Notes under the pieces: model-generated
What the model was told of the DNA's origin: nothing
Databases searched by the model: none
The model's input: only the letters and a program-made list of their open reading frames with translations
Assembly (NCBI GenBank): GCA_965279035.1
Contig: OZ257142.1
Location: 1,952,001 to 2,016,000 of the forward strand
Length of the DNA stretch: 64,000 nt
DNA from: Bacteroidia bacterium
Lineage (GTDB): Bacteria; Bacteroidota; Bacteroidia; M30B66
Direction of reading: 5' to 3'
Made by a program: the position numbers and the translations under genes
Shown here: positions 1-64,000 of the stretch, one piece after another
Layout of the letters: the number at the start of each line of letters is the position of its first letter
Numbering within the stretch: the first letter of the stretch is position 1

Positions 1-2641
1 ATTCTTGACGTCCAAAATAAATATCGTTGAATAAATAATCCTGATTTCCAGTTTGTCCACTCAAGCGGAATCGCACATCGGGACCATTATTAAAATCGTT
101 CGACTTCCACAAAAATGTTCCAGCAAACAATCTGAAATCAAGACCTTTTCCTTTTTTATTATAAGAAATTCGGTAGTTAAACGTCAAAGATGCTTTAGCA
201 AATGTTTTCCCCTGTTGAACCTCAGCAGTAAACGAATATGGATTTATTACACGACTATTTTTATGTTGAAATACGACTTGATTATAGTCATACTTTTTCA
301 TTCCCTGTGTACTTAAATCGGGTCCTAATAAATAGGGCGAATATTGAACATAAATATGCTTGTACTGAAGATCTGAACTTCGTTTTGAATACGTTGATCG
401 TTTCTTAAATTCAAAATAAAAACCTGCAGTTATACGATCATAATTGGGCGAATACCGCAAAGCATAGCGTTCTGCACTAGCCGATAAAGTAAGGTTGCGG
501 AAAAAAGCATGAGTCGGGCGAATAAAATAATCGACTTGTGCAGCTCCTGCTAATTCTGAATTTTTAAATCCATACATCGGCATTATAACGTATTCAAACT
601 TCTTACGTAATACGCCCATATTGTGAAATGCTGCACCTAACATAAATCCATTATAACTATTCGCACCTAGAGTAGGAACAACATACAGCGGACTTACTCT
701 AGGATTTTCTATTCCTGTACCTAATTGGATTTTCAATTTACCCATTTTTCGGAACAATCCATGAGTTCTCATTTCATCATTTTTGCAATTATAATCAGGA
801 GCAGGATTTCCTTCATTTACCGAAATCAGATCGAAATCACCTGCAGGAAAAGGAAGTCGTTTCTTCCCTTTAAATCCATCAAACCATTTGGTATAAACCG
901 AATCATTTTTGAATCCGCTCACACTTACGGGACCATCTATTTGTCCAACATTGCGTACTGTTACATACGACTCGCTCGCTTTTTTTGAATACCCACACAC
1001 TTTATAATTCACACGATCTACACTTGCCAATAAACCATCAAATAACCAAGGCATTGCTTTGCCATTGAATTTTTCTACATGTGCTCTAAAATCTTCGGGT
1101 TGTGGATGTTTGAATTTCCAGGTTTCATAATAGGCTTGCATCATTTCATCAAACCGCTGTTGCCCCATGTATGCTGCTAAATAATTATAAATATTCGCAG
1201 TTTTCTTATAAACAATTGCTCCATAATTTAACGAGGAATAATTGGCTGAGCTTAGCGCCAACGATTGATCATCGTTCCTACGAGCAACAAATAAATACAT
1301 GGCATTTTGCGTTGCATTCGGTTTGAATTCAGTGGTATGCAATAATTTATCTCCCCAATTCGGAATCATATTATTGAAATCAGTGCTTTGAGGATATTTC
1401 TGATGCATATAGCGTCCTTCATAATAGGAATTACTTCCTTCATCCATCCAAGGAAAATCGCGTTCGTTACTTCCTAATATTCCATAAAACCAATTATGTC
1501 CAACCTCGTGTGCAATTACATTATCTAAAGCAATTGGATTTCCTTGTGAAGCAATAATTGTAATTGTTGGATATTCCATCCCGGCACCAGCACTCAAAGC
1601 TCCATCAACCGCTTTGCAAACTTTGTAAGGATAATCACCCAACCATTTTGAATAATTATACACTGCATCGTTTACATAATGAGGAGCTTCAAACCAATCT
1701 TTCGCATCCTTATCAGCAAAATAACAATAGGTTTCAACTACACGATTGCTATTAGGTAAAGTAACTTGACTCTTTAAAATATGATATGATTTATCTGCAA
1801 ACCAGGCAAAATCATGGACATCAGCAAGTTTATAGGTAACGGTCTTTAGTTTTTCCGAAGAAGGAATCTCCACTTTATTTCCCTTTTTAGGTGCTCCAGC
1901 TTTCACCATCGCTTCAGTTTCCTGAATATTTTTTTCTATTTGTTCTTGTTCATCGGCATTTTCAACCAGTTCACCACTTGCAGCAATTACATAATTCGAT
2001 GGCGTTGTAATAGCTACTTTAAATGACCCATATTCAGAATAAAATTCTCCTTCATTTAAATAAGGGAAAGCATGCCATCCTTTTGCATCAAATACAGCTG
2101 GCTTTGGATACCATTGACACAATTGATATTGCTGTCCACTATGTCCTAAACGGGAAAATTTACTTGAAGGAATTTTAACCCGAAATGGTGTGGTGATTAT
2201 GATTTCAGCACCTGGTTCTAAAGCCGAATTCAAAACGATTCTGCCCATGTCGATATGAATAGAATCTTGAATGAATTTTACAGCTGTTCCATTCACTTTA
2301 AAATCGAGGCTATCGATATATCCACGCTCCTTTTCACTCGCATATTGAAACTTGGTTGAACCAACCAATAATTGTTGTTTGGCAAATGCTGTTTCATTGT
2401 TTTTATACCCATTTGGCCAAAGATGAAACCAGATCTCTTTCAAAGCTACTTTCGAATGATTCACATACCGAATGCTTTCTTGGGCTTTTAATACATGATG
2501 AACATCATCGAGTTTTACTCTGATTTCGTAATGTGCTTCCTGTTGAAAATAACCAGGAGGTAGTTCTTTCGATTGACTGTTTTGAGAAAATAATGGAGAG
2601 AACGAAATCACTCCCGAAATCAAGAATAAGAAATGCTTCAT
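1..2641 (-). CDS. M1 family metallo-aminopeptidase, secreted (3' end runs off the window)
   Basis: Absent from the ORF track, presumably because it has no stop inside the window. Manual translation from ATG at 2641 gives signal peptide MKHFLFLISGVISFSPLFSQ, then YFQQ...LWPNGY, AGMEYP, HEVGHNWFYG (HExxH) and WMDEG, the M1 motifs. Confidence 0.9.
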   Translation of the reverse strand, partial: MKHFLFLISGVISFSPLFSQNSQSKELPPGYFQQEAHYEIRVKLDDVHHVLKAQESIRYVNHSKVALKEIWFHLWPNGYKNNETAFAKQQLLVGSTKFQYASEKERGYIDSLDFKVNGTAVKFIQDSIHIDMGRIVLNSALEPGAEIIITTPFRVKIPSSKFSRLGHSGQQYQLCQWYPKPAVFDAKGWHAFPYLNEGEFYSEYGSFKVAITTPSNYVIAASGELVENADEQEQIEKNIQETEAMVKAGAPKKGNKVEIPSSEKLKTVTYKLADVHDFAWFADKSYHILKSQVTLPNSNRVVETYCYFADKDAKDWFEAPHYVNDAVYNYSKWLGDYPYKVCKAVDGALSAGAGMEYPTITIIASQGNPIALDNVIAHEVGHNWFYGILGSNERDFPWMDEGSNSYYEGRYMHQKYPQSTDFNNMIPNWGDKLLHTTEFKPNATQNAMYLFVARRNDDQSLALSSANYSSLNYGAIVYKKTANIYNYLAAYMGQQRFDEMMQAYYETWKFKHPQPEDFRAHVEKFNGKAMPWLFDGLLASVDRVNYKVCGYSKKASESYVTVRNVGQIDGPVSVSGFKNDSVYTKWFDGFKGKKRLPFPAGDFDLISVNEGNPAPDYNCKNDEMRTHGLFRKMGKLKIQLGTGIENPRVSPLYVVPTLGANSYNGFMLGAAFHNMGVLRKKFEYVIMPMYGFKNSELAGAAQVDYFIRPTHAFFRNLTLSASAERYALRYSPNYDRITAGFYFEFKKRSTYSKRSSDLQYKHIYVQYSPYLLGPDLSTQGMKKYDYNQVVFQHKNSRVINPYSFTAEVQQGKTFAKASLTFNYRISYNKKGKGLDFRLFAGTFLWKSNDFNNGPDVRFRLSGQTGNQDYLFNDIYFGRQE

Positions 2642-2644
2642 AAT

Positions 2645-3751
2645 TTATTTCAAGAGTAATTGAATGGCTTTTTCTAAATCAGGACCACGTAAACCTTTGG
2701 CTACAATCCGTCCTTCTTTATCAATTAAAACCGTAAACGGAATTCCCGAAAATCCATATTGCTTTACTACTGATGAACTCCAATAACCTAAATCGCTCAC
2801 ATGCGATGGCCAAATCAAACCATCTTGTTGAATCGCTTTTATCCAACTGGCTTTGTCTTTATCGAGTGATACACTGAAAATATCAAAGCCCTTGTCTTTA
2901 AATTCTCCATACATCTTCACCACATTGGGATTTTCTTTTCTACACGGGCCGCACCAACTCGCCCAAAAATCAATTAAAACAACTTTGCCTTTTAAAGACG
3001 ACAAAGCGATGTTTTGACCATCGGGTGAAGGAAGATTTATCTCAGGTGCCGGCATACCAATCGCCATACTGCGCATTTGATCAACGCGACTCATAAACGA
3101 TTGAGCAAAACCTGAATTCGGATAGTGTTTTTTTAGGTTGCTTGCCAACTCTTCATAATACTGAAAATCACGGTCCGGATCTAATAAATCAGCAGCTGTT
3201 ATTGGAGCAATTTTAGTCGGATTTTCATGAATGATTTTTCTCGCTCTATCCAATTGCTTATTAACGAATTGATTAAATTCCATTTCCATTCCCGCTTGGA
3301 TTTGTGCAACTTTATCTTGCGGACTTGTATTGAGAATTTGCATTAAAGAATCACGGTGTTTGTTGATTCCTTCTTTCACCGATTTTATTTCAAGAACCAA
3401 TTTCCCTTCTTCGCTTCCTGCTAAAGTATATTCTTGTTGAATTTGAATATTGTCATTTTTATATTCTACAGATTCTTTAGGATCAAGTACAATAAATACC
3501 ATGTTATTCGGTGTGACTCTCAATCGATAGAAATCTTTCACAGGAACAGCTTTCTTAAAACTGAAATTTCCTTTAGCATCTGTTTTTACCGAATCAATTC
3601 CGACAATGTTGGCTCCTTGAATTTGTTCTAAAAACAACCAAGCATTGGTATGTTTAGAAATGGATCCACTTAATTGTGGTTTATTCCCAGTATTACTGCA
3701 AGCTGCAATACTGAATAATAGTAAGATGAAGAGACTGCTTATTTTACGCAT
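2645..3751 (-). CDS. TlpA-like thiol-disulfide oxidoreductase lipoprotein (DUF4369-like N-terminus plus AhpC/TSA domain)
   Basis: Lipobox IAAC; DFWASWCGPC CxxC motif; GIPFTVLID. Confidence 0.9.
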   Translation of the reverse strand: MRKISSLFILLLFSIAACSNTGNKPQLSGSISKHTNAWLFLEQIQGANIVGIDSVKTDAKGNFSFKKAVPVKDFYRLRVTPNNMVFIVLDPKESVEYKNDNIQIQQEYTLAGSEEGKLVLEIKSVKEGINKHRDSLMQILNTSPQDKVAQIQAGMEMEFNQFVNKQLDRARKIIHENPTKIAPITAADLLDPDRDFQYYEELASNLKKHYPNSGFAQSFMSRVDQMRSMAIGMPAPEINLPSPDGQNIALSSLKGKVVLIDFWASWCGPCRKENPNVVKMYGEFKDKGFDIFSVSLDKDKASWIKAIQQDGLIWPSHVSDLGYWSSSVVKQYGFSGIPFTVLIDKEGRIVAKGLRGPDLEKAIQLLLK

Positions 3752-3766
3752 AGGGAGTTATTTTAT

Positions 3767-5215
3767 TCAGGCTTTAGAAAGAGCTTCATGTACGTGTTGA
3801 TTTGTTTTTTTAGGATCAGCTTTTCCTTTCGATAGTTTCATCACTTCACCCATAAACAAACCGATTAGTCCTGTTTTACCATTTTTGTATTCAAGAACTT
3901 TTTCAGGGTATTTCGCAATCACCTCTTGAATCCATTTTTCCATACTTTCACTATCATCCACTTGAAGCCAATTGTTTGATTCTGCAACTTCTATTGGATT
4001 CGCATTGGGATTTTCCGTTAAATAAGGAAACAACTTTTGACTCGCTACTGAAAAACTAATCTTGCCAGCATCAATCATTGAAATCAATTCAGCAATGATG
4101 GATGCTTTTAAAGGAAATTGATGCATCTCCAAAGCTCGTTCATTCAAATACGATTTCACCGGTCCATTCATCCAATTTGCTGCTGCTTTGTAATTGCTTG
4201 TATGTTTCGCTAATTCTACAAAATAGAGTGCAATAGGTTTGGTATCAGTTAAAATTCCAGCATCATAAAGCGATAAACCAAATTCATTTGTAAACTGATC
4301 GTGAAGTGCATCCGGTAAAGGTGGCATTAACGATTTAATCTGTTGAATGTACTCTTCAGTAACAATGAGTGGCGTTAAATCCGGTTCAGGGAAATAACGA
4401 TAATCATTTGCTTTCTCTTTACTTCTTAACGAAAATGTAGTTCCATTTACCGCATCAAAACTTCGGGTTTCTTGATCAATAATACCACCCGATTCGATCA
4501 CACTAATTTGTCGCTTGGTTTCAAACTCAATCGCTCGTTGAACATTCCGAATAGAGTTCATGTTTTTCACTTCTACCTTCACGCCGTATTCTGTAGCTCC
4601 TCGTTTACGAACCGAAATATTGGCATCACAACGCATGCTGCCTTCTTCCATATTTCCATCACAAATCTCTAAGTAACGAACCAGTTTTCTGACTTCTGTT
4701 AAGTAAGCATAGGCTTCTTCAGCACTGCGCATATCCGGCTCCGACACCATTTCCAACAAAGGAACACCTGCCCGATTCAAATCAACCAAGGAATCATATG
4801 CATCTTGATCATGCATGCTTTTTCCAGCATCCTCTTCCATGTGGATACGTGTTAATGCAACATCTTTTAGTTTGCCATCTAACTTAATTCGAATTCTGCC
4901 TCCAGTACAAATGGGCGTTTTGTCCTGAGTAATTTGATATCCTTTTGGAAGATCTGCGTAGAAATAGTTTTTTCGTGCAAACTGATTTTCCTCTCGAATA
5001 TCGCATCCGCAAGCCAATCCCAATTTGACTGCATATTCAGCTACTTGCTCGTTAAATCGAGGCAATGTGCCCGGGTGACCAAGCGTGATAACACTGATGT
5101 TTGTATTGGGTAATGCTCCATATTCAGCAGGATCCGATGAATACGCTTTGCTATGTGTGAGCAATTGAATATGGACTTCTAATCCAACAACGAGTTCGTA
5201 TAGTTCAAATGGCAT
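3767..5215 (-). CDS. gatB: Asp-tRNA(Asn)/Glu-tRNA(Gln) amidotransferase subunit B
   Basis: VGLEVH, RKNYFYADLPKGYQITQ, DLNRAGVPLLE, RCDANIS, DYRYFPEPDL. Start moved to ATG 5215 because the longer start overlaps the promoter motif. Confidence 0.97.
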   Translation of the reverse strand: MPFELYELVVGLEVHIQLLTHSKAYSSDPAEYGALPNTNISVITLGHPGTLPRFNEQVAEYAVKLGLACGCDIREENQFARKNYFYADLPKGYQITQDKTPICTGGRIRIKLDGKLKDVALTRIHMEEDAGKSMHDQDAYDSLVDLNRAGVPLLEMVSEPDMRSAEEAYAYLTEVRKLVRYLEICDGNMEEGSMRCDANISVRKRGATEYGVKVEVKNMNSIRNVQRAIEFETKRQISVIESGGIIDQETRSFDAVNGTTFSLRSKEKANDYRYFPEPDLTPLIVTEEYIQQIKSLMPPLPDALHDQFTNEFGLSLYDAGILTDTKPIALYFVELAKHTSNYKAAANWMNGPVKSYLNERALEMHQFPLKASIIAELISMIDAGKISFSVASQKLFPYLTENPNANPIEVAESNNWLQVDDSESMEKWIQEVIAKYPEKVLEYKNGKTGLIGLFMGEVMKLSKGKADPKKTNQHVHEALSKA

Positions 5216-5242
5216 AATGCGTAATTCCTTATTGGAAAAGGG

Positions 5243-5250
5243 CAAATATA
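5243..5250 (-). promoter_or_regulatory. Bacteroidota sigma70 -7 element (TATATTTG) for gatB
   Basis: Matches TAnnTTTG about 28 nt upstream of the ATG at 5215. Confidence 0.6.
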
Positions 5251-5482
5251 AAGGTATTCAATCTAATTCTAAGTGCTTTACATGGTTTATAAATAGTCCT
5301 TTCCCTTAACCTTATTGACAATTCCATTGTGAATTGTTTTTATTTAAGCGCCTGATTTTCAGTAAATCAATTTGATACTTTCATGTAAGAAAAAAAACAT
5401 CATAAGCGCAACATTCAGCAGAACAAACCGTTTCAGTAATTAATCATCACAATTCATAAAACGAGTGCAAAAACAAAAAATA

Positions 5483-5563
5483 ATGAAAGCATTCACCAAG
5501 AAGTTGAGCACCATGGGAAAACGTGTTCTCTTCACCCTTCGTTATGTCAGACTTTTTTTCTGA
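5483..5563 (+). CDS. Putative 26-aa cationic small protein MKAFTKKLSTMGKRVLFTLRYVRLFF
   Basis: ATG preceded by A-rich leader (aaaaacaaaaaataATG), followed by a terminator at 5591. Below the ORF-track size cutoff. Confidence 0.5.
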   Translation: MKAFTKKLSTMGKRVLFTLRYVRLFF

Positions 5564-5590
5564 TACTTCAAAAAGATTTGTGTTAAAATC

Positions 5591-5625
5591 AAAAAAGCCA
5601 TTCATGTTTATGAATGGCTTTTTTT
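5591..5625. terminator. Bidirectional intrinsic terminator
   Basis: AAAAAAGCCATTCAT-gttt-ATGAATGGCTTTTTT perfect stem with A/T tracts on both sides. Confidence 0.85.
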
Positions 5626-5641
5626 GTTGAATGAAATGAAA

Positions 5642-6481
5642 TTATCGAAGTACAATTTTCTTCAAATTTTCTTTACCAGCTCCTAAAACACGGAGGTAAT
5701 AAATGCCTTTAGGAAGTTCTTCAAGATTGATTTGGCTTGAAGCTGTATTTAATGTTTTCTTCAAAACAGTCGCTCCTAACATATTCATGATTTCCACTTT
5801 TACAGGATTGCTGAAATGAGCGAAATTCACATTGATAACATCATTGGCTGGATTTGGATAAACATTCATCGATTCTAAGGAAGTTGGCTCAATTGCAATA
5901 CTGGTTGGAGTATTAGTTTCAATCCGGTAATTATCGGTATCCAACCAAAAATCATTCACCGTTCCTCGAACTCCTTTTACTTTTATCTGAACCGATTGTC
6001 CTTCAAAGGAACTTAAATCAACTGTTTGTGAAGCGAAATTGACTGAAGTTGTGTGATTCGAAGCATTAATAGTTAAAAGTGGACTACCGAAATTTCCTGA
6101 ACCAGCAATGGCTGCATACACTTCAAAAACATCAGTCGTTAAATCATATCCACTTCCTGCAGTGCTTCCAATGTAGGTAGCAAATCGATAATCAAAATGG
6201 AAAGTACAACCTGCAGGTAAAACAGATGTAGCTGTTGTTATAGATGAATCTTTTGAAACAAACTGACTAAAATTGATACACAAGCCCTTGGTTGAAGTAG
6301 TGCCATGTGTTGAATAAACTCTCATACCTCCACCGAAATTTGTCGGTATAGTTCCAAATCCTTGATAGCTTTCGAAATCCTCCAAATAAATTGTTGTTTG
6401 GGCAGAAAGGATGAGGGATGAAGTCAGAAATAAAACGGATAGAATAGAACGTACCAATCTATATAGAGTAAAGTTTTTCAT
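5642..6481 (-). CDS. T9SS type A sorting domain protein with choice-of-anchor/MAM-like N-terminal domain
   Basis: Signal peptide from ATG 6481 (MKNFTL...SAQ); C-terminal VYPNPA...LPKGIYYLRV...KKIVLR. Confidence 0.85.
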   Translation of the reverse strand: MKNFTLYRLVRSILSVLFLTSSLILSAQTTIYLEDFESYQGFGTIPTNFGGGMRVYSTHGTTSTKGLCINFSQFVSKDSSITTATSVLPAGCTFHFDYRFATYIGSTAGSGYDLTTDVFEVYAAIAGSGNFGSPLLTINASNHTTSVNFASQTVDLSSFEGQSVQIKVKGVRGTVNDFWLDTDNYRIETNTPTSIAIEPTSLESMNVYPNPANDVINVNFAHFSNPVKVEIMNMLGATVLKKTLNTASSQINLEELPKGIYYLRVLGAGKENLKKIVLR

Positions 6482-6675
6482 GAGATAAAGTTTAGAATTG
6501 TAGTTGGGAATAATTTCGGCCAACAAGAATCGAACCGAAAGTAACAAATTATATTAAAATCTGTTTTTGGAGGAATTTATTTTTTATCCGTTTTAAACGT
6601 ATATAAATGGATATGAAACGGATCGGTTGAATTGAATATTCAATATTTGAGGACTATTATTTAAATCTATATACT

Positions 6676-7050
6676 ATGTATCAATTACCCGATTATCGCG
6701 ATGCGCTCATTTGGAGAAAATCAATGGATTTAGCGATTGCTGTCAATCACAGTGTGCGTCATTTCCCAGAACGAGAAAGAGGTCCCAAAGGTCTTTATTC
6801 TCAATTGTTGCAAGCGTCTGTGAGGATTTCACTCAGAATAGCAGAAAGTAGTATGCCTTTGCTTGAATCAGAACGAGATATTTTACTTCGAGCTCGTTAT
6901 CATATTTCAGAAACTGAATTCCTTTTAGATGTATCCATGCATCTTGGTTACATACAAAAAGAAGAACGCATTCGTCTTAACGAGCACTGCCTTGAAGTAA
7001 GAGAATTGGTGAATCGCTATCTACACAGCGCACCTCAATACATTAAATAG
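6676..7050 (+). CDS. Four-helix-bundle protein (23S rRNA IVP / bAvd-like family)
   Basis: YRDALIWRKSMDLA...FPERE...LYSQL...ASVRISLRIAE...SETEFLL..LGYI pattern. Confidence 0.8.
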   Translation: MYQLPDYRDALIWRKSMDLAIAVNHSVRHFPERERGPKGLYSQLLQASVRISLRIAESSMPLLESERDILLRARYHISETEFLLDVSMHLGYIQKEERIRLNEHCLEVRELVNRYLHSAPQYIK

Positions 7051-7058
7051 CTGCTTGT

Positions 7059-8030
7059 TTAGTCAAATGCCTGATTCTCGGCACCTGAAATTTCTATCAT
7101 GCGAGAATAGTCTTCTGCAGTCAAATCGTTGTAATAGAAATTCACCGGATTAATTGGTTGTCCGTTTTTATGCACTTCATAATGCAAGTGTGGACCAACA
7201 GATTTCCCCGTATTTCCCACAAATCCGATGATATCTCCACGATGTACTCGTTGGCCTGGACGGACATTGATTTTACTCATATGTCCGTACAAGGTTAAAT
7301 AGCCATAACCATGGTTTATCCGCACGTGATTTCCATATCCTGAAGCATCAGCATCCGCACGAACAACAACACCATCGCCCGTTGCATAAATTTCAGTTCC
7401 AACGGGACTGGCAAAATCCATCCCTGCATGAAACTTTGTGGTTTTATAAATTGGATCAGTTCGATAACCAAAACCAGAAGCCATGCGTTTTAAATCTTTA
7501 TTATTTACTGGCTGAATGGCAGGAATAGCAGATAACATCGCCGATTTACTTTTGATCATTTCAAAAATTTCATCATACGATTTACTTTGAACTACAAGCT
7601 GCTTGGATAATACATCGACCTTTTTCATTGTTTCAATAACCAAGTCGCTGTTCTCTAAACCTTTGTATTTCTCATAACGGTTTATCCCGCCAAAACCTGC
7701 TTTTCGAATTTCATCGGGAATGGGCTCTGCTTCAAAAACAACTCGGTAAATATTATCATCTCGATCTTGTAGATCACCTAAGACGATATTGATTTGACGT
7801 AATCGTTGATTCAATAAATCATATTCTAATCGTAACTGATCTACTTCACGTTCTAAGGCTTTTTCTCTAGGCGAATCAATCGTATTATACGCAATCACAA
7901 CACCCAAGGCTGCGAAAACAATCCCTGTTCCGGCAAAGGATAAAAAGCGTAAAAGCCGGTCTTTAACTCCCAGCTTCACTCGCTCATAAGAAAGCGATTT
8001 TGTATTAAATTGATATCTTACTTTCGCCAC
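7059..8030 (-). CDS. M23 family peptidoglycan endopeptidase
   Basis: N-terminal TM and coiled coil; HAGMD (HxxxD), YGHMS, GPHLHYEV. Confidence 0.92.
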   Translation of the reverse strand: MAKVRYQFNTKSLSYERVKLGVKDRLLRFLSFAGTGIVFAALGVVIAYNTIDSPREKALEREVDQLRLEYDLLNQRLRQINIVLGDLQDRDDNIYRVVFEAEPIPDEIRKAGFGGINRYEKYKGLENSDLVIETMKKVDVLSKQLVVQSKSYDEIFEMIKSKSAMLSAIPAIQPVNNKDLKRMASGFGYRTDPIYKTTKFHAGMDFASPVGTEIYATGDGVVVRADADASGYGNHVRINHGYGYLTLYGHMSKINVRPGQRVHRGDIIGFVGNTGKSVGPHLHYEVHKNGQPINPVNFYYNDLTAEDYSRMIEISGAENQAFD

Positions 8031-8186
8031 GTGCGTAATTACAATCGAATAAATTCCCGTTTCTGATTTGGTTGAAAAACCGGAAACACATTTTCATTTG
8101 GATTGCGAATTTAGGAATCCTTCGAACTCAAAGAACCAATTTCACCTTCAAATCGGTTCGAATAAAGTACATGCTGCCTGTTTTAC

Positions 8187-8194
8187 TACCTTTG
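8187..8194 (+). promoter_or_regulatory. -7 promoter element (TACCTTTG) for alaS
   Basis: Exact TAnnTTTG match 37 nt before the alaS ATG. Confidence 0.6.
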
Positions 8195-8231
8195 AGCCCG
8201 TTTCAGAAATCATAAATTTTCTTAATTCAGT

Positions 8232-10847
8232 ATGCAGTCCAAGCAAATCCGGCAAACATTCCTCGATTTTTTCGCTTCAAAAGGGCATCAAATCGTTCCT
8301 TCAGCTCCTATGGTCATTAAGAATGATCCAACGCTGATGTTCACTAATGCCGGAATGAATCAATTTAAAGATCTCTTTTTGGGGAATTCTCCTATCGTTT
8401 ATCCGCGCATTGCTGATACCCAAAAGTGTTTGCGTGTATCTGGAAAACACAACGATCTGGAAGAAGTTGGAGTGGATACCTATCACCATACCATGTTCGA
8501 AATGCTTGGCAATTGGTCGTTTGGTGATTATTTTAAGAAAGATGCCATTGCTTGGGCATGGGAACTCCTTACGGATGTTTATAAAATTGATAAATCTCGC
8601 TTGTATGTCACTGTTTTCGAAGGTGATACTTCTGAGAATTTAGCATTTGATCAAGAAGCTTACGACACTTGGAAAGAACTCATCGATCCATCCCGTATTA
8701 TCAACGGAAATAAGAAAGATAATTTCTGGGAAATGGGCGATACCGGACCATGCGGACCTTGTTCTGAAATCCATGTAGATATTCGAAGTGAAGAAGAACG
8801 AGTTCGTATTGATGGAAAAGAACTTGTGAATGCTAGTCATCCGCAAGTCATCGAAATTTGGAATAATGTCTTCATGGAATTCAACCGGAAGGCTGATGGT
8901 AGCTTAGAAAAATTGCCTGCTCAACACGTTGATACCGGAATGGGTTTCGAACGTTTATGTGTTGTACTTCAAGGAAAACAATCGAATTACGATACGGATG
9001 TTTTTCAGCCACTCATTTCTTTCCTTGAAAATCTCAGCGGAAAGACATACAAAAGCAACGAAAAGGACGATATCGCCATGCGCGTTATTGCCGATCACAT
9101 TCGTACAATTTCATTTGCAATAGCTGATGGACAGCTTCCAAGCAATAACAAAGCAGGTTATGTTATTCGTCGGATTTTACGCCGTGCTGTTCGTTATGGT
9201 TATACATTTCTTGGATTGAAAGAACCATTTATGTATACCATGGTCGATACGCTTGCAGATCAAATGGGCGTGCAGTTTCCTGAACTCAATGCGCAACGTG
9301 GTTTGATAAAGAATGTGATGCATGAAGAAGAGCAATCTTTTTTACGTACGCTTGAAACTGGTATCAATCGATTTAACGATTTTGTAGCAAAGAATACGAA
9401 TCATGATCAAGTTCCGGGTGATTTTGCATTTGAACTATTTGATACCTATGGTTTTCCAATCGACTTAACCGAATTGATGGCTCGTGAGCAGAATTTGGCT
9501 GTTGACATGATTAGTTTTAACGAGAATCTTCAAAAACAAAAAGCACGTTCTCGTTCTGCCGCAGTAGTTGAAGCAGGCGATTGGATTGTGCTTTCGGAAG
9601 ATGATGACGAGGAATTTATTGGCTATGATTATTTAGAAGCTCAAGTAAAGATTACACGCTATAGAGAAGTAACAGCAAAAGGTAAAAAGCAGTTTCAACT
9701 CATATTCAACATAACTCCTTTTTATGCAGAAAGTGGCGGTCAGGTTGGTGATTCAGGGATTTTAAAAGATGGAAACGAAATCATAAACATCTTCGATACC
9801 AAGCGTGAACATGGAGTAATTGTGCATTTTGCCGATCGACTTCCTTCGAATATTCAATCAACATTTAAGGCTGAAGTTCATCAAGGAAAGCGTGTTTCGA
9901 CGATGCGTAATCATACTGCAACTCACTTAATGCATGCTGCTTTAAGGAAAGTTTTGGGTACACATGTGGAGCAAAAAGGTTCTTTGGTGAATGATCAGCA
10001 TTTGCGTTTCGACTTTTCTCATTTTGCCAAACTCAGTCGCGAAGAAACACGCCAGATTGAAGCCCTTGTGAATGAACAAATACGCGCCAATATTATACGT
10101 GACATTCAAGTTTTGCCTATCGAAGAAGCCCGTAAAACGGGTGCAATGGCCCTTTTTGGTGAGAAGTATGGCGATCTAGTTCGTGTGGTCACATTTGACA
10201 AATCGTATTCAGTTGAGCTCTGTGGAGGCACACACGTTTCTGCAACAGGTCAAATTGGATATTTTAAGATTGTGTCGGAAAGTGCTGTGGCTGCTGGTGT
10301 TCGAAGAATTGAAGCCATTACAGGAGAAGCAGCTGATTTGCAGATTTTGGAGGATGCAAACTTGGTAGAACAAATCAAAGAAGTCCTCAAAGGAGCAAAG
10401 GATCCACTGAAAGGAATTCAGCAAATTCTGGATGAGAAGCAGGAATTGGAAAAGAAACTGGAGCAGTTACAAAGAGAGAAGGCGGGACAAATACGTAAAT
10501 CACTCGATTCGAAAATTGAGCAAGCAGGTTCCTTAAAACGCTTGGTAGATACGTTGGATCTAGATTCTCCAGAATTAATTAAGAATATCGCATTTGACCT
10601 TAAGTCGATACACCCTGATTTGATTTTAGTTCTTGGACATCAAAGCAACGGAAAGCCTATGCTGACTGTAGCATTGGGTGATCAAGCGGTTAATCAAGGC
10701 CTCAATGCGAGTAATTTAGTGAAAGACTTAGCAAAAGAGATCAATGGAGGTGGTGGTGGACAAGTCTTTTATGCAACAGCCGGAGGATCAAAACCAGAAG
10801 GATTAAAAGCTGCGTTGGATAAGGCAAAAGAGTTAAAGGGCGTTTGA
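8232..10847 (+). CDS. alaS: Alanine--tRNA ligase
   Basis: FTNAGMNQFK, HHTMFEMLGNWSFGDYFK, NHTATHL, ELCGGTH, GGGGG DHHA1 tail. Confidence 0.98.
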   Translation: MQSKQIRQTFLDFFASKGHQIVPSAPMVIKNDPTLMFTNAGMNQFKDLFLGNSPIVYPRIADTQKCLRVSGKHNDLEEVGVDTYHHTMFEMLGNWSFGDYFKKDAIAWAWELLTDVYKIDKSRLYVTVFEGDTSENLAFDQEAYDTWKELIDPSRIINGNKKDNFWEMGDTGPCGPCSEIHVDIRSEEERVRIDGKELVNASHPQVIEIWNNVFMEFNRKADGSLEKLPAQHVDTGMGFERLCVVLQGKQSNYDTDVFQPLISFLENLSGKTYKSNEKDDIAMRVIADHIRTISFAIADGQLPSNNKAGYVIRRILRRAVRYGYTFLGLKEPFMYTMVDTLADQMGVQFPELNAQRGLIKNVMHEEEQSFLRTLETGINRFNDFVAKNTNHDQVPGDFAFELFDTYGFPIDLTELMAREQNLAVDMISFNENLQKQKARSRSAAVVEAGDWIVLSEDDDEEFIGYDYLEAQVKITRYREVTAKGKKQFQLIFNITPFYAESGGQVGDSGILKDGNEIINIFDTKREHGVIVHFADRLPSNIQSTFKAEVHQGKRVSTMRNHTATHLMHAALRKVLGTHVEQKGSLVNDQHLRFDFSHFAKLSREETRQIEALVNEQIRANIIRDIQVLPIEEARKTGAMALFGEKYGDLVRVVTFDKSYSVELCGGTHVSATGQIGYFKIVSESAVAAGVRRIEAITGEAADLQILEDANLVEQIKEVLKGAKDPLKGIQQILDEKQELEKKLEQLQREKAGQIRKSLDSKIEQAGSLKRLVDTLDLDSPELIKNIAFDLKSIHPDLILVLGHQSNGKPMLTVALGDQAVNQGLNASNLVKDLAKEINGGGGGQVFYATAGGSKPEGLKAALDKAKELKGV

Positions 10848-10883
10848 AACGAATTGGGAATTTAAACCAATTGGATTTACCTC

Positions 10884-11630
10884 TTAAAACTTAAAAGAGT
10901 CTTTCGGATATTCTACTTCAATTAGAAAAAGTCCTGCTGCAGGAACACTGGCTCCGGCATTGGTTCGTTTGCCCGATTTCATAACGCGTTGTAGATCATC
11001 GGCTGGGCGTTTGTGTAGACCAATTTCGAGCAAAGTACCAACGATTGCACGCACCATGTTCCATAAAAAACGGTCGGCACTGATGCGAAAAATGAGCAAT
11101 TCATCTTGCTCTACCCATTCGGCTCGTGTAATGGTGCAGATGGTCGTTTTATTTTTCGAATGTGCTTTTGTAAACGCTCCAAAATCGTGGGTTCCGAGCA
11201 ATTCGGCAGAAACATTTCGAAGTAAATCGAGGTCAAGTTGATCGTGCACGTAAAAACTTCTTCCTTTTAAGAAAGGATTGAGACTATGCGTAATTCGGTA
11301 TTCATAACTACGACTTAAGGCACTAAATCGAGCATGAAGTCGTTCATCTACTTTGGTGATTCCACGGAATTCAATTCCTGGAACTCTCAATTCAGCAAGG
11401 GCTTTCAATAAAGCTTCGGTATCGAGATCTTGGTCAATATCAAAATGTGCATAATATTCTTCCGCATGCACTCCGGCATCAGTTCTTCCACAACCAATTG
11501 TCTCGATAGTTTCTTCTAGAAGTTGAGATAATTTCTCATTTACTACTCCTTGAATTGAAACAGCATTTGTCTGAAACTGCCAGCCATGGTAATGTGTTCC
11601 TTTATATCGTAATCGGATGAAATAGCGCAT
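10884..11630 (-). CDS. truA: tRNA pseudouridine(38-40) synthase
   Basis: YKGTHYHGWQ, GRTDAGVHA, HARFSA, FLWNMVRAIVG. Confidence 0.95.
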   Translation of the reverse strand: MRYFIRLRYKGTHYHGWQFQTNAVSIQGVVNEKLSQLLEETIETIGCGRTDAGVHAEEYYAHFDIDQDLDTEALLKALAELRVPGIEFRGITKVDERLHARFSALSRSYEYRITHSLNPFLKGRSFYVHDQLDLDLLRNVSAELLGTHDFGAFTKAHSKNKTTICTITRAEWVEQDELLIFRISADRFLWNMVRAIVGTLLEIGLHKRPADDLQRVMKSGKRTNAGASVPAAGLFLIEVEYPKDSFKF

Positions 11631-11648
11631 GTGTTTTACTGAATATCC

Positions 11649-12494
11649 TTAGTGTTTTCCAAATGCCCATTTCAAAAAATACGGCATTGCTTTTCCCCAA
11701 GTCGGGACATCATGGTGACCATTTTTAACTTCATGATACACAACATCATAATAAGGTTTGTATCCTTTTTTGATTAGTTCAATCATCAAATCCAAGGTAT
11801 CGTCAATGGCATCAATGATACCGTTGTTATTGCGATCAGCTTTTTCATCCAATGTTCCTGCTTGGAACCAGAATTTCATTCCGGGGATAAATTTTCCATG
11901 TCGGATTTCGGAATGTAGGATGCGGTCATTGTCGGTATATCCTTTTAAGAGATCACGCTTTCGCCACCAAAAAGCACCCGAAAACGCGCCACATTTTTGG
12001 AAAATTCCTGGATTATTCCATGCAATATCAACTGCCGATAATCCTCCTAAAGAATATCCAGCAATGACATTCGCAGTATCAAATCGACTTACCGCATAAC
12101 CTGATTCAAGCCAAGGAAATAGATGATCGGTAATAAAGGCTGTGTATTGTTTGGCTCTTGCACCTCTTTTTTTATAATCAGCTTTCGCTGCAACACCATA
12201 TTCTTGAATGCGTTCGCCACAGTAAATCCCTACCACCACAAAAGGAACACATACATTTTCTAACCACAATTTATTTAAAATATCCAGCAAGCCCATATTT
12301 TCGCTATCCTGTCCATCATTCAACATTAACACAGGTAATTTCTCATTCATGGAATGATAGCCTGGCGGAAGGAAAATATCCACTTTGACTTCTCTGTCCA
12401 ATTCGATTGAGTGAATGCCTTGAAAAGTTTCGAGTGTCCAGCTAGTTTCCGAATTCGTTAAGATCTCCTTCTTAAGTTTTGAATGCCCTTCCAT
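11649..12494 (-). CDS. Alpha/beta-hydrolase fold esterase (putative esterase / Fes-like family)
   Basis: LNDGQD, GYSLGG nucleophile elbow, GTLDE, GHHDVPTW. Confidence 0.85.
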   Translation of the reverse strand: MEGHSKLKKEILTNSETSWTLETFQGIHSIELDREVKVDIFLPPGYHSMNEKLPVLMLNDGQDSENMGLLDILNKLWLENVCVPFVVVGIYCGERIQEYGVAAKADYKKRGARAKQYTAFITDHLFPWLESGYAVSRFDTANVIAGYSLGGLSAVDIAWNNPGIFQKCGAFSGAFWWRKRDLLKGYTDNDRILHSEIRHGKFIPGMKFWFQAGTLDEKADRNNNGIIDAIDDTLDLMIELIKKGYKPYYDVVYHEVKNGHHDVPTWGKAMPYFLKWAFGKH

Positions 12495-12579
12495 AATGGC
12501 AAATCTGCTTTATTTCTGTTTGCAATCGTTCAGAAATGCAAATTTCTTTCAACAGGTATCTCCATATTATTGAAATTGA

Positions 12580-12587
12580 TATCTTTG
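12580..12587 (+). promoter_or_regulatory. -7 promoter element (TATCTTTG), candidate promoter of the ligase operon
   Basis: TAnnTTTG match about 200 nt upstream of ATG 12791. Confidence 0.4.
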
Positions 12588-12790
12588 TGCCCGAAAAATG
12601 AATATCCGATAGTGAATGAGCTATATTTTTGTTTAGTTTGTTTTCTTTCGGATGCTTTGTTAAGAAAATGTTAAGTGGATGATGCGATTTATTTTCATAG
12701 GTTTTAATAAACGAAACGGAACAGAATCAATTCCTTCTTAACTTTCCAACTCAAACTAGCACTCACATCAAAAAACTAATACACATCAAC

Positions 12791-13858
12791 ATGAAAAAAA
12801 TCGGAATTCTTCACGGCATGGAAAGCTCTTTTCCAGATGCAATTATTGAAAAGATAAATTCTATGGGATTGAAAGATATTCAGGCAGAACGCGTTCTGAT
12901 TGATATTGTATCACAATCGGAGCCAACAGATTATGCTGTTATCATCGATCGAATTTCTCAAGATGTGCCATTTTATCGTGCTTACCTTAAAAATGCTGCT
13001 ATTTCTGGTACTGCTGTCATCAATAATCCATTTTGGTGGAGTGCTGATGAGAAATTTTTCAATAATGCATTAGCAGTGAAATTAGGAGTTCCGGTTCCTA
13101 AAACGGTTTTACTTCCTTCTTTCGAACGTCCGGCTGATACTTCTGAAGCTTCTTTCCGGAATTTACATTTCCCTTTAAGTTGGGATGCTATTTTCGATCA
13201 CATCAAATTTCCAGCGTACATGAAACCTCATGCTGGTGGTGGTTGGAAAAGTGTTTACAAAGTGAACAATGCTGAAGAGCTTTTTACAGCATACCACGAA
13301 ACCAATCAATTGGTTATGATGCTTCAAGAAGAAATTATTTTTGAAGAATACTATCGTTGCTATTGCATTGGAGGAAAACATGTTCGCATCATGCAATATG
13401 AACCACGCAATCCACATCATTTACGTTATGTTGTTGATAGCAAACCTTCTAGTGCTAAGCTTCTTAAAACAATCGAAGACTATGTTCTTAAATTGAATCA
13501 TGCCTTAGGTTATGATTTCAATACGGTTGAATTTGCTGTTCGCGATGGCATTCCTTACGCAATCGATTTTTGCAATCCAGCTCCAGATGCTGATGTAGCT
13601 AGTGTTGGCCAAGAAAACTTTGATTGGGTTGTTGAAACTGCTGCTAATTACGCCATTGAACGCGCTCGTGCACAAAAAGATGGTCAAGACAATTTGACTT
13701 GGGGTACTTACATTAGCAAAGCAGCTTTAAAATTAAATCCTGCTGGCGAGGCACCAAAAACAGCTTCTGCTCCTAAAGCAAAAGCCGTAAAAGCCACAGA
13801 AGAAAAAGCTCCAGCGAAGAAATCTCCTGCAAAAAAGGTAGCAACAGCGAAAGCATAA
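12791..13858 (+). CDS. RimK/GshB-like ATP-grasp ligase with Ala/Lys/Pro-rich C-terminal tail
   Basis: VIIDRIS, VINNPFWW, GVPVPKT, PAYMKPHAGGGWK, MLQEEI, FNTVEF, IDFCNPAPD. Confidence 0.85.
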   Translation: MKKIGILHGMESSFPDAIIEKINSMGLKDIQAERVLIDIVSQSEPTDYAVIIDRISQDVPFYRAYLKNAAISGTAVINNPFWWSADEKFFNNALAVKLGVPVPKTVLLPSFERPADTSEASFRNLHFPLSWDAIFDHIKFPAYMKPHAGGGWKSVYKVNNAEELFTAYHETNQLVMMLQEEIIFEEYYRCYCIGGKHVRIMQYEPRNPHHLRYVVDSKPSSAKLLKTIEDYVLKLNHALGYDFNTVEFAVRDGIPYAIDFCNPAPDADVASVGQENFDWVVETAANYAIERARAQKDGQDNLTWGTYISKAALKLNPAGEAPKTASAPKAKAVKATEEKAPAKKSPAKKVATAKA

Positions 13859-13868
13859 TAACCTGTTT

Positions 13869-13910
13869 AAAAAACACCGGAACTTCATACACGTTGTTTC
13901 CGGTGTTTTT
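13869..13910 (+). terminator. Intra-operon hairpin/terminator
   Basis: AAAAACACCGGAA...TTCCGGTGTTTTT stem directly after the ATP-grasp stop codon. Confidence 0.65.
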
Positions 13911-13953
13911 CTATTTTGCAGCGTTACTTTACTAACCTGATAAAATACATTCT

Positions 13954-15057
13954 GTGTCAATTCCTGCATTTACTCTCGGTATAGAAGAAGAATACATGGT
14001 TGTTAATCCCGAAACGCGGGAATTATCATCGCATGATCAAAAAATTGTAGAGCAAGCCAGTCGTGTTCTTGATGATCAGGTGAAAGCTGAAATGCATCAA
14101 GCGGTTGTTGAAGTTGGAACTGGGATTTGCAAAGATGTTTTTGAAGCAAAGAAAGATCTCGCCAATTTGCGTAAAACTGTTTCTCAAGTTGCAATAGATA
14201 ATGGATTACGTATTGGTGCTGCCGGAACACATCCCTTTTCTCATTGGAGCACGCAACTCATCACTCCCAATCCACGATACGAAGACATTGTAAATGAATT
14301 GCAAGATGCTGCTCGTTCCAATTTGATCTTTGGATTGCATGTGCACGTTGGTATCGCTGATAAACAAATGGCGATGCATATTGCGAATTCGGTTCGTTAC
14401 TTTCTTCCTCACGTTTATGCCTTAAGTACAAATTCACCATTTTGGGAAGGACGCAATACCGGATTTAAAAGCTTTCGTTCCAAAGTATTCGATAAATTTC
14501 CCCGTACGGGAATTCCCGATTATTTCAATACCTACGAAGATTTTATTGGCTATGTAAATCTGTTAGTGAAAACAGGATGCATCGATAACGCAAAGAAAAT
14601 TTGGTGGGATTTACGTGTTCATCCATTCTTCCCAACCATCGAATTCCGGATTTGTGATATTCCGATGTTGATTGATGAAACAATTTGTATAGCAGCTATT
14701 TTTCAAGCCTTGGTTGCTAAATTATACAAGTTACGCACAAGCAATCTCAATTTCATGCTGTATACACGTGCTCTCATTAATGAAAATAAATGGCGTGCAG
14801 GACGGTATGGAATAGATGGGAAAATGATTGATTTCGGGAAAGAAGAAGAAGTGAAAACACGCTTACTAATACTCGAATTGCTCGATTTTATTGATGATGT
14901 GGTGGATGATTTAGGAAGTCGCGATGCCATCAATTATGTTCACACCATGATTGAACGGGGAACAGGTGCTGATCGTCAATTGCAGGTTTATGAAGAAACA
15001 GGCGATCTAGTTAAAGTGGTAGATTATATTCTTGAACAAACGTTAATAGGAACATAG
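13954..15057 (+). CDS. Carboxylate-amine ligase (YbdK / glutamate--cysteine ligase 2 family)
   Basis: TLGIEEEY, AGTHPFS, FGLHVHVG, NSPFWEG, WWDLR...TIEFRICD, ENKWRAGRYG. Confidence 0.93.
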   Translation: MSIPAFTLGIEEEYMVVNPETRELSSHDQKIVEQASRVLDDQVKAEMHQAVVEVGTGICKDVFEAKKDLANLRKTVSQVAIDNGLRIGAAGTHPFSHWSTQLITPNPRYEDIVNELQDAARSNLIFGLHVHVGIADKQMAMHIANSVRYFLPHVYALSTNSPFWEGRNTGFKSFRSKVFDKFPRTGIPDYFNTYEDFIGYVNLLVKTGCIDNAKKIWWDLRVHPFFPTIEFRICDIPMLIDETICIAAIFQALVAKLYKLRTSNLNFMLYTRALINENKWRAGRYGIDGKMIDFGKEEEVKTRLLILELLDFIDDVVDDLGSRDAINYVHTMIERGTGADRQLQVYEETGDLVKVVDYILEQTLIGT

Positions 15058-15096
15058 TTCTTCTTTATACGTTATGATTCAATAAAAAAACAATAC

Positions 15097-15933
15097 ATGT
15101 TAGAGCACTCATTGCGCATTGCGATTTTAGACTTATATGATGGTGAAGCCAATCAAGGTATGCGCTGTATTCGTGAAATACTTCATGATTTTGGCGTTGA
15201 CAATGCCATCCATATAGAAGTTGATGAATTTGATGTTCGAGGGAAATCTGAAATTCCAGATTTAAGTTTTGATGCCTACATTTCTACCGGTGGACCTGGT
15301 AGCCCAACCGACAGCGAAGGTTCCGAATGGGAAAAAGTGTATTTCGGTTTTATGGATGAATTGAAACTGAATAATCGACATCAACCCGAGAATAAAAAGT
15401 TTGTCTTTTTGATTTGCCATTCCTTTCAGATATATAGTCGATACTATGGTTTGGGCAAAGTTTCTAAGCGATTGTCCACTTCGTTTGGTGTTATGCCTAT
15501 ACATATGACTGGAGCGGGCACGCGTGAACCTTATTTTAAAGGACTCATGGATCCATTTTGGGCAGTTGATTCTCGCGATTGGCAGGTCACTGAACCCGAT
15601 ATGAAGAAAATTCATGCAGCTGGTGGTGATGTATTAAGTATTGAAAAATACCGACCACATGTTAAATTGGAACGTTGTGTTATGGCGATGCGTTTTGATG
15701 ATGCTATTTTTGGAACACAGTTTCATCCGGAAGCTGATTCACGAGGTATGTTAATTCATATGCTTACTGAAGAGAAGAAGAAAAACGTAATCGATCATCA
15801 TGGAGAAGAAAAATACCATAGCATGATTGAGCATTTGAATGATCCTGATAAAATCGTTTTTACACACGATACTATTTTACCTAATTTCCTTCAGCACGCC
15901 GTTTCGGCCGGCAAAGATTTGATACTTAAATAA
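15097..15933 (+). CDS. Class I glutamine amidotransferase-like protein
   Basis: GGPGSP oxyanion loop, ICHSFQ nucleophile Cys, QFHPE His-Glu. Confidence 0.88.
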   Translation: MLEHSLRIAILDLYDGEANQGMRCIREILHDFGVDNAIHIEVDEFDVRGKSEIPDLSFDAYISTGGPGSPTDSEGSEWEKVYFGFMDELKLNNRHQPENKKFVFLICHSFQIYSRYYGLGKVSKRLSTSFGVMPIHMTGAGTREPYFKGLMDPFWAVDSRDWQVTEPDMKKIHAAGGDVLSIEKYRPHVKLERCVMAMRFDDAIFGTQFHPEADSRGMLIHMLTEEKKKNVIDHHGEEKYHSMIEHLNDPDKIVFTHDTILPNFLQHAVSAGKDLILK

Positions 15934-15935
15934 TC

Positions 15936-17135
15936 ATGATAAAAGCAATTCGAGAACGCTATAACCAAGAATTTACTGAGGAAAAATATCAAGCTTTTTT
16001 GGATGATGTAAATTCTCAATTCAATTATAAAGTTCATTTCAGAGTTGCTGAATCGCCAGTTTTCTTTCCAAAATCATTCAAGAATAAATTGATTGAAGCA
16101 GGAGAGAGTATCATTAAAACGTTATTGCGCGACGATTATAAGGAACTCACTCGTGCCGCTGTTCCCGAAGGTTTATTTGTGCCAAATGAAGACGAGCATT
16201 CCAATTTTTTAGCACTCGATTTTGCTGTTTGTTTGGATCAAGAGGGAGAATTAATTCCACAATTAATCGAATTACAAGGATTTCCTTCTTTATTCGCATT
16301 TCAGGATTTTATACAAGCTATGTATAAGAAACATTTTTATGTGCCTGAAAACTTCAGTGCTTTCTTCAGTGATCTCGATTCTTCGCATTATGTTGAACGG
16401 CTCAAGGCATTACTATTAAATGGACATCAACCTGAAAATGTTATTCTTTTAGAAATAGAGCCATATAAGCAAAGTACATCCATCGATTTTATTGTTACTC
16501 AAGAACGAACAGGAATTCGTCCCGTTTGCATCACCGAAATAATACGTGAAGGCAAGGATTTGTTTTATCTACGTGATGGAATTAAAACACCGATTCATCG
16601 AATTTATAACCGAGTGATTTTTGATGAATTCAGCCGACGTGATGATTTAAAATGTCAGTTTAATTTAACTGAGGATGTGAATGTAGAATGGGCTGGACAT
16701 CCCAATTGGTTCTTTCGTGTAAGTAAATACGTGATGCCATTTTTATCGAGCCCCTATGTTCCCGAATGTCGTTTTCTGCATGAGATAACAGAGATTCCAA
16801 GCGATCTCGAAAATTATGTTTTAAAACCACTTTTCTCATTTTCGGGGACAGGAGTGAAGTTTCATGTAGCGAAAGAAGACATTGATTCTATTCCAATGGA
16901 AGAACGATCGGGGTTTTTATTGCAACGAAAAGTGAAGTACGAACCAGTGTTGCAAGCTCCTGATGGATTGGTTAAAGTTGAAGTTCGCTTACTCTATTTC
17001 TGGGAAAATAAAAACGCGCTACCTCAATTGGTTGTTAATCTTTCGCGTTTGAGTAGAGGCGAAATGATTGGAGTGAAATTCAATAAAGATAAAACTTGGG
17101 TAGGAGGGAACGTGTGTTTCTTTGAGCAGGATTAG
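15936..17135 (+). CDS. Putative circularly permuted ATP-grasp ligase (glutathionylspermidine-synthase-like)
   Basis: LDFAV...PQLIELQGFPS N-terminal motif, IYNRVIFDE, YVLKPLFSFSGTGV, LLQRKV; motif order fits a permuted ATP-grasp. Confidence 0.6.
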   Translation: MIKAIRERYNQEFTEEKYQAFLDDVNSQFNYKVHFRVAESPVFFPKSFKNKLIEAGESIIKTLLRDDYKELTRAAVPEGLFVPNEDEHSNFLALDFAVCLDQEGELIPQLIELQGFPSLFAFQDFIQAMYKKHFYVPENFSAFFSDLDSSHYVERLKALLLNGHQPENVILLEIEPYKQSTSIDFIVTQERTGIRPVCITEIIREGKDLFYLRDGIKTPIHRIYNRVIFDEFSRRDDLKCQFNLTEDVNVEWAGHPNWFFRVSKYVMPFLSSPYVPECRFLHEITEIPSDLENYVLKPLFSFSGTGVKFHVAKEDIDSIPMEERSGFLLQRKVKYEPVLQAPDGLVKVEVRLLYFWENKNALPQLVVNLSRLSRGEMIGVKFNKDKTWVGGNVCFFEQD

Positions 17136-17233
17136 AACGAAATTCTCATCTTAATTCTCGAACAATACAAGCATTTTTTTGCTAAGAATTCCTGTTGTAG
17201 TTTGCAGTCTTATTACTAAAACTGCACGCACGC

Positions 17234-19531
17234 ATGAAGACATTCAAAACAAAACGAATAACTATAAAACACATTCTGCTTTCTGCAATACTATTATTTT
17301 TTGCAGGAGTTTCATTTGGACAAACTGTTTTCTGGAGCGATAATTTTGATGCGCCATCAGGTGGTGCTGAAAATAATAACAATGGAGCAGGTTGGGTGCT
17401 TAATTCAGAAGGCAATAGTGGCAATCGCTGGTTTGTAAATGCACCAAGTGGAATTGGATGTTCAAGTAGTGGAAATGTTCTTCATATTTCTTGTTCTGCC
17501 GGACTTTGTGGATTCTTAGGTGGTCCTGATGAACCTATTTACAATGCAGCAAATTCAAATTTAAAAACAGCTGTATCTCCTACAATCAGTACATTAGGGC
17601 AGTCAAACATTACTTTAAGCTTTGATTTTATTTGCGAAGGGTATGCTGGAAGTGATTTTGGAACGTTGGCTTTGAGTAGCGATAATGGAACAAATTGGAC
17701 AGATCTTCCAGGTGTATATGTTGAAGTGAGTTCTTGCTCTACTAAAACAATCACATTACCAGCTCAATATCAAAACATCTCCACATTTAAAATGCGATTT
17801 AAATGGGTTGAAACAGATAATGGTGATGGAGTTGATCCTCCTTTTAGTGTGGATAATATCAAATTGACTGTTGCAACTTCCTCTTGTACACCACCAACCG
17901 TTAGTGCTGGATCGAATGTTTCAATTTGTCCTGGAGGATCAATTGCTATTGGCGGATCACCTACAGCAACTGGCGGTTCAGAAGCTGGAGCATTGGTTTA
18001 TTCATGGTCACCTGCAACAAATTTAAGCAGCGCATCTGTTGCAAATCCAACAGCCAATCCATCTGTAACCACACCTTATACTGTAACAGTTTACCGTAAT
18101 ACGCCATCTTGTTCAGCTACAGCAACAGTCACTGTCACAGTAAATACGCCTCAAACATTATCGGTTTCACCTTCGGGAAATCAAACCATTTGTCCAGGTG
18201 GAAATGTGAATTTATCTGCCGCTAACGGATTTACGAATTACGTTTGGACAACGCCATCAGGCACTCAAAATGGACAATCAATCACGGCTTCTGTTTTAGG
18301 TTCATATACAGTTTCTGCAAATGATGCGAATAATTGCTTGTCGACTGCTGCTCCTATTAACTTGACATCCGGTTCTTCACAATCCATCACAGTAACACCA
18401 TCTGGACCATTGAATTTCTGCCCTGGCGGCTCAGTTACACTCACTGCTGCTGCAGGTTTTACAACCTATACTTGGTCGAATGCACAAGTTGGACAAAGTA
18501 TAACTGTAACTGAAGCAGGAACATACTCTGTAATTGGATCTGGATCAGGATGCGGTGGACAATCAAGCGATATCATTGTTACGGTTAATCTACCTGCAGC
18601 ATTAGGTGTTACGGCTGATGGATCATTGGCACTTTGTCAAAATGGGGATGTTGTTTTAACAGCAGAATCTGGATTTACGAATTATGTATGGTCTAATACC
18701 CAAACAGGAGCTTCTGTTACAATTACTTCAGCAGGAAATTATACAGTTTCTGCTCAAGATGTGAATGGTTGTCAAGTACAATCATCGGTTCAAGCAGTTA
18801 CGAATGATCCACCATTTACAATCAATGTGACACCATCGGGCACTATTGGAATTTGTGTTGGTGATAACATAACACTTACAGCACAAAGTGGATATTCGAA
18901 TTATGTTTGGTCCAATACAACAACAGGAACAACCTTGAATGTTTCTTCTGCTGGTGCCTATTCTGTGAGTGCTCAAAATGCAAATGGTTGCTCTGGAACA
19001 TCCGATGCAATTTTTGTAAATTCTACTGTAGCTCCTGATGCTTCATTTACCTATTTACAAGTGGAAGATGTTTATACAGTAAACTTCAGCAGTACATTTA
19101 ATGCAGATACGTATTTGTGGAATTTTGGAAATAATCAAACAAGCACGGCATCTGATCCTTCTTTTACTTTCCCATTTGATAATACTTATCCCGTTACTTT
19201 AATTGCTACAAATGCTTGTGGATCGGATACGGTTACAGTAAATGTTGTTGTTATTAAAACTGGAATTGAGAGTTTGAAAACAGTAAATTCATTTTCTATC
19301 AGTCCTAATCCAGGAAAAGATTTTTTCAGAATAACAGGAAATTCTTCTAAGCCACAAGATTTAATCGTTCAGATTTATTCGTTGACAGGACAAATCATTC
19401 AACGCAAAGACATCTCCGTAAAAGGAATTTTTTCTGTTGATTTTTCAACCACTGAACTAGCTTCTGGCGTTTATATGATTCAAGTTTCTGATTCTATTTC
19501 TAAAATCTCTCAGAAATGGATTAAGAATTAA
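17234..19531 (+). CDS. T9SS-secreted Ig-like repeat/PKD surface protein (paralogue A)
   Basis: Signal peptide; repeated xICxGxxVxL...YxW...GxYxV...C units; PKD-type YLWNFGN; CTD ISPNP...SGVYMIQV. Confidence 0.88.
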   Translation: MKTFKTKRITIKHILLSAILLFFAGVSFGQTVFWSDNFDAPSGGAENNNNGAGWVLNSEGNSGNRWFVNAPSGIGCSSSGNVLHISCSAGLCGFLGGPDEPIYNAANSNLKTAVSPTISTLGQSNITLSFDFICEGYAGSDFGTLALSSDNGTNWTDLPGVYVEVSSCSTKTITLPAQYQNISTFKMRFKWVETDNGDGVDPPFSVDNIKLTVATSSCTPPTVSAGSNVSICPGGSIAIGGSPTATGGSEAGALVYSWSPATNLSSASVANPTANPSVTTPYTVTVYRNTPSCSATATVTVTVNTPQTLSVSPSGNQTICPGGNVNLSAANGFTNYVWTTPSGTQNGQSITASVLGSYTVSANDANNCLSTAAPINLTSGSSQSITVTPSGPLNFCPGGSVTLTAAAGFTTYTWSNAQVGQSITVTEAGTYSVIGSGSGCGGQSSDIIVTVNLPAALGVTADGSLALCQNGDVVLTAESGFTNYVWSNTQTGASVTITSAGNYTVSAQDVNGCQVQSSVQAVTNDPPFTINVTPSGTIGICVGDNITLTAQSGYSNYVWSNTTTGTTLNVSSAGAYSVSAQNANGCSGTSDAIFVNSTVAPDASFTYLQVEDVYTVNFSSTFNADTYLWNFGNNQTSTASDPSFTFPFDNTYPVTLIATNACGSDTVTVNVVVIKTGIESLKTVNSFSISPNPGKDFFRITGNSSKPQDLIVQIYSLTGQIIQRKDISVKGIFSVDFSTTELASGVYMIQVSDSISKISQKWIKN

Positions 19532-19551
19532 ATTGAATTTTTAATTTTTTG

Positions 19552-19589
19552 AAAGCGCTGTACTATATTCCTTGTACAGCGCTTTTTTT
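19552..19589 (+). terminator. Intrinsic terminator
   Basis: AAAGCGCTGTAC...GTACAGCGCTTT followed by a T-tract. Confidence 0.8.
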
Positions 19590-19680
19590 ATGAAGTTTCT
19601 ATCTTAAATCCATCTTATAACAAGTGTTTTTTTTAATAAAATCAATGCTTAGATTGCATAGGAACAAATGGGTTTTATTT

Positions 19681-22600
19681 ATGAAGACATTGCATTCGCT
19701 AAGGATTACAACATTCAAATTGCTTTTTGTATTCATTTTATTTCCACTGGTAAATGGATATAGTCAAACTGTTTTCTGGAGCGATAATTTTGATGCACCA
19801 TCGGGTGGTTTAGAAAATAACAATAACGGAGCCGGATGGGTGCTAAATTCAGAAGGAAATAATGGCAATCGTTGGTTTGTAAATGCACCTAATGGAATAG
19901 GATGTTCGAGTAGTGGAAATGTACTTCATATTTCCTGCTCAGGTGGTTTTTGTGGTTTTTTAGGTGGCCCAAATGAACCTATTTACAATGCAGCTGGTTC
20001 AAATTTGAAAACAGCAGTATCTCCTACTATTAGCACCATAGGTCAATCAAATATTACTTTAAGCTTTGATTTTATTTGCGAAGGCTATGCTGGAAGTGAT
20101 TTTGGAACTTTGGCATTGAGTAGCGATAATGGAGCAAACTGGACAGATCTTCCAGGTGTTTATGTTGAAGTGAGCTCTTGTTCTACTAAAACGATTACTG
20201 TTCCAGCTCAATATCAAAATATCTCCACGTTTAAAATGCGATTCAAATGGGTAGAATCAAGTTCTTTCGATGGAGTTGATCCTCCATTTAGTATTGATAA
20301 TATCAAATTAACCGTTGCAACTTCCTCTTGTACACCACCAACTGTTAGTGCTGGATCGGATGTTTCTATTTGCCCTGGTGGATCTATTGCTATTGGCGGA
20401 TCACCTACAGCAACGGGCGGTTCTGAATTAGGGGCACTCGTTTATTCTTGGTCGCCTACAACGAATTTAAGTAGCGCATCTGCTGCTAATCCAACTGCCA
20501 ATCCATCTGTAACAACACCTTATACTGTTACCGTTTACCGTAATACTCCTTCATGTTCTGCAACAGCAACAGTTACTGTCACTGTTAATACACCTCAAGT
20601 TTTAACCGTATCACCATCAGGAACGCAAACGATTTGTCCCGGAGGAAGTGTGAGTTTAGCTGCCGCCAACGGTTTTACGAATTATGTTTGGACTACACCA
20701 TCGGGCACACAAAACGGACAAGCAATTTCTGCAACAGCAGCAGGAAATTACACCGTCACAGCACATGATGCAAATACCTGTAATTCGACTTCAACGGCAG
20801 TTACCATAAGCATAGCAACACCACAAGTTTTAACGGTTTCACCTTCAGGAACGCAAACGATTTGTCCTGGCGGAAGTGTGAGTTTAGCCGCTGCCAACGG
20901 ATTTACAAATTACGTTTGGACAACTCCATCAGGCACTCAAAACGGACAAACCATTTCGGCAACAGTTGCAGGAAATTACACCGTCACTGCACACGATGCG
21001 AATAATTGTAATTCAACTTCATCGTCTGTCACAGTAAGCATTGCAACACCTCAAACATTATCGGTTTCACCATCGGGAACGCAAACCATTTGTCCGGGAG
21101 GAAGTGTGAATTTAGCTGCAGCCAATGGATTTACGAATTATGTGTGGACAACACCATCAGGCACACAAAACGGACAAACCATTTCGGCAACAGCAGCAGG
21201 AAATTACACCGTCACTGCACATGATGCAAATAACTGTAATTCGACTTCAACGGCAGTTACTGTGAGCATTGCAACACCTCAAGTTTTAACAGTTTCTCCT
21301 TCAGGAACACAAACAATTTGTCCCGGAGGAAGTGTGAGTTTAGCTGCCGTTAACGGATTTACAAATTACGTTTGGACAACGCCATCAGGCACACAAAACG
21401 GACAAACAATTTCAGCAACAGCAGCAGGAAATTACACTGTTACTGCGCATGATGCAAATAATTGTAATTCGACTTCAACGGCAGTCACGGTAAGCATTGC
21501 AACGCCACAAACTTTATCGGTTTCACCTTCGGGAACGCAGACCATTTGTCCGGGAGGAAGTGTGAATTTAGCCGCCGCCAACGGATTTACGAATTACGTT
21601 TGGATAACTCCATCAGGTACTCAAAACGGACAAACTATTTCGGCAACCACAGCAGGAAATTACACAGTCACTGCGCATGATGCAAATAATTGTAATTCGA
21701 CTTCAACAGCAGTTGTCGTAAGCATTGCAACACCTCAAACATTATCGGTTTCACCATCGGGAACGCAAACAATTTGTCCTGGCGGAAGTGTGAGTTTAGC
21801 TGCCGCCAACGGTTTTACGAATTATGTTTGGACAACTCCATCAGGTACTCAAAACGGACAAACAATTTCAGCAGCAGTTGCAGGAAATTACACCGTCACT
21901 GCACATGATGCGAATAACTGTAATTCGACTTCAGCGGCAGTCACAGTAAGCATTGCAACACCTGAAACATTATCGGTTTCACCATCCGGAACACAAACGA
22001 TTTGTCCGGGAGGAAGTGTGAGTTTATCGGCCGCTAATGGATTTACGAATTACGTTTGGACAACTCCATCAGGTACTCAAAACGGACAAACAATTTCAGC
22101 AGCAGTTGCAGGAAATTATACCGTCACTGCACATGATGCGAATAACTGTAATTCGACTTCAGCGGCAGTCACAGTAAGCATTGCAACACCTCAAGTTTTA
22201 ACAGTTTCTCCTTCAGGAACACAAACGATTTGTCCCGAATCTTCTATTACACTTTTTGCTGGAAATGGCTTTACAAATTACACCTGGACATCACCAGCCG
22301 GAATTCAAGTTGGACAATCAATAACAACCAGTTTAGAAGGAGATTATATCGTGAGTGCTATTGGGGCAAATTCATGTTTGTCGACCGCTGCAACAGTGAG
22401 CATAACATTTCTTCAACCACAATCCATCACGATTTCTCCTGCAAATGATTCAAGTATTTGCCCAGGATCAACCATTACATATGCAGCAACAAGTGGCTTG
22501 AGTAATTATAGTTGGAATACTCCAACAGGTACTATTTCAGGACAATCGATTACTGTTTCAGAAGCTGGAACTTATTCAGTTTCTGCCATTGGTTCGAATT

Positions 22601-24027
22601 CTTGCATAACGAATTCAAGTAATGTGAATTTATCAATTCAAATCCCTGAAATTCTAAGTATAACAAGTAGTGAAGGAACTACTTTATGTCCAGGAGCAAG
22701 TATTGATTTAACCGCATTGGATGGATTTATTAATTATCAATGGTTAACTCCATCGGGTGCTAGTTCTGGTCAATCAATTTCAGCAAATCAAATTGGGAAT
22801 TATTCTGTTTCTGCAACAGATCTGCATGGATGTCATTCCATTTCAGAACAAACAACTATTATTCAAGGAATTATAGAAACTATTTCGGTAAACCCAATTG
22901 GTCCATTGAATGTATGTGCAGGAGGTTCAGTTGAATTGATTGCAGCAGATGGCTTTACTACGTATACTTGGTCGAACAGTGAAGTAGGACAAAATTTAAT
23001 AGTAACTGAACCGGGAATTTATTTTGTCAATGGAAGCGGTTTGGGTTGTGGTGGGCAATCGAATAATGTGATTGTAACTTTTGATGAGCCTAATTTGCTT
23101 GATGTAACAGCCGATGGACCATTGGTATTATGTCAAAATGATGATGTTGTTTTGACTGCAGCTTCTGGTTTTACAAATTATCATTGGTCGAATTCTATTT
23201 TAGGGATTTCACAAACATTTTCGCAAGCTGGAAATTTTCAAGTTTCAGCTACAGATGCGAATGGATGTCAATACACTTCTGCTAATCAAATAATAAGTAT
23301 AGATCCACCATTTACTATTTCGATTAATCCATCCGGGAACATTACATTGTGTGAGGGTGATGAAATTGATCTTCAAGCACAAACGGGTTTTTCGAATTAT
23401 GTTTGGTCTAACTCAAGTTCCGGAAATAGTTTGACAGTGAATGCAGAAGGCATGTATTCGGTGAGTGCTCAAAATGCGAATGGGTGTTATGGAACTTCAG
23501 ATGTTGTATCAGTTCAACTCGTTTCAGAACCCAATGCAGCCTTTACATTTCAGCAAATTGTTGATCAGTATTCTGTCAGTTTTACGAGCAGTACTATCGC
23601 TCAGAATTACTTATGGAATTTTGGAAATAATCAAACGAGCACAGAAGCAAATCCGGTTTTTACTTTTCCTTTTGATGGGAATTATCCTGTTACTCTTATT
23701 ACGACCAATGCATGTGGTTCTGATACATTAACTCAAAATGTTCCTGTAATTAAAACCGCAATAAATCCATTGAATTCAATCAATCAATTGGAAATCTCAC
23801 CTAATCCAGGAATAAATTATGTTAGAATAAAGGGGAATTCTTCTGTTAATCAGGAAATTGGAATTAAACTTTATTCTTCATCTGGAGAAATCGTTTATGA
23901 TCAATTAGCCTATGTTAAAAATGACTTTCAATTTGATATTCCAACTAACCATTTAATGAAAGGAATCTATTTAATTATAATAACAAATGGGCGAAATCAA
24001 GTGGCACGGAAATGGCTTAAAGACTGA
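19681..24027 (+). CDS. T9SS-secreted Ig-like repeat/PKD surface protein with expanded tandem repeats (paralogue B)
   Basis: Same architecture as 17234-19531 with nine extra Ig-like units; start placed at ATG 19681 from signal-peptide length. Confidence 0.88.
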   Translation: MKTLHSLRITTFKLLFVFILFPLVNGYSQTVFWSDNFDAPSGGLENNNNGAGWVLNSEGNNGNRWFVNAPNGIGCSSSGNVLHISCSGGFCGFLGGPNEPIYNAAGSNLKTAVSPTISTIGQSNITLSFDFICEGYAGSDFGTLALSSDNGANWTDLPGVYVEVSSCSTKTITVPAQYQNISTFKMRFKWVESSSFDGVDPPFSIDNIKLTVATSSCTPPTVSAGSDVSICPGGSIAIGGSPTATGGSELGALVYSWSPTTNLSSASAANPTANPSVTTPYTVTVYRNTPSCSATATVTVTVNTPQVLTVSPSGTQTICPGGSVSLAAANGFTNYVWTTPSGTQNGQAISATAAGNYTVTAHDANTCNSTSTAVTISIATPQVLTVSPSGTQTICPGGSVSLAAANGFTNYVWTTPSGTQNGQTISATVAGNYTVTAHDANNCNSTSSSVTVSIATPQTLSVSPSGTQTICPGGSVNLAAANGFTNYVWTTPSGTQNGQTISATAAGNYTVTAHDANNCNSTSTAVTVSIATPQVLTVSPSGTQTICPGGSVSLAAVNGFTNYVWTTPSGTQNGQTISATAAGNYTVTAHDANNCNSTSTAVTVSIATPQTLSVSPSGTQTICPGGSVNLAAANGFTNYVWITPSGTQNGQTISATTAGNYTVTAHDANNCNSTSTAVVVSIATPQTLSVSPSGTQTICPGGSVSLAAANGFTNYVWTTPSGTQNGQTISAAVAGNYTVTAHDANNCNSTSAAVTVSIATPETLSVSPSGTQTICPGGSVSLSAANGFTNYVWTTPSGTQNGQTISAAVAGNYTVTAHDANNCNSTSAAVTVSIATPQVLTVSPSGTQTICPESSITLFAGNGFTNYTWTSPAGIQVGQSITTSLEGDYIVSAIGANSCLSTAATVSITFLQPQSITISPANDSSICPGSTITYAATSGLSNYSWNTPTGTISGQSITVSEAGTYSVSAIGSNSCITNSSNVNLSIQIPEILSITSSEGTTLCPGASIDLTALDGFINYQWLTPSGASSGQSISANQIGNYSVSATDLHGCHSISEQTTIIQGIIETISVNPIGPLNVCAGGSVELIAADGFTTYTWSNSEVGQNLIVTEPGIYFVNGSGLGCGGQSNNVIVTFDEPNLLDVTADGPLVLCQNDDVVLTAASGFTNYHWSNSILGISQTFSQAGNFQVSATDANGCQYTSANQIISIDPPFTISINPSGNITLCEGDEIDLQAQTGFSNYVWSNSSSGNSLTVNAEGMYSVSAQNANGCYGTSDVVSVQLVSEPNAAFTFQQIVDQYSVSFTSSTIAQNYLWNFGNNQTSTEANPVFTFPFDGNYPVTLITTNACGSDTLTQNVPVIKTAINPLNSINQLEISPNPGINYVRIKGNSSVNQEIGIKLYSSSGEIVYDQLAYVKNDFQFDIPTNHLMKGIYLIIITNGRNQVARKWLKD
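20590..22185 (+). repeat. Seven near-identical 228-bp (76-aa) coding tandem repeats
   Basis: Units start at 20590, 20818, 21046, 21274, 21502, 21730 and 21958 (TPQxLxVSPSGTQTICPGG...SIA); an eighth, diverged unit begins at 22186. Confidence 0.95.
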
Positions 24028-24041
24028 TATTCCGCAATAAA

Positions 24042-24077
24042 GAGGCGTCGTTTTGTTTATATAACAGGCGGCGCTTC
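24042..24077 (+). terminator. Possible hairpin/terminator between convergent genes
   Basis: GAGGCGTCGTTTTGTT...AACAGGCGGCGCTTC imperfect stem with G-U pairs on the + strand. Confidence 0.45.
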
Positions 24078-24149
24078 TGCATTTTAATAGATCGCTTGAA
24101 ATACTGTAATTATATTAAATTATAAATAGGATTAAAATAAATGGTTGTA

Positions 24150-26069
24150 TTAATTTTTTGAGCTGGATTGTGGGATTACTTTTCCTGTTTTATCAATCGT
24201 AAGCCATTGTCCAGGAATCCGAATTAGATTTAATAATGGATTTATTTCTAATTCAGGTTCAAATAAATCGGCTTTACGTGTGTAAGGAATACAATTTTCG
24301 GTAGAATATATTTTTCCAATTTTATTTAAGCATAAAGGCATTGGATTACTTTCTGTTAACTCATCTTCAATGCATGCACATGTACCATTAAAGTCGCCTA
24401 ATACTTGCATTTTATAAAGTGGAAAGGATTCTCGAATTGCTTTTATAGTATCGGCATTTGTAGTTGGAATAGTTTCTTCAAATATTGGAGTTTTTTGATA
24501 AAAAGGAATTTCTTCTCTTCCTTTATCATTAATAAATCCCCAATTTCCATTATAATTAACGGCAGCGCGTCCTGATGAAAAATTTCGAACAGCATCAAAA
24601 TGTGGACTAACAATTTCGACACCTGATTTATTGACAAAGCCCCATCCGTTTTTGTTTTTAACTGCAGCAAGACCGTCTGCAAAGCGAACTACTTCGTTGT
24701 ATTTTTCAAATTGAACTTCACGGCCGTATGGGTCAATTACAGACCATAAAAATGTCCCATCTTCTTTGGATGTTTTACCAAAAACTACTGCACCTTTATT
24801 AAATACTAATTCATCAAATTTAGGTTCTATCGATTCTTCTCCTTTTTGATTTAGAAAACCCCATAAGTTTCCTTTTCTAAAGGCAGCACAATAACTATAA
24901 TAGGGAAGGACTTCGTCGTATTCAGGGAGATTCAAGGTATCATCTCCATGAATTAAATAAAAACGATCGGGTAATTTTACATCAGCTTGACCATTTTTAA
25001 AACCACTTTTTATTTCAATAAATTGACAAGGTATTGCTTCATTTCCTTCAATATCAGCAAATCCCCATTTCCCCGATTTATATACTGCACAAAGCCCATC
25101 ACTAAACCAATCGATACTACTATAAGCAGCAGGTAATACCAATTTCCCATCGATATCAATTAAGCCTTTTAACCCATTTATTTGAAATAAATAATGTGCT
25201 TGATCGAAGCGATATAATTCATCATACCGAGGTTCAATAACGACTTCTCCTTTTGTATTTATCATTCCAGCTTCGTTGTGATCAACAAAAACAGCTGTAC
25301 CAGATTCAAAATTATCAAGAAACTTATAGCGTGGACTTAGAATAGTATTTCCTGTTTTATTAATAAATCCATATAAAACTGTATCCTTATTAATGGATGT
25401 AATAACAGAGTAACCTTCTTTTAAATCAAAAACTTGGTGGTAAGCACCTTCGATTTTAATGATGTTGCCATTTTTATTTATGAATGAAAAATCATTGGCA
25501 AGTTTAACAACAGCTTGCCCTTCTGAAAAAGAGAATGCTTCGTCAAATTGAGGTTGAATTTCAAATTGTCCTTTATGATTGATGTATCCCCATTTTTTTG
25601 ATGATTCATCTAGAACACAGGCTAAGTTTTCTTTAAAATCTCTTGCTCCAGTATAGCGGAATTTTATTTTTACTTCACCTTGGCAATCAACAAATCCATA
25701 TTTGCCTGTTCGTTCATTTAAAGTTCGAATTAAATTTTCTTGAATCGATTCAGGAACTAAATAGTGAGGGAATTCATAATTTAAAAAACCAGCATTTGAA
25801 ATGATTTGATAGGTTATTGAAACCGTTCCATCGATGGATGAGAAATTCAACTTTCTAGCAAGTGTCAAGGAATCATTATCAAAATCCCATATATAATCAT
25901 AATCAGCAGGAATAATAATTTGACCTGCTTCATTCTTCATTCCTTCGAGACTTAGTATTTGTCCGTCAGAACCAGCGCGTTGCACAGAAAATTTCAAAAG
26001 AATTGGCTGTTGAGCTAATAATTTTGAACCTGTTATAAATAAAAAAACAAGGAATCTTAGAATTTTCAT
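24150..26069 (-). CDS. WG-repeat (WG beta-repeat) protein
   Basis: Signal peptide; repeated KWGYINxKG / FSEGxAxV / PxFD motifs. Confidence 0.9.
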   Translation of the reverse strand: MKILRFLVFLFITGSKLLAQQPILLKFSVQRAGSDGQILSLEGMKNEAGQIIIPADYDYIWDFDNDSLTLARKLNFSSIDGTVSITYQIISNAGFLNYEFPHYLVPESIQENLIRTLNERTGKYGFVDCQGEVKIKFRYTGARDFKENLACVLDESSKKWGYINHKGQFEIQPQFDEAFSFSEGQAVVKLANDFSFINKNGNIIKIEGAYHQVFDLKEGYSVITSINKDTVLYGFINKTGNTILSPRYKFLDNFESGTAVFVDHNEAGMINTKGEVVIEPRYDELYRFDQAHYLFQINGLKGLIDIDGKLVLPAAYSSIDWFSDGLCAVYKSGKWGFADIEGNEAIPCQFIEIKSGFKNGQADVKLPDRFYLIHGDDTLNLPEYDEVLPYYSYCAAFRKGNLWGFLNQKGEESIEPKFDELVFNKGAVVFGKTSKEDGTFLWSVIDPYGREVQFEKYNEVVRFADGLAAVKNKNGWGFVNKSGVEIVSPHFDAVRNFSSGRAAVNYNGNWGFINDKGREEIPFYQKTPIFEETIPTTNADTIKAIRESFPLYKMQVLGDFNGTCACIEDELTESNPMPLCLNKIGKIYSTENCIPYTRKADLFEPELEINPLLNLIRIPGQWLTIDKTGKVIPQSSSKN

Positions 26070-26213
26070 GGGCTTTAAAGCGATGTAAAATTACAAAGAT
26101 TCCTTGTCTGCCCTGCATGGGCTATAAATCCTTCTTGGAAGTTATTTTCAGGCATTAATATGAAATAGATGGTTGAATTTTCAATGCCTTACGAAATTCA
26201 TACCAAAGGAATT

Positions 26214-26660
26214 TCAATAAAAATCTTCTTGATCAGCAGGATTAGCAGGAGTATCTGTTGATTTTTGAGCTTCTTTCCTTTCTTGATAACGTTTCTTTTG
26301 TTCCTCCTTAAAAGTTAACCATGATTTCCATTGGTCGGCTGAAAGTATTTTCTGAAGTTTTGCTTCTGTTGATGTATTTATTTCATCAATTGCTGCTTTT
26401 TTCTCTTTGCCTTTTCCTGCTTTGCGAATCTCCACTTTTGCTTTTTCACGTTCAAGAATGATTTGTTTTACATCTGCTGCTTGAGCATCAGTTAAATGAG
26501 CTTTTGAAGTCATCATACGAACAACGCGTATTGCTCGATCTTCTGGACTTAGTTCTTTCTTCTGCTTGGGAGCTGTTGTAGTAGCTGGTGTTGCATTTTG
26601 GGCAATTAATGATAATCCAGAACTAGCAAGAACTAGGGATAAAAAAAGTGATTTGATCAT
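26214..26660 (-). CDS. Periplasmic helical protein (DUF4890/LTXXQ-like)
   Basis: Signal peptide; LTDAQ and ILSADQW motifs; K/E-rich helices. Confidence 0.6.
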   Translation of the reverse strand: MIKSLFLSLVLASSGLSLIAQNATPATTTAPKQKKELSPEDRAIRVVRMMTSKAHLTDAQAADVKQIILEREKAKVEIRKAGKGKEKKAAIDEINTSTEAKLQKILSADQWKSWLTFKEEQKKRYQERKEAQKSTDTPANPADQEDFY

Positions 26661-26730
26661 GTTTGCGTTTTTTTAGGATGTGAACTTAAGAACAAATAAA
26701 ATGGAATTGGTTTATTGTTGAATATTTTTT

Positions 26731-27192
26731 TTAAATCAAAGACTTGACCATTAGAAAATGTTGGATTTTACCGAAAAGCATATAGCTTTTATCAATCATC
26801 TGATATCCTTGTCTTTCATAAAAAGGGATTGCACCTTCTCGTGCTTGAAGTAAAATTTGAATTAAGGAAGGATCTTCTTTTTGAGCTTTTCGTTCTAAAT
26901 AATGAAGTAAAGATTTTCCTAATCCTAAACCTTGCATATCGTCTCGAACAGCCATAAATCGTATTTGAGCTTGTTCTGGTCCAGTTGCATGAATTCTACC
27001 AACAGCAAGGGCTTCTCCTTTTTTATTAACGATCATTCCATGGTAAGAAACATCATCATCTTCGGCGAGTTCCGAACCGATTGGTTGATCCCATGGTTTT
27101 CTTAAAACCTCATATCGTAATAGGTAATATGCCCGCCATTGTTCAGGTGTTCCTGGTGGAATAATAGACCATTCAGCCATGGTATTATACAA
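26731..27192 (-). CDS. GNAT family N-acetyltransferase
   Basis: LRYEVLRKPW, IRFMAV, QGLGLG acetyl-CoA loop, FYERQGY. Confidence 0.9.
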   Translation of the reverse strand: MYNTMAEWSIIPPGTPEQWRAYYLLRYEVLRKPWDQPIGSELAEDDDVSYHGMIVNKKGEALAVGRIHATGPEQAQIRFMAVRDDMQGLGLGKSLLHYLERKAQKEDPSLIQILLQAREGAIPFYERQGYQMIDKSYMLFGKIQHFLMVKSLI

Positions 27193-27300
27193 TTTTATTT
27201 TTCTGACCGATTGTAAATGTAGTAGAAATGACTTATTAAAATAGAATCAATTGTTATATAATTATTACCTGCTTTTTATTCGATTCATTTATTACAAATA

Positions 27301-29088
27301 TTAATATTCATACTGCAAACGCGATAAATTCGAATATAAACCATTCGGTAATGCGATGAGTTCTTCATGTTTTCCGCTTTCAGAAACAACACCTTTATCG
27401 ATCACCAAAATTCTACTTGCATTTCGAATAGTCGATAAACGATGAGCTACAATAAACGTAGTTCTACCAACCATGAGTTTATCTAAAGCTTCTTGTACTA
27501 AGCGTTCTGACTCAGAATCTAATGAGGAAGTAGCTTCATCTAAAATCAAAATACTCGGATCTTTTAACACAGCTCTTGCAATAGCAATACGTTGACGCTG
27601 TCCACCACTCAATGTAATTCCACGTTCACCAACTATTGTTTCATATTTTTCTGGAAAGCTTTCTATGAAAACTCGAGCATTAGCTTTCTCTGCAGCACTT
27701 ATTACCTCTTCATTGCTCGCATCCGGTTTACCGTATAAAATGTTTTCTTTTATTGTTCCACCAAAGAGGATAACATCTTGTGGCACAATAGCCATATGAT
27801 CACGAAGTTCTGTTAGTGTATAATCGTTAGCATTTTTCCCATCAATCAAAATTGAACCGGAGTTGGGATCATAAAAGCGAAGTAACAATTGTGTAATTGT
27901 TGATTTTCCAGCACCGCTTGGACCAACAATCGCTATGCTTTCGCCGGGTTGTGCATGAAATGAAATACCATTTAATACCGATAATTCTGTTCGTGAAGGA
28001 TAAGAAAATCGAACATCCTTAAATTCAACTTCACCATTTAATCGTGTTGATACCGCTCTCGTTTCACGTAAATCGATGGATTCAGGTTTCTGATCAAGAA
28101 TTTCGAAAATTCGTTCTGTAGCTCCTACTGCTTTTTGAATTTGAGCATATAATTCTGCAATTCCACCGATGGATGCTCCAATAAATGAAGTGTAAATCAC
28201 AAACGATATGACATCTCCAAATTCGATTCCGCCGGCTTGCATTAAGATGGTTGCATACCAGATAATGGCTACGATTGCTCCAAACAAGGCGAAGATGATA
28301 AATGAAGCAAATAATCCACGCGAAAAAGCCGATTTCATTGAAAGTACAGCAATCTCTTTGATGGATTTTTGATAGCGTATTACTTCAATAAATTCATTCG
28401 CAAAGGCTTTCACATTCACAATGCCCTGCATCGTTTCTTGAACAATCGTATTGGATTCAGCAACACGATCTTGAACTTGTCTACTTATTTTTCGAATATA
28501 TCGACCGAAAATAATTCCAACAATAACTATTGCAGGAATCAAAGCCAACATGAATAAGGTTAATTGTGGAGATATATACGTGATGAAAATTAATCCTCCT
28601 ATGATGAGTATTAATTGACGTAAAAATTCAGCTAGCGTGGTGGTAAATGTGTCCTGAATTTGGGTGATGTCGGCCGAAATCCGAGAATTTATTTCACCTA
28701 CACGATTACTTGTAAAGAACGACATCGGCAATTGAATGAGATGACTATACAAATGCTTTCGAAGTCGAACTAGTGTATTTTCGGTTGTTTGGGCAAAAAG
28801 GTAAATTCTGAAAAAAGAAAAGAAGGCTTGAGCAATTAAAATTACAATTAGTAGTATCGCTTGTTTATTAATTGCTAGTGAACCACTTTCTTTGGCAGCG
28901 TTTACAAGGTCTCCAATAAGTATTGGAAATGCCAAAGCTGTAGCAGAAGTAAGCGCTAGAAAAATAAGTCCTGCAATGTATTTTCCTTTATCCGGTTTTA
29001 GATAACTGAATAAGCGGGTTGCTTTATGAAGTGAATTTCGGTTCAACTTTGCCTTAGGAAGGTCTTCGGAAGTATCTCTGCGCGCCAT
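27301..29088 (-). CDS. ABC transporter permease/ATP-binding protein (MsbA-like exporter)
   Basis: TM domain followed by Walker A GPSGAGKST, LSGGQRQR and ILILDEATS; start at ATG 29088 preferred. Confidence 0.93.
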   Translation of the reverse strand: MARRDTSEDLPKAKLNRNSLHKATRLFSYLKPDKGKYIAGLIFLALTSATALAFPILIGDLVNAAKESGSLAINKQAILLIVILIAQAFFSFFRIYLFAQTTENTLVRLRKHLYSHLIQLPMSFFTSNRVGEINSRISADITQIQDTFTTTLAEFLRQLILIIGGLIFITYISPQLTLFMLALIPAIVIVGIIFGRYIRKISRQVQDRVAESNTIVQETMQGIVNVKAFANEFIEVIRYQKSIKEIAVLSMKSAFSRGLFASFIIFALFGAIVAIIWYATILMQAGGIEFGDVISFVIYTSFIGASIGGIAELYAQIQKAVGATERIFEILDQKPESIDLRETRAVSTRLNGEVEFKDVRFSYPSRTELSVLNGISFHAQPGESIAIVGPSGAGKSTITQLLLRFYDPNSGSILIDGKNANDYTLTELRDHMAIVPQDVILFGGTIKENILYGKPDASNEEVISAAEKANARVFIESFPEKYETIVGERGITLSGGQRQRIAIARAVLKDPSILILDEATSSLDSESERLVQEALDKLMVGRTTFIVAHRLSTIRNASRILVIDKGVVSESGKHEELIALPNGLYSNLSRLQYEY

Positions 29089-29343
29089 AATAATAGATGC
29101 AAACCTAAACAATTCAGCTACTGGAATGAAACCCTGATAGAATTGTGACAGTTTGGTGACAAGAATTATTTTCAAATTTAAGTTGATGTTTTGATAGAAC
29201 ACCTCAGTGTATTTTTTGTTGTCAGGAAACTTGTCGACCTAAGTAAATGTTGACTAAAAATATGACATTTGCCATTGGTGTGAATTCGAATTTCTTCATA
29301 TTTGTATGAATAATTCAGAGTGAAATTCTTGAGAAATCTATCG

Positions 29344-30498
29344 ATGCAACGCGCAATTTTACATATGGATCTCGACAGTTTTTTTGTCAGCGTTGAGCGT
29401 TTGCGCGATTCCTCGTTAATAGGAAAACCATTAATTATTGGAGGATTGAGTGATCGCTCAGTGGTTTCATCTTGCAGTTATGAAGCGAGAGCTTTTGGTG
29501 TTCATTCAGCAATGCCCATGGTTCAAGCAAGAAAGCTTTGTCCACATGCTATAATTCTTGGTGGAGATATGCGGAATTATTCCCATTACTCATCGCTAGT
29601 TACACAAGTAATTGCTACTTCTGCACCTTTATTTGAAAAAGCATCAATAGATGAATTCTATCTTGATTTATCTGGAATGGATCGATTTTTTGGAACCTGG
29701 AAATGGTCGCTTGAATTGAAACAAACCATACTCAAAGAAACCGGATTGCCAATATCCTTTGCCTTGTCTTCCAATAAAACCGTTTCTAAAATTGGTACTG
29801 GACAATCGAAACCCAATGGAGCTCTTCACATTGAATTTGGAAAGGAAAAAGAATTTCTAGCCCCACTATCATTAAAGAAGATTCCCATGATTGGAGAAAA
29901 AACATTTCAGCAATTAAAACAAAAGGGATTTGAGTTTATAGCAAGTGTTCAATCAACAAGTGAGACCGATATGGAACGCTTATTTGGTAATCATGGTATA
30001 TACATTTGGAGGAAGGCAAATGGAATATGCACAAGCCCTGTACAATCATTTCATGAACAGAAATCAATTTCGAGTGAACATACATTTGAAGCGGATATCA
30101 CAGACATCCGCTATATAAAAGACTTGCTTACTGCGATGTCGGAAAAATTGGGTTTTAGTATTCGAAAAAAGAAGAAGTTAAGTGGATGTATAACGGTAAA
30201 GATTCGTTATTCAGATTTTGAAACTCAATCTCATCAAATGACTATTCCTTATACTGCTAATGATAATTCAATTCTCAAAGCAGCTCATTTATTATTCGAT
30301 AAATTGTATAAACCGGGAATGAAAGTTAGGTTAATTGGATTACGATTAAGTGATTTAGTTTCGGGCTCCTATCAATTGAATTTATTTGAGGATAAACCTG
30401 AAATTCATGATTTGTATGAAGCCTTAGACACAATTCGAAATAAGTACGGATTACGCCTCATTCAAAAAGCCAATTCAATTGGAAAAGGAAGACGTTAA
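29344..30498 (+). CDS. dinB: DNA polymerase IV
   Basis: HMDLDSFF, SYEARAFGVHSAM, ASIDEFYLD, KPNG, VRLIGL, QLNLF clamp-binding motif. Confidence 0.93.
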   Translation: MQRAILHMDLDSFFVSVERLRDSSLIGKPLIIGGLSDRSVVSSCSYEARAFGVHSAMPMVQARKLCPHAIILGGDMRNYSHYSSLVTQVIATSAPLFEKASIDEFYLDLSGMDRFFGTWKWSLELKQTILKETGLPISFALSSNKTVSKIGTGQSKPNGALHIEFGKEKEFLAPLSLKKIPMIGEKTFQQLKQKGFEFIASVQSTSETDMERLFGNHGIYIWRKANGICTSPVQSFHEQKSISSEHTFEADITDIRYIKDLLTAMSEKLGFSIRKKKKLSGCITVKIRYSDFETQSHQMTIPYTANDNSILKAAHLLFDKLYKPGMKVRLIGLRLSDLVSGSYQLNLFEDKPEIHDLYEALDTIRNKYGLRLIQKANSIGKGRR

Positions 30499-30530
30499 TT
30501 TATTAGTTGGATGTAATTTAATTTCTTCAA

Positions 30531-30944
30531 CTATTTATTATTTTCTACGCTAAGCTTAAAGTTATCAAGGATTGCTTGCCATCCAGTACGCTGTAATTCT
30601 TCGGAGTTAAGCGTTTCTGGATCAAATGTTTCGGTAACGATAGTTTGACCTTCTTCTTCATTAAAATCTACACGTACTTTTCTACCATCTCCAAGTTCAT
30701 AAGCGATATGACTATGTTCGATAATGGAAGTATAAATCCCTCCAAAATCAAAACTGAAAGAACCATCTTTTGCTGCCATAGTATAACTAAAATTTTCACC
30801 AACATTTAGATTATTTATTGCAGCTGGACAATGCCAATCGGGCGAAGCAAAATTCCAAGTCATTATCTTATCTGGATTAGTCCAATAGTGCCAAACTTGA
30901 TGAACTGAAGAAAGTATACTTGTTTTTACTGTAATAGCCGACAT
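30531..30944 (-). CDS. SRPBCC/AHSA1 family protein
   Basis: WNFASPDWHCP, MAAKDGSFSFDFGG, QRTGWQAILDNFK. Confidence 0.9.
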   Translation of the reverse strand: MSAITVKTSILSSVHQVWHYWTNPDKIMTWNFASPDWHCPAAINNLNVGENFSYTMAAKDGSFSFDFGGIYTSIIEHSHIAYELGDGRKVRVDFNEEEGQTIVTETFDPETLNSEELQRTGWQAILDNFKLSVENNK

Positions 30945-30970
30945 ATATTAGGTTTTTTGAAAACAGGATG

Positions 30971-30978
30971 CAAATATA
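30971..30978 (-). promoter_or_regulatory. -7 promoter element (TATATTTG) for the SRPBCC gene
   Basis: TAnnTTTG match 26 nt upstream of the start codon. Confidence 0.55.
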
Positions 30979-31157
30979 TTTGAATTTAGTTTTTACAAAA
31001 TATTCTTGTAGAACATTTTGTAAAGTAATTCATATAGATACTATTTCTATGTAGGTGATTATAGAAAATTCAATGATTTATATAAGATTAAATATCAGAA
31101 TTATTCTTCTGTTTTTATATAAAAACAAATTCAATTTGGAAATTATTCTTATTAAAT

Positions 31158-32537
31158 TCAAATGTTAGGTACTTCAATTCCACGTAGATTTCTATATAAT
31201 TTTAGCGCATAAATATCGGTCATTCCTGAAGCATAATCGATCATGCACATGGCTTTTTTATAAGGGGAATCTGTTTCGTTAAATTGAAATTGCGATGGTA
31301 GTAATCCTAATAGATTTTTTTGCATGCTATTGCGTTTTGAAGCTTCTGTAAGAGCAGCACCAACGAAATCTTCCAATAAACCACCCATTATTCTAAATCC
31401 AGCCAATTCAATTTTTACTACAGGTGGGTAATTATAAATATGTTTAATTGATCGTGCATTCAAGTCCTTTAATACACTTTTTGTTTCAGGATGAAATGAA
31501 ATTAAATCTCCTTCAAATTCACCTTTCATTATTGCATCTGCATTTTGCTGAAAACATTCGGCGCAAAGCATGGTTAAATAACTAATCGATTTAGCTCTCA
31601 AATAAGCAATCTTTTCATTTACATCATCCACTGAATTTAAGGTGTCATCGATTTTTGAAAGATCTTCTCCTTCTTTCAACATAACAATACGTTTAAATAG
31701 TTCAATCACTTCCTCTGTTTTGAAAATTCCCAGTCGGTGTGCATCTTCAAAATCAATAATTGAATAACAAATATCATCAGCAGCTTCCACCAAATAAACA
31801 AAAGGATGTCGCTTATATATTATTTCTGATTGACTTGATTCAGAGATCATATGAAGTTTTTTTGCTACTTCCAGAAAAGCTTCTTTATCGGTTTGAAAAA
31901 ATCCATATTTCGAGCGATGTTTAGGTCCTTTTTTACCTAATGTAGCTGAGGCTTCGCAAGGATATTTTAAAATTGATCCTAAGGTTGAATAGGTTAATCG
32001 AAATCCACCTTTTAATCTTCCGTTAAATTGATTAGTTAGTAAGCGAAAAGCATTTGAATTCCCCTCAAAATTTATAAGATCAGCCCATTCTACATCACTG
32101 AATTGATTTCGAAATGAATGATCATTTTCTTTATCAATAAAATATTTCGAAATGGCTTCTTCACCGGAATGTCCAAATGCAGGATTTCCCAAATCATGAG
32201 CTAAGCAAGCACATGCAATTACATTCTTGAGGTGATAACGATAAAATTCAACAGAATTCTCATTGGTTTTTACTTCATGAATTTCACTGATAAAACGTCC
32301 AATGACTTCACCTAAAGAGCGACCAACACTAGCTACTTCAAGTGAATGTGTTAAGCGATTATGAACGAATACTTCATCCGGTAAAGGAAAAACTTGTGTT
32401 TTATTTTGCAATCTTCTAAAAGCACTGGAAAAGATTATACGATCCCAATCACGTTCAAATTCAGTACGTTCATTTAGCGAAGCAGAATTTATTCCGAATC
32501 GTTCACCTGAAAAACAATTATTCCAGTTCATAAGCAT
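31158..32537 (-). CDS. dgt: dNTP triphosphohydrolase (dGTPase)
   Basis: FRRLQNKTQVF, HNRLTHSLEV, AHDLGNPAFGH, EAADDICY, SGMTD. Confidence 0.93.
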   Translation of the reverse strand: MLMNWNNCFSGERFGINSASLNERTEFERDWDRIIFSSAFRRLQNKTQVFPLPDEVFVHNRLTHSLEVASVGRSLGEVIGRFISEIHEVKTNENSVEFYRYHLKNVIACACLAHDLGNPAFGHSGEEAISKYFIDKENDHSFRNQFSDVEWADLINFEGNSNAFRLLTNQFNGRLKGGFRLTYSTLGSILKYPCEASATLGKKGPKHRSKYGFFQTDKEAFLEVAKKLHMISESSQSEIIYKRHPFVYLVEAADDICYSIIDFEDAHRLGIFKTEEVIELFKRIVMLKEGEDLSKIDDTLNSVDDVNEKIAYLRAKSISYLTMLCAECFQQNADAIMKGEFEGDLISFHPETKSVLKDLNARSIKHIYNYPPVVKIELAGFRIMGGLLEDFVGAALTEASKRNSMQKNLLGLLPSQFQFNETDSPYKKAMCMIDYASGMTDIYALKLYRNLRGIEVPNI

Positions 32538-32630
32538 GTATAAGCAATGGGCGAATATACATCAATGTTGTAGCTTGTTTATTGATTCTTTCTTGAATAT
32601 CTAATTGTCCATTGAAATTATTAATTGTTT

Positions 32631-33020
32631 TTATCGTAGTGTACTGTTTTTCTTCTTTGTAAAATAGCTAAGAATAAACAAACTACCTGATAAAATAAAT
32701 GGACCATTTATCACCAAAATAATCGATAAACTAATTCCAATTGAATGATTCATTGCATAGTTATGCTGAAATATAAATGGAATAAATCCTAATCCTAGAG
32801 TAGCCAATACAATGCCTCCCCATAATTCTTTTTTCCAAGCTAATAAAAGTATTCCCAGTAAAATAAAACAAGGAATCAAGTGAGTGAAGAAATGGTTTAA
32901 TTGAACTGCAAGTGATTCATTTGAATTAAATGCATCTGTTGCAAACATTCCTATAAAACAAATAGCCAAGATTGTTATGATTCTAGGTAACCAGTGAATT
33001 AATTTAATTGAAGAGTTCAT
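32631..33020 (-). CDS. Small 4-TM membrane protein
   Basis: Four hydrophobic segments, HWLPRI start; TACTTTTG promoter motif at 33038-33045 on the minus strand. Confidence 0.75.
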   Translation of the reverse strand: MNSSIKLIHWLPRIITILAICFIGMFATDAFNSNESLAVQLNHFFTHLIPCFILLGILLLAWKKELWGGIVLATLGLGFIPFIFQHNYAMNHSIGISLSIILVINGPFILSGSLFILSYFTKKKNSTLR

Positions 33021-33124
33021 GGCTTAGTGGTTTAAAACAAAAGTATTATTTACTAAATAATTGACAACACAAGCTAAAGATATTATGTTAAAATTGTATT
33101 GCCTATTTTCAATCTCTTCTATAA

Positions 33125-34975
33125 ATGAAACAGCTTTCTTTATTACTTCTTTGTTTGTTTACTCTTTCATTGCATAGTCAAACAATTACAAGGAAACTAC
33201 TATTTATTGGAATTGATGGTTGTCGTGCCGATGTATTAATGAGTTCCAATACTCCCAATATTCATAGCTTGCTCGATCACGCTGTTTATAGTACCGAAGG
33301 TTTGTGTGCCTATAAAACATGGAGTGGAAATGGCTGGAGTAGCATGTTGACGGGCGTTTGGCATACAAAGCATGGAGTTACTGATAATACGTTTTCGGGA
33401 TCTAACTATGGAAATTATCCTGATTTTATTCATCGTATGGAGGCATTTGATTCAACATTGAAAACTATTTCAACTGTACATTGGGGACCAATTAATTCAA
33501 CAATTATTCAAAATGCAGATGTTGAAAATATCGTTTCCACTGATTTAGAAGTGAAAAACAGTGCTATTGCTAGTTTAACCATTGATGATCCTGATGTTTT
33601 GTTTTTAGATTTTGATGATGTGGATCATGCAGGACATGGATTTGGATTTTCAGCACTATTTTCCGAATATGTTTCAGCCATTGAAACAACTGACGGATAT
33701 ATAGGAGAGATTTTAACTGCATTATATAATCGTCCGCAATATGCTAATGAAGATTGGTTGGTGGTTCTTACAACTGATCATGGTGGTAATGAAAATGGTC
33801 ATGGACGCGGTAGTATTGATGAACGAAGCATTTTTACAATTTATAATAATCCCGCATTCGTTGCCGAACAGTTGAATCGTGATAGTATTTCAACGACAAA
33901 CACAGCCGATGAACTTCAGTTAGATGCTGGAACTTATGCTCGTCCTATCGATCAAGCAGCTTTTGCTTTTGGTGCATCACAGGATTTTACTATTGAATTT
34001 TGGGTAAAACCTACTGATTATACGGGCGATCCTGCATTCATTAGCAATAAGAATTGGAACAGTGGTCTTAATACTGGTTTTGTTATTTCTGCTCAAGATG
34101 GAGAATTTTGGAAAGTGAATATTGGAGATGGTTCTAATCGTGCTGATATTGAAGGAGGTTATTTGCAACCAGGGCAATGGCATCATTTAGCTGTGAGTTT
34201 TGATCGTGATGGATTAATGACAGCATATGAAGATGGTGCCTTTGTTGGGTTTGAACACTTGAGCTCGATCGGAAATATTGATTCCGGATTGCCATTCACT
34301 ATAAATCAAGATGGAACGGGTAATTATGGTTTTGACTTCAATGGAACTTATCGCGATATTCGGGTGTGGAATGCAGTTATACCGAATGATTTATTAGTGA
34401 ATTGGGCTAATATTCCTGTTAATGCAACTCATCCTTTTTACACTCAACTTTTAGCCAATTGGAAATGCGACTCTTCTACTGAAACTCAGTTCACAGATGC
34501 TAGCCCGGCAGGACATCATTGTCCAATAACAGGGAATTTTTCATGGGTAAATAATCAAACGAACACGTTCACTGTATTTGATTATTCTGGCACATCTCGA
34601 GAACCCGATAATGCTGTAACAGCTCTCACTTGGATGTGTATTCCAATTGATACTGCTTGGAATTTAGATGGACATTCATGGGTGAATGAATGCGAGGAAA
34701 ATCCATTGATAGCAGCTAATTCAACAGAGCTGGATTTTTCAATTTATCCCAATCCGAGTAATGGACAATTTACAATTCAACGTAATTTTACAGGAAAATC
34801 GCAGCCTCAATTACGCATATTTAATTCCTTGGGAGAAATAGTCATCCAACAACAAATAAGCGCATCAACAACTCAAATTCACGATATTTCATACTTAAGC
34901 AAAGGCGTTTATTTGGTTCAGTTAGTAGACGAATTAACAGGAATTAAATCAACAAGAAAATTGATTTTGGAATAA
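33125..34975 (+). CDS. Alkaline phosphatase / nucleotide pyrophosphatase family protein with LamG domain and T9SS CTD
   Basis: IGIDGCR, TWSGNGWSSMLTG, DDVDHAGH, TTDHGG; FTIEFWV...WHHLAV LamG motifs; IYPNPS tail. Confidence 0.88.
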   Translation: MKQLSLLLLCLFTLSLHSQTITRKLLFIGIDGCRADVLMSSNTPNIHSLLDHAVYSTEGLCAYKTWSGNGWSSMLTGVWHTKHGVTDNTFSGSNYGNYPDFIHRMEAFDSTLKTISTVHWGPINSTIIQNADVENIVSTDLEVKNSAIASLTIDDPDVLFLDFDDVDHAGHGFGFSALFSEYVSAIETTDGYIGEILTALYNRPQYANEDWLVVLTTDHGGNENGHGRGSIDERSIFTIYNNPAFVAEQLNRDSISTTNTADELQLDAGTYARPIDQAAFAFGASQDFTIEFWVKPTDYTGDPAFISNKNWNSGLNTGFVISAQDGEFWKVNIGDGSNRADIEGGYLQPGQWHHLAVSFDRDGLMTAYEDGAFVGFEHLSSIGNIDSGLPFTINQDGTGNYGFDFNGTYRDIRVWNAVIPNDLLVNWANIPVNATHPFYTQLLANWKCDSSTETQFTDASPAGHHCPITGNFSWVNNQTNTFTVFDYSGTSREPDNAVTALTWMCIPIDTAWNLDGHSWVNECEENPLIAANSTELDFSIYPNPSNGQFTIQRNFTGKSQPQLRIFNSLGEIVIQQQISASTTQIHDISYLSKGVYLVQLVDELTGIKSTRKLILE

Positions 34976-34994
34976 TCATGTCGAATTATTTTTT

Positions 34995-36449
34995 TTATTT
35001 CCAAAACTCAGACATTTTCATTTTTTCTTTCGACAAACGTGTCACAAAAAAGAACTGATACAATTCCCAGAACCACACTCTGCGGCCAATACGCGTATAC
35101 CATCGCATAGCACTTCGCAATCGTGCTTCTTTGTGAAAGAATAAACGATAAACAGCTTTGGGTCGAGTTTGCATTATGATTTCAATGAGCTTTACATACA
35201 TTATTACTAACCAGGGTGGTAAATAACGGGTAGAAATTACTTGGTGTTTATAATCCCATTTTCGTTGATCAGTCAGAATGATTTCTTTGTCTTTAACATC
35301 CTCAAAATAAGGTGTCCATTTGTGTGGAGTAACATATAAAAGTTGCACCTGATCGGGATCGTAGGAAAGTAATTGTTTTAAGCTATTGTAAAAATCGCGA
35401 GTTTTTTCTTCACCAAATCCAACTACATACGTTGCCATTGATAAAATCCCATGTTTACGTAATAATTGAATAGCTTCTTTGTCTTTTGAAATTGTTCCGG
35501 CTTTTTTGATTTTTTCAAGGACTACTTCATCGTAATTCTCAATACCCAATAGAAAGCGCTCAAATCCTGCTTGCTTGGATAAATGAAGGAAATCTGCATC
35601 GCGTACAATATTATCAGCACGAATAGATCCAACCAAAATCAATTTTAGATTCTTCGCAATAACTGCTTCTAAAAAGGAACGCCATGCTTTTGGATTGGAA
35701 GATGGATTTTCATCTGCAAAATTGATAACCTCAATGCCATATTCATGATGAAGCATTTCAATTTCATCGGCTAATTTCTGTGGATCACGGTGACGCCATT
35801 TCTTCCAGAAAAGACTTTGTCCACAATAGGTACAAGGGTAGGGGCAACCACGCGAAAATTGAATTACTACTGCCTTTCGTTTTCCCCAATACGTGTAATT
35901 GTAGTCCTTCATTAATTCCCAAGCAATGCGGTAATCATCGAGGCAAGCAATGTTATCGGCTGCTGTGGTTTTAATTGCGACTTTATTGTTTCGGAATGCA
36001 ATTCCTTTGATAGATTCTAATGAAGATTGATCTTCTAAAGCCTTTATTAATTCAAGACAAATAGCTTCTCCTTCACCACAAACAATGAAATCTATTTGAG
36101 GCTGTGATTCTAGTATTTCTTTCCAATGGTATGTGGGAAAAACTCCACCAATAATGCATCGAATTTCAATAGATATTTTTCTAATTTCTGCTGTAATTTT
36201 ATTGATAATTGGCTGAGCTGAAGTGGAACCGGAATGTCCAAGAAGAATTGCATCTGGATTGCGTTTTAAAATTTCAGCAACGATAAATTCAATGGAATAA
36301 TTGTAATAATCGGCATCCAATAATTCAACCTGATGTCCCGCATCAATTAAAGGACCTGCTATAGATAACAATCCTAATGGCGGTAAATGTTCATGTGCTA
36401 AACGACTTCCAATTGATAAATGAGGTGGATTAATGATGAGTAAATACAT
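34995..36449 (-). CDS. B12-binding radical SAM enzyme, BchE-like
   Basis: PPLGLL cobalamin-binding N-domain, GGVFPT, SRGCPYPCTYC (CxxxCxxC), FADENP, WDYKHQV. Confidence 0.85.
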   Translation of the reverse strand: MYLLIINPPHLSIGSRLAHEHLPPLGLLSIAGPLIDAGHQVELLDADYYNYSIEFIVAEILKRNPDAILLGHSGSTSAQPIINKITAEIRKISIEIRCIIGGVFPTYHWKEILESQPQIDFIVCGEGEAICLELIKALEDQSSLESIKGIAFRNNKVAIKTTAADNIACLDDYRIAWELMKDYNYTYWGKRKAVVIQFSRGCPYPCTYCGQSLFWKKWRHRDPQKLADEIEMLHHEYGIEVINFADENPSSNPKAWRSFLEAVIAKNLKLILVGSIRADNIVRDADFLHLSKQAGFERFLLGIENYDEVVLEKIKKAGTISKDKEAIQLLRKHGILSMATYVVGFGEEKTRDFYNSLKQLLSYDPDQVQLLYVTPHKWTPYFEDVKDKEIILTDQRKWDYKHQVISTRYLPPWLVIMYVKLIEIIMQTRPKAVYRLFFHKEARLRSAMRWYTRIGRRVWFWELYQFFFVTRLSKEKMKMSEFWK

Positions 36450-36556
36450 TTTTTAATGAGAGTGTTTCTTTAGCCGCTGAGAAACGAGTAGGATATATAC
36501 TTATTGCTGGATTATTAAAGATTTGGGAATATTTAAGAAATCCTATTTATCAAAAA

Positions 36557-37336
36557 TTATTTTCCTTTTTTCAAAATCACTAAATGCTGGCGTTGTGGAG
36601 TATAATCGTTGATGTACTGCTTTCTTTTTTGCCATTTATTTTCGGATAGATGCAATTCACTTCCTATGGCTTCCGGATGATTCATAAATAATGTCAAGCC
36701 TTCAAACAGAAATTCCATACCATTTTGATTTGCAACAATTGTTGGAAAGAAATTCTTTTCTACTTCTTCTTGATTGTTCATTGCTTCATTTCTAACTTCT
36801 TTTGAAACAGCATATTTACTCGCTTCTATGCGCTGAATGTCTTCTATAAAGAAATAACGTTGATATACGAACATATCTCCAAATACTAAGAATTTAGGGA
36901 ATTCTGCACAGTATTGAACTGTTACGAAATCGATTTCTTCACCGTTAATAGTGTTTATTTTGCAAGGTAAAATAGCATCATCGCCCCATTTGCTAAAACC
37001 AATTCTTTCAAATTCAGCTTCAATTTCTTTAGGTATTTGTGATGATGTATGTTCCCATCTTTTCAACACTTCTTTTTGAGCTTCACTTACTTTGGTCCAG
37101 TAGGCTCCAATTGCATTGAATGAAGTATGGCATTTACTACAGGAATAAATCACAATCCAATTGATGTAAAGACTTACTTTAATGAGTGTGTTTTTTTTGT
37201 TTTTAAGAATATGACTCGGTAAAGGAAAAGTTCTTCGCTCTTCTTCAGTTAGATGAATTTCGATTGCATCTTTTTGCAAGCAAAATGGGCAGCCGATTTT
37301 TTTGCGTTGGAAGATAGAAAACATGGATATAATCAA
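36557..37336 (-). CDS. Hypothetical protein with possible Zn-ribbon
   Basis: 259-aa ORF containing CPFC and CSKC pairs; start uncertain. Confidence 0.6.
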   Translation of the reverse strand: MIISMFSIFQRKKIGCPFCLQKDAIEIHLTEEERRTFPLPSHILKNKKNTLIKVSLYINWIVIYSCSKCHTSFNAIGAYWTKVSEAQKEVLKRWEHTSSQIPKEIEAEFERIGFSKWGDDAILPCKINTINGEEIDFVTVQYCAEFPKFLVFGDMFVYQRYFFIEDIQRIEASKYAVSKEVRNEAMNNQEEVEKNFFPTIVANQNGMEFLFEGLTLFMNHPEAIGSELHLSENKWQKRKQYINDYTPQRQHLVILKKGK

Positions 37337-37391
37337 AAATTATAGCTACTTTCAAAATCAATTTAGGAAACTATCAAATGTACTATACTCT

Positions 37392-38507
37392 TTATATTCT
37401 ATAAAACGATGTTCCATTGAATTTCATTACTCCACCACCTTCTGATCCAAACCAGAGTTCACCTTTTTTATCCTTGAAGATTAAGGTGATTACTTGTGTT
37501 GTTAGACCATCTTTTCGAGTGTAATTAATCCATGTTTTTCCATTATATCGCCATATTCCAGCATCTATAGTAGCAACCCAAATATCGCCCAAGTTATCCT
37601 CGTTTATGCTCCATACACGAGCCATTGTTCCTGGATTATCATTCAAATTTTGGCCATTGGAGAATCCTGGATTACTTAAACCATTTTGATCTGTTATATT
37701 GGATAAATTTTTCCCATCATACATAAACAATCCACCACCATTATTTCCAAACCACATATTTCCTTTGCTATCTTCAAAAATAGCTCGTACAGCAGGTCCA
37801 GCTAATTGTTTATCACTCAACCAGAAAAAGGAACTCCCTGTATAGCAACATACTCCTAGTGTTTGAGTTCCGAACCAAACATATCCTTTACTGTCTTTGT
37901 AAATATAATACACGCCATAGGGACTAACTATATTGGTTTTGTCGGAATCAAATCCACCATCTATATTGTTTTTTGGTAATAGAAGAAGGTTTAAAGAAAT
38001 GCCATTAAATCGATATACACCGTCTCGTTTGTCGGATGCTTCAAACCATATATCACCCGGTTTTGATGCCCATTGAGGATTTATAGTGCTTTTAAAACCC
38101 AAATCTGTTTCGTCGGTAATTCGGGAGAATTTTTTACCATCGAAACGACTCACGCCCATGCCGGTTCCGACCCAAATATTTCCTTTCTGATCTTCGTCTA
38201 TCGATCTTATTTGATTATCACCTAGACCATTTTCATAGGTGAAATTAATATATCCTTTTCCATCATATCTATACACGCCATCACCATCAGAGCCAAACCA
38301 ATAAAACCCTTTGCTATCATGAAGCATGCTTCTGATTTTGCTGCTTAGTTCATTCGTTTTTGATCCCGCAATTTCCTCATCAGGAATTAATTCTAGATTC
38401 GTATTTGTAGCTATAGCATTGGATTTTTTCTCTTTGCATGCATAGCTTGTACTTATAAAAAATAGTGTTATAAGAAGAAATAAGGTTTTACCGAGGATTT
38501 TATTCAT
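37392..38507 (-). CDS. Two-component-regulator propeller (Reg_prop) repeat protein, no kinase domain, possible lipoprotein
   Basis: Repeated IxEDSKGxxWFGT..G units; SYAC after a hydrophobic signal. Confidence 0.85.
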   Translation of the reverse strand: MNKILGKTLFLLITLFFISTSYACKEKKSNAIATNTNLELIPDEEIAGSKTNELSSKIRSMLHDSKGFYWFGSDGDGVYRYDGKGYINFTYENGLGDNQIRSIDEDQKGNIWVGTGMGVSRFDGKKFSRITDETDLGFKSTINPQWASKPGDIWFEASDKRDGVYRFNGISLNLLLLPKNNIDGGFDSDKTNIVSPYGVYYIYKDSKGYVWFGTQTLGVCCYTGSSFFWLSDKQLAGPAVRAIFEDSKGNMWFGNNGGGLFMYDGKNLSNITDQNGLSNPGFSNGQNLNDNPGTMARVWSINEDNLGDIWVATIDAGIWRYNGKTWINYTRKDGLTTQVITLIFKDKKGELWFGSEGGGVMKFNGTSFYRI

Positions 38508-38624
38508 TACGAAAAAAAGAATTAGATAAAATGGTTTTTCAGTTTAATCGGAATTTTGGAATTCTTAGTTAACCATTTTGGTTTATTAATAACCCAACAA
38601 GCGTAAATAGTACAATCGGAGAAT

Positions 38625-39197
38625 TTACTCAATTATTATATCATATTTAGCTAATAATCCCAAGGCACCATTCATTGAAAATTTAGCTTTTTTTATTCGA
38701 TTTTGATCTGGATCTATTTGAAAATTATAAACTTTTCTGAAATCTGATTTTTCAAGATTAGACTTATCAAACGTGGCACGTTGCAAATCACATGAATCAA
38801 AAATGGAATTGCTAATATCGCTTTGACTGAAATCAACTTCCAGTAATTGACAATTTTCAAAATGTGTTTTTTTAATGTTGCATTTATAAAAGGAAGAATG
38901 ATTGAGTTGACAATTTTCAAATCGAAACGACAATCCTAATCCAGAACAATGGTCAAAACGCAATCCCAGCATTTTACAATTTCTAAATATACAATCTTGA
39001 AAGGCTGTTTTATTTAAGAGAATCATACTCAAATTGCAATTGATAAATACACAATTGATAAAACGAAATCCCGAAAAATCGTGTTCAGGAAAATTGCCAT
39101 TATCAAATGTACATTGTTCGTATTCTCCTTTCTGTAAAGGACTTGAACTAAGAATTGTTCTGGTGAAATTTTGTCCGTGAATTAGAGGAAACGACAT
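38625..39197 (-). CDS. Pentapeptide repeat protein
   Basis: Five-residue periodic C/S-x-F-x-x pattern throughout; IDPDQNRIKKAKFS tail. Confidence 0.9.
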   Translation of the reverse strand: MSFPLIHGQNFTRTILSSSPLQKGEYEQCTFDNGNFPEHDFSGFRFINCVFINCNLSMILLNKTAFQDCIFRNCKMLGLRFDHCSGLGLSFRFENCQLNHSSFYKCNIKKTHFENCQLLEVDFSQSDISNSIFDSCDLQRATFDKSNLEKSDFRKVYNFQIDPDQNRIKKAKFSMNGALGLLAKYDIIIE

Positions 39198-39357
39198 GAT
39201 TTAATTTTAATAATCAGCAAATTAGATTAATTACTTTTGATATATCAAATTAAGAAGATTCTTTTTAAATTATGGTTCAAAATATAAATGTACGGTACAG
39301 TCTAATCTATTTAAATTAATGCTTTTATTTTCGCAATCTTAAACCGATATCCAACCC

Positions 39358-40959
39358 ATGAATAAAAAACTACTCTCAGCATTTCTTTTTGTCGGAATGT
39401 TGATTAATGCTTCTGCTCAATCGCCTTGGTTACTTGATCCTTCTTGGAGTTCCGATGGAAAAACAATGATCGATTATGGCTTTCAAGATAATCTAACTTG
39501 CATAACAGTAGATCCCAATAATTTAACTGTTCTCACTGGCGGAACGGCTATCAGCTCAACTACTTTTGGAGGAAATTTGCTTATCAGTCGATATTTATCG
39601 GATGGTTCACTCGATCCTACATTTGATGGTGATGGGAATATCATCTTGACCAATTTCACGGAATCATACGCATATGATATTGAATTATTAAGCAACGGAA
39701 AAATACTAGTAGCAGGAGCCTCAGCGAATCCACAGTATCAGTTTTCGATGTTACTTATGCGATTAAATGCTGATGGTACTTTCGATTCAAGTTTTGGAAC
39801 AGATGGAATTGTTCAAACGGATTTAGCACCTGCAGATGAATTTGCTAATTCAATGGCCATTCAATCGGATAACAAAATTGTACTTGCAGGATCGGCTGGT
39901 GATGTGAATTACAATAACATGCCTGCGCTTGTGCGATATAATGAAAATGGAACACTCGATTTATCATTTGGCAACAATGGAATTGTAGCACTTCCGGTTT
40001 CTCAAATCGATAATGAATTTTCAAAAGTGATGATTCAAACGGATGGGAAAATTGTAGCTGTAGGACATTGGGATCAAGGATTAACAAATGGTGGACAACA
40101 GAATTTCGATATTCTTTTAGCACGTTTCGAATCAACTGGTCAACCTGATATGAGTTTTGGAAATGCTGGTATTGTAATAACACCAGTTTCACCTGTCTAT
40201 TCAGAGGAAGCATACGGGTTACAGATTTTATCCACAGGAGAAATACTTGTTTCGGGCTTCACACTTGCTTTGGATCAAAGTCAGGATATTGTCCTTTTAA
40301 AGTATACTTCAACTGGAGATCCTCAATTAACATTTGGAGTAAATGGACAAGTCATTTTTAATCGAACAACTGGTGATGTAGCATATGATATGATGCTTCA
40401 GGGAGATCAGATTTTAATTTCAGGAGCAATTGGAAATACGATTGATGACTTAGATTTCCTTTTAGCACGCTTTAATTCGGATGGAGAACCCGATTCGAGT
40501 TTTGGTGCAAACAGTGTTATTCGTACAGATATTCAAGCTGGTTTTGACGAAGCGAATGCCATCACTTCAATGCCTGATGGGCGCATTTTTTTAGCTGGTA
40601 AAGGCAGTAATGGTGTGCAAAATGATGCCGTTACTGTTCGATATACACGTGATGGTTTGCCTATTGGAATGTTCGATTTAACCGGCAATGCATCCATTCA
40701 ATTGTATCCTAATCCTGTTCATTCAGGCAGTACCATCCAGTTAAATCTTTCCGGCAAAAAAACGGATTTGATCCAAGTGTCGATTTATACTGTTCAAGGG
40801 ACATGTGTATGGAAGCAGACTCTTCGATCAACTAACACAACTGAAGCAAACAAAATACAAATAGAACTACCTACAAGTTTATCATCAGGCATGTATTTAC
40901 TTCAGGTAGATGAAGATAACACGCACCCACAATCAATCCGGTTAGGAGTATTTAACTAA
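39358..40959 (+). CDS. Delta-60 repeat (beta-propeller) protein with T9SS CTD
   Basis: Repeated DGKIVxAG...RxNxDGTLDxSFG; LYPNPV...LSSGMYLLQV. Confidence 0.9.
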   Translation: MNKKLLSAFLFVGMLINASAQSPWLLDPSWSSDGKTMIDYGFQDNLTCITVDPNNLTVLTGGTAISSTTFGGNLLISRYLSDGSLDPTFDGDGNIILTNFTESYAYDIELLSNGKILVAGASANPQYQFSMLLMRLNADGTFDSSFGTDGIVQTDLAPADEFANSMAIQSDNKIVLAGSAGDVNYNNMPALVRYNENGTLDLSFGNNGIVALPVSQIDNEFSKVMIQTDGKIVAVGHWDQGLTNGGQQNFDILLARFESTGQPDMSFGNAGIVITPVSPVYSEEAYGLQILSTGEILVSGFTLALDQSQDIVLLKYTSTGDPQLTFGVNGQVIFNRTTGDVAYDMMLQGDQILISGAIGNTIDDLDFLLARFNSDGEPDSSFGANSVIRTDIQAGFDEANAITSMPDGRIFLAGKGSNGVQNDAVTVRYTRDGLPIGMFDLTGNASIQLYPNPVHSGSTIQLNLSGKKTDLIQVSIYTVQGTCVWKQTLRSTNTTEANKIQIELPTSLSSGMYLLQVDEDNTHPQSIRLGVFN

Positions 40960-40982
40960 AAAAACGAATTGGATTGAGAAAT

Positions 40983-41009
40983 AGCCTGGCCAAAAGCTGG
41001 GCTTTTTTT
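40983..41009 (+). terminator. Intrinsic terminator
   Basis: AGCCTGGC-caaaa-GCTGGGCT followed by a T-tract. Confidence 0.75.
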
Positions 41010-41021
41010 ATGATTAATTGT

Positions 41022-41615
41022 TTAGGGCAAGTGCATAGAAAAATCAATTCCTTTTGCTTTTAAAATTGCTTGCAGAAATGTGTTGACTTCCTGTAAGAAA
41101 CTAATTGTCCAATTATAGTCATAATCAAGTGGTGGTAATCGTTGATAGAATAACTGTACTACAACATGAAGTATCTCATTGGCTAAATCGAGTTGATTGG
41201 ATAATTGAATCAACTCTGCCCAAATACCGAGAAAATTAGCTTGTAAAAGGCCATTTACTTGCTGAAAGCATTGAATATAAGCCTCTTTGTGTTTGTGTAT
41301 TAGTAGCTGACGATTGAAATATACAAGCTCTTTTTGCTCTATGATTAAGTTCATGAAATCAGGAACAATCGATTTACATGCTTGGACATGTGTAACTAAT
41401 CGCTGAGCATTTAACCAATGCCGATTTAATAATTCTTGCTCAAATACTTGCAAATCAGCAAAATGGTGGTAGAAGGAAGATTTGCTGATCTTGACAGCTT
41501 TTGCCAAAGGTTCAACCTTAAGTCCATCTGGCCCAGCTTGTCCAAAAAGCTGATAACCTTTTTCCAACCAAGGTGCTGTACTGATTGAATTCATATTCGT
41601 TAATAATAAAACCAA
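41022..41615 (-). CDS. TetR/AcrR family transcriptional regulator
   Basis: GLKVEPLAKAVKISKSSFYHHF helix-turn-helix. Confidence 0.9.
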   Translation of the reverse strand: MVLLLTNMNSISTAPWLEKGYQLFGQAGPDGLKVEPLAKAVKISKSSFYHHFADLQVFEQELLNRHWLNAQRLVTHVQACKSIVPDFMNLIIEQKELVYFNRQLLIHKHKEAYIQCFQQVNGLLQANFLGIWAELIQLSNQLDLANEILHVVVQLFYQRLPPLDYDYNWTISFLQEVNTFLQAILKAKGIDFSMHLP

Positions 41616-41814
41616 TCAATTTTAAATTTCAATTGGAATTGAAAGCGAAAATAGGAAATTCATTTTTGAATTATTTGAATCAAGGAATCCGTTCATGCTA
41701 GACTTTTTATTTTCAATGGAAAGAGCATAATACTATCCCAACGAATTCTCGTCCATTTCCTGCACTTACTCAATCCACCTGATCTATATAAATAGTCAGA
41801 TGTAGTCTTGCTGC

Positions 41815-44800
41815 ATGAAAACGATGTTCTCTTTGCTCTCGATGCGCTTGGTTAAAGTGCTTTTTGTTTGTTGTACTACGGTTGGACTTGCTGGTGTTGG
41901 TGTTTACCAGTATCTACAGCCGCCGACTCTTTCGTATGTGGAAGATTTCGCTCCTTACATTTCTGGTTTTACCAATGGTACAGTTGGAAAGAAATCAGCC
42001 GTTCAGGTGCTTCTTAATTTTGATCATCCAGATGAAATCGTCCCCGGAAAAGTTATTGAAGATGAATTGCTCGAATTTGAGCCTTCGGTAAAAGGTGAAC
42101 TGAAATGGAACGATAAACGAACACTTGAATTTGTTCCTTCCCAACCGCTCGAAAGCGATCAGGAATATTATTGCACGTTTCGACTAGGAGAAGTGCTTGA
42201 TACTTTGCCTAAAAAATTCCGAAAATTCGTATTTAAGTTCCGCACTTTTAAACAAGATTTTCGGGTCGATTACGATGGATTAAGTCCGCTTTCTAACAAT
42301 GATCCGCTATGGCAACATTTAAATGGCCGCATCCAAGCAAATGATGATATCGACTCAACCGGTACCATGAAAATGGTTACTGCCACGCAAGATGGTCGTG
42401 AACTAAAAATTAAATGGGATTTACAAGAAATTAATTGGGGAAGCCACTTAGCTCATTTTACTATCGATAGCATTCGTCGTGGTGAAAAAGCTGGAAAAGT
42501 ACATGTCGAAATTGATGGAAATTCGATTGGTGTAGACCGACAAGATAAACGCGATTTTGTAGTGCCATCGATGGGTGATTTTAATGTTCAAAATGCTACA
42601 ATAGAACAATTTCCTGAGCAAAGTATTCTCATTCAGTTTAGCGATCCAATTCGCAATGGACAGCAGTTGCAAGGGATGCTTCGAATCGAAGGTCAGCCCG
42701 AACCACGTATCATTTTAGAAGATAATTCCATTCGATTATTTCCAGCATTAAAATTAAAAGGAACATATACTATTTTGGTTAGTGCAGGTATTGAAAATGT
42801 GTGGGGATACCGCATGAATAAAGGAGAAAAAGTATCAGTAGAATTTCTTCCCCTCAAACCCAATATTCGAATGATTAGTCAGGGAGTTATATTACCTGAT
42901 GCTGGAAAATTGTTCTTTCCTTTTGAAGCCGTGGGCTTGAAGGCTGTTGATGTACAAGTGTATAAACTTTATGAAAACAACATCCTACAATTTCTACAAG
43001 TCAATGATTTAAATGGACAAGATGAATTATTACGTGTAGGAAAAAAAGTTCTTTCTAAAAAGATTGATCTTAAATATGACACCATCACCGATCTTGAATT
43101 TTGGCATCGTTACGCTATTGATTTAGGAAGTTTAATTCGTACCGAACCGGGTGCTATGTATCGAGTGAAATTGTCGATGCAAAAGGACTACGCTATTTGG
43201 GATTGTCCTGCTGTAAATCCGGGTGATGAGGAAGAAGAAGAAGACTACGAAGAAAAAGCACCGGAAGTTGATTTCACTCAATACCGACAAGATGATGGTT
43301 CAGATGAGAATTATTCTTGGGATTATGCCTATGAGAGTGATTATGCAAATAATCCATGTGAAAAAAGTTATTACCGCGAACGTCGCTACGGACACAATGT
43401 ACTTGCATCTGATTTAGGTGTAATTGTGAAACGCGAGCCCAATGGGAAGTTACATGTGGTTGTCAATAATCTACTTACGACACAGCCAATTCCAAATGCA
43501 ACGGTATTATTTTATAATTATCAGCAACAAGTTATTACACAGGGCACAACAGACGCCAATGGTATGATTGAACGAACTCCAGCTATCAAACCATTTGTGA
43601 TAGTAGTTAAAAGTGGCGCACAGCGTGGTTACATGAAATTGGATGAAGGCACATCATTATCGTTGAGCAATTTTGATGTAGATGGACGAACATCCGAAAA
43701 AGGAATTAAAGGATTTATTTACGGTGAGCGTGGCGTTTGGCGTCCGGGCGATTCTTTGTATTTGAATTTCATATTAGAAGATCCGCTTCACAGTGTTCCA
43801 AGCAAGCATCCCGTAACGATGGAATTGATGAATCCGATGGGACAAGTGGTAAATAAAATCATTCAAACCGAATCAGTAAATGGTTTCTATGATTTCAGAA
43901 CAGCGACTAATCCCGAAGCTCCAACGGGCAATTGGTTAGCGCAAGTTCATGTGGGAAACCGCAGTTTTACTAAGAACATCAAGATTGAAACGGTTAAACC
44001 GAATCGCCTGAAATTATACATGAATTTTGGGGGAAAGATGTTAAAGAAATCGGCACAAAAAGACACAGCACGTTTAGAAGTTAAATGGTTGCACGGAGCA
44101 GTTGCACGGAATTTAAAAGCAGATGTAGAAGTGAGTGTATCGCAAGCCAGTACTACATTTGAGAAATATCCGAATTATTGTTTTGATGATGCATTGAAAG
44201 GATTCGAATCACGTAAATTAACTTTGTTTGATGGAAATTTAAATGAACGAGGTTTAGCTGTTTTTTCAACCAAATTAGATGCAGGACAATCAGCTCCAGG
44301 CTTTTTAAGAGCCAACTTTTTTACCCGTGCTTTTGAAGAAGGTGGTGATTTTAGCACCGATCGTTTTTCTATCCTTTATTCACCTTATTCAAGCTATGCT
44401 GGGATTCGTGTTCCTGAATCGGATGGTCGACGTGATGTGCTCGAAACAGGAAAAGAAAACACCATTCAAATTGCCTCTGTTCGTGAAGATGGAACACCCG
44501 GAACATCGCGTTTACAAGTGAAAGTGTACAAGCTCAATTGGCAGTGGTGGTGGGATCGTTACGATGATGATATCAATTATTATTTAAGTCGCCCGGGGAT
44601 TTATCCAGTGTATGATTCGACCTATTCAACTAGCAATGGAAAAGCGGATTTGAAACTCAATTTTGATGAGAAATCTTGGGGACGCTATTTAATTCGTGTA
44701 ACCGACCTACAATCGGGACATGCCAGTGGAAAAGTGGTGTATTTTGAAAGTCCTTGGTGGCAACGTGGAAACAGCGCCGGGACGCAGTTTGCAAGTATGT

Positions 44801-47391
44801 TGAGTTTCTCGAGCGATAAAGAAAGCTATCGAGCAGGGGAGAAGGTTAAATTGAGTATTCCAAGTACTGGTAAAGGAAAAGCTTTGATTTCGATTGAAAG
44901 TGGGGAACGCATTCTTCAAAAGTTTTGGGTTGATACCGAAAAAGGAGAAACACATGCCGAGTTCACTTGTACACCTGATATGGCGCCTAATGCATACATA
45001 TTTGTGACTTTGTTGCAACCTCATGGAAGTGTGCAAAACGATTTACCTATGCGTTTGTATGGAATTATTCCATTGTCGGTTGAAGATCCCGCTACGCATT
45101 TGGAGCCACTCATTCAAATGGCTGATGTACTTGTTCCTGAGAGTACTGCTAAAATTACTGTGAAGGAAAAAAACGGCAAGCCGATGACATACACGCTTGC
45201 TTTGGTAGATGAAGGTTTGCTTGATTTAACACGCTTTCAAACTCCACAACCATGGGATGAATTTTATCAAAAAGAAGCATTACGTGTTAAAACTTGGGAT
45301 TTATATGATTGGGTAATTGGTGCTTATGGTGGAAAATTAAATCGAATTTTAAGTATTGGTGGTGATGGTTCTGGTTTGAATGGAAAGCAAGCGAAAGCCA
45401 ATCGTTTCAAGCCTGTGGTGCGTTTTGTTGGACCATTTTATTTGCCTGCAAAAGGTTCTCAAACACATTCCTTAAATCTCCCACAATATGTCGGTTCGGT
45501 TCGAGTGATGGTTGTTGCAGGAAATGCAGGTGCTTATGGCAATGCCGAGAAAACTGTTCCGGTGAAGAAACCATTGATGGTATTGGCTACACTGCCTCGT
45601 GTTGTTGGTCCTGATGAGTCGATTAGTTTGCCTGTTAACGTATTTGCGATGGAGGAAACTATTAAAAATGTTTCTGTTCAGGTGGAGGTAAATAATTTAT
45701 TGATGATGGAAGGCACAGCAGTTCAATCGACTCATTTTGATTTACCTGGTGATCAAGTGTTGAATTTTAGAATGAAAGTTGCTCAACGTGTTGGTATTGC
45801 TCGTATTAAAGTCACTGCGAAATGTGGTAAAGAAATAGCAATTCAAGATTTTGAGGTAGATGTTCGTCCTTCTAATTCTCCGTTTACTGAAATAAATCGG
45901 GTGAAATTGGAACCAGGAAAAGAACTGAGTTTAGATTTACCATTTACTGGATTGGATGGAAGCCATTCGCTTAGTTTAGAATCTTCGATTTTGCCTGTTG
46001 ATATTAGCAAGCGGATGAATTATTTAATTCAATATCCACATGGTTGTATTGAGCAGACTACATCATCGGCATTTCCACAATTAGCGATGCAGTCGGTATT
46101 GGATTTAAGTGCGAAGGAACAAATCAAGATCACCAATCATATTAAAGCTGCTTTGAACCGTATCGCCTTATTTCAGACACATTCGGGAGCTTTTTCCTAT
46201 TGGCCAGGTGAAGGAACAGCATCGGAATGGGGTACGAATTACGCTGGACATTTTATGTTAGAAGCAGAGCGTTTAGGGTATACACTACCTGTTGGGATGA
46301 AAAATCGTTGGGTGAAATATCAAGTGAATGAAGCTCAAAACTTCTCAGAAACCCGCATCACTTCAAGCGAACAGCTAACACAAGCCTATCGTTTATACAC
46401 CTTGGCTTTATCAGGAAATCCCGAACTAGGAGCGATGAACCGATTAAGAGAAACGAAAATCTTAAATCTCAGCACCCGCTGGCGTTTGGCTGCAGCTTAT
46501 GCACAATGTGGACAACCCGAAGTTGCTCGTTTATTAATTAAAAATCAGCCAAATCGAATTAAAAAGTATAAAGAACTTTCCAATACTTACGGAAGTGAAG
46601 GTCGCGATGAAGCCATGATTCTTGAAACCATGTTGTTGTTAAATGATCGAGTGGAATCGGAAAAATTGGTTGAGAAACTGATAAAAGAAATCAATAGTAC
46701 TACTTGGATGAGCACACAAACAACTGCATACAGTTTAATTGCACTGGGAAAATACATGAATATTCAATCGAATAATGGTGCAATTTCCTTTAGCTATGTG
46801 TTGGATAAAAATGCTGCTATTTCACGCGTTCAATCAAAGCCAGCTTCGAAAGAAAACCTCATTCAAAACGCCGATCGAGCTGCACATCGCATTACTTTAA
46901 AAAATGATGGAAGGACATCTATTCATATTCGTTTGGTACGCGAGTATATTCCTTTGCAAGGCGATGAACCAACCGTGAATAAAGGCATGAAACTACTTTG
47001 GGCATTTAAAGATTTAGATGGAAAATACATTAGTCCGGATAAGCTTCAACAAGGAACCGACTTTATTTCTGAAGTCACTGTGGTAAATCCTGAGCAACGT
47101 TATTTACAAGAAATGACATTGAATCAGATTTTTCCTTCGGGATGGGAGATTCGTAATATTCGAATGGAAGAAAGTGGTCAATTGCAAAGTGATGCAGCGC
47201 GTTATCAAGATTACCGGGATGATCGTGTGTATACGTATTTCGACTTATCGGGAATGAATAAACGTACGTATCGTATTTTGCTTCATGCAACCTACAAAGG
47301 ACGATTTTACCTTCCCGGCATTGAGTGTGAAGCGATGTATGATCGGGACATTTATGCACGTGTAAAAGGTCGTTGGGTAGAAGTGAATTAA
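41815..47391 (+). CDS. Bacterial alpha-2-macroglobulin
   Basis: YGERGVWRPG, LALVDEGLLDLT, YPHGCIEQTTS thioester motif (CxEQ), DYRDDRV, EAMYD. Confidence 0.95.
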   Translation: MKTMFSLLSMRLVKVLFVCCTTVGLAGVGVYQYLQPPTLSYVEDFAPYISGFTNGTVGKKSAVQVLLNFDHPDEIVPGKVIEDELLEFEPSVKGELKWNDKRTLEFVPSQPLESDQEYYCTFRLGEVLDTLPKKFRKFVFKFRTFKQDFRVDYDGLSPLSNNDPLWQHLNGRIQANDDIDSTGTMKMVTATQDGRELKIKWDLQEINWGSHLAHFTIDSIRRGEKAGKVHVEIDGNSIGVDRQDKRDFVVPSMGDFNVQNATIEQFPEQSILIQFSDPIRNGQQLQGMLRIEGQPEPRIILEDNSIRLFPALKLKGTYTILVSAGIENVWGYRMNKGEKVSVEFLPLKPNIRMISQGVILPDAGKLFFPFEAVGLKAVDVQVYKLYENNILQFLQVNDLNGQDELLRVGKKVLSKKIDLKYDTITDLEFWHRYAIDLGSLIRTEPGAMYRVKLSMQKDYAIWDCPAVNPGDEEEEEDYEEKAPEVDFTQYRQDDGSDENYSWDYAYESDYANNPCEKSYYRERRYGHNVLASDLGVIVKREPNGKLHVVVNNLLTTQPIPNATVLFYNYQQQVITQGTTDANGMIERTPAIKPFVIVVKSGAQRGYMKLDEGTSLSLSNFDVDGRTSEKGIKGFIYGERGVWRPGDSLYLNFILEDPLHSVPSKHPVTMELMNPMGQVVNKIIQTESVNGFYDFRTATNPEAPTGNWLAQVHVGNRSFTKNIKIETVKPNRLKLYMNFGGKMLKKSAQKDTARLEVKWLHGAVARNLKADVEVSVSQASTTFEKYPNYCFDDALKGFESRKLTLFDGNLNERGLAVFSTKLDAGQSAPGFLRANFFTRAFEEGGDFSTDRFSILYSPYSSYAGIRVPESDGRRDVLETGKENTIQIASVREDGTPGTSRLQVKVYKLNWQWWWDRYDDDINYYLSRPGIYPVYDSTYSTSNGKADLKLNFDEKSWGRYLIRVTDLQSGHASGKVVYFESPWWQRGNSAGTQFASMLSFSSDKESYRAGEKVKLSIPSTGKGKALISIESGERILQKFWVDTEKGETHAEFTCTPDMAPNAYIFVTLLQPHGSVQNDLPMRLYGIIPLSVEDPATHLEPLIQMADVLVPESTAKITVKEKNGKPMTYTLALVDEGLLDLTRFQTPQPWDEFYQKEALRVKTWDLYDWVIGAYGGKLNRILSIGGDGSGLNGKQAKANRFKPVVRFVGPFYLPAKGSQTHSLNLPQYVGSVRVMVVAGNAGAYGNAEKTVPVKKPLMVLATLPRVVGPDESISLPVNVFAMEETIKNVSVQVEVNNLLMMEGTAVQSTHFDLPGDQVLNFRMKVAQRVGIARIKVTAKCGKEIAIQDFEVDVRPSNSPFTEINRVKLEPGKELSLDLPFTGLDGSHSLSLESSILPVDISKRMNYLIQYPHGCIEQTTSSAFPQLAMQSVLDLSAKEQIKITNHIKAALNRIALFQTHSGAFSYWPGEGTASEWGTNYAGHFMLEAERLGYTLPVGMKNRWVKYQVNEAQNFSETRITSSEQLTQAYRLYTLALSGNPELGAMNRLRETKILNLSTRWRLAAAYAQCGQPEVARLLIKNQPNRIKKYKELSNTYGSEGRDEAMILETMLLLNDRVESEKLVEKLIKEINSTTWMSTQTTAYSLIALGKYMNIQSNNGAISFSYVLDKNAAISRVQSKPASKENLIQNADRAAHRITLKNDGRTSIHIRLVREYIPLQGDEPTVNKGMKLLWAFKDLDGKYISPDKLQQGTDFISEVTVVNPEQRYLQEMTLNQIFPSGWEIRNIRMEESGQLQSDAARYQDYRDDRVYTYFDLSGMNKRTYRILLHATYKGRFYLPGIECEAMYDRDIYARVKGRWVEVN

Positions 47392-47488
47392 TGTTCCAAT
47401 TTCTAACAGAATGAAGAATTTAATCTTTCTAAAACAACTGATAACATAAGTGAAAGAGCATTAAGGGAATGATTTAAAATTGATTGCT

Positions 47489-47524
47489 AATAAGCCTCGT
47501 ATTAATTTCGAGGCTTATTTTTTT
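47489..47524 (+). terminator. Intrinsic terminator
   Basis: AATAAGCCTCG...CGAGGCTTATT followed by a T-tract. Confidence 0.8.
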
Positions 47525-47658
47525 GATAATTATTTGATGGATTTAATTCTTTGTTTATTTAAAATTAGATCGAAATTCTATATCATTTTTTGATAAAACC
47601 TTATAGTATCAATTTCTTCAATTTTAAATCTATCTGATTCAAATCAATCATCATTCAT

Positions 47659-47666
47659 TAGATTTG
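47659..47666 (+). promoter_or_regulatory. -7 promoter element (TAGATTTG) for tyrS
   Basis: TAnnTTTG match 19 nt before the ATG. Confidence 0.6.
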
Positions 47667-47685
47667 CATCTTTTCGAAGCAAAAC

Positions 47686-48954
47686 ATGAATTTAGTTGAA
47701 GAATTAAGGTGGAGAGGATTGCTCCATGATATAATGCCTGGAACTGAGGAATTACTAGCTAAAGAGCAAGTAAGTGCATACATTGGTTTTGATCCAACTG
47801 CAGAATCTCTTCACATAGGTTCTCTCGTGCAGATTATTTTATTAATGCATCTCCAGCGTCACGGACACTTGCCCATTGCCTTGGTGGGTGGTGCAACCGG
47901 AATGATTGGCGATCCATCTTTCAAAGCCGAAGAGCGTAAAATGCTCAACGAAGAAACTTTAAATAAAAATGTTGCAGGCATAGAAGCTCAATTGCGTCGC
48001 TTTTTGGATTTTGAAAAAGGGGCAACATTGGTCAATAATTACGACTGGTTTAAAGAATTTAGTTTGCTTGGATTTATGCGTGAAGTAGGCAAGCATATTT
48101 CTGTCAATTACATGATGGCAAAAGATTCTGTAAAGAAGCGTCTCGAAACGGGAATTTCTTTTACAGAATTCAGTTATCAACTCATCCAAGGCTATGATTT
48201 TTACTGGCTTTGGAAAAATAAAAACGCCAAACTTCAAGTTGGAGGTTCGGATCAATGGGGAAATATTGTTACAGGAACTGAACTCATTCGCCGCATTGGT
48301 GGAGGAGAAGCCTTTGCTTTAACAGTGCCTTTGGTTACTAAAGCGGATGGGACAAAATTTGGAAAAACCGAATCCGGAAATGTTTGGCTCGATGCCCGTT
48401 TAACCAGCCCATATGCATTTTATCAGTTTTGGTTAAATACTTCGGATGAAGATGCTGAGAAATACATCAAGATATTTTCTTTTTTGAGTCAAAGTGAAAC
48501 AGATGAATTAATCCTCAATCATCGGGAACAACCACATTTGCGATCCTTACAAAAACGTTTGGGGAAAGAAGTAACTTGCTTGGTTCATGGGATTGAAGAA
48601 TACGAAGGGGCTATTGGTGCAACTGAAATATTATTTGGGAATGGCACTTCTGAGCAACTAGCGGCAATGAGTGAATCAATTTTTCTTCAAGTGTTTGAAG
48701 GTGTTCCGCAATACACGATTTCCCGTTCTGAATTTGAATCTGGAATTCCTATAATTGAACTATTGGCTAGTTATTCTCAAATAATGCCTTCCAAAGGGGA
48801 AGCTCGTAAAATGATTCAGCAAAATGCTATTTCATTGAATAAAGAAAAATTCGTTGATGCTGCTGGAATAGTTAATACCGGAAATTTAATCAATGATAAA
48901 TACGTGCTTGTTCAAAAAGGAAAGAAGAATTATTATTTAATTATAGCTTCATAA
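47686..48954 (+). CDS. tyrS: Tyrosine--tRNA ligase
   Basis: [31 protein letters not shown]-terminal S4 domain. Confidence 0.98.
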
Positions 48955-48955
48955 A

Positions 48956-49183
48956 ATGCGTATCATCGATAGTATTCCTCATCCTCAGCTTCGAATTAGT
49001 ATTTTTAGTATGAACGATAAATACCAAGTGAAATTCGAGGCAGGACCTTATGAACAAACTTATAAGTTTGAAAAAGATGTTGTTGAAGGATTGGAAGATT
49101 TAAAGACGCGTGTTGACGATATTTTTTTAGAAAAAGTAGCTAGCATTTTTCGTGAAATGCATGCATTAAATGCTTGGAAGTAA
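48956..49183 (+). CDS. Small hypothetical protein
   Basis: 75-aa ORF starting 1 nt after the tyrS stop; IPHP...KFEAGPYEQTYK looks like a conserved Bacteroidota small protein. Confidence 0.75.
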   Translation: MRIIDSIPHPQLRISIFSMNDKYQVKFEAGPYEQTYKFEKDVVEGLEDLKTRVDDIFLEKVASIFREMHALNAWK

Positions 49184-49196
49184 TATTGAATTTATA

Positions 49197-50465
49197 ATGA
49201 AACGTGTTGTTGTTTTTGGTCCTGGTCCACAATTTAAAGGTGGAATTGCAAACTTCACTGTTTCATTGGCTAAAGCATTGGAAAACGAAGGAGCAACAGT
49301 GAATTTAGTATCTTGGACACAACAATATCCAGCTATTATTCCACGCGATTTTATTGACCGCTCAAGTAAATCAAATTTGCTTGAAGGAAGTAACATTCAA
49401 GTTGATTATCTCTGTAATTATAATAATCCTTTTTCTTGGAATTCAACAGCTCGTTTTATTGCAGCTTTAAAACCCGATCAAGTTATTTTTCAATGGGCAA
49501 TTGCAATTCAAGGCTTACCCATGGGTTGGATTGCTCGAAAAATAAAGGCGATATCTCCTCAAACAGAAATTATTTTCGACGTACATAATGTGATTCAAAA
49601 AGAAACGGGTTCGCTTGATAAAAAACTCACCCGTTATGCTTTAAAAAGTGCCGATACATTCATTATGCATGGACAAATTACCATCGATGAATTCAAAGCT
49701 TTTCTACCCGAAATCAATACCAAAATCAGTGAAGATTCTAGTCGTTCTTCAACCCAAAAAACCATTTTAAAATTATATCATCCTATTTATGATATTTTCA
49801 AACCCAATCCAGATTTAAATATTGATTTAATTAAAAAGGAATATCATTTAAATAAACACGTGTTTTTATTCTTTGGATTTATTCGCAAATACAAAGGATT
49901 ACATTTTGCCATTGAAGCATTTGCACGAATTGTCTCACAATATCCCGATTCAAGTCTCCTCATTGTTGGTGAGTCTTTTTGGGATACAGTTGATAAAACC
50001 AATTGGATCATTCGCATTAAAACCGGAATATTTCGATTACTCAAATCCATTTTTATTCGCAGTAAAGATCAAGAAAGAGATTATCGACCACTTGAATTAA
50101 TCTCTCAATTAGGAATAGAAAAAAACGTTGTTGTTATTAACCGATTTATTCCAAATGAAGAAGTAAATCGTTATTTTCAGATGAGTGATGCTGTAGTTAA
50201 TTTTTATGAATATGCAACACCATCAGGAGTTGAATCCATTGCATACAATTTCAATAAACCCATTTTAGCAACTCGTGTTGGACATTTTGCAAATGCCATT
50301 GTCGATGGAGAAAACGGTTATTTAGCCGAAGCTGCTGATATCCAAAGTATGGCTAATGTGATGGAACATTTTATTCTTCATCCAATTCCTTTGGAGAATG
50401 TGAAACAATTTGCTCAAAAGCTAAGCTGGGCTAATTATGCAAAGGTAATTTTAGGTAGAAATTAA
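49197..50465 (+). CDS. Glycosyltransferase family 4
   Basis: GPGPQFKGGIA, FFGFIRKYKGL, ATPSGV, KPILATRVG; start at MKRVVVFG. Confidence 0.9.
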   Translation: MKRVVVFGPGPQFKGGIANFTVSLAKALENEGATVNLVSWTQQYPAIIPRDFIDRSSKSNLLEGSNIQVDYLCNYNNPFSWNSTARFIAALKPDQVIFQWAIAIQGLPMGWIARKIKAISPQTEIIFDVHNVIQKETGSLDKKLTRYALKSADTFIMHGQITIDEFKAFLPEINTKISEDSSRSSTQKTILKLYHPIYDIFKPNPDLNIDLIKKEYHLNKHVFLFFGFIRKYKGLHFAIEAFARIVSQYPDSSLLIVGESFWDTVDKTNWIIRIKTGIFRLLKSIFIRSKDQERDYRPLELISQLGIEKNVVVINRFIPNEEVNRYFQMSDAVVNFYEYATPSGVESIAYNFNKPILATRVGHFANAIVDGENGYLAEAADIQSMANVMEHFILHPIPLENVKQFAQKLSWANYAKVILGRN

Positions 50466-50474
50466 TTCTTTTAA

Positions 50475-53009
50475 TTACACCGATTTCAATTCAGAATTTC
50501 GCAAATAACTCGTATTATTTCGCCTAAACCATTTTACAATTTCAAACCAGATAACTGAACAAATTCCTGCAATAATTGATAAAATTAATTCGAACATATT
50601 CAAGCGTTCAAATTCAAAAAAATGTTGAATTGGTTCAATATAAAGCATGCAGAAAGTGAGTACAATGGTTATTCCAGTTATAATAGGTACCAAATTATTT
50701 TTAAATCGAAATGTTTGAAGTATGGAATAATAAAATGAACGGTTTATCAAGGTAAGTGAGATATTGGCACTTACTAAGGTTAGAAAAACCATCGTTCGTG
50801 TGCCTTCTTCTGAATTACCCATTCGAATTGAAACCCAATACATAAATAAAACAGCACAGGTAATTACAAGCCCTTGAATTATACTAATATTTAATTCTTT
50901 CCAACTAAAAAATGTTGATGTAAAAGGACGAGGTTTTTGAGTCATCGCATTTTTTTCTATTGGTTCATTTTCGAATAGGATGGAACAGGTTGGTCCCATA
51001 ATTAATTCAAGAAAAATGATGTGAATTGGAGAGAAAATCGTTGGGTAAATCCATCCCAATGCTAATGGAATAAATACAGTAAGTATGATTGGAATATGTA
51101 TGGAAATAATATAGCGATTGGCCTTTTTTAAATTAGCATAGATTCGCCTGCCCATCGCTATTGCATCAACCATCTTCGATAAATCATCTTCAACTAATAC
51201 GAGTGATGCAGATTGTTTAGCAATCTCACTTCCTTTTTTTCCCATAGCAATTCCAATATGAGATGCTTTTAATGCAGGTCCGTCATTCACTCCATCACCA
51301 GTCATTGCAACTATTTCTTTGTTCGCCTTCAAGGCATTTATAATTTTCAATTTTGCTTCTGGAAACATGCGTGTAAAAACTTGCTTTTCCTCTACAATTT
51401 TGACTAAATCAGTATCATTTAAAGCCATTAATTCTTCGCCCGAAATAGCTTGATCATATCCTTTAAAACCAACTTGTTTAGCTATTGCTCCTGTAGTTTC
51501 GGCATTATCACCCGTAATAATTTTAACCTGTATTCCCGCAGAATAAAACCGAGATAAAACCTCTTTGATATTTTTCTTTGGCGGATCATTAAATGCTACT
51601 ATTCCAATGAATTGAAAATCGAATTGTTGCTGTTCTTTTGGAAAATCGTTTCCTTCTAATTTTCCTTCAGCTACACCTAACAAACGTTGTCCTTCTTTGG
51701 ATAATGTCAAGATGATTTTAACTATCTGTTCTTTCTCTACATCACTTAAATGTTTACATACCGCTAATATTGCTTCTGGAGCTCCTTTGGCTGCAATAAT
51801 TCTTTGACCTTGTTTATTTTCGAAAACATGAGTCATCATGGGCGGTTTTCCACCTAATGGATATTCATGAATGATTGAATATTGCGGTCTTTCATCCTCT
51901 TTATAAAACTGAGAATAGCTTTCATGTATTGCTTTTTCCATCGTATCGAATGGCGCAGTCTCACTTGCCCACATAGCAATACGAATCAGTTTCATTTCAG
52001 CTTCGTTGTGAAGGCTTGATATTTCGATAATTCCATTTTTATCTGATGTATACACTTTGGATAATGACATACTATTTTCAGTGATTGTTCCCGTTTTATC
52101 AGTACAAATAACTGTTGCACTTCCTAGGGTTTCCACTGTTTTTATTTGTTTTACAATAATTCCTAATTGCATCAATCGTCTTGAACCTAAGGCCATAAAC
52201 GAAGTCATTGCAAGTGGAATTTCTTCCGGAATAACACTCATTGCTAGTGTTAAAGATTTTAACAAACTTCCTATGAAATCACGCGAATGATAGAAATGTA
52301 TGATCCATACAAGAATAAATACCAGCGAACCGGCAATTACCATTTTCTTTACAAAATTTCCAATTTGAATTTCGAGTGGAGTTTTTTCTTCTACTATTTG
52401 CTCGATACTCTTTCCTATTTTCCCTAATCGCGTTGCATTTCCGATGGCTTCTATAATGGCAACTGCATGTCCAGAAGCAACACTCGTACCTTGTAAAATG
52501 ATATTATTTTCATCCTTCTCGTTCTTATTTATGGCGAGTGATTCTCCAGTGAGAATGGATTCATTTACAGAAAAGTCGTTTGAAACTACAATTCTCCCAT
52601 CTGCAGCTATTGAACTTCCTTCATCCACAACTAAATAATCACCAAGAACAAGATCATCACTTACAATTTCTTGAATTTCATTATTTCGAATTACTTTACA
52701 AGTAGGTTTTGTTAGCTCTTTTAATTTATCTAATGCATTGCGACTTTGTGATTCTTGATAAAGTGAAATAGTGGATAATAGTACAATTGCAGAAACAAGA
52801 AAAATCCCATTTGCTGAATCTCCAGTGATAAAATAGAGGATTGATGCAAGCAAAAGGATTAACACCATAGGCTCTTTTACAATACTCAAAATGGCTTGTA
52901 TAATTCCATTTTCTTTTTTGAATTCAAGTTTATTTCTACCTGATTTCTCTGCCGAAATCAATACTTGTTCATCCGTTAAGCCTTTAAAATTATAGTGATT
53001 CGTGCTCAT
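50475..53009 (-). CDS. Cation-translocating P-type ATPase (type II-like)
   Basis: TGES, IPEE, CTDKTGT, KGAPE, TGDN, MTGDGVND. Confidence 0.95.
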   Translation of the reverse strand: MSTNHYNFKGLTDEQVLISAEKSGRNKLEFKKENGIIQAILSIVKEPMVLILLLASILYFITGDSANGIFLVSAIVLLSTISLYQESQSRNALDKLKELTKPTCKVIRNNEIQEIVSDDLVLGDYLVVDEGSSIAADGRIVVSNDFSVNESILTGESLAINKNEKDENNIILQGTSVASGHAVAIIEAIGNATRLGKIGKSIEQIVEEKTPLEIQIGNFVKKMVIAGSLVFILVWIIHFYHSRDFIGSLLKSLTLAMSVIPEEIPLAMTSFMALGSRRLMQLGIIVKQIKTVETLGSATVICTDKTGTITENSMSLSKVYTSDKNGIIEISSLHNEAEMKLIRIAMWASETAPFDTMEKAIHESYSQFYKEDERPQYSIIHEYPLGGKPPMMTHVFENKQGQRIIAAKGAPEAILAVCKHLSDVEKEQIVKIILTLSKEGQRLLGVAEGKLEGNDFPKEQQQFDFQFIGIVAFNDPPKKNIKEVLSRFYSAGIQVKIITGDNAETTGAIAKQVGFKGYDQAISGEELMALNDTDLVKIVEEKQVFTRMFPEAKLKIINALKANKEIVAMTGDGVNDGPALKASHIGIAMGKKGSEIAKQSASLVLVEDDLSKMVDAIAMGRRIYANLKKANRYIISIHIPIILTVFIPLALGWIYPTIFSPIHIIFLELIMGPTCSILFENEPIEKNAMTQKPRPFTSTFFSWKELNISIIQGLVITCAVLFMYWVSIRMGNSEEGTRTMVFLTLVSANISLTLINRSFYYSILQTFRFKNNLVPIITGITIVLTFCMLYIEPIQHFFEFERLNMFELILSIIAGICSVIWFEIVKWFRRNNTSYLRNSELKSV

Positions 53010-53500
53010 TGGATATTTTATAAATAAATTGATTTAGGCTAAAATACTTTATTTACGCAACTATATTGTTTAATTTATTTACATGATTCTTTCATTAATT
53101 CATTTGTATTTAAGCTATAAAATGAAGATATATTTTCATTTATAAAAATACTAGTTTGAGGTATTTATTCTAGAGTGAAAATGATTTTTAATTTGAAATA
53201 ATATTTAATTTATTTCAATAAAATATTCAAATTCAATTTCATGCATTTCAGTTAATATTAGTTTCATGTTTTCCAATTATTTTCGATGATGTTCTAAGAA
53301 GAATAAATCACATTATTTCTCATTTTAAGGAAAATGAAATATTTCTAAATGATTCTTATTAAGAATCTTGAATGCATGAAATAGGTTATTTGACGTGCAT
53401 TTGATCGCTTATTAACACCATTGTTTGTTAATTCATTTCATTCCTACTTCATTAATTCAAAAAACGCTTTTATATTGTGCCTGTCTTAACCAAAAGAAAC

Positions 53501-55195
53501 ATGCGAAAAATTTATTTTATCTGGGCTTATATGCTAAGTATAAGTTTGTTGAGTTGTCAAAAAGAAATTCTTTTAACAGAGAATTCGGAAGTATCAAGCC
53601 CTATTTCACACACGAAATCATTACTATTTGAAACCATCGAAACTGGAACTAAAACAGCATACACAACTGCGAATGTTAGTTTGAATTCTGGTTCATGGAC
53701 TTTCAATGATGCATTAATAGGAAATTCAGCGTCCGACCGTAAAAATGGAGCACAATCAGCGCGTATTCGTAATGCTGGTAAGCTAACCATGAATTTTGAT
53801 AAAACTAATGGAGCTGGTGATGTAACTATTTCTCATGCACTCTATGGTACTGATGCAGCATGTACTTGGCAACTTTATTATTCGCAAAATGCTGGCTCAA
53901 CATGGACAGCATTTGGAAGTCCAGTAACAACATCAAGTACTACGCTTACTTCAAGTTTATTCAAGCTTGATATCAGTGGAAATATTCGTTTGGATATTCG
54001 CAAAACGGACGGTTCAACCAGTCGTTTAAACATTGATGATATTAATATTGCTGATTATTCTTCTACCAATCCATCTCCTGTATTAAGTAGTATAAGCCCT
54101 AATACAAAAGTTGCCGGATCTGCTGCTTTTACAATTACAGTTACAGGTTCGAATTTCGTAAATGGATCAAGCATCAATTGGAATGGAACAGCTTTAACTA
54201 CAACGTATACAAGTTCTGTTCAGCTTACTGCTTCCGTTGCTGCAAACTTAATATCAACAGATGGAACTGCTTCTGTTAGTGTTGTAACACCAGCACCAGG
54301 AGGTGGGACTTCAACAAGTTCTTCTTTTACTATAACTTCCATTCCTGTAAATACGACCAAGAAATTTTTATTTGATAACCGACATGCCGAAACTGCTGGA
54401 AATGCCGATTGGGTAATGGATGCAGATAACAATGTGGCTGCACGTTTTCCAACACCTTTGCAAAGCAATGTTACTTCAACTACTGCCGAAACCTATTGGA
54501 AAGGAGCAATCTCGGCTTGGGGTATTGCTTTAGTTAAACTCGGGCATACAGTTGAAACATTACCAACTTCTTCTTCAATTTCTTATGGTAATTCAAGCAA
54601 TACTCAAGATTTAAGTAATTATAATGTGTTTGTGGTTGATGAACCCAATACAGTATTTACTTCTGCCGAGAAAACAGCAATTTTAAATTTTGTGCAAAAT
54701 GGAGGTAGTTTAATGATGATTTCCGATCATACAATTTCCGATAGAAATAACGATGGTTGGGATTCTCCTATGATTTGGAATGACTTAATGAGCAACAATA
54801 CAGTTCAAACTAATCCTTTTGGATTTACGATCGATTATACAGATATATCAACAACTTCATCCAATGTGAGCACATCAACACATCCAATTCTGAATGGAAC
54901 TCAAGGAAATGTGACCAGCTTGCAATTTAATAATGGAGCAACCATCTCAATTAATCCTACTGCAAATTCATCAGTGCAAGGTTTAGTTTGGACATCTGGT
55001 GTTACTAAAAACAATTCGAATATTTTATGTGCAAGTAGTACGTTTGGGAGCGGACGTGTTTTTGTTTTAGCCGATAGTTCACCTGTAGATGATGGAACTG
55101 GAGCAACAACAGATGTTTTATATAATGGTTGGGGTGTTTATAGTCATTCAAAATTGTTATTGAATGCTTCGTTGTGGTGTGCTAAAGTGCAATAA
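53501..55195 (+). CDS. Ser/Thr-rich lipoprotein with IPT/TIG domain and GATase-like C-terminal domain
   Basis: Lipobox LLSC from ATG 53501; PVLSSISP...ITVTGSNF IPT unit; FLFDNRHAETAGNADW, FVQNGGSL, GSGRV. Confidence 0.75.
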   Translation: MRKIYFIWAYMLSISLLSCQKEILLTENSEVSSPISHTKSLLFETIETGTKTAYTTANVSLNSGSWTFNDALIGNSASDRKNGAQSARIRNAGKLTMNFDKTNGAGDVTISHALYGTDAACTWQLYYSQNAGSTWTAFGSPVTTSSTTLTSSLFKLDISGNIRLDIRKTDGSTSRLNIDDINIADYSSTNPSPVLSSISPNTKVAGSAAFTITVTGSNFVNGSSINWNGTALTTTYTSSVQLTASVAANLISTDGTASVSVVTPAPGGGTSTSSSFTITSIPVNTTKKFLFDNRHAETAGNADWVMDADNNVAARFPTPLQSNVTSTTAETYWKGAISAWGIALVKLGHTVETLPTSSSISYGNSSNTQDLSNYNVFVVDEPNTVFTSAEKTAILNFVQNGGSLMMISDHTISDRNNDGWDSPMIWNDLMSNNTVQTNPFGFTIDYTDISTTSSNVSTSTHPILNGTQGNVTSLQFNNGATISINPTANSSVQGLVWTSGVTKNNSNILCASSTFGSGRVFVLADSSPVDDGTGATTDVLYNGWGVYSHSKLLLNASLWCAKVQ

Positions 55196-55212
55196 GTAAA
55201 AATGAAAAATGG

Positions 55213-55248
55213 AAAGCCTTCTGGATTCATTCTGGGAGGCTTTTTTTT
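55213..55248 (+). terminator. Intrinsic terminator
   Basis: AAAGCCTTCTGGA...TCTGGGAGGCTTT followed by a T-tract. Confidence 0.8.
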
Positions 55249-55406
55249 GTATTAAATACTATTTAAGAGATAAGTTAATATCCTTTTGTGTAGTTAAAAA
55301 TTAAATATATTCTTCAATAATGTTTATTACACATGCCAATTTTCAACACTTGAGAAAGGCTTTTAAATAAAATTATTTTAAAGTAAAATTAAGGTTTAAA
55401 AACGGA

Positions 55407-55575
55407 TCTTGCGATGGTTTTGTCTGGGCGGCGAGGGTGTGTTTCGACTTTGATTAGAAAATGAATGTTTGATCAGAATGGTCGAAAAAAGGCTCTGCGT
55501 GCGAGCAGCATCGTCCAGACTTGAACTTATTTGATTACTTTCTTGTTTCAAGACAAGAAAATAACACGTCGTAGA
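55407..55575 (+). ncRNA. Candidate structured RNA or non-coding repeat element, family not identified
   Basis: GC-enriched intergenic patch with nested complementary segments (see findings). Confidence 0.35.
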
Positions 55576-55672
55576 CAAACATGAATGATATAGTGAAAAG
55601 ATGCTTAAACAGCTTTATTTTATTGATTGATATGACATAATTAACTTAATAAGGCAACCGCACAACGGTAAG

Positions 55673-56929
55673 TTAATATTCTTTCTCAACGTGATCTTCG
55701 AGATTCAATTTCCGAAGTTTGGGTGCAAGACGAAAAGCTCCAGCAACTACCGCTAAAGTCATACAACCACCAAGAATAACTGAATTTACCAATCCCAAAG
55801 TCTTTGCTGCTAAACCCGATTCGAATGCACCAAGTTCGTTTGATGAACCAATGAAAACACTATTTACCGAAGATACTCGTCCACGCATATCATCGGGAGT
55901 GAAAAGTTGCATAATAGTAGATCGAATTAGGACGCTCACGGCATCAAATGCTCCACTCAGTAGCAATATGGCAAACGAAAGCCAGAAGATTTCGGACAAT
56001 GCAAAACTGATCATCGAAATCCCAAATAGTGCAACGAATGTGAGTAATATTTTGCCCGAGTGTTTCATAGGAGCATGTCGAGTAATATAAACCGACGTTA
56101 TAACTGCACCAATCGATGGAGCAGCGCGCAATATTCCCAAACCTTGAGCTCCGGTGTGTAGAATTTCATTCGCAAAAACAGGCAACATGGAAACTGCACC
56201 TCCAAAGAGTACGGCGAATAAATCGAGAGTCAAAGCTGAGAGGACAATTTTTTGTTTATATACGAAACGTAATCCTTGTTTTAAGCTGATGAAAACCCCT
56301 TCTTTATTGGAATTAGATGCAGGAAAATCAGGTAATCGGCTGAAGAAAAACAAGGACAGCATAACGAGAATCATACATACTGCATACGTAACTTCTTTAC
56401 CATAAAAACCATAAATCAAACCGCCAACAGCTGGTCCAGAAACTGAAGCTATTTGCCAAACTGTACTATTCCAAGCAGCTCCATTCGCATACAATTCTCG
56501 TTTGAATAATTGGGGAAGCATCGATTGTACAGATGGTCCAGCTAAGGCTCTTGCAATACCTGTAATTCCAATAACAAAGTAAAATAGCCACTGTGGATTA
56601 TTTTTCGGAAGTATCGTTGGCTCTAAGGCGAAAAACAGCAGTAATGCAGCACAAAGCGAAAAGAGTGTAACAGATCGAAGAATGATTTTTTTTCGTTTGT
56701 AAATATCTGCCCAATAACCAGCAAACAAGACGAGCGAGATAAATGGAATGGCTTCGGAAATTCCAATAATTCCTAAAGCAAAAGGATCTTTCGTGAGTTG
56801 ATATACTTGCCAACCAACGGCAACGGCTTGCATCTGTATAGCCATGGTTAGGAAAAATCGGGCAGCAATAAAATTGCGAAACGGTTTTATTTTTAAAGCA
56901 GCAGTTCCCGAATGTTCCTTGTTTGTCAT
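55673..56929 (-). CDS. MFS transporter (DHA3/EntS-like)
   Basis: About 12 TM segments; QAVAVGWQVY, LDLFAVLFGGA, TPDDMRGRV, GSSNELGAFESG. Confidence 0.92.
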   Translation of the reverse strand: MTNKEHSGTAALKIKPFRNFIAARFFLTMAIQMQAVAVGWQVYQLTKDPFALGIIGISEAIPFISLVLFAGYWADIYKRKKIILRSVTLFSLCAALLLFFALEPTILPKNNPQWLFYFVIGITGIARALAGPSVQSMLPQLFKRELYANGAAWNSTVWQIASVSGPAVGGLIYGFYGKEVTYAVCMILVMLSLFFFSRLPDFPASNSNKEGVFISLKQGLRFVYKQKIVLSALTLDLFAVLFGGAVSMLPVFANEILHTGAQGLGILRAAPSIGAVITSVYITRHAPMKHSGKILLTFVALFGISMISFALSEIFWLSFAILLLSGAFDAVSVLIRSTIMQLFTPDDMRGRVSSVNSVFIGSSNELGAFESGLAAKTLGLVNSVILGGCMTLAVVAGAFRLAPKLRKLNLEDHVEKEY

Positions 56930-56978
56930 TATAGACAAAAGTCCGACCTTCGTTTCAACCTACCAAATGAATCTGAAT

Positions 56979-57398
56979 ATGAAACGAATTTTTTTTCTGA
57001 TACTTTTTCTTCCCCTTGGAATTCAAGCACAATCGGAAGCGCAATTGGCCATTCGCAAGGTGATGGAACAACAAGCCGCCGATTGGAATCATGGAAATCT
57101 AGAAGCCTTTATGCAAGGATATTGGAATAACGATAGTTTGCGCTTCATAGGTAAAAAAGGTATTACATACGGATGGAAACCTGTATTGGAAAATTACAAG
57201 AAGTCATACGGAAATCAGGCATTAATGGGCATTCTTACTTTTGATAAATTGAATATCGAATTATTAAATGAAGATGCTGCTTTAGTCACTGGTTCATGGC
57301 GAGTTGTAACCAAAACAAGCGAGCAGGGCGGATGGTATAGTTTGATATTTAAATACATCGACAATCATTGGGTGATTGTTTTAGATCATACGAGTTAA
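56979..57398 (+). CDS. NTF2-like (DUF4440/YybH) periplasmic protein
   Basis: Signal peptide from ATG 56979; WNHGNLEAFMQGYW, WVIVLDHTS. Confidence 0.88.
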   Translation: MKRIFFLILFLPLGIQAQSEAQLAIRKVMEQQAADWNHGNLEAFMQGYWNNDSLRFIGKKGITYGWKPVLENYKKSYGNQALMGILTFDKLNIELLNEDAALVTGSWRVVTKTSEQGGWYSLIFKYIDNHWVIVLDHTS

Positions 57399-57499
57399 GG
57401 AACTTATGCTGTATTGTGATGAAATATCATGATATATTTTTATTGGATTGAACTGGATTTTAAAAACAAGCACATCTTTATATAAAGTTTATTTTTTTT

Positions 57500-58576
57500 A
57501 TGAATCGATTGATACTTATTTTTTGTTTTTTGTCGGGATATTCTTTCTCACAACAAACACCTGTTTTTCTTGCTGCATTTACAAATGGTGGAACCTTTTA
57601 TGATGAAGGTGGTTTTGGCACCTTGTCAGTTCTTACAGGTGACGCATCAATCATTAACACATTTAATTTACCAAATGAAAATCCAGGTTTAGACGCTCAA
57701 CATCCAGAATTAATTGAGACTTCAAACGGTAAAATTTATGGGCTTCATCGAGATGGTGGAAATGAAGGATTAGGTTTATTATTTGAATTTGATCCACTAA
57801 CACAATTTTATTCAATAAAACATGAGTTTAGTGATTCTGGCCTAATTGGTCATTCTCCCGAAGGTGGGATGATTTTATTACCTGATGGGAGATTATTAGG
57901 AACTACCTCATCAGGTGGAATTAACCAATCGGGAACTATTTTTTCATTTTCACCCATTAATGGGGCAGTACATGTTGAAGCTCAATTTGGTAATTCAACT
58001 GCTAAATGGCCTTCAGGTCAATTACTAATGGCATCAGATGGATGGGTTTATGGAACAACTTCAAATGGGGGCTTATCGGGATTAGGAACTATCTATCGTT
58101 TTCATCCGAATACAAATCAGCTGCAGGTTGTTTATGAATTTAATTCCATTGCAACTGGAACAGAACCAACTGGAGGTCTTTGTGAATTATCTGATGGGAA
58201 ATTATATGGATTTTGTAAATCGGGAGGTGAAGCTGCTTCAGGAGTTATTTATTCATTTCAATTAAATAATCAACAATATCAAGTTGTAAAATCGTTTGGC
58301 TGGAATGGAGATTATGGATATCCAGAAACCGGAAATGCTCCTGTTAAACTAGATGAATCAACATTTATTGCAGTTTTGGCAAACGGAGGAACTAATGGAA
58401 ATGGAAGTTTATTAAAGTGGAGCACATCAACACCTGATCCAGAATTTCTTTATCAGTTTTCAGTTTCAACAGGTGGTCAATCGAACGGACGAATAGTGAA
58501 ACATTCAAATGGAAATTGGTATTGGCTTTCAATCAATTTTACAAATGCAGCTCAAGTAGTTGAATATAATTTTAAT
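57500..58576 (+). pseudogene. 5' part of an interrupted Gloeo_Verruco (GloVer) repeat T9SS protein
   Basis: Signal peptide plus DGxLYGTTxxGG..GTIF repeats; the frame ends at a TGA that is the first 3 nt of the inserted element; no CTD. Confidence 0.88.
58571..58576 (+). repeat. Left flanking direct repeat TTTAAT (putative target-site duplication)
   Basis: Identical to 59248-59253; extends to a 12-bp repeat with one mismatch (TATAATTTTAAT vs TTTAATTTTAAT). Confidence 0.7.
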
Positions 58577-58598
58577 TGACTATCGGCTTGACTGAACC
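58577..58598 (+). repeat. Left terminal inverted repeat TGACTATCGGCTTGACTGAACC
   Basis: Reverse complement matches 59226-59247 except for 2 adjacent nt. Confidence 0.92.
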
Positions 58599-58621
58599 TA
58601 AATGTTTTTTACTTCTGAAAT

Positions 58622-58860
58622 ATGACGAAAGAAGAAATTGCCAAGTACGCATACGAACCGACTAGTGTAACACTAGAACCGAAATCACTTTTAAAGATGG
58701 TGAAATTATAGTTGGGTACTTTCAAGGTAATACTCAAAAGAGCGATAACTTTTTTGAAAATAAATGGAGTTTTGTTAAAACGCCAATTATGAATCCCAAA
58801 GGAATAGAAACCATTTATAATGGAAATGATTTTCAAAGCGTTCGTGTTATTTATGTTTAA
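58622..58860 (+). pseudogene. Frameshifted ~79-aa passenger gene
   Basis: MTKEEIAKYAYEPTS (from ATG 58622) joins with a one-base shift near 58660-58680 to CNTRTEITFKDGEIIVGYFQG...VRVIYV*, ending TAA 58860. Confidence 0.55.
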
Positions 58861-59174
58861 AAACCTCTTGATTTAAGCCGTTTTGCAGTTAGCATTAAAG
58901 GGAAAGTAAAGTGAGGGTTCATTTTTAACATTGCGGCTCTTATAGCATCTCTAATCTCAAGCGATGGCTGAATACGATATGCGTAGTTAATATCTATCTT
59001 CTCTTGTTCAGTCATTTTACTTCCGATTTCCATTTCTTCAGCTGAATAAAATTCGTTGAATATTACTTCTAGCATTCGAAGGTTATCAATTGTTAGGTCT
59101 TTTAAGGAAATTTGCACATCATAATTCTTGGAATTATGTTCAGCTATTTTAATTGTTACTTCTGGATTCTCCAT
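58857..59174 (-). CDS. Hypothetical passenger protein (105 aa from ATG 59174)
   Basis: MENPEVTIKIAE...KRLKSRGF; A-rich leader upstream; lies wholly inside the TIRs; no recognisable motif. Confidence 0.7.
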   Translation of the reverse strand: MENPEVTIKIAEHNSKNYDVQISLKDLTIDNLRMLEVIFNEFYSAEEMEIGSKMTEQEKIDINYAYRIQPSLEIRDAIRAAMLKMNPHFTFPLMLTAKRLKSRGF

Positions 59175-59225
59175 TTTAAATTGTTTTGGGAGTGAATGTT
59201 TGAATTGTTGTTTCAAGTGCGACGT

Positions 59226-59247
59226 GGTTCAGATAAGCCGATAGTCA
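59226..59247 (-). repeat. Right terminal inverted repeat GGTTCAGATAAGCCGATAGTCA
   Basis: Inverted partner of 58577-58598. Confidence 0.92.
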
Positions 59248-61659
59248 TTTAATTTTAATTCAAACTCAATAAATGTTGTTTTAGATTCAATTCCTACCGG
59301 ATTCATATTGGGAACCCCTTTTGAGCATTCCTCTCAAAATCTAATTATTTTATCAGGAACAGGGAATCATTATTATGGTGGAGAATTGCACACATTTAAT
59401 CCTGAAAACCTAAGCGATTCGTTTATTCCACTTCATTTTAAATCTGAAGGAGCTCGACCTATTGGACCCTTGTGTTTAGCGTCGGATGGAAATTATTATG
59501 GATTATGCAGCATAGGTGCATTTCCTGAAGACAATTTAGGTTATGGTGCAGGTTTTAAATACAATCCTAGCAATCATTCCTATACACGATTATTTACGTT
59601 TGAAGGGACTGTTGTTAGAAGCGCAACTGGGATATTTACAGAAGGGGATACTGGTAAATTGTATGTACTAGTTGTAGGATCTCAAGGTGGTAGACCAAGA
59701 ATTATTCAATATGACATTAATACTGATGAATTGACTGTTGTTGTGAATTTCACAAATCTAGATGGGGATATTCCTTCCAATGGTTTGTTGAAAGCGAGTA
59801 ATGGTAAATTATACGGAACAACTACAAATGGTGGAGGAGGTGGAAGTATAGGAACCCTCTTCGAATTTGATCCAGCAACTTTGCAGTTTTCTACTCGATA
59901 TCGATTTAATAATCAAGCAATAGGTGCACAACCTTATGGCACTCTTATACAAGTGGCTCCAGATAAATTGATTGGTACAACTTTGTCGGGTGGTTTTACT
60001 ATTTCCGGGACTATTTATGAATTCACTATATCGACTGGAGTTGTTGTTTTAAAACAAACATTTAATTCAAGCAATGGGGCTAAACCATATGGTGGTTTAA
60101 TAGATGGAGGAGATGGTTTATTATACGGAACAACTTCCGAAGGAGGAACTGAAAATGAAGGAACAATTTACAGTTATAATTTCGTGAATAATACAATACA
60201 AACACTTGCAAGTTTTGGTTCTTTTGATCTCAATCATCCTTATTGTAATTTGACGATAGCATCTGATGGTTGGTTGTATGGTGTGACGAATGGAAATAAT
60301 GTTCGTGGTGGATTATTTCGATATAGCCCATCAAATCAACAATTGGAATTAATTCGTCAGTTTCGCAATAACGAAGGGTATGGAGCTATTTACAACCATC
60401 AATTACAAGAATTAAATGGAGTTTTAACTACTAATTCTATTCCTACAACACTTTGTTATGGTAGTTCTTTTTATGTGAAATTTGCTTGTAGTTCTTCCTT
60501 TCCAACAGATCATGTTTTCTCTGCAGAACTGAGTGATTCAAATGGAAGTTTTATTAATCCTTTGATCATTGGAAGTGTAGTTTCATCAACTGCCGATTCG
60601 GTTCTCGTTACAATTCCAAGTTCAATTCCATTGGGGATTGGATATCGCATTCGAGTTCGTGCTGAAGATGATTCAATGCTTAGTATTGATAATGGTTTCG
60701 ATATTACCATAGGCACTCCTGTTTTGGGAAGTGTAAATTTAGATTTGATAAATCAGGAGCCTATTTGTGCTGGAGAAGAACTACAATTCCAAGCATATAT
60801 CAGTGGTTTTACTAATTCGTGTCAATGGTTTTTGAACGATGTAGCATTTTTCAATTCTGGATTGTCGTTTATTAGTAATTCCTTAGTTCAAGGTGATGTT
60901 ATTTCGGTAAAACTTAATCCAGGTACAGGCTGTTTTACACAAACTCAATATGTGTCAAATTCCATTTATGTTGATTATTTTTCGAATGCTCTTCCAAGCG
61001 TGGACTTAGTAGTACCAACAAGCTTTTGCGAAGGATCAATTATCGATATTAATACCAATGATTATGCTTCTGGAAATTTGCCTACTTACAATTGGTACCT
61101 AAATGGACAACAACAAATCATAAGTAATTCAATGATCTCTATCCCATTGTCGATTGAATTAAATAATCAAACACTTTGGGTTGAAATGACTTCTTCTTTA
61201 ACTTGTGTAAGTCAATCGTCAGTATTTAGTGATACACTTGTGTTTGATATTCATGAGATTGATCAAACAGATGTATATGTAAATTTAGTATCGGGCGATA
61301 GTGTATTTGTAGGAGGCGCTTGGCAATATGAGGCTGGAACGTATACAGACATTTTAACGAATACATTTGGATGCGATAGTATTATTCAAACGTATGTGGA
61401 TATTATTTTGGATGATGGAAATCTAACTAATTCTAATGATTGGATTTTTCATTCCAATATAGAATGGGGAACAATACAATTTGGTTTATTAAATTCGATA
61501 GAATTCAATTGGGCACTTTATGATATTCTAGGTCGAAAGGTAAAAGCCGGAACATCCAATTCTTTAGTTGAATTGCATGTTGAAGATTTAACTTCAGGTG
61601 TGTATGTTTTGAGAATTGATTCAGGGATAAGAAATCACACTCAAAAATGGATAAAATAA
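59248..61659 (+). pseudogene. 3' part of the interrupted GloVer-repeat T9SS protein
   Basis: Frame is open from 59248 (FNFNSNSINVVLDSIPTGFI) into ORF 59308; no signal peptide; same repeats, Ig-like domains and CTD (LYDILGRKV...SGVYVLRI...QKWIK). Confidence 0.88.
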
Positions 61660-61682
61660 ATGATAATTAATTCAATTAATTT

Positions 61683-61716
61683 AAAAAAGCCATTAATTCT
61701 AATTAGTGGCTTTTTT
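61683..61716. terminator. Bidirectional intrinsic terminator
   Basis: AAAAAAGCCATTAATT-ct-AATTAGTGGCTTTTTT between convergent genes. Confidence 0.85.
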
Positions 61717-61718
61717 AA

Positions 61719-61907
61719 TTAACGTTGGCAGGAATTTCCTCCACATCCTGTATTACTAATGCCTTGCCAGAGAAAGAAGGCTCCAATTAATCCATACATT
61801 AAATTAGATGTTGTTACTCCTTCCATGAATGCAGATATCCCAATTACAATTCTTAGTATCCTTAACAGATGCCAGTTGTGTAATAATCCATTTAAAATAG
61901 CATTCAT
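61719..61907 (-). CDS. Small 2-TM protein (YgaP/DUF2892-like)
   Basis: WHLLRILRIVIG, two TM segments, GCGGNSC tail; overlaps the upstream rhodanese stop. Confidence 0.7.
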   Translation of the reverse strand: MNAILNGLLHNWHLLRILRIVIGISAFMEGVTTSNLMYGLIGAFFLWQGISNTGCGGNSCQR

Positions 61908-62212
61908 CTTATTTTATTCAATAATGAATTCCATGGTCCACCATTAAATGCTGTAATTCCATTGGCAGATAATTGACTTTTAGCAGCACTACTTCTTGCT
62001 CCACTTCGACAAACCGTAATGACTGTTTTATTTTTCTTTTTTAATTCTTCCATTTTCGTTCGAATAGAATCAAGTGGAATATTTAATGAGCCAGGAATAT
62101 GTCCAGATTTATATTCAGCCACTGAACGAACATCAACGATAATGGCACCTTCTGAAACCAGTTGCTTAAAGTCGGTTGGCTCTCCGAACATTTTTTTGAG
62201 AAACGAAAACAT
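61904..62212 (-). CDS. Rhodanese-like sulfurtransferase
   Basis: IVDVRSVAEYKSGHIPGSLNIP, CRSGARS. Confidence 0.92.
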   Translation of the reverse strand: MFSFLKKMFGEPTDFKQLVSEGAIIVDVRSVAEYKSGHIPGSLNIPLDSIRTKMEELKKKNKTVITVCRSGARSSAAKSQLSANGITAFNGGPWNSLLNKIR

Positions 62213-62215
62213 AGT

Positions 62216-62497
62216 TTATTGGATTTCAAATTGAATATCGTAAATACTACCAGCATTGTAAACTTCATTTATGCCTTCGCGCATAAGAATGCTACAAGCT
62301 AATGCGCTTCTTGCTCCACTGCGACAAAATACAATAAGAGGTTTGCTGAGTTGTTTTACTTCATCTATACGATGCTCTAATTGGTCTACAGGAATATTAA
62401 TTGATTGAGGAATCTGTTCAGACATAAATTCCATGGGGCTGCGAACATCGAGTAAAGTTCTGCCTTGAGTTTGGAGTAATTCAGTGATTGAATTCAT
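62216..62497 (-). CDS. Rhodanese-like sulfurtransferase
   Basis: LLDVRSPMEF, SINIP, FCRSGARS. Confidence 0.92.
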   Translation of the reverse strand: MNSITELLQTQGRTLLDVRSPMEFMSEQIPQSINIPVDQLEHRIDEVKQLSKPLIVFCRSGARSALACSILMREGINEVYNAGSIYDIQFEIQ

Positions 62498-62544
62498 AAA
62501 AAGATTTATTGGGACAAATTTGAGTTAGTCCAACTTCATCTATC

Positions 62545-62558
62545 GTGACATGTATCAC
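62545..62558. promoter_or_regulatory. CRP/FNR-type operator GTGA-N6-TCAC
   Basis: GTGAcatgtaTCAC about 48 nt upstream of the rhodanese operon, next to a Crp/Fnr gene. Confidence 0.6.
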
Positions 62559-63208
62559 TATTCGATTAATTTATCTAGATTAACTAATTCTATATGGTCT
62601 TTCCTAGAAATAACAACTCCTTTCTCATTCAATTTTTTTAATAATCTAGAGATTACTTCACGTGAGGAATTTAATTCTTGGGCTATTTCTGTGATGGATA
62701 TTTTTACAAGATTTGTTTTATGCATGTCCTTGTATCTTTTTAAATAATAAATTAATCGTTGATCCATATTTCTAAAAGCAACATGGTCTAATGTTTTAAG
62801 CACTTCATCAAAACGTGATCTATAATTTTCTAAAACGAAATAATACCACGTTTTATATTTACTCATCCATTCATCCATGTATTTTAAGGGAATAGTCAGT
62901 AAGGTAACTTCAGTTTCGGCTTTTGCCATCAATTGACTAACTTGAAAACGTGCTGCGCAAATCATGGATAGTGCACATGCTTGTCCACTTTCGAGGTAAT
63001 ACATAAAGAATTCATTTCCATCATCATCTTCTCGATACACTTTTACACTTCCATCCATAACCAGCATAACATTTTTAAAATGCTGTCCAGTTTTCATTAA
63101 GATTTCGCCGGAAGAAACATGCTTTATCACAGCAACGGTACTGATTTGATGATTAAGTTCTATTTCAAATGAAGGGAAAATTGTATGGATTTTTTCTGTT
63201 GGATTCAT
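62558..63208 (-). CDS. Crp/Fnr family transcriptional regulator
   Basis: cNMP-fold GSVKVYRE...YYLESGQAC; HTH EIAQELNSSREVISRLLK. Confidence 0.93.
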   Translation of the reverse strand: MNPTEKIHTIFPSFEIELNHQISTVAVIKHVSSGEILMKTGQHFKNVMLVMDGSVKVYREDDDGNEFFMYYLESGQACALSMICAARFQVSQLMAKAETEVTLLTIPLKYMDEWMSKYKTWYYFVLENYRSRFDEVLKTLDHVAFRNMDQRLIYYLKRYKDMHKTNLVKISITEIAQELNSSREVISRLLKKLNEKGVVISRKDHIELVNLDKLIE

Positions 63209-63275
63209 ACTGCAAATTCAATAAAAATTCCCGAAATCAACGAAGGCATTTATATTCGTATTTTAATTTCAAATT

Positions 63276-63983
63276 ATGACAAGCCAAGAAGTAATGCAGC
63301 AGCTCGAATCGATGGGGACTGCGCAAATCAAAAACATCCATATCAATCATGGTGCTCCGGCCGATAAAATGTTTGGGGTGAAAGTAAGTGATATGAAAAA
63401 GCTACTGAAACCTCTCAAAGGTCAACAGGAAGTGGCAATGGAATTATTCGATACCGGAAATTCTGATGCGATGTATTTAGCAGCGTTGCTGGCTGATGGA
63501 AAGAAAATGAATCGAGAACAATTGCAACATTGGGCTGAACATGCTAGCTGGTATATGATTAGCGAATATTCAGTGCCTTGGGTAACTTCCGAAAGTCCTT
63601 TTGCTGTTGAACTAGCCTTGAAATGGATTGATGACTCGCGTGAAATGGTCGCATCAGCAGGTTGGTCAACGCTTTCTTGTTGGCTATCCATTACTCCAGA
63701 TGATCAAATTGATCGAAGCTTTTTATTAGATTTATTAAATCGGATAGAAAAGGAAATTCCTCAAAAAGCCAATCGTGTTCGTTATACAATGAATGTGTTT
63801 GTAATCAGTGTTGGAGGATACGTTCGTGATTTAAGCAATGAAGCGATGCTGACAGCTAAACGTATAGGGAAAATTGATGTTTATCTAGGAAATACAGCAT
63901 GCAAAGTTCCAGATGCTGTTGAATACATTCAAAAAATGATCAATCACGGACCAGTGAAAAAGAAAAAGACAGCGAAGTGTTAG
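63276..63983 (+). CDS. DNA alkylation repair protein (AlkD-like HEAT repeat)
   Basis: FGVKVSD, LFDTGNSDAMYLA, NRVRYTMN, TACKVPDA. Confidence 0.85.
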   Translation: MTSQEVMQQLESMGTAQIKNIHINHGAPADKMFGVKVSDMKKLLKPLKGQQEVAMELFDTGNSDAMYLAALLADGKKMNREQLQHWAEHASWYMISEYSVPWVTSESPFAVELALKWIDDSREMVASAGWSTLSCWLSITPDDQIDRSFLLDLLNRIEKEIPQKANRVRYTMNVFVISVGGYVRDLSNEAMLTAKRIGKIDVYLGNTACKVPDAVEYIQKMINHGPVKKKKTAKC

Positions 63984-64000
63984 AGATTAATTCACTTTAA

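Follow-up and report, generated by a model that had tools for sequence, protein, structure and literature searches.

A transposase-less cassette with IS1595-type ends interrupts a surface-protein gene in a Bacteroidia bacterium

In the genome of an environmental Bacteroidia bacterium, two neighboring open reading frames (ORFs) which look like the halves of a single gene are separated by a short segment that is bounded by inverted repeats and carries small genes of its own. What is this segment, and how did it come to split the gene? We addressed these questions within a 64-kb stretch of contig OZ257142.1, hereafter the window, by analyzing the interrupted gene, the limits and gene content of the intervening DNA, and other elements with the same ends.

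The interrupted gene and the limits of the element

The first ORF (57500-58579, plus strand; 359 aa) starts with a segment resembling a signal peptide and contains four stretches of GloVer repeats (TIGR03803); five more are found in the second ORF (59308-61659). The latter belongs to the 3′ part of the gene (59258-61659, plus strand), in which the reading frame is uninterrupted from 59245 onward and the protein continues for 799 codons from 59260, through GloVer repeats, Ig-like domains, and a T9SS C-terminal sorting domain. The sequence-only reading of this locus had considered the two ORFs to be halves of one gene, with a signal peptide confined to the first and a T9SS tail to the second. 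Profile searches bear out the position of the tail (TIGR04183, E = 1e-9, in the second ORF only, with PF18962 matching the same region), and the signal peptide is an assignment made by eye on the N-terminus. That a single gene is involved is confirmed by the repeats common to both ORFs and by the orthologue P0002, a single protein of 1171 aa, to which the first ORF aligns over residues 8-365 and the second over residues 364-1171, both parts with 66-69% identity. When 683 bp are taken out, P0002 spans both parts with neither gap nor overlap, and the distance from the EYN to the DSI motif is 10 residues in both the restored protein and the orthologue. The restored product, collinear with the orthologue, has 1158 aa, not the 1160 aa originally calculated. 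Judging from the flanking sequence, the uninterrupted site would read ...GAATATAATTTTAATTCAAAC..., with a single TAATTTTA; no empty site was found at the DNA level, the orthologue being only 66-69% identical in protein.

The inverted repeats proposed at the ends of the intervening DNA are genuine: the core TGACTATCGGCTTGACTGAACC at 58577-58598 is matched by its complement at 59226-59247 with two mismatches (20/22), and the 22-nt end occurs only at these two places in the window when up to three mismatches are allowed, versus 0.00 occurrences expected from 100 shuffles. A second pair of these ends is absent from the window, and the cassette is known as a single copy. The core repeats are flanked on either side by TTTAAT (58571-58576 and 59248-59253), previously taken for a 6-bp target-site duplication adjoining TG...CA termini. 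The comparison of six insertions with the same ends revises both points. The actual termini are found 2 nt farther out than TGACT...AGTCA and read A-N-TGACT..., with A in the first place in 12 of 12 termini, and the 8-bp repeats abutting these extended ends match at 44 of 48 positions (8/8 in the window and in L001, L002, and L010, 7/8 in L009, and 5/8 in L007). A register test peaks at 8 bp; duplications of 6 (TTTAAT), 10, or 12 bp were rejected, being in the same register as the 8-bp repeat but with matches falling to about half of the positions beyond 8 bp. An 8/8 duplication is expected by chance with a probability of ~1e-4 per site. Therefore, the element corresponds to positions 58575-59249 (675 bp) and not to 58577-59247. 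Its left terminal inverted repeat (58575-58598, plus strand) consists of A-T followed by TGACTATCGGCTTGACTGAACC, and the right one (59226-59249, minus strand) reads, as reverse complement, A-A followed by TGACTATCGGCTTATCTGAACC; directly outside lie two identical copies (8/8) of TAATTTTA (58567-58574 and 59250-59257), an octamer of A/T only. The truncated 5′ part of the surface-protein gene ends at the TGA codon 58577-58579, within the left repeat. The insertion appears to be recent, as had been suggested, because the duplication is perfect and neither half of the gene carries any further lesion.

Gene content of the cassette

The claim that the element lacks a transposase holds. Its ORFs yielded no match of any kind in Pfam and NCBIfam, and a tblastn search of the window with the transposase of L007, a related element described below, produced a best match with E = 0.18, located outside the element. 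Rfam had no match to 58300-59500. With neither a DDE_Tnp_IS1595 nor a Zn ribbon domain encoded in 58575-59249, the element is to be classified as a derivative and not as an insertion sequence (IS).

Two genes of unknown function had been described in the element, and both are recognizable as coding sequences with counterparts elsewhere, only one of them being intact in the window copy. The intact gene (58857-59174, minus strand) is directed inward from the right repeat, meets the other cargo gene tail to tail, and encodes the 105-aa protein P0001. Six small proteins of 98-122 aa are its relatives (E = 3e-15 to 2e-4; alignment A1, from which P0126, a protein of 2247 aa with a 30-residue match to P0001, was excluded), and P0001 is a member of a rare, unnamed family. 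No family was assigned to it in Pfam, NCBIfam, PHROG, or PADLOC, a word-index search returned only the protein itself, predicted with 105 aa on a contig of 4.2 Mb, the ESM Atlas held no usable match, and the profile built from A1 had no matches in 401 Bacteroidota genomes. The sole match among viral contigs (L014) is a coiled-coil protein encoded between portal and capsid genes and was discarded as spurious low-complexity similarity. The predicted structure (pLDDT 79.4) consists of a beta hairpin and a helical hairpin. It had no match in the PDB at E ≤ 0.001 (Foldseek), and the best hit in a wide VIA-align search (Z = 7.7) aligned helical hairpins and did not rise above the stated background. 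The immunity protein Tsi2, present in the lists of both programs at background level only, was not retained as a lead.

The other cargo gene (58622-58860, plus strand) is frameshifted. It comprises two overlapping frames, A (58622-58711; 29 aa and a stop) and B (58666-58860; 64 aa and a stop), which joined together would yield a small protein of 79 aa. Its ATG is located 23 nt inward from the left repeat, approximately where the transposase genes of L007 and L010 start. The gene matches phrog_1865, a group of unknown function (E = 6e-4), and scores 0.95 in the ESM Atlas to clusters of hypothetical proteins of 60-79 aa; the 64-aa frame had no match in the word-index search. Near-identical cargo (97-99%) is present in a different sample, the freshwater metagenome run X1, in which a 151-nt contig covering 58640-58789 has one extra base behind 58666 that joins the two frames. 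The fragments from X1 cover the cassette interior only, without contigs over the flanks or junctions, and are therefore uninformative on a second insertion site or an empty site. Our guess is that the cargo may be accessory, that is, small proteins of phage type merely hitch-hiking on the element.

Elements with the same ends and the family assignment

The same ends also occur on other elements, two of which bear a transposase gene. L007 (1667 bp) has the same ends and encodes a 306-aa transposase of the IS1595 family (PF12762, E = 1e-25; PF12760, E = 1e-9; NF033547, E = 5e-54), with ~690 bp of additional DNA beside the transposase gene. L010 (1317 bp) also shares the ends and encodes a 306-aa transposase, 72% identical to that of L007. 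In addition, a family of miniature inverted-repeat elements (MITEs) of 153-175 bp was detected in three contexts (L001/L008, L002, and L009), with interiors that are ~90% alike. Over 22-23 nt, the ends of the window element share 95-96% identity with those of L001, L002, L007, and L009; compared with L010, the left match extends over 28 nt at 89% and the other over 24 nt at 92%. According to PMC8101967, IS1595-family elements usually generate 8-bp duplications and encode transposases with a Zn finger and a DDE domain; passages of PMC7371123 offered nothing useful on ends or duplications. A copy of ISBbi1 in L012 has ends of the form T-C-TGATT... and a perfect (8/8), all-A/T duplication, AATAAATT. 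Of the known groups, the ends presumably resemble those of IS1595 or ISSod11 most. Thus, the element, which the sequence-only reading had been unable to assign to a family, can be placed in IS1595 through the ends it has in common with the transposase-bearing L007 and L010 and through its 8-bp duplication, as a derived, nonautonomous form; autonomous membership is denied to it by the missing Zn ribbon and DDE_Tnp_IS1595 transposase.

The same ends occur in metagenome-assembled genomes (MAGs) of Chitinophagaceae and in the unrelated genome of the window. They are rare, being found in two of 301 genomes from the family to which G001 belongs, and the cognate transposase was detected in one of the three genomes searched (G080 only); it was not found in the two MAGs with the related MITE. 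An 871-aa housekeeping protein of the source organism had at best 62% identity among 401 genomes. The order with the best match to this protein, that of G648 (68 genomes), was scanned for the ends and yielded one single-arm match at three mismatches versus two control matches, i.e., chance level. Viral contigs contained neither the 22-nt end pattern (0 matches) nor the L007 transposase, and the element had no match in phage and plasmid collections.

Proposed origin and comparison with known systems

Taken together, we consider it highly probable (roughly 0.87) that 58575-59249 is a nonautonomous IS1595 derivative of the mobile insertion cassette (MIC) type, recently pasted into the gene by a cognate transposase acting in trans. 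The two 24-nt ends would have been kept as those recognized by the zinc-ribbon/DDE transposase of the family, with the place of the transposase gene taken by two small, inward-reading genes. The cognate transposase, presumably made elsewhere, would bind both ends, cut the cassette from its donor site, and paste it into the all-A/T octamer TAATTTTA inside the ...N-F-N... codons of the GloVer-repeat/T9SS gene; repair of the staggered cuts would then duplicate 8 bp. The gene is thereby broken, its first 359 residues stopping at the TGA of the repeat and its last 799 codons being left without a signal peptide. One cargo gene already has a 1-base frameshift relative to the freshwater metagenome copy. 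These features are best explained by a DDE transposase that mobilized the element in trans, and cut-and-paste chemistry is the likely route of insertion.

It is also conceivable, albeit unlikely, that the 675-bp unit never moved as such but arose in situ, from a full IS1595-type element that inserted here and whose transposase gene was subsequently lost or replaced. The single known copy, in the window and with no match in phage and plasmid collections, would fit such decay, as would the extra DNA beside the transposase gene of L007, which shows that the lineage is able to bear ~690 bp of it, and the incipient decay of one cargo gene. However, no transposase remnant was recovered by tblastn, swapping ~920 bp for two unrelated genes would need time, and the perfect duplication together with the otherwise intact gene halves points to a young insertion; the occurrence of 97-99% identical cargo in X1, its flanks unseen, is a further argument against decay in place. 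The TG...CA core had hinted at an IS3- or IS21-type element, an origin which now seems extremely improbable given that both transposase-bearing elements with such ends encode IS1595-type enzymes, that the termini extend 2 nt beyond TG...CA and the duplication measures 8 bp, and that the named IS1595-family element ISBbi1 shows ends of the same architecture. Equally remote is the prospect of a chimeric assembly or of a natural two-gene arrangement with a spacer, for which no support was found. Three Logan contigs of ~10 kb (runs X2-X4; word depth 190-620) cover 58200-59650 with no differences, cross both junctions, and agree with the window on the frameshift; these runs represent one sample, possibly the source of the window DNA, and are therefore not independent proof. 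As for a natural arrangement, each of the closest orthologues (P0002, P0008, and P0009) is a single protein, with lengths of 1166-1188 aa, and 10 of the 13 members of the P0002 cluster have 1171 aa.

For annotation, the two neighboring ORFs should be treated as a single surface-protein pseudogene together with a mobile cassette. More broadly, an IS1595-type lineage of Bacteroidota is now defined by ends of the form A-N-TGACTATCGGNTTAACTGAACC, an 8-bp duplication, and an all-A/T target, and includes an autonomous IS, an IS with extra DNA, MITEs, and a gene cassette, the latter being a further indication that small genes commonly travel between IS1595-type ends. The end pattern of the lineage can also be written A-N-TGACTATCGG.... 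A more speculative and rather doubtful extension is that the cassette belongs to a wider, undescribed pool of IS1595-ended elements shuttling small phage-type genes among distant Bacteroidota, with the P0001 family providing a selected function. If so, this family might act, for example, as a transposition helper or regulator, or as an anti-phage or anti-defense protein, and its six relatives would be predicted to lie between IS-type ends as well.

The novelty of the element is limited by the match of its ends to IS1595-family elements and by the existence of a class that accommodates it. Mobile insertion cassettes reportedly figure in the work of Chen (1999) and De Palmenaer (2004), and Siguier, Gagnevin and Chandler (2009) are said to have treated IS1595-family IS, some forms of which carry passenger genes ("transporter IS", tIS). 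Transposase-less cassettes with IS ends are a described class under the name "mobile insertion cassette" in PMC3129680 and PMC3913671, which also present MIC231 of Bacillus cereus, which the IS231A transposase mobilizes in trans, and the qnrD and qnrS2 mic elements. Like these, the window element combines two IS-type inverted repeats, passenger coding sequence replacing the transposase gene, a target duplication, and presumed mobilization in trans. Unlike MIC231 and the qnr mics, its parent family is IS1595 and not IS4/IS231, its host is an environmental Bacteroidota bacterium, and its cargo consists of two very small genes without known function, of which one is broken; moreover, in contrast to MIC231, its mobility is read from sequence. 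The nearest named IS1595 element is ISBbi1 of Bacteroides (L012), with a transposase ~40% identical to that of L010, and the common traits are ends of the form N-N-TGA(C/T)T-ATC(G/C)G and an 8-bp duplication of A/T only, although the window element, a derivative, differs from an IS1595 IS or tIS in having no transposase at all. With the MITEs L001/L008, L002, and L009, it shares identical ends of 22-24 nt and 8-bp duplications, and therefore presumably the same transposase; in contrast to these noncoding elements, with which only the ends are common, it measures 675 bp and two ORFs fill most of its interior. The cassette is thus a new member of a known element class and entails no new mechanism.

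A surface-protein gene split by an insertion

The open reading frames at 57500-58579 and 59308-61659, which represent the 5' and 3' parts of the host gene, both match TIGR03803 ('choice-of-anchor tandem repeat GloVer'), in four and five stretches, respectively, and only the second carries a T9SS sorting domain (TIGR04183, E 1e-9; also PF18962). Among 8000 scored candidates, a search for longer relatives of the first part recovered 405 proteins at E <= 0.001, and the best of these are single proteins: P0002 (1171 aa), P0008 (1188 aa) and P0009 (1166 aa). Residues 8-365 of P0002 align with the first part (66% identity) and residues 364-1171 with the second (69% identity); its 90% cluster has 13 members, of which 10 share the length of 1171 aa, and one member, from a Flavobacteriales MAG, is named as a T9SS protein. 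Given the shared GloVer repeats, the sorting tail confined to the second ORF and the single-protein orthologues, the two ORFs are parts of one, normally whole gene, as the sequence-only reading of this region had proposed.

Between the two parts, TGACTATCGGCTTGACTGAACC at 58577-58598 is mirrored by its reverse complement, with two mismatches, at 59226-59247, and TTTAAT flanks the pair on either side; the 20/22 inverted repeat reads as originally described. With up to three mismatches, the end pattern has just these two matches across the 64-kb window and none in 100 dinucleotide-preserving shuffles. TTTAAT had been taken for a 6-bp target duplication. However, when direct repeats abutting the element were compared at varied offsets in six independent insertions (the window and loci L001, L002, L007, L009 and L010, which carry elements with the same ends), a register two bases outside TGACT...AGTCA yielded 8-bp repeats agreeing at 44 of 48 positions. 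The agreement is 8/8 in the window (TAATTTTA), L001 (ATATATTA), L002 (AAAAATAA) and L010, 7/8 in L009 and 5/8 in L007; an 8/8 agreement is expected by chance at ~1e-4 given the composition of the flanks. Repeats shorter than 8 bp agree equally well in this register (92%), whereas the extra positions of a 10-bp or 12-bp reading agree at 6/12 and 5/12, respectively. At all 12 termini the first base is A and the second varies. Based on this register comparison, the cassette is placed at 58575-59249 (675 bp), with its duplication at 58567-58574 and 59250-59257, and TTTAAT is the overlap of the 8-bp duplication with the two variable terminal bases. As described in a section of PMC8101967, 8-bp flanking duplications are usual for members of the IS1595 family, which carry a zinc finger and a DDE domain.

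Removal of 683 bp restores ...VVEYNFN-SNSINVVLDS... and joins 359 and 799 residues; restoration by excision is thus upheld, but the product has 1158 residues rather than the 1160 originally given. The spacing from EYN to DSI is then 10 residues, the same as in P0002, and the 6-bp reading would add a two-residue insertion relative to P0002, a weak point in a variable region. In the interrupted allele, a TGA in the left repeat (58577-58579) ends the host protein after its first 359 residues. Because the conserved core of the inverted repeat begins with this stop codon, any in-frame insertion of the cassette in this orientation would terminate the host ORF at once. The 799 codons on the downstream side lack a signal peptide, with the longest restart at a TTG (59308), and the surface protein has very probably been lost. 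The GC content of the cassette (31-33%) is near that of the host gene (34-38%).

A chimeric assembly had been considered at the outset, and the junctions are spanned: positions 58200-59650 are covered, with zero differences and at a word depth of 190-620, in single Logan contigs of ~10 kb from three runs of one sample (X2-X4). These runs may share the source sample of the window, and their contigs show that deep data assemble reproducibly here, without amounting to an independent confirmation.

Passenger genes in place of a transposase

Searches against Pfam and NCBIfam detected no transposase domain in the ORFs of the cassette, and tblastn found no relative of the L007 transposase encoded in the 64-kb window (best E 0.18), in agreement with the initial description of the element as transposase-less. 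Cargo gene 2 (58857-59174, minus strand) encodes a 105-aa protein, P0001, which has already been called on a 4.2-Mb contig. A word-index search retrieved no relatives of P0001; HMMER, run exhaustively against 1.84 billion representatives, returned eight proteins at E <= 0.001, P0001 included. With a 2247-aa protein that matches over only 30 residues set aside, the relatives are six small proteins (98-122 aa, E 3e-15 to 2e-4), all named only 'hypothetical protein'. The profile of this family was not found in 401 sampled Bacteroidota genomes, and P0001 could be placed in no family of Pfam, NCBIfam, PHROG or PADLOC. Its AlphaFold model, built with the family alignment A1 (pLDDT 79.4), predicts a beta hairpin followed by a helical hairpin, and comparison with the PDB gave nothing above background.

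Cargo gene 1 lies on the plus strand, split between two frames (58622-58711 and 58666-58860). Its start is 23 nt inward of the left repeat, close to the position at which L007 and L010 begin their transposase genes (29-30 nt, counted by eye). Two 151-nt contigs from a freshwater metagenome run (X1) match the cassette interior with 97-99% identity: one corresponds to 58640-58789, with one mismatch and an extra base after 58666, and the other to 58824-58974, with three mismatches. Because the extra base fuses both frames into a 79-codon ORF (read by hand), cargo gene 1 is frameshifted in the window's copy, and the agreement of the deep X2-X4 contigs with the window rules out a read error there. 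Its 64-aa part has a weak match to phrog_1865 (unknown function; E 6e-4), and its ESM features resemble those of clusters of 60-79-aa hypothetical proteins from Bacillota and phages (score 0.95).

Elements with the same ends, and a proposed mobilisation in trans

The end-pattern scan recovered two loci in species-representative genomes (L001, Ferruginibacter MAG; L002, Chitinophaga MAG), three in metagenome contigs (L007, L008 and L009) and none in viral contigs; among 301 genomes of the family of G001, the pattern is present in two, G001 itself and G080. L001 (2999-3152; 154 bp), L002 (2850-3024; 175 bp) and L009 (1917-2069) belong to a family of non-coding MITEs of 153-175 bp with interiors ~90% alike, and L008 matches L001 both in its ends and in its flanking sequence. 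Each of these three MITEs is flanked by an 8-bp A/T duplication. The two MAGs contain one MITE copy each and yielded no cognate transposase, which was present in one of three genomes searched, G080.

The L007 element (109-1775; 1667 bp) encodes a 306-aa protein matching DDE_Tnp_IS1595 (PF12762, E 1e-25), the IS1595 zinc ribbon (PF12760, E 1e-9) and NF033547, 'IS1595 family transposase' (E 5e-54), and resembles an IS that carries passenger DNA. Between its transposase stop and the far end lie ~690 bp of additional sequence, in which one 50-aa ORF has a hydrophobic stretch. A compact autonomous relative in G080 (L010, 1499-2815; 1317 bp) has a perfect 8-bp duplication (AAATAAAA) and encodes a 306-aa transposase, 72% identical to that of L007 and found as a single copy in this 5-Mb genome. 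The nearest relatives of this transposase on annotated plasmids, which come from Bacteroides and other Bacteroidota, are an 'IS1595 family transposase' (43%) and an 'IS1595-like element ISBbi1 family transposase' (40%). What the cassette has in common with the elements of L001, L002 and L007-L010 is limited to the ~24-nt ends.

Collectively, the cassette combines ends of the IS1595 type with an 8-bp duplication, lacks a transposase, carries passenger ORFs and has recently broken a host gene; its mobilisation in trans is an inference. The main rival, that a full element inserted here and lost its transposase gene in situ, is disfavoured by the lack of any remnant of such a gene and by the apparent youth of the insertion. 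Mobile insertion cassettes (MICs) were first described as MIC231, moved in trans by the IS231A transposase, according to a portion of PMC3913671. A section of PMC3129680 counts MITEs, MICs and IS that carry passenger genes among known IS derivatives and cites a 2009 IS1595 paper for the last. The cassette is of an already known kind, and nothing found suggests a new mechanism. ISBbi1 on the Bacteroides fragilis plasmid pBFQ10c (L012, 640-1622), examined as a control, has ends reading T-C-TGATT(C/A)TCCG and an 8/8 duplication (AATAAATT), the same end architecture and all-A/T target as in the cassette; this architecture and target preference thus extend to a named Bacteroides element of the IS1595 family.
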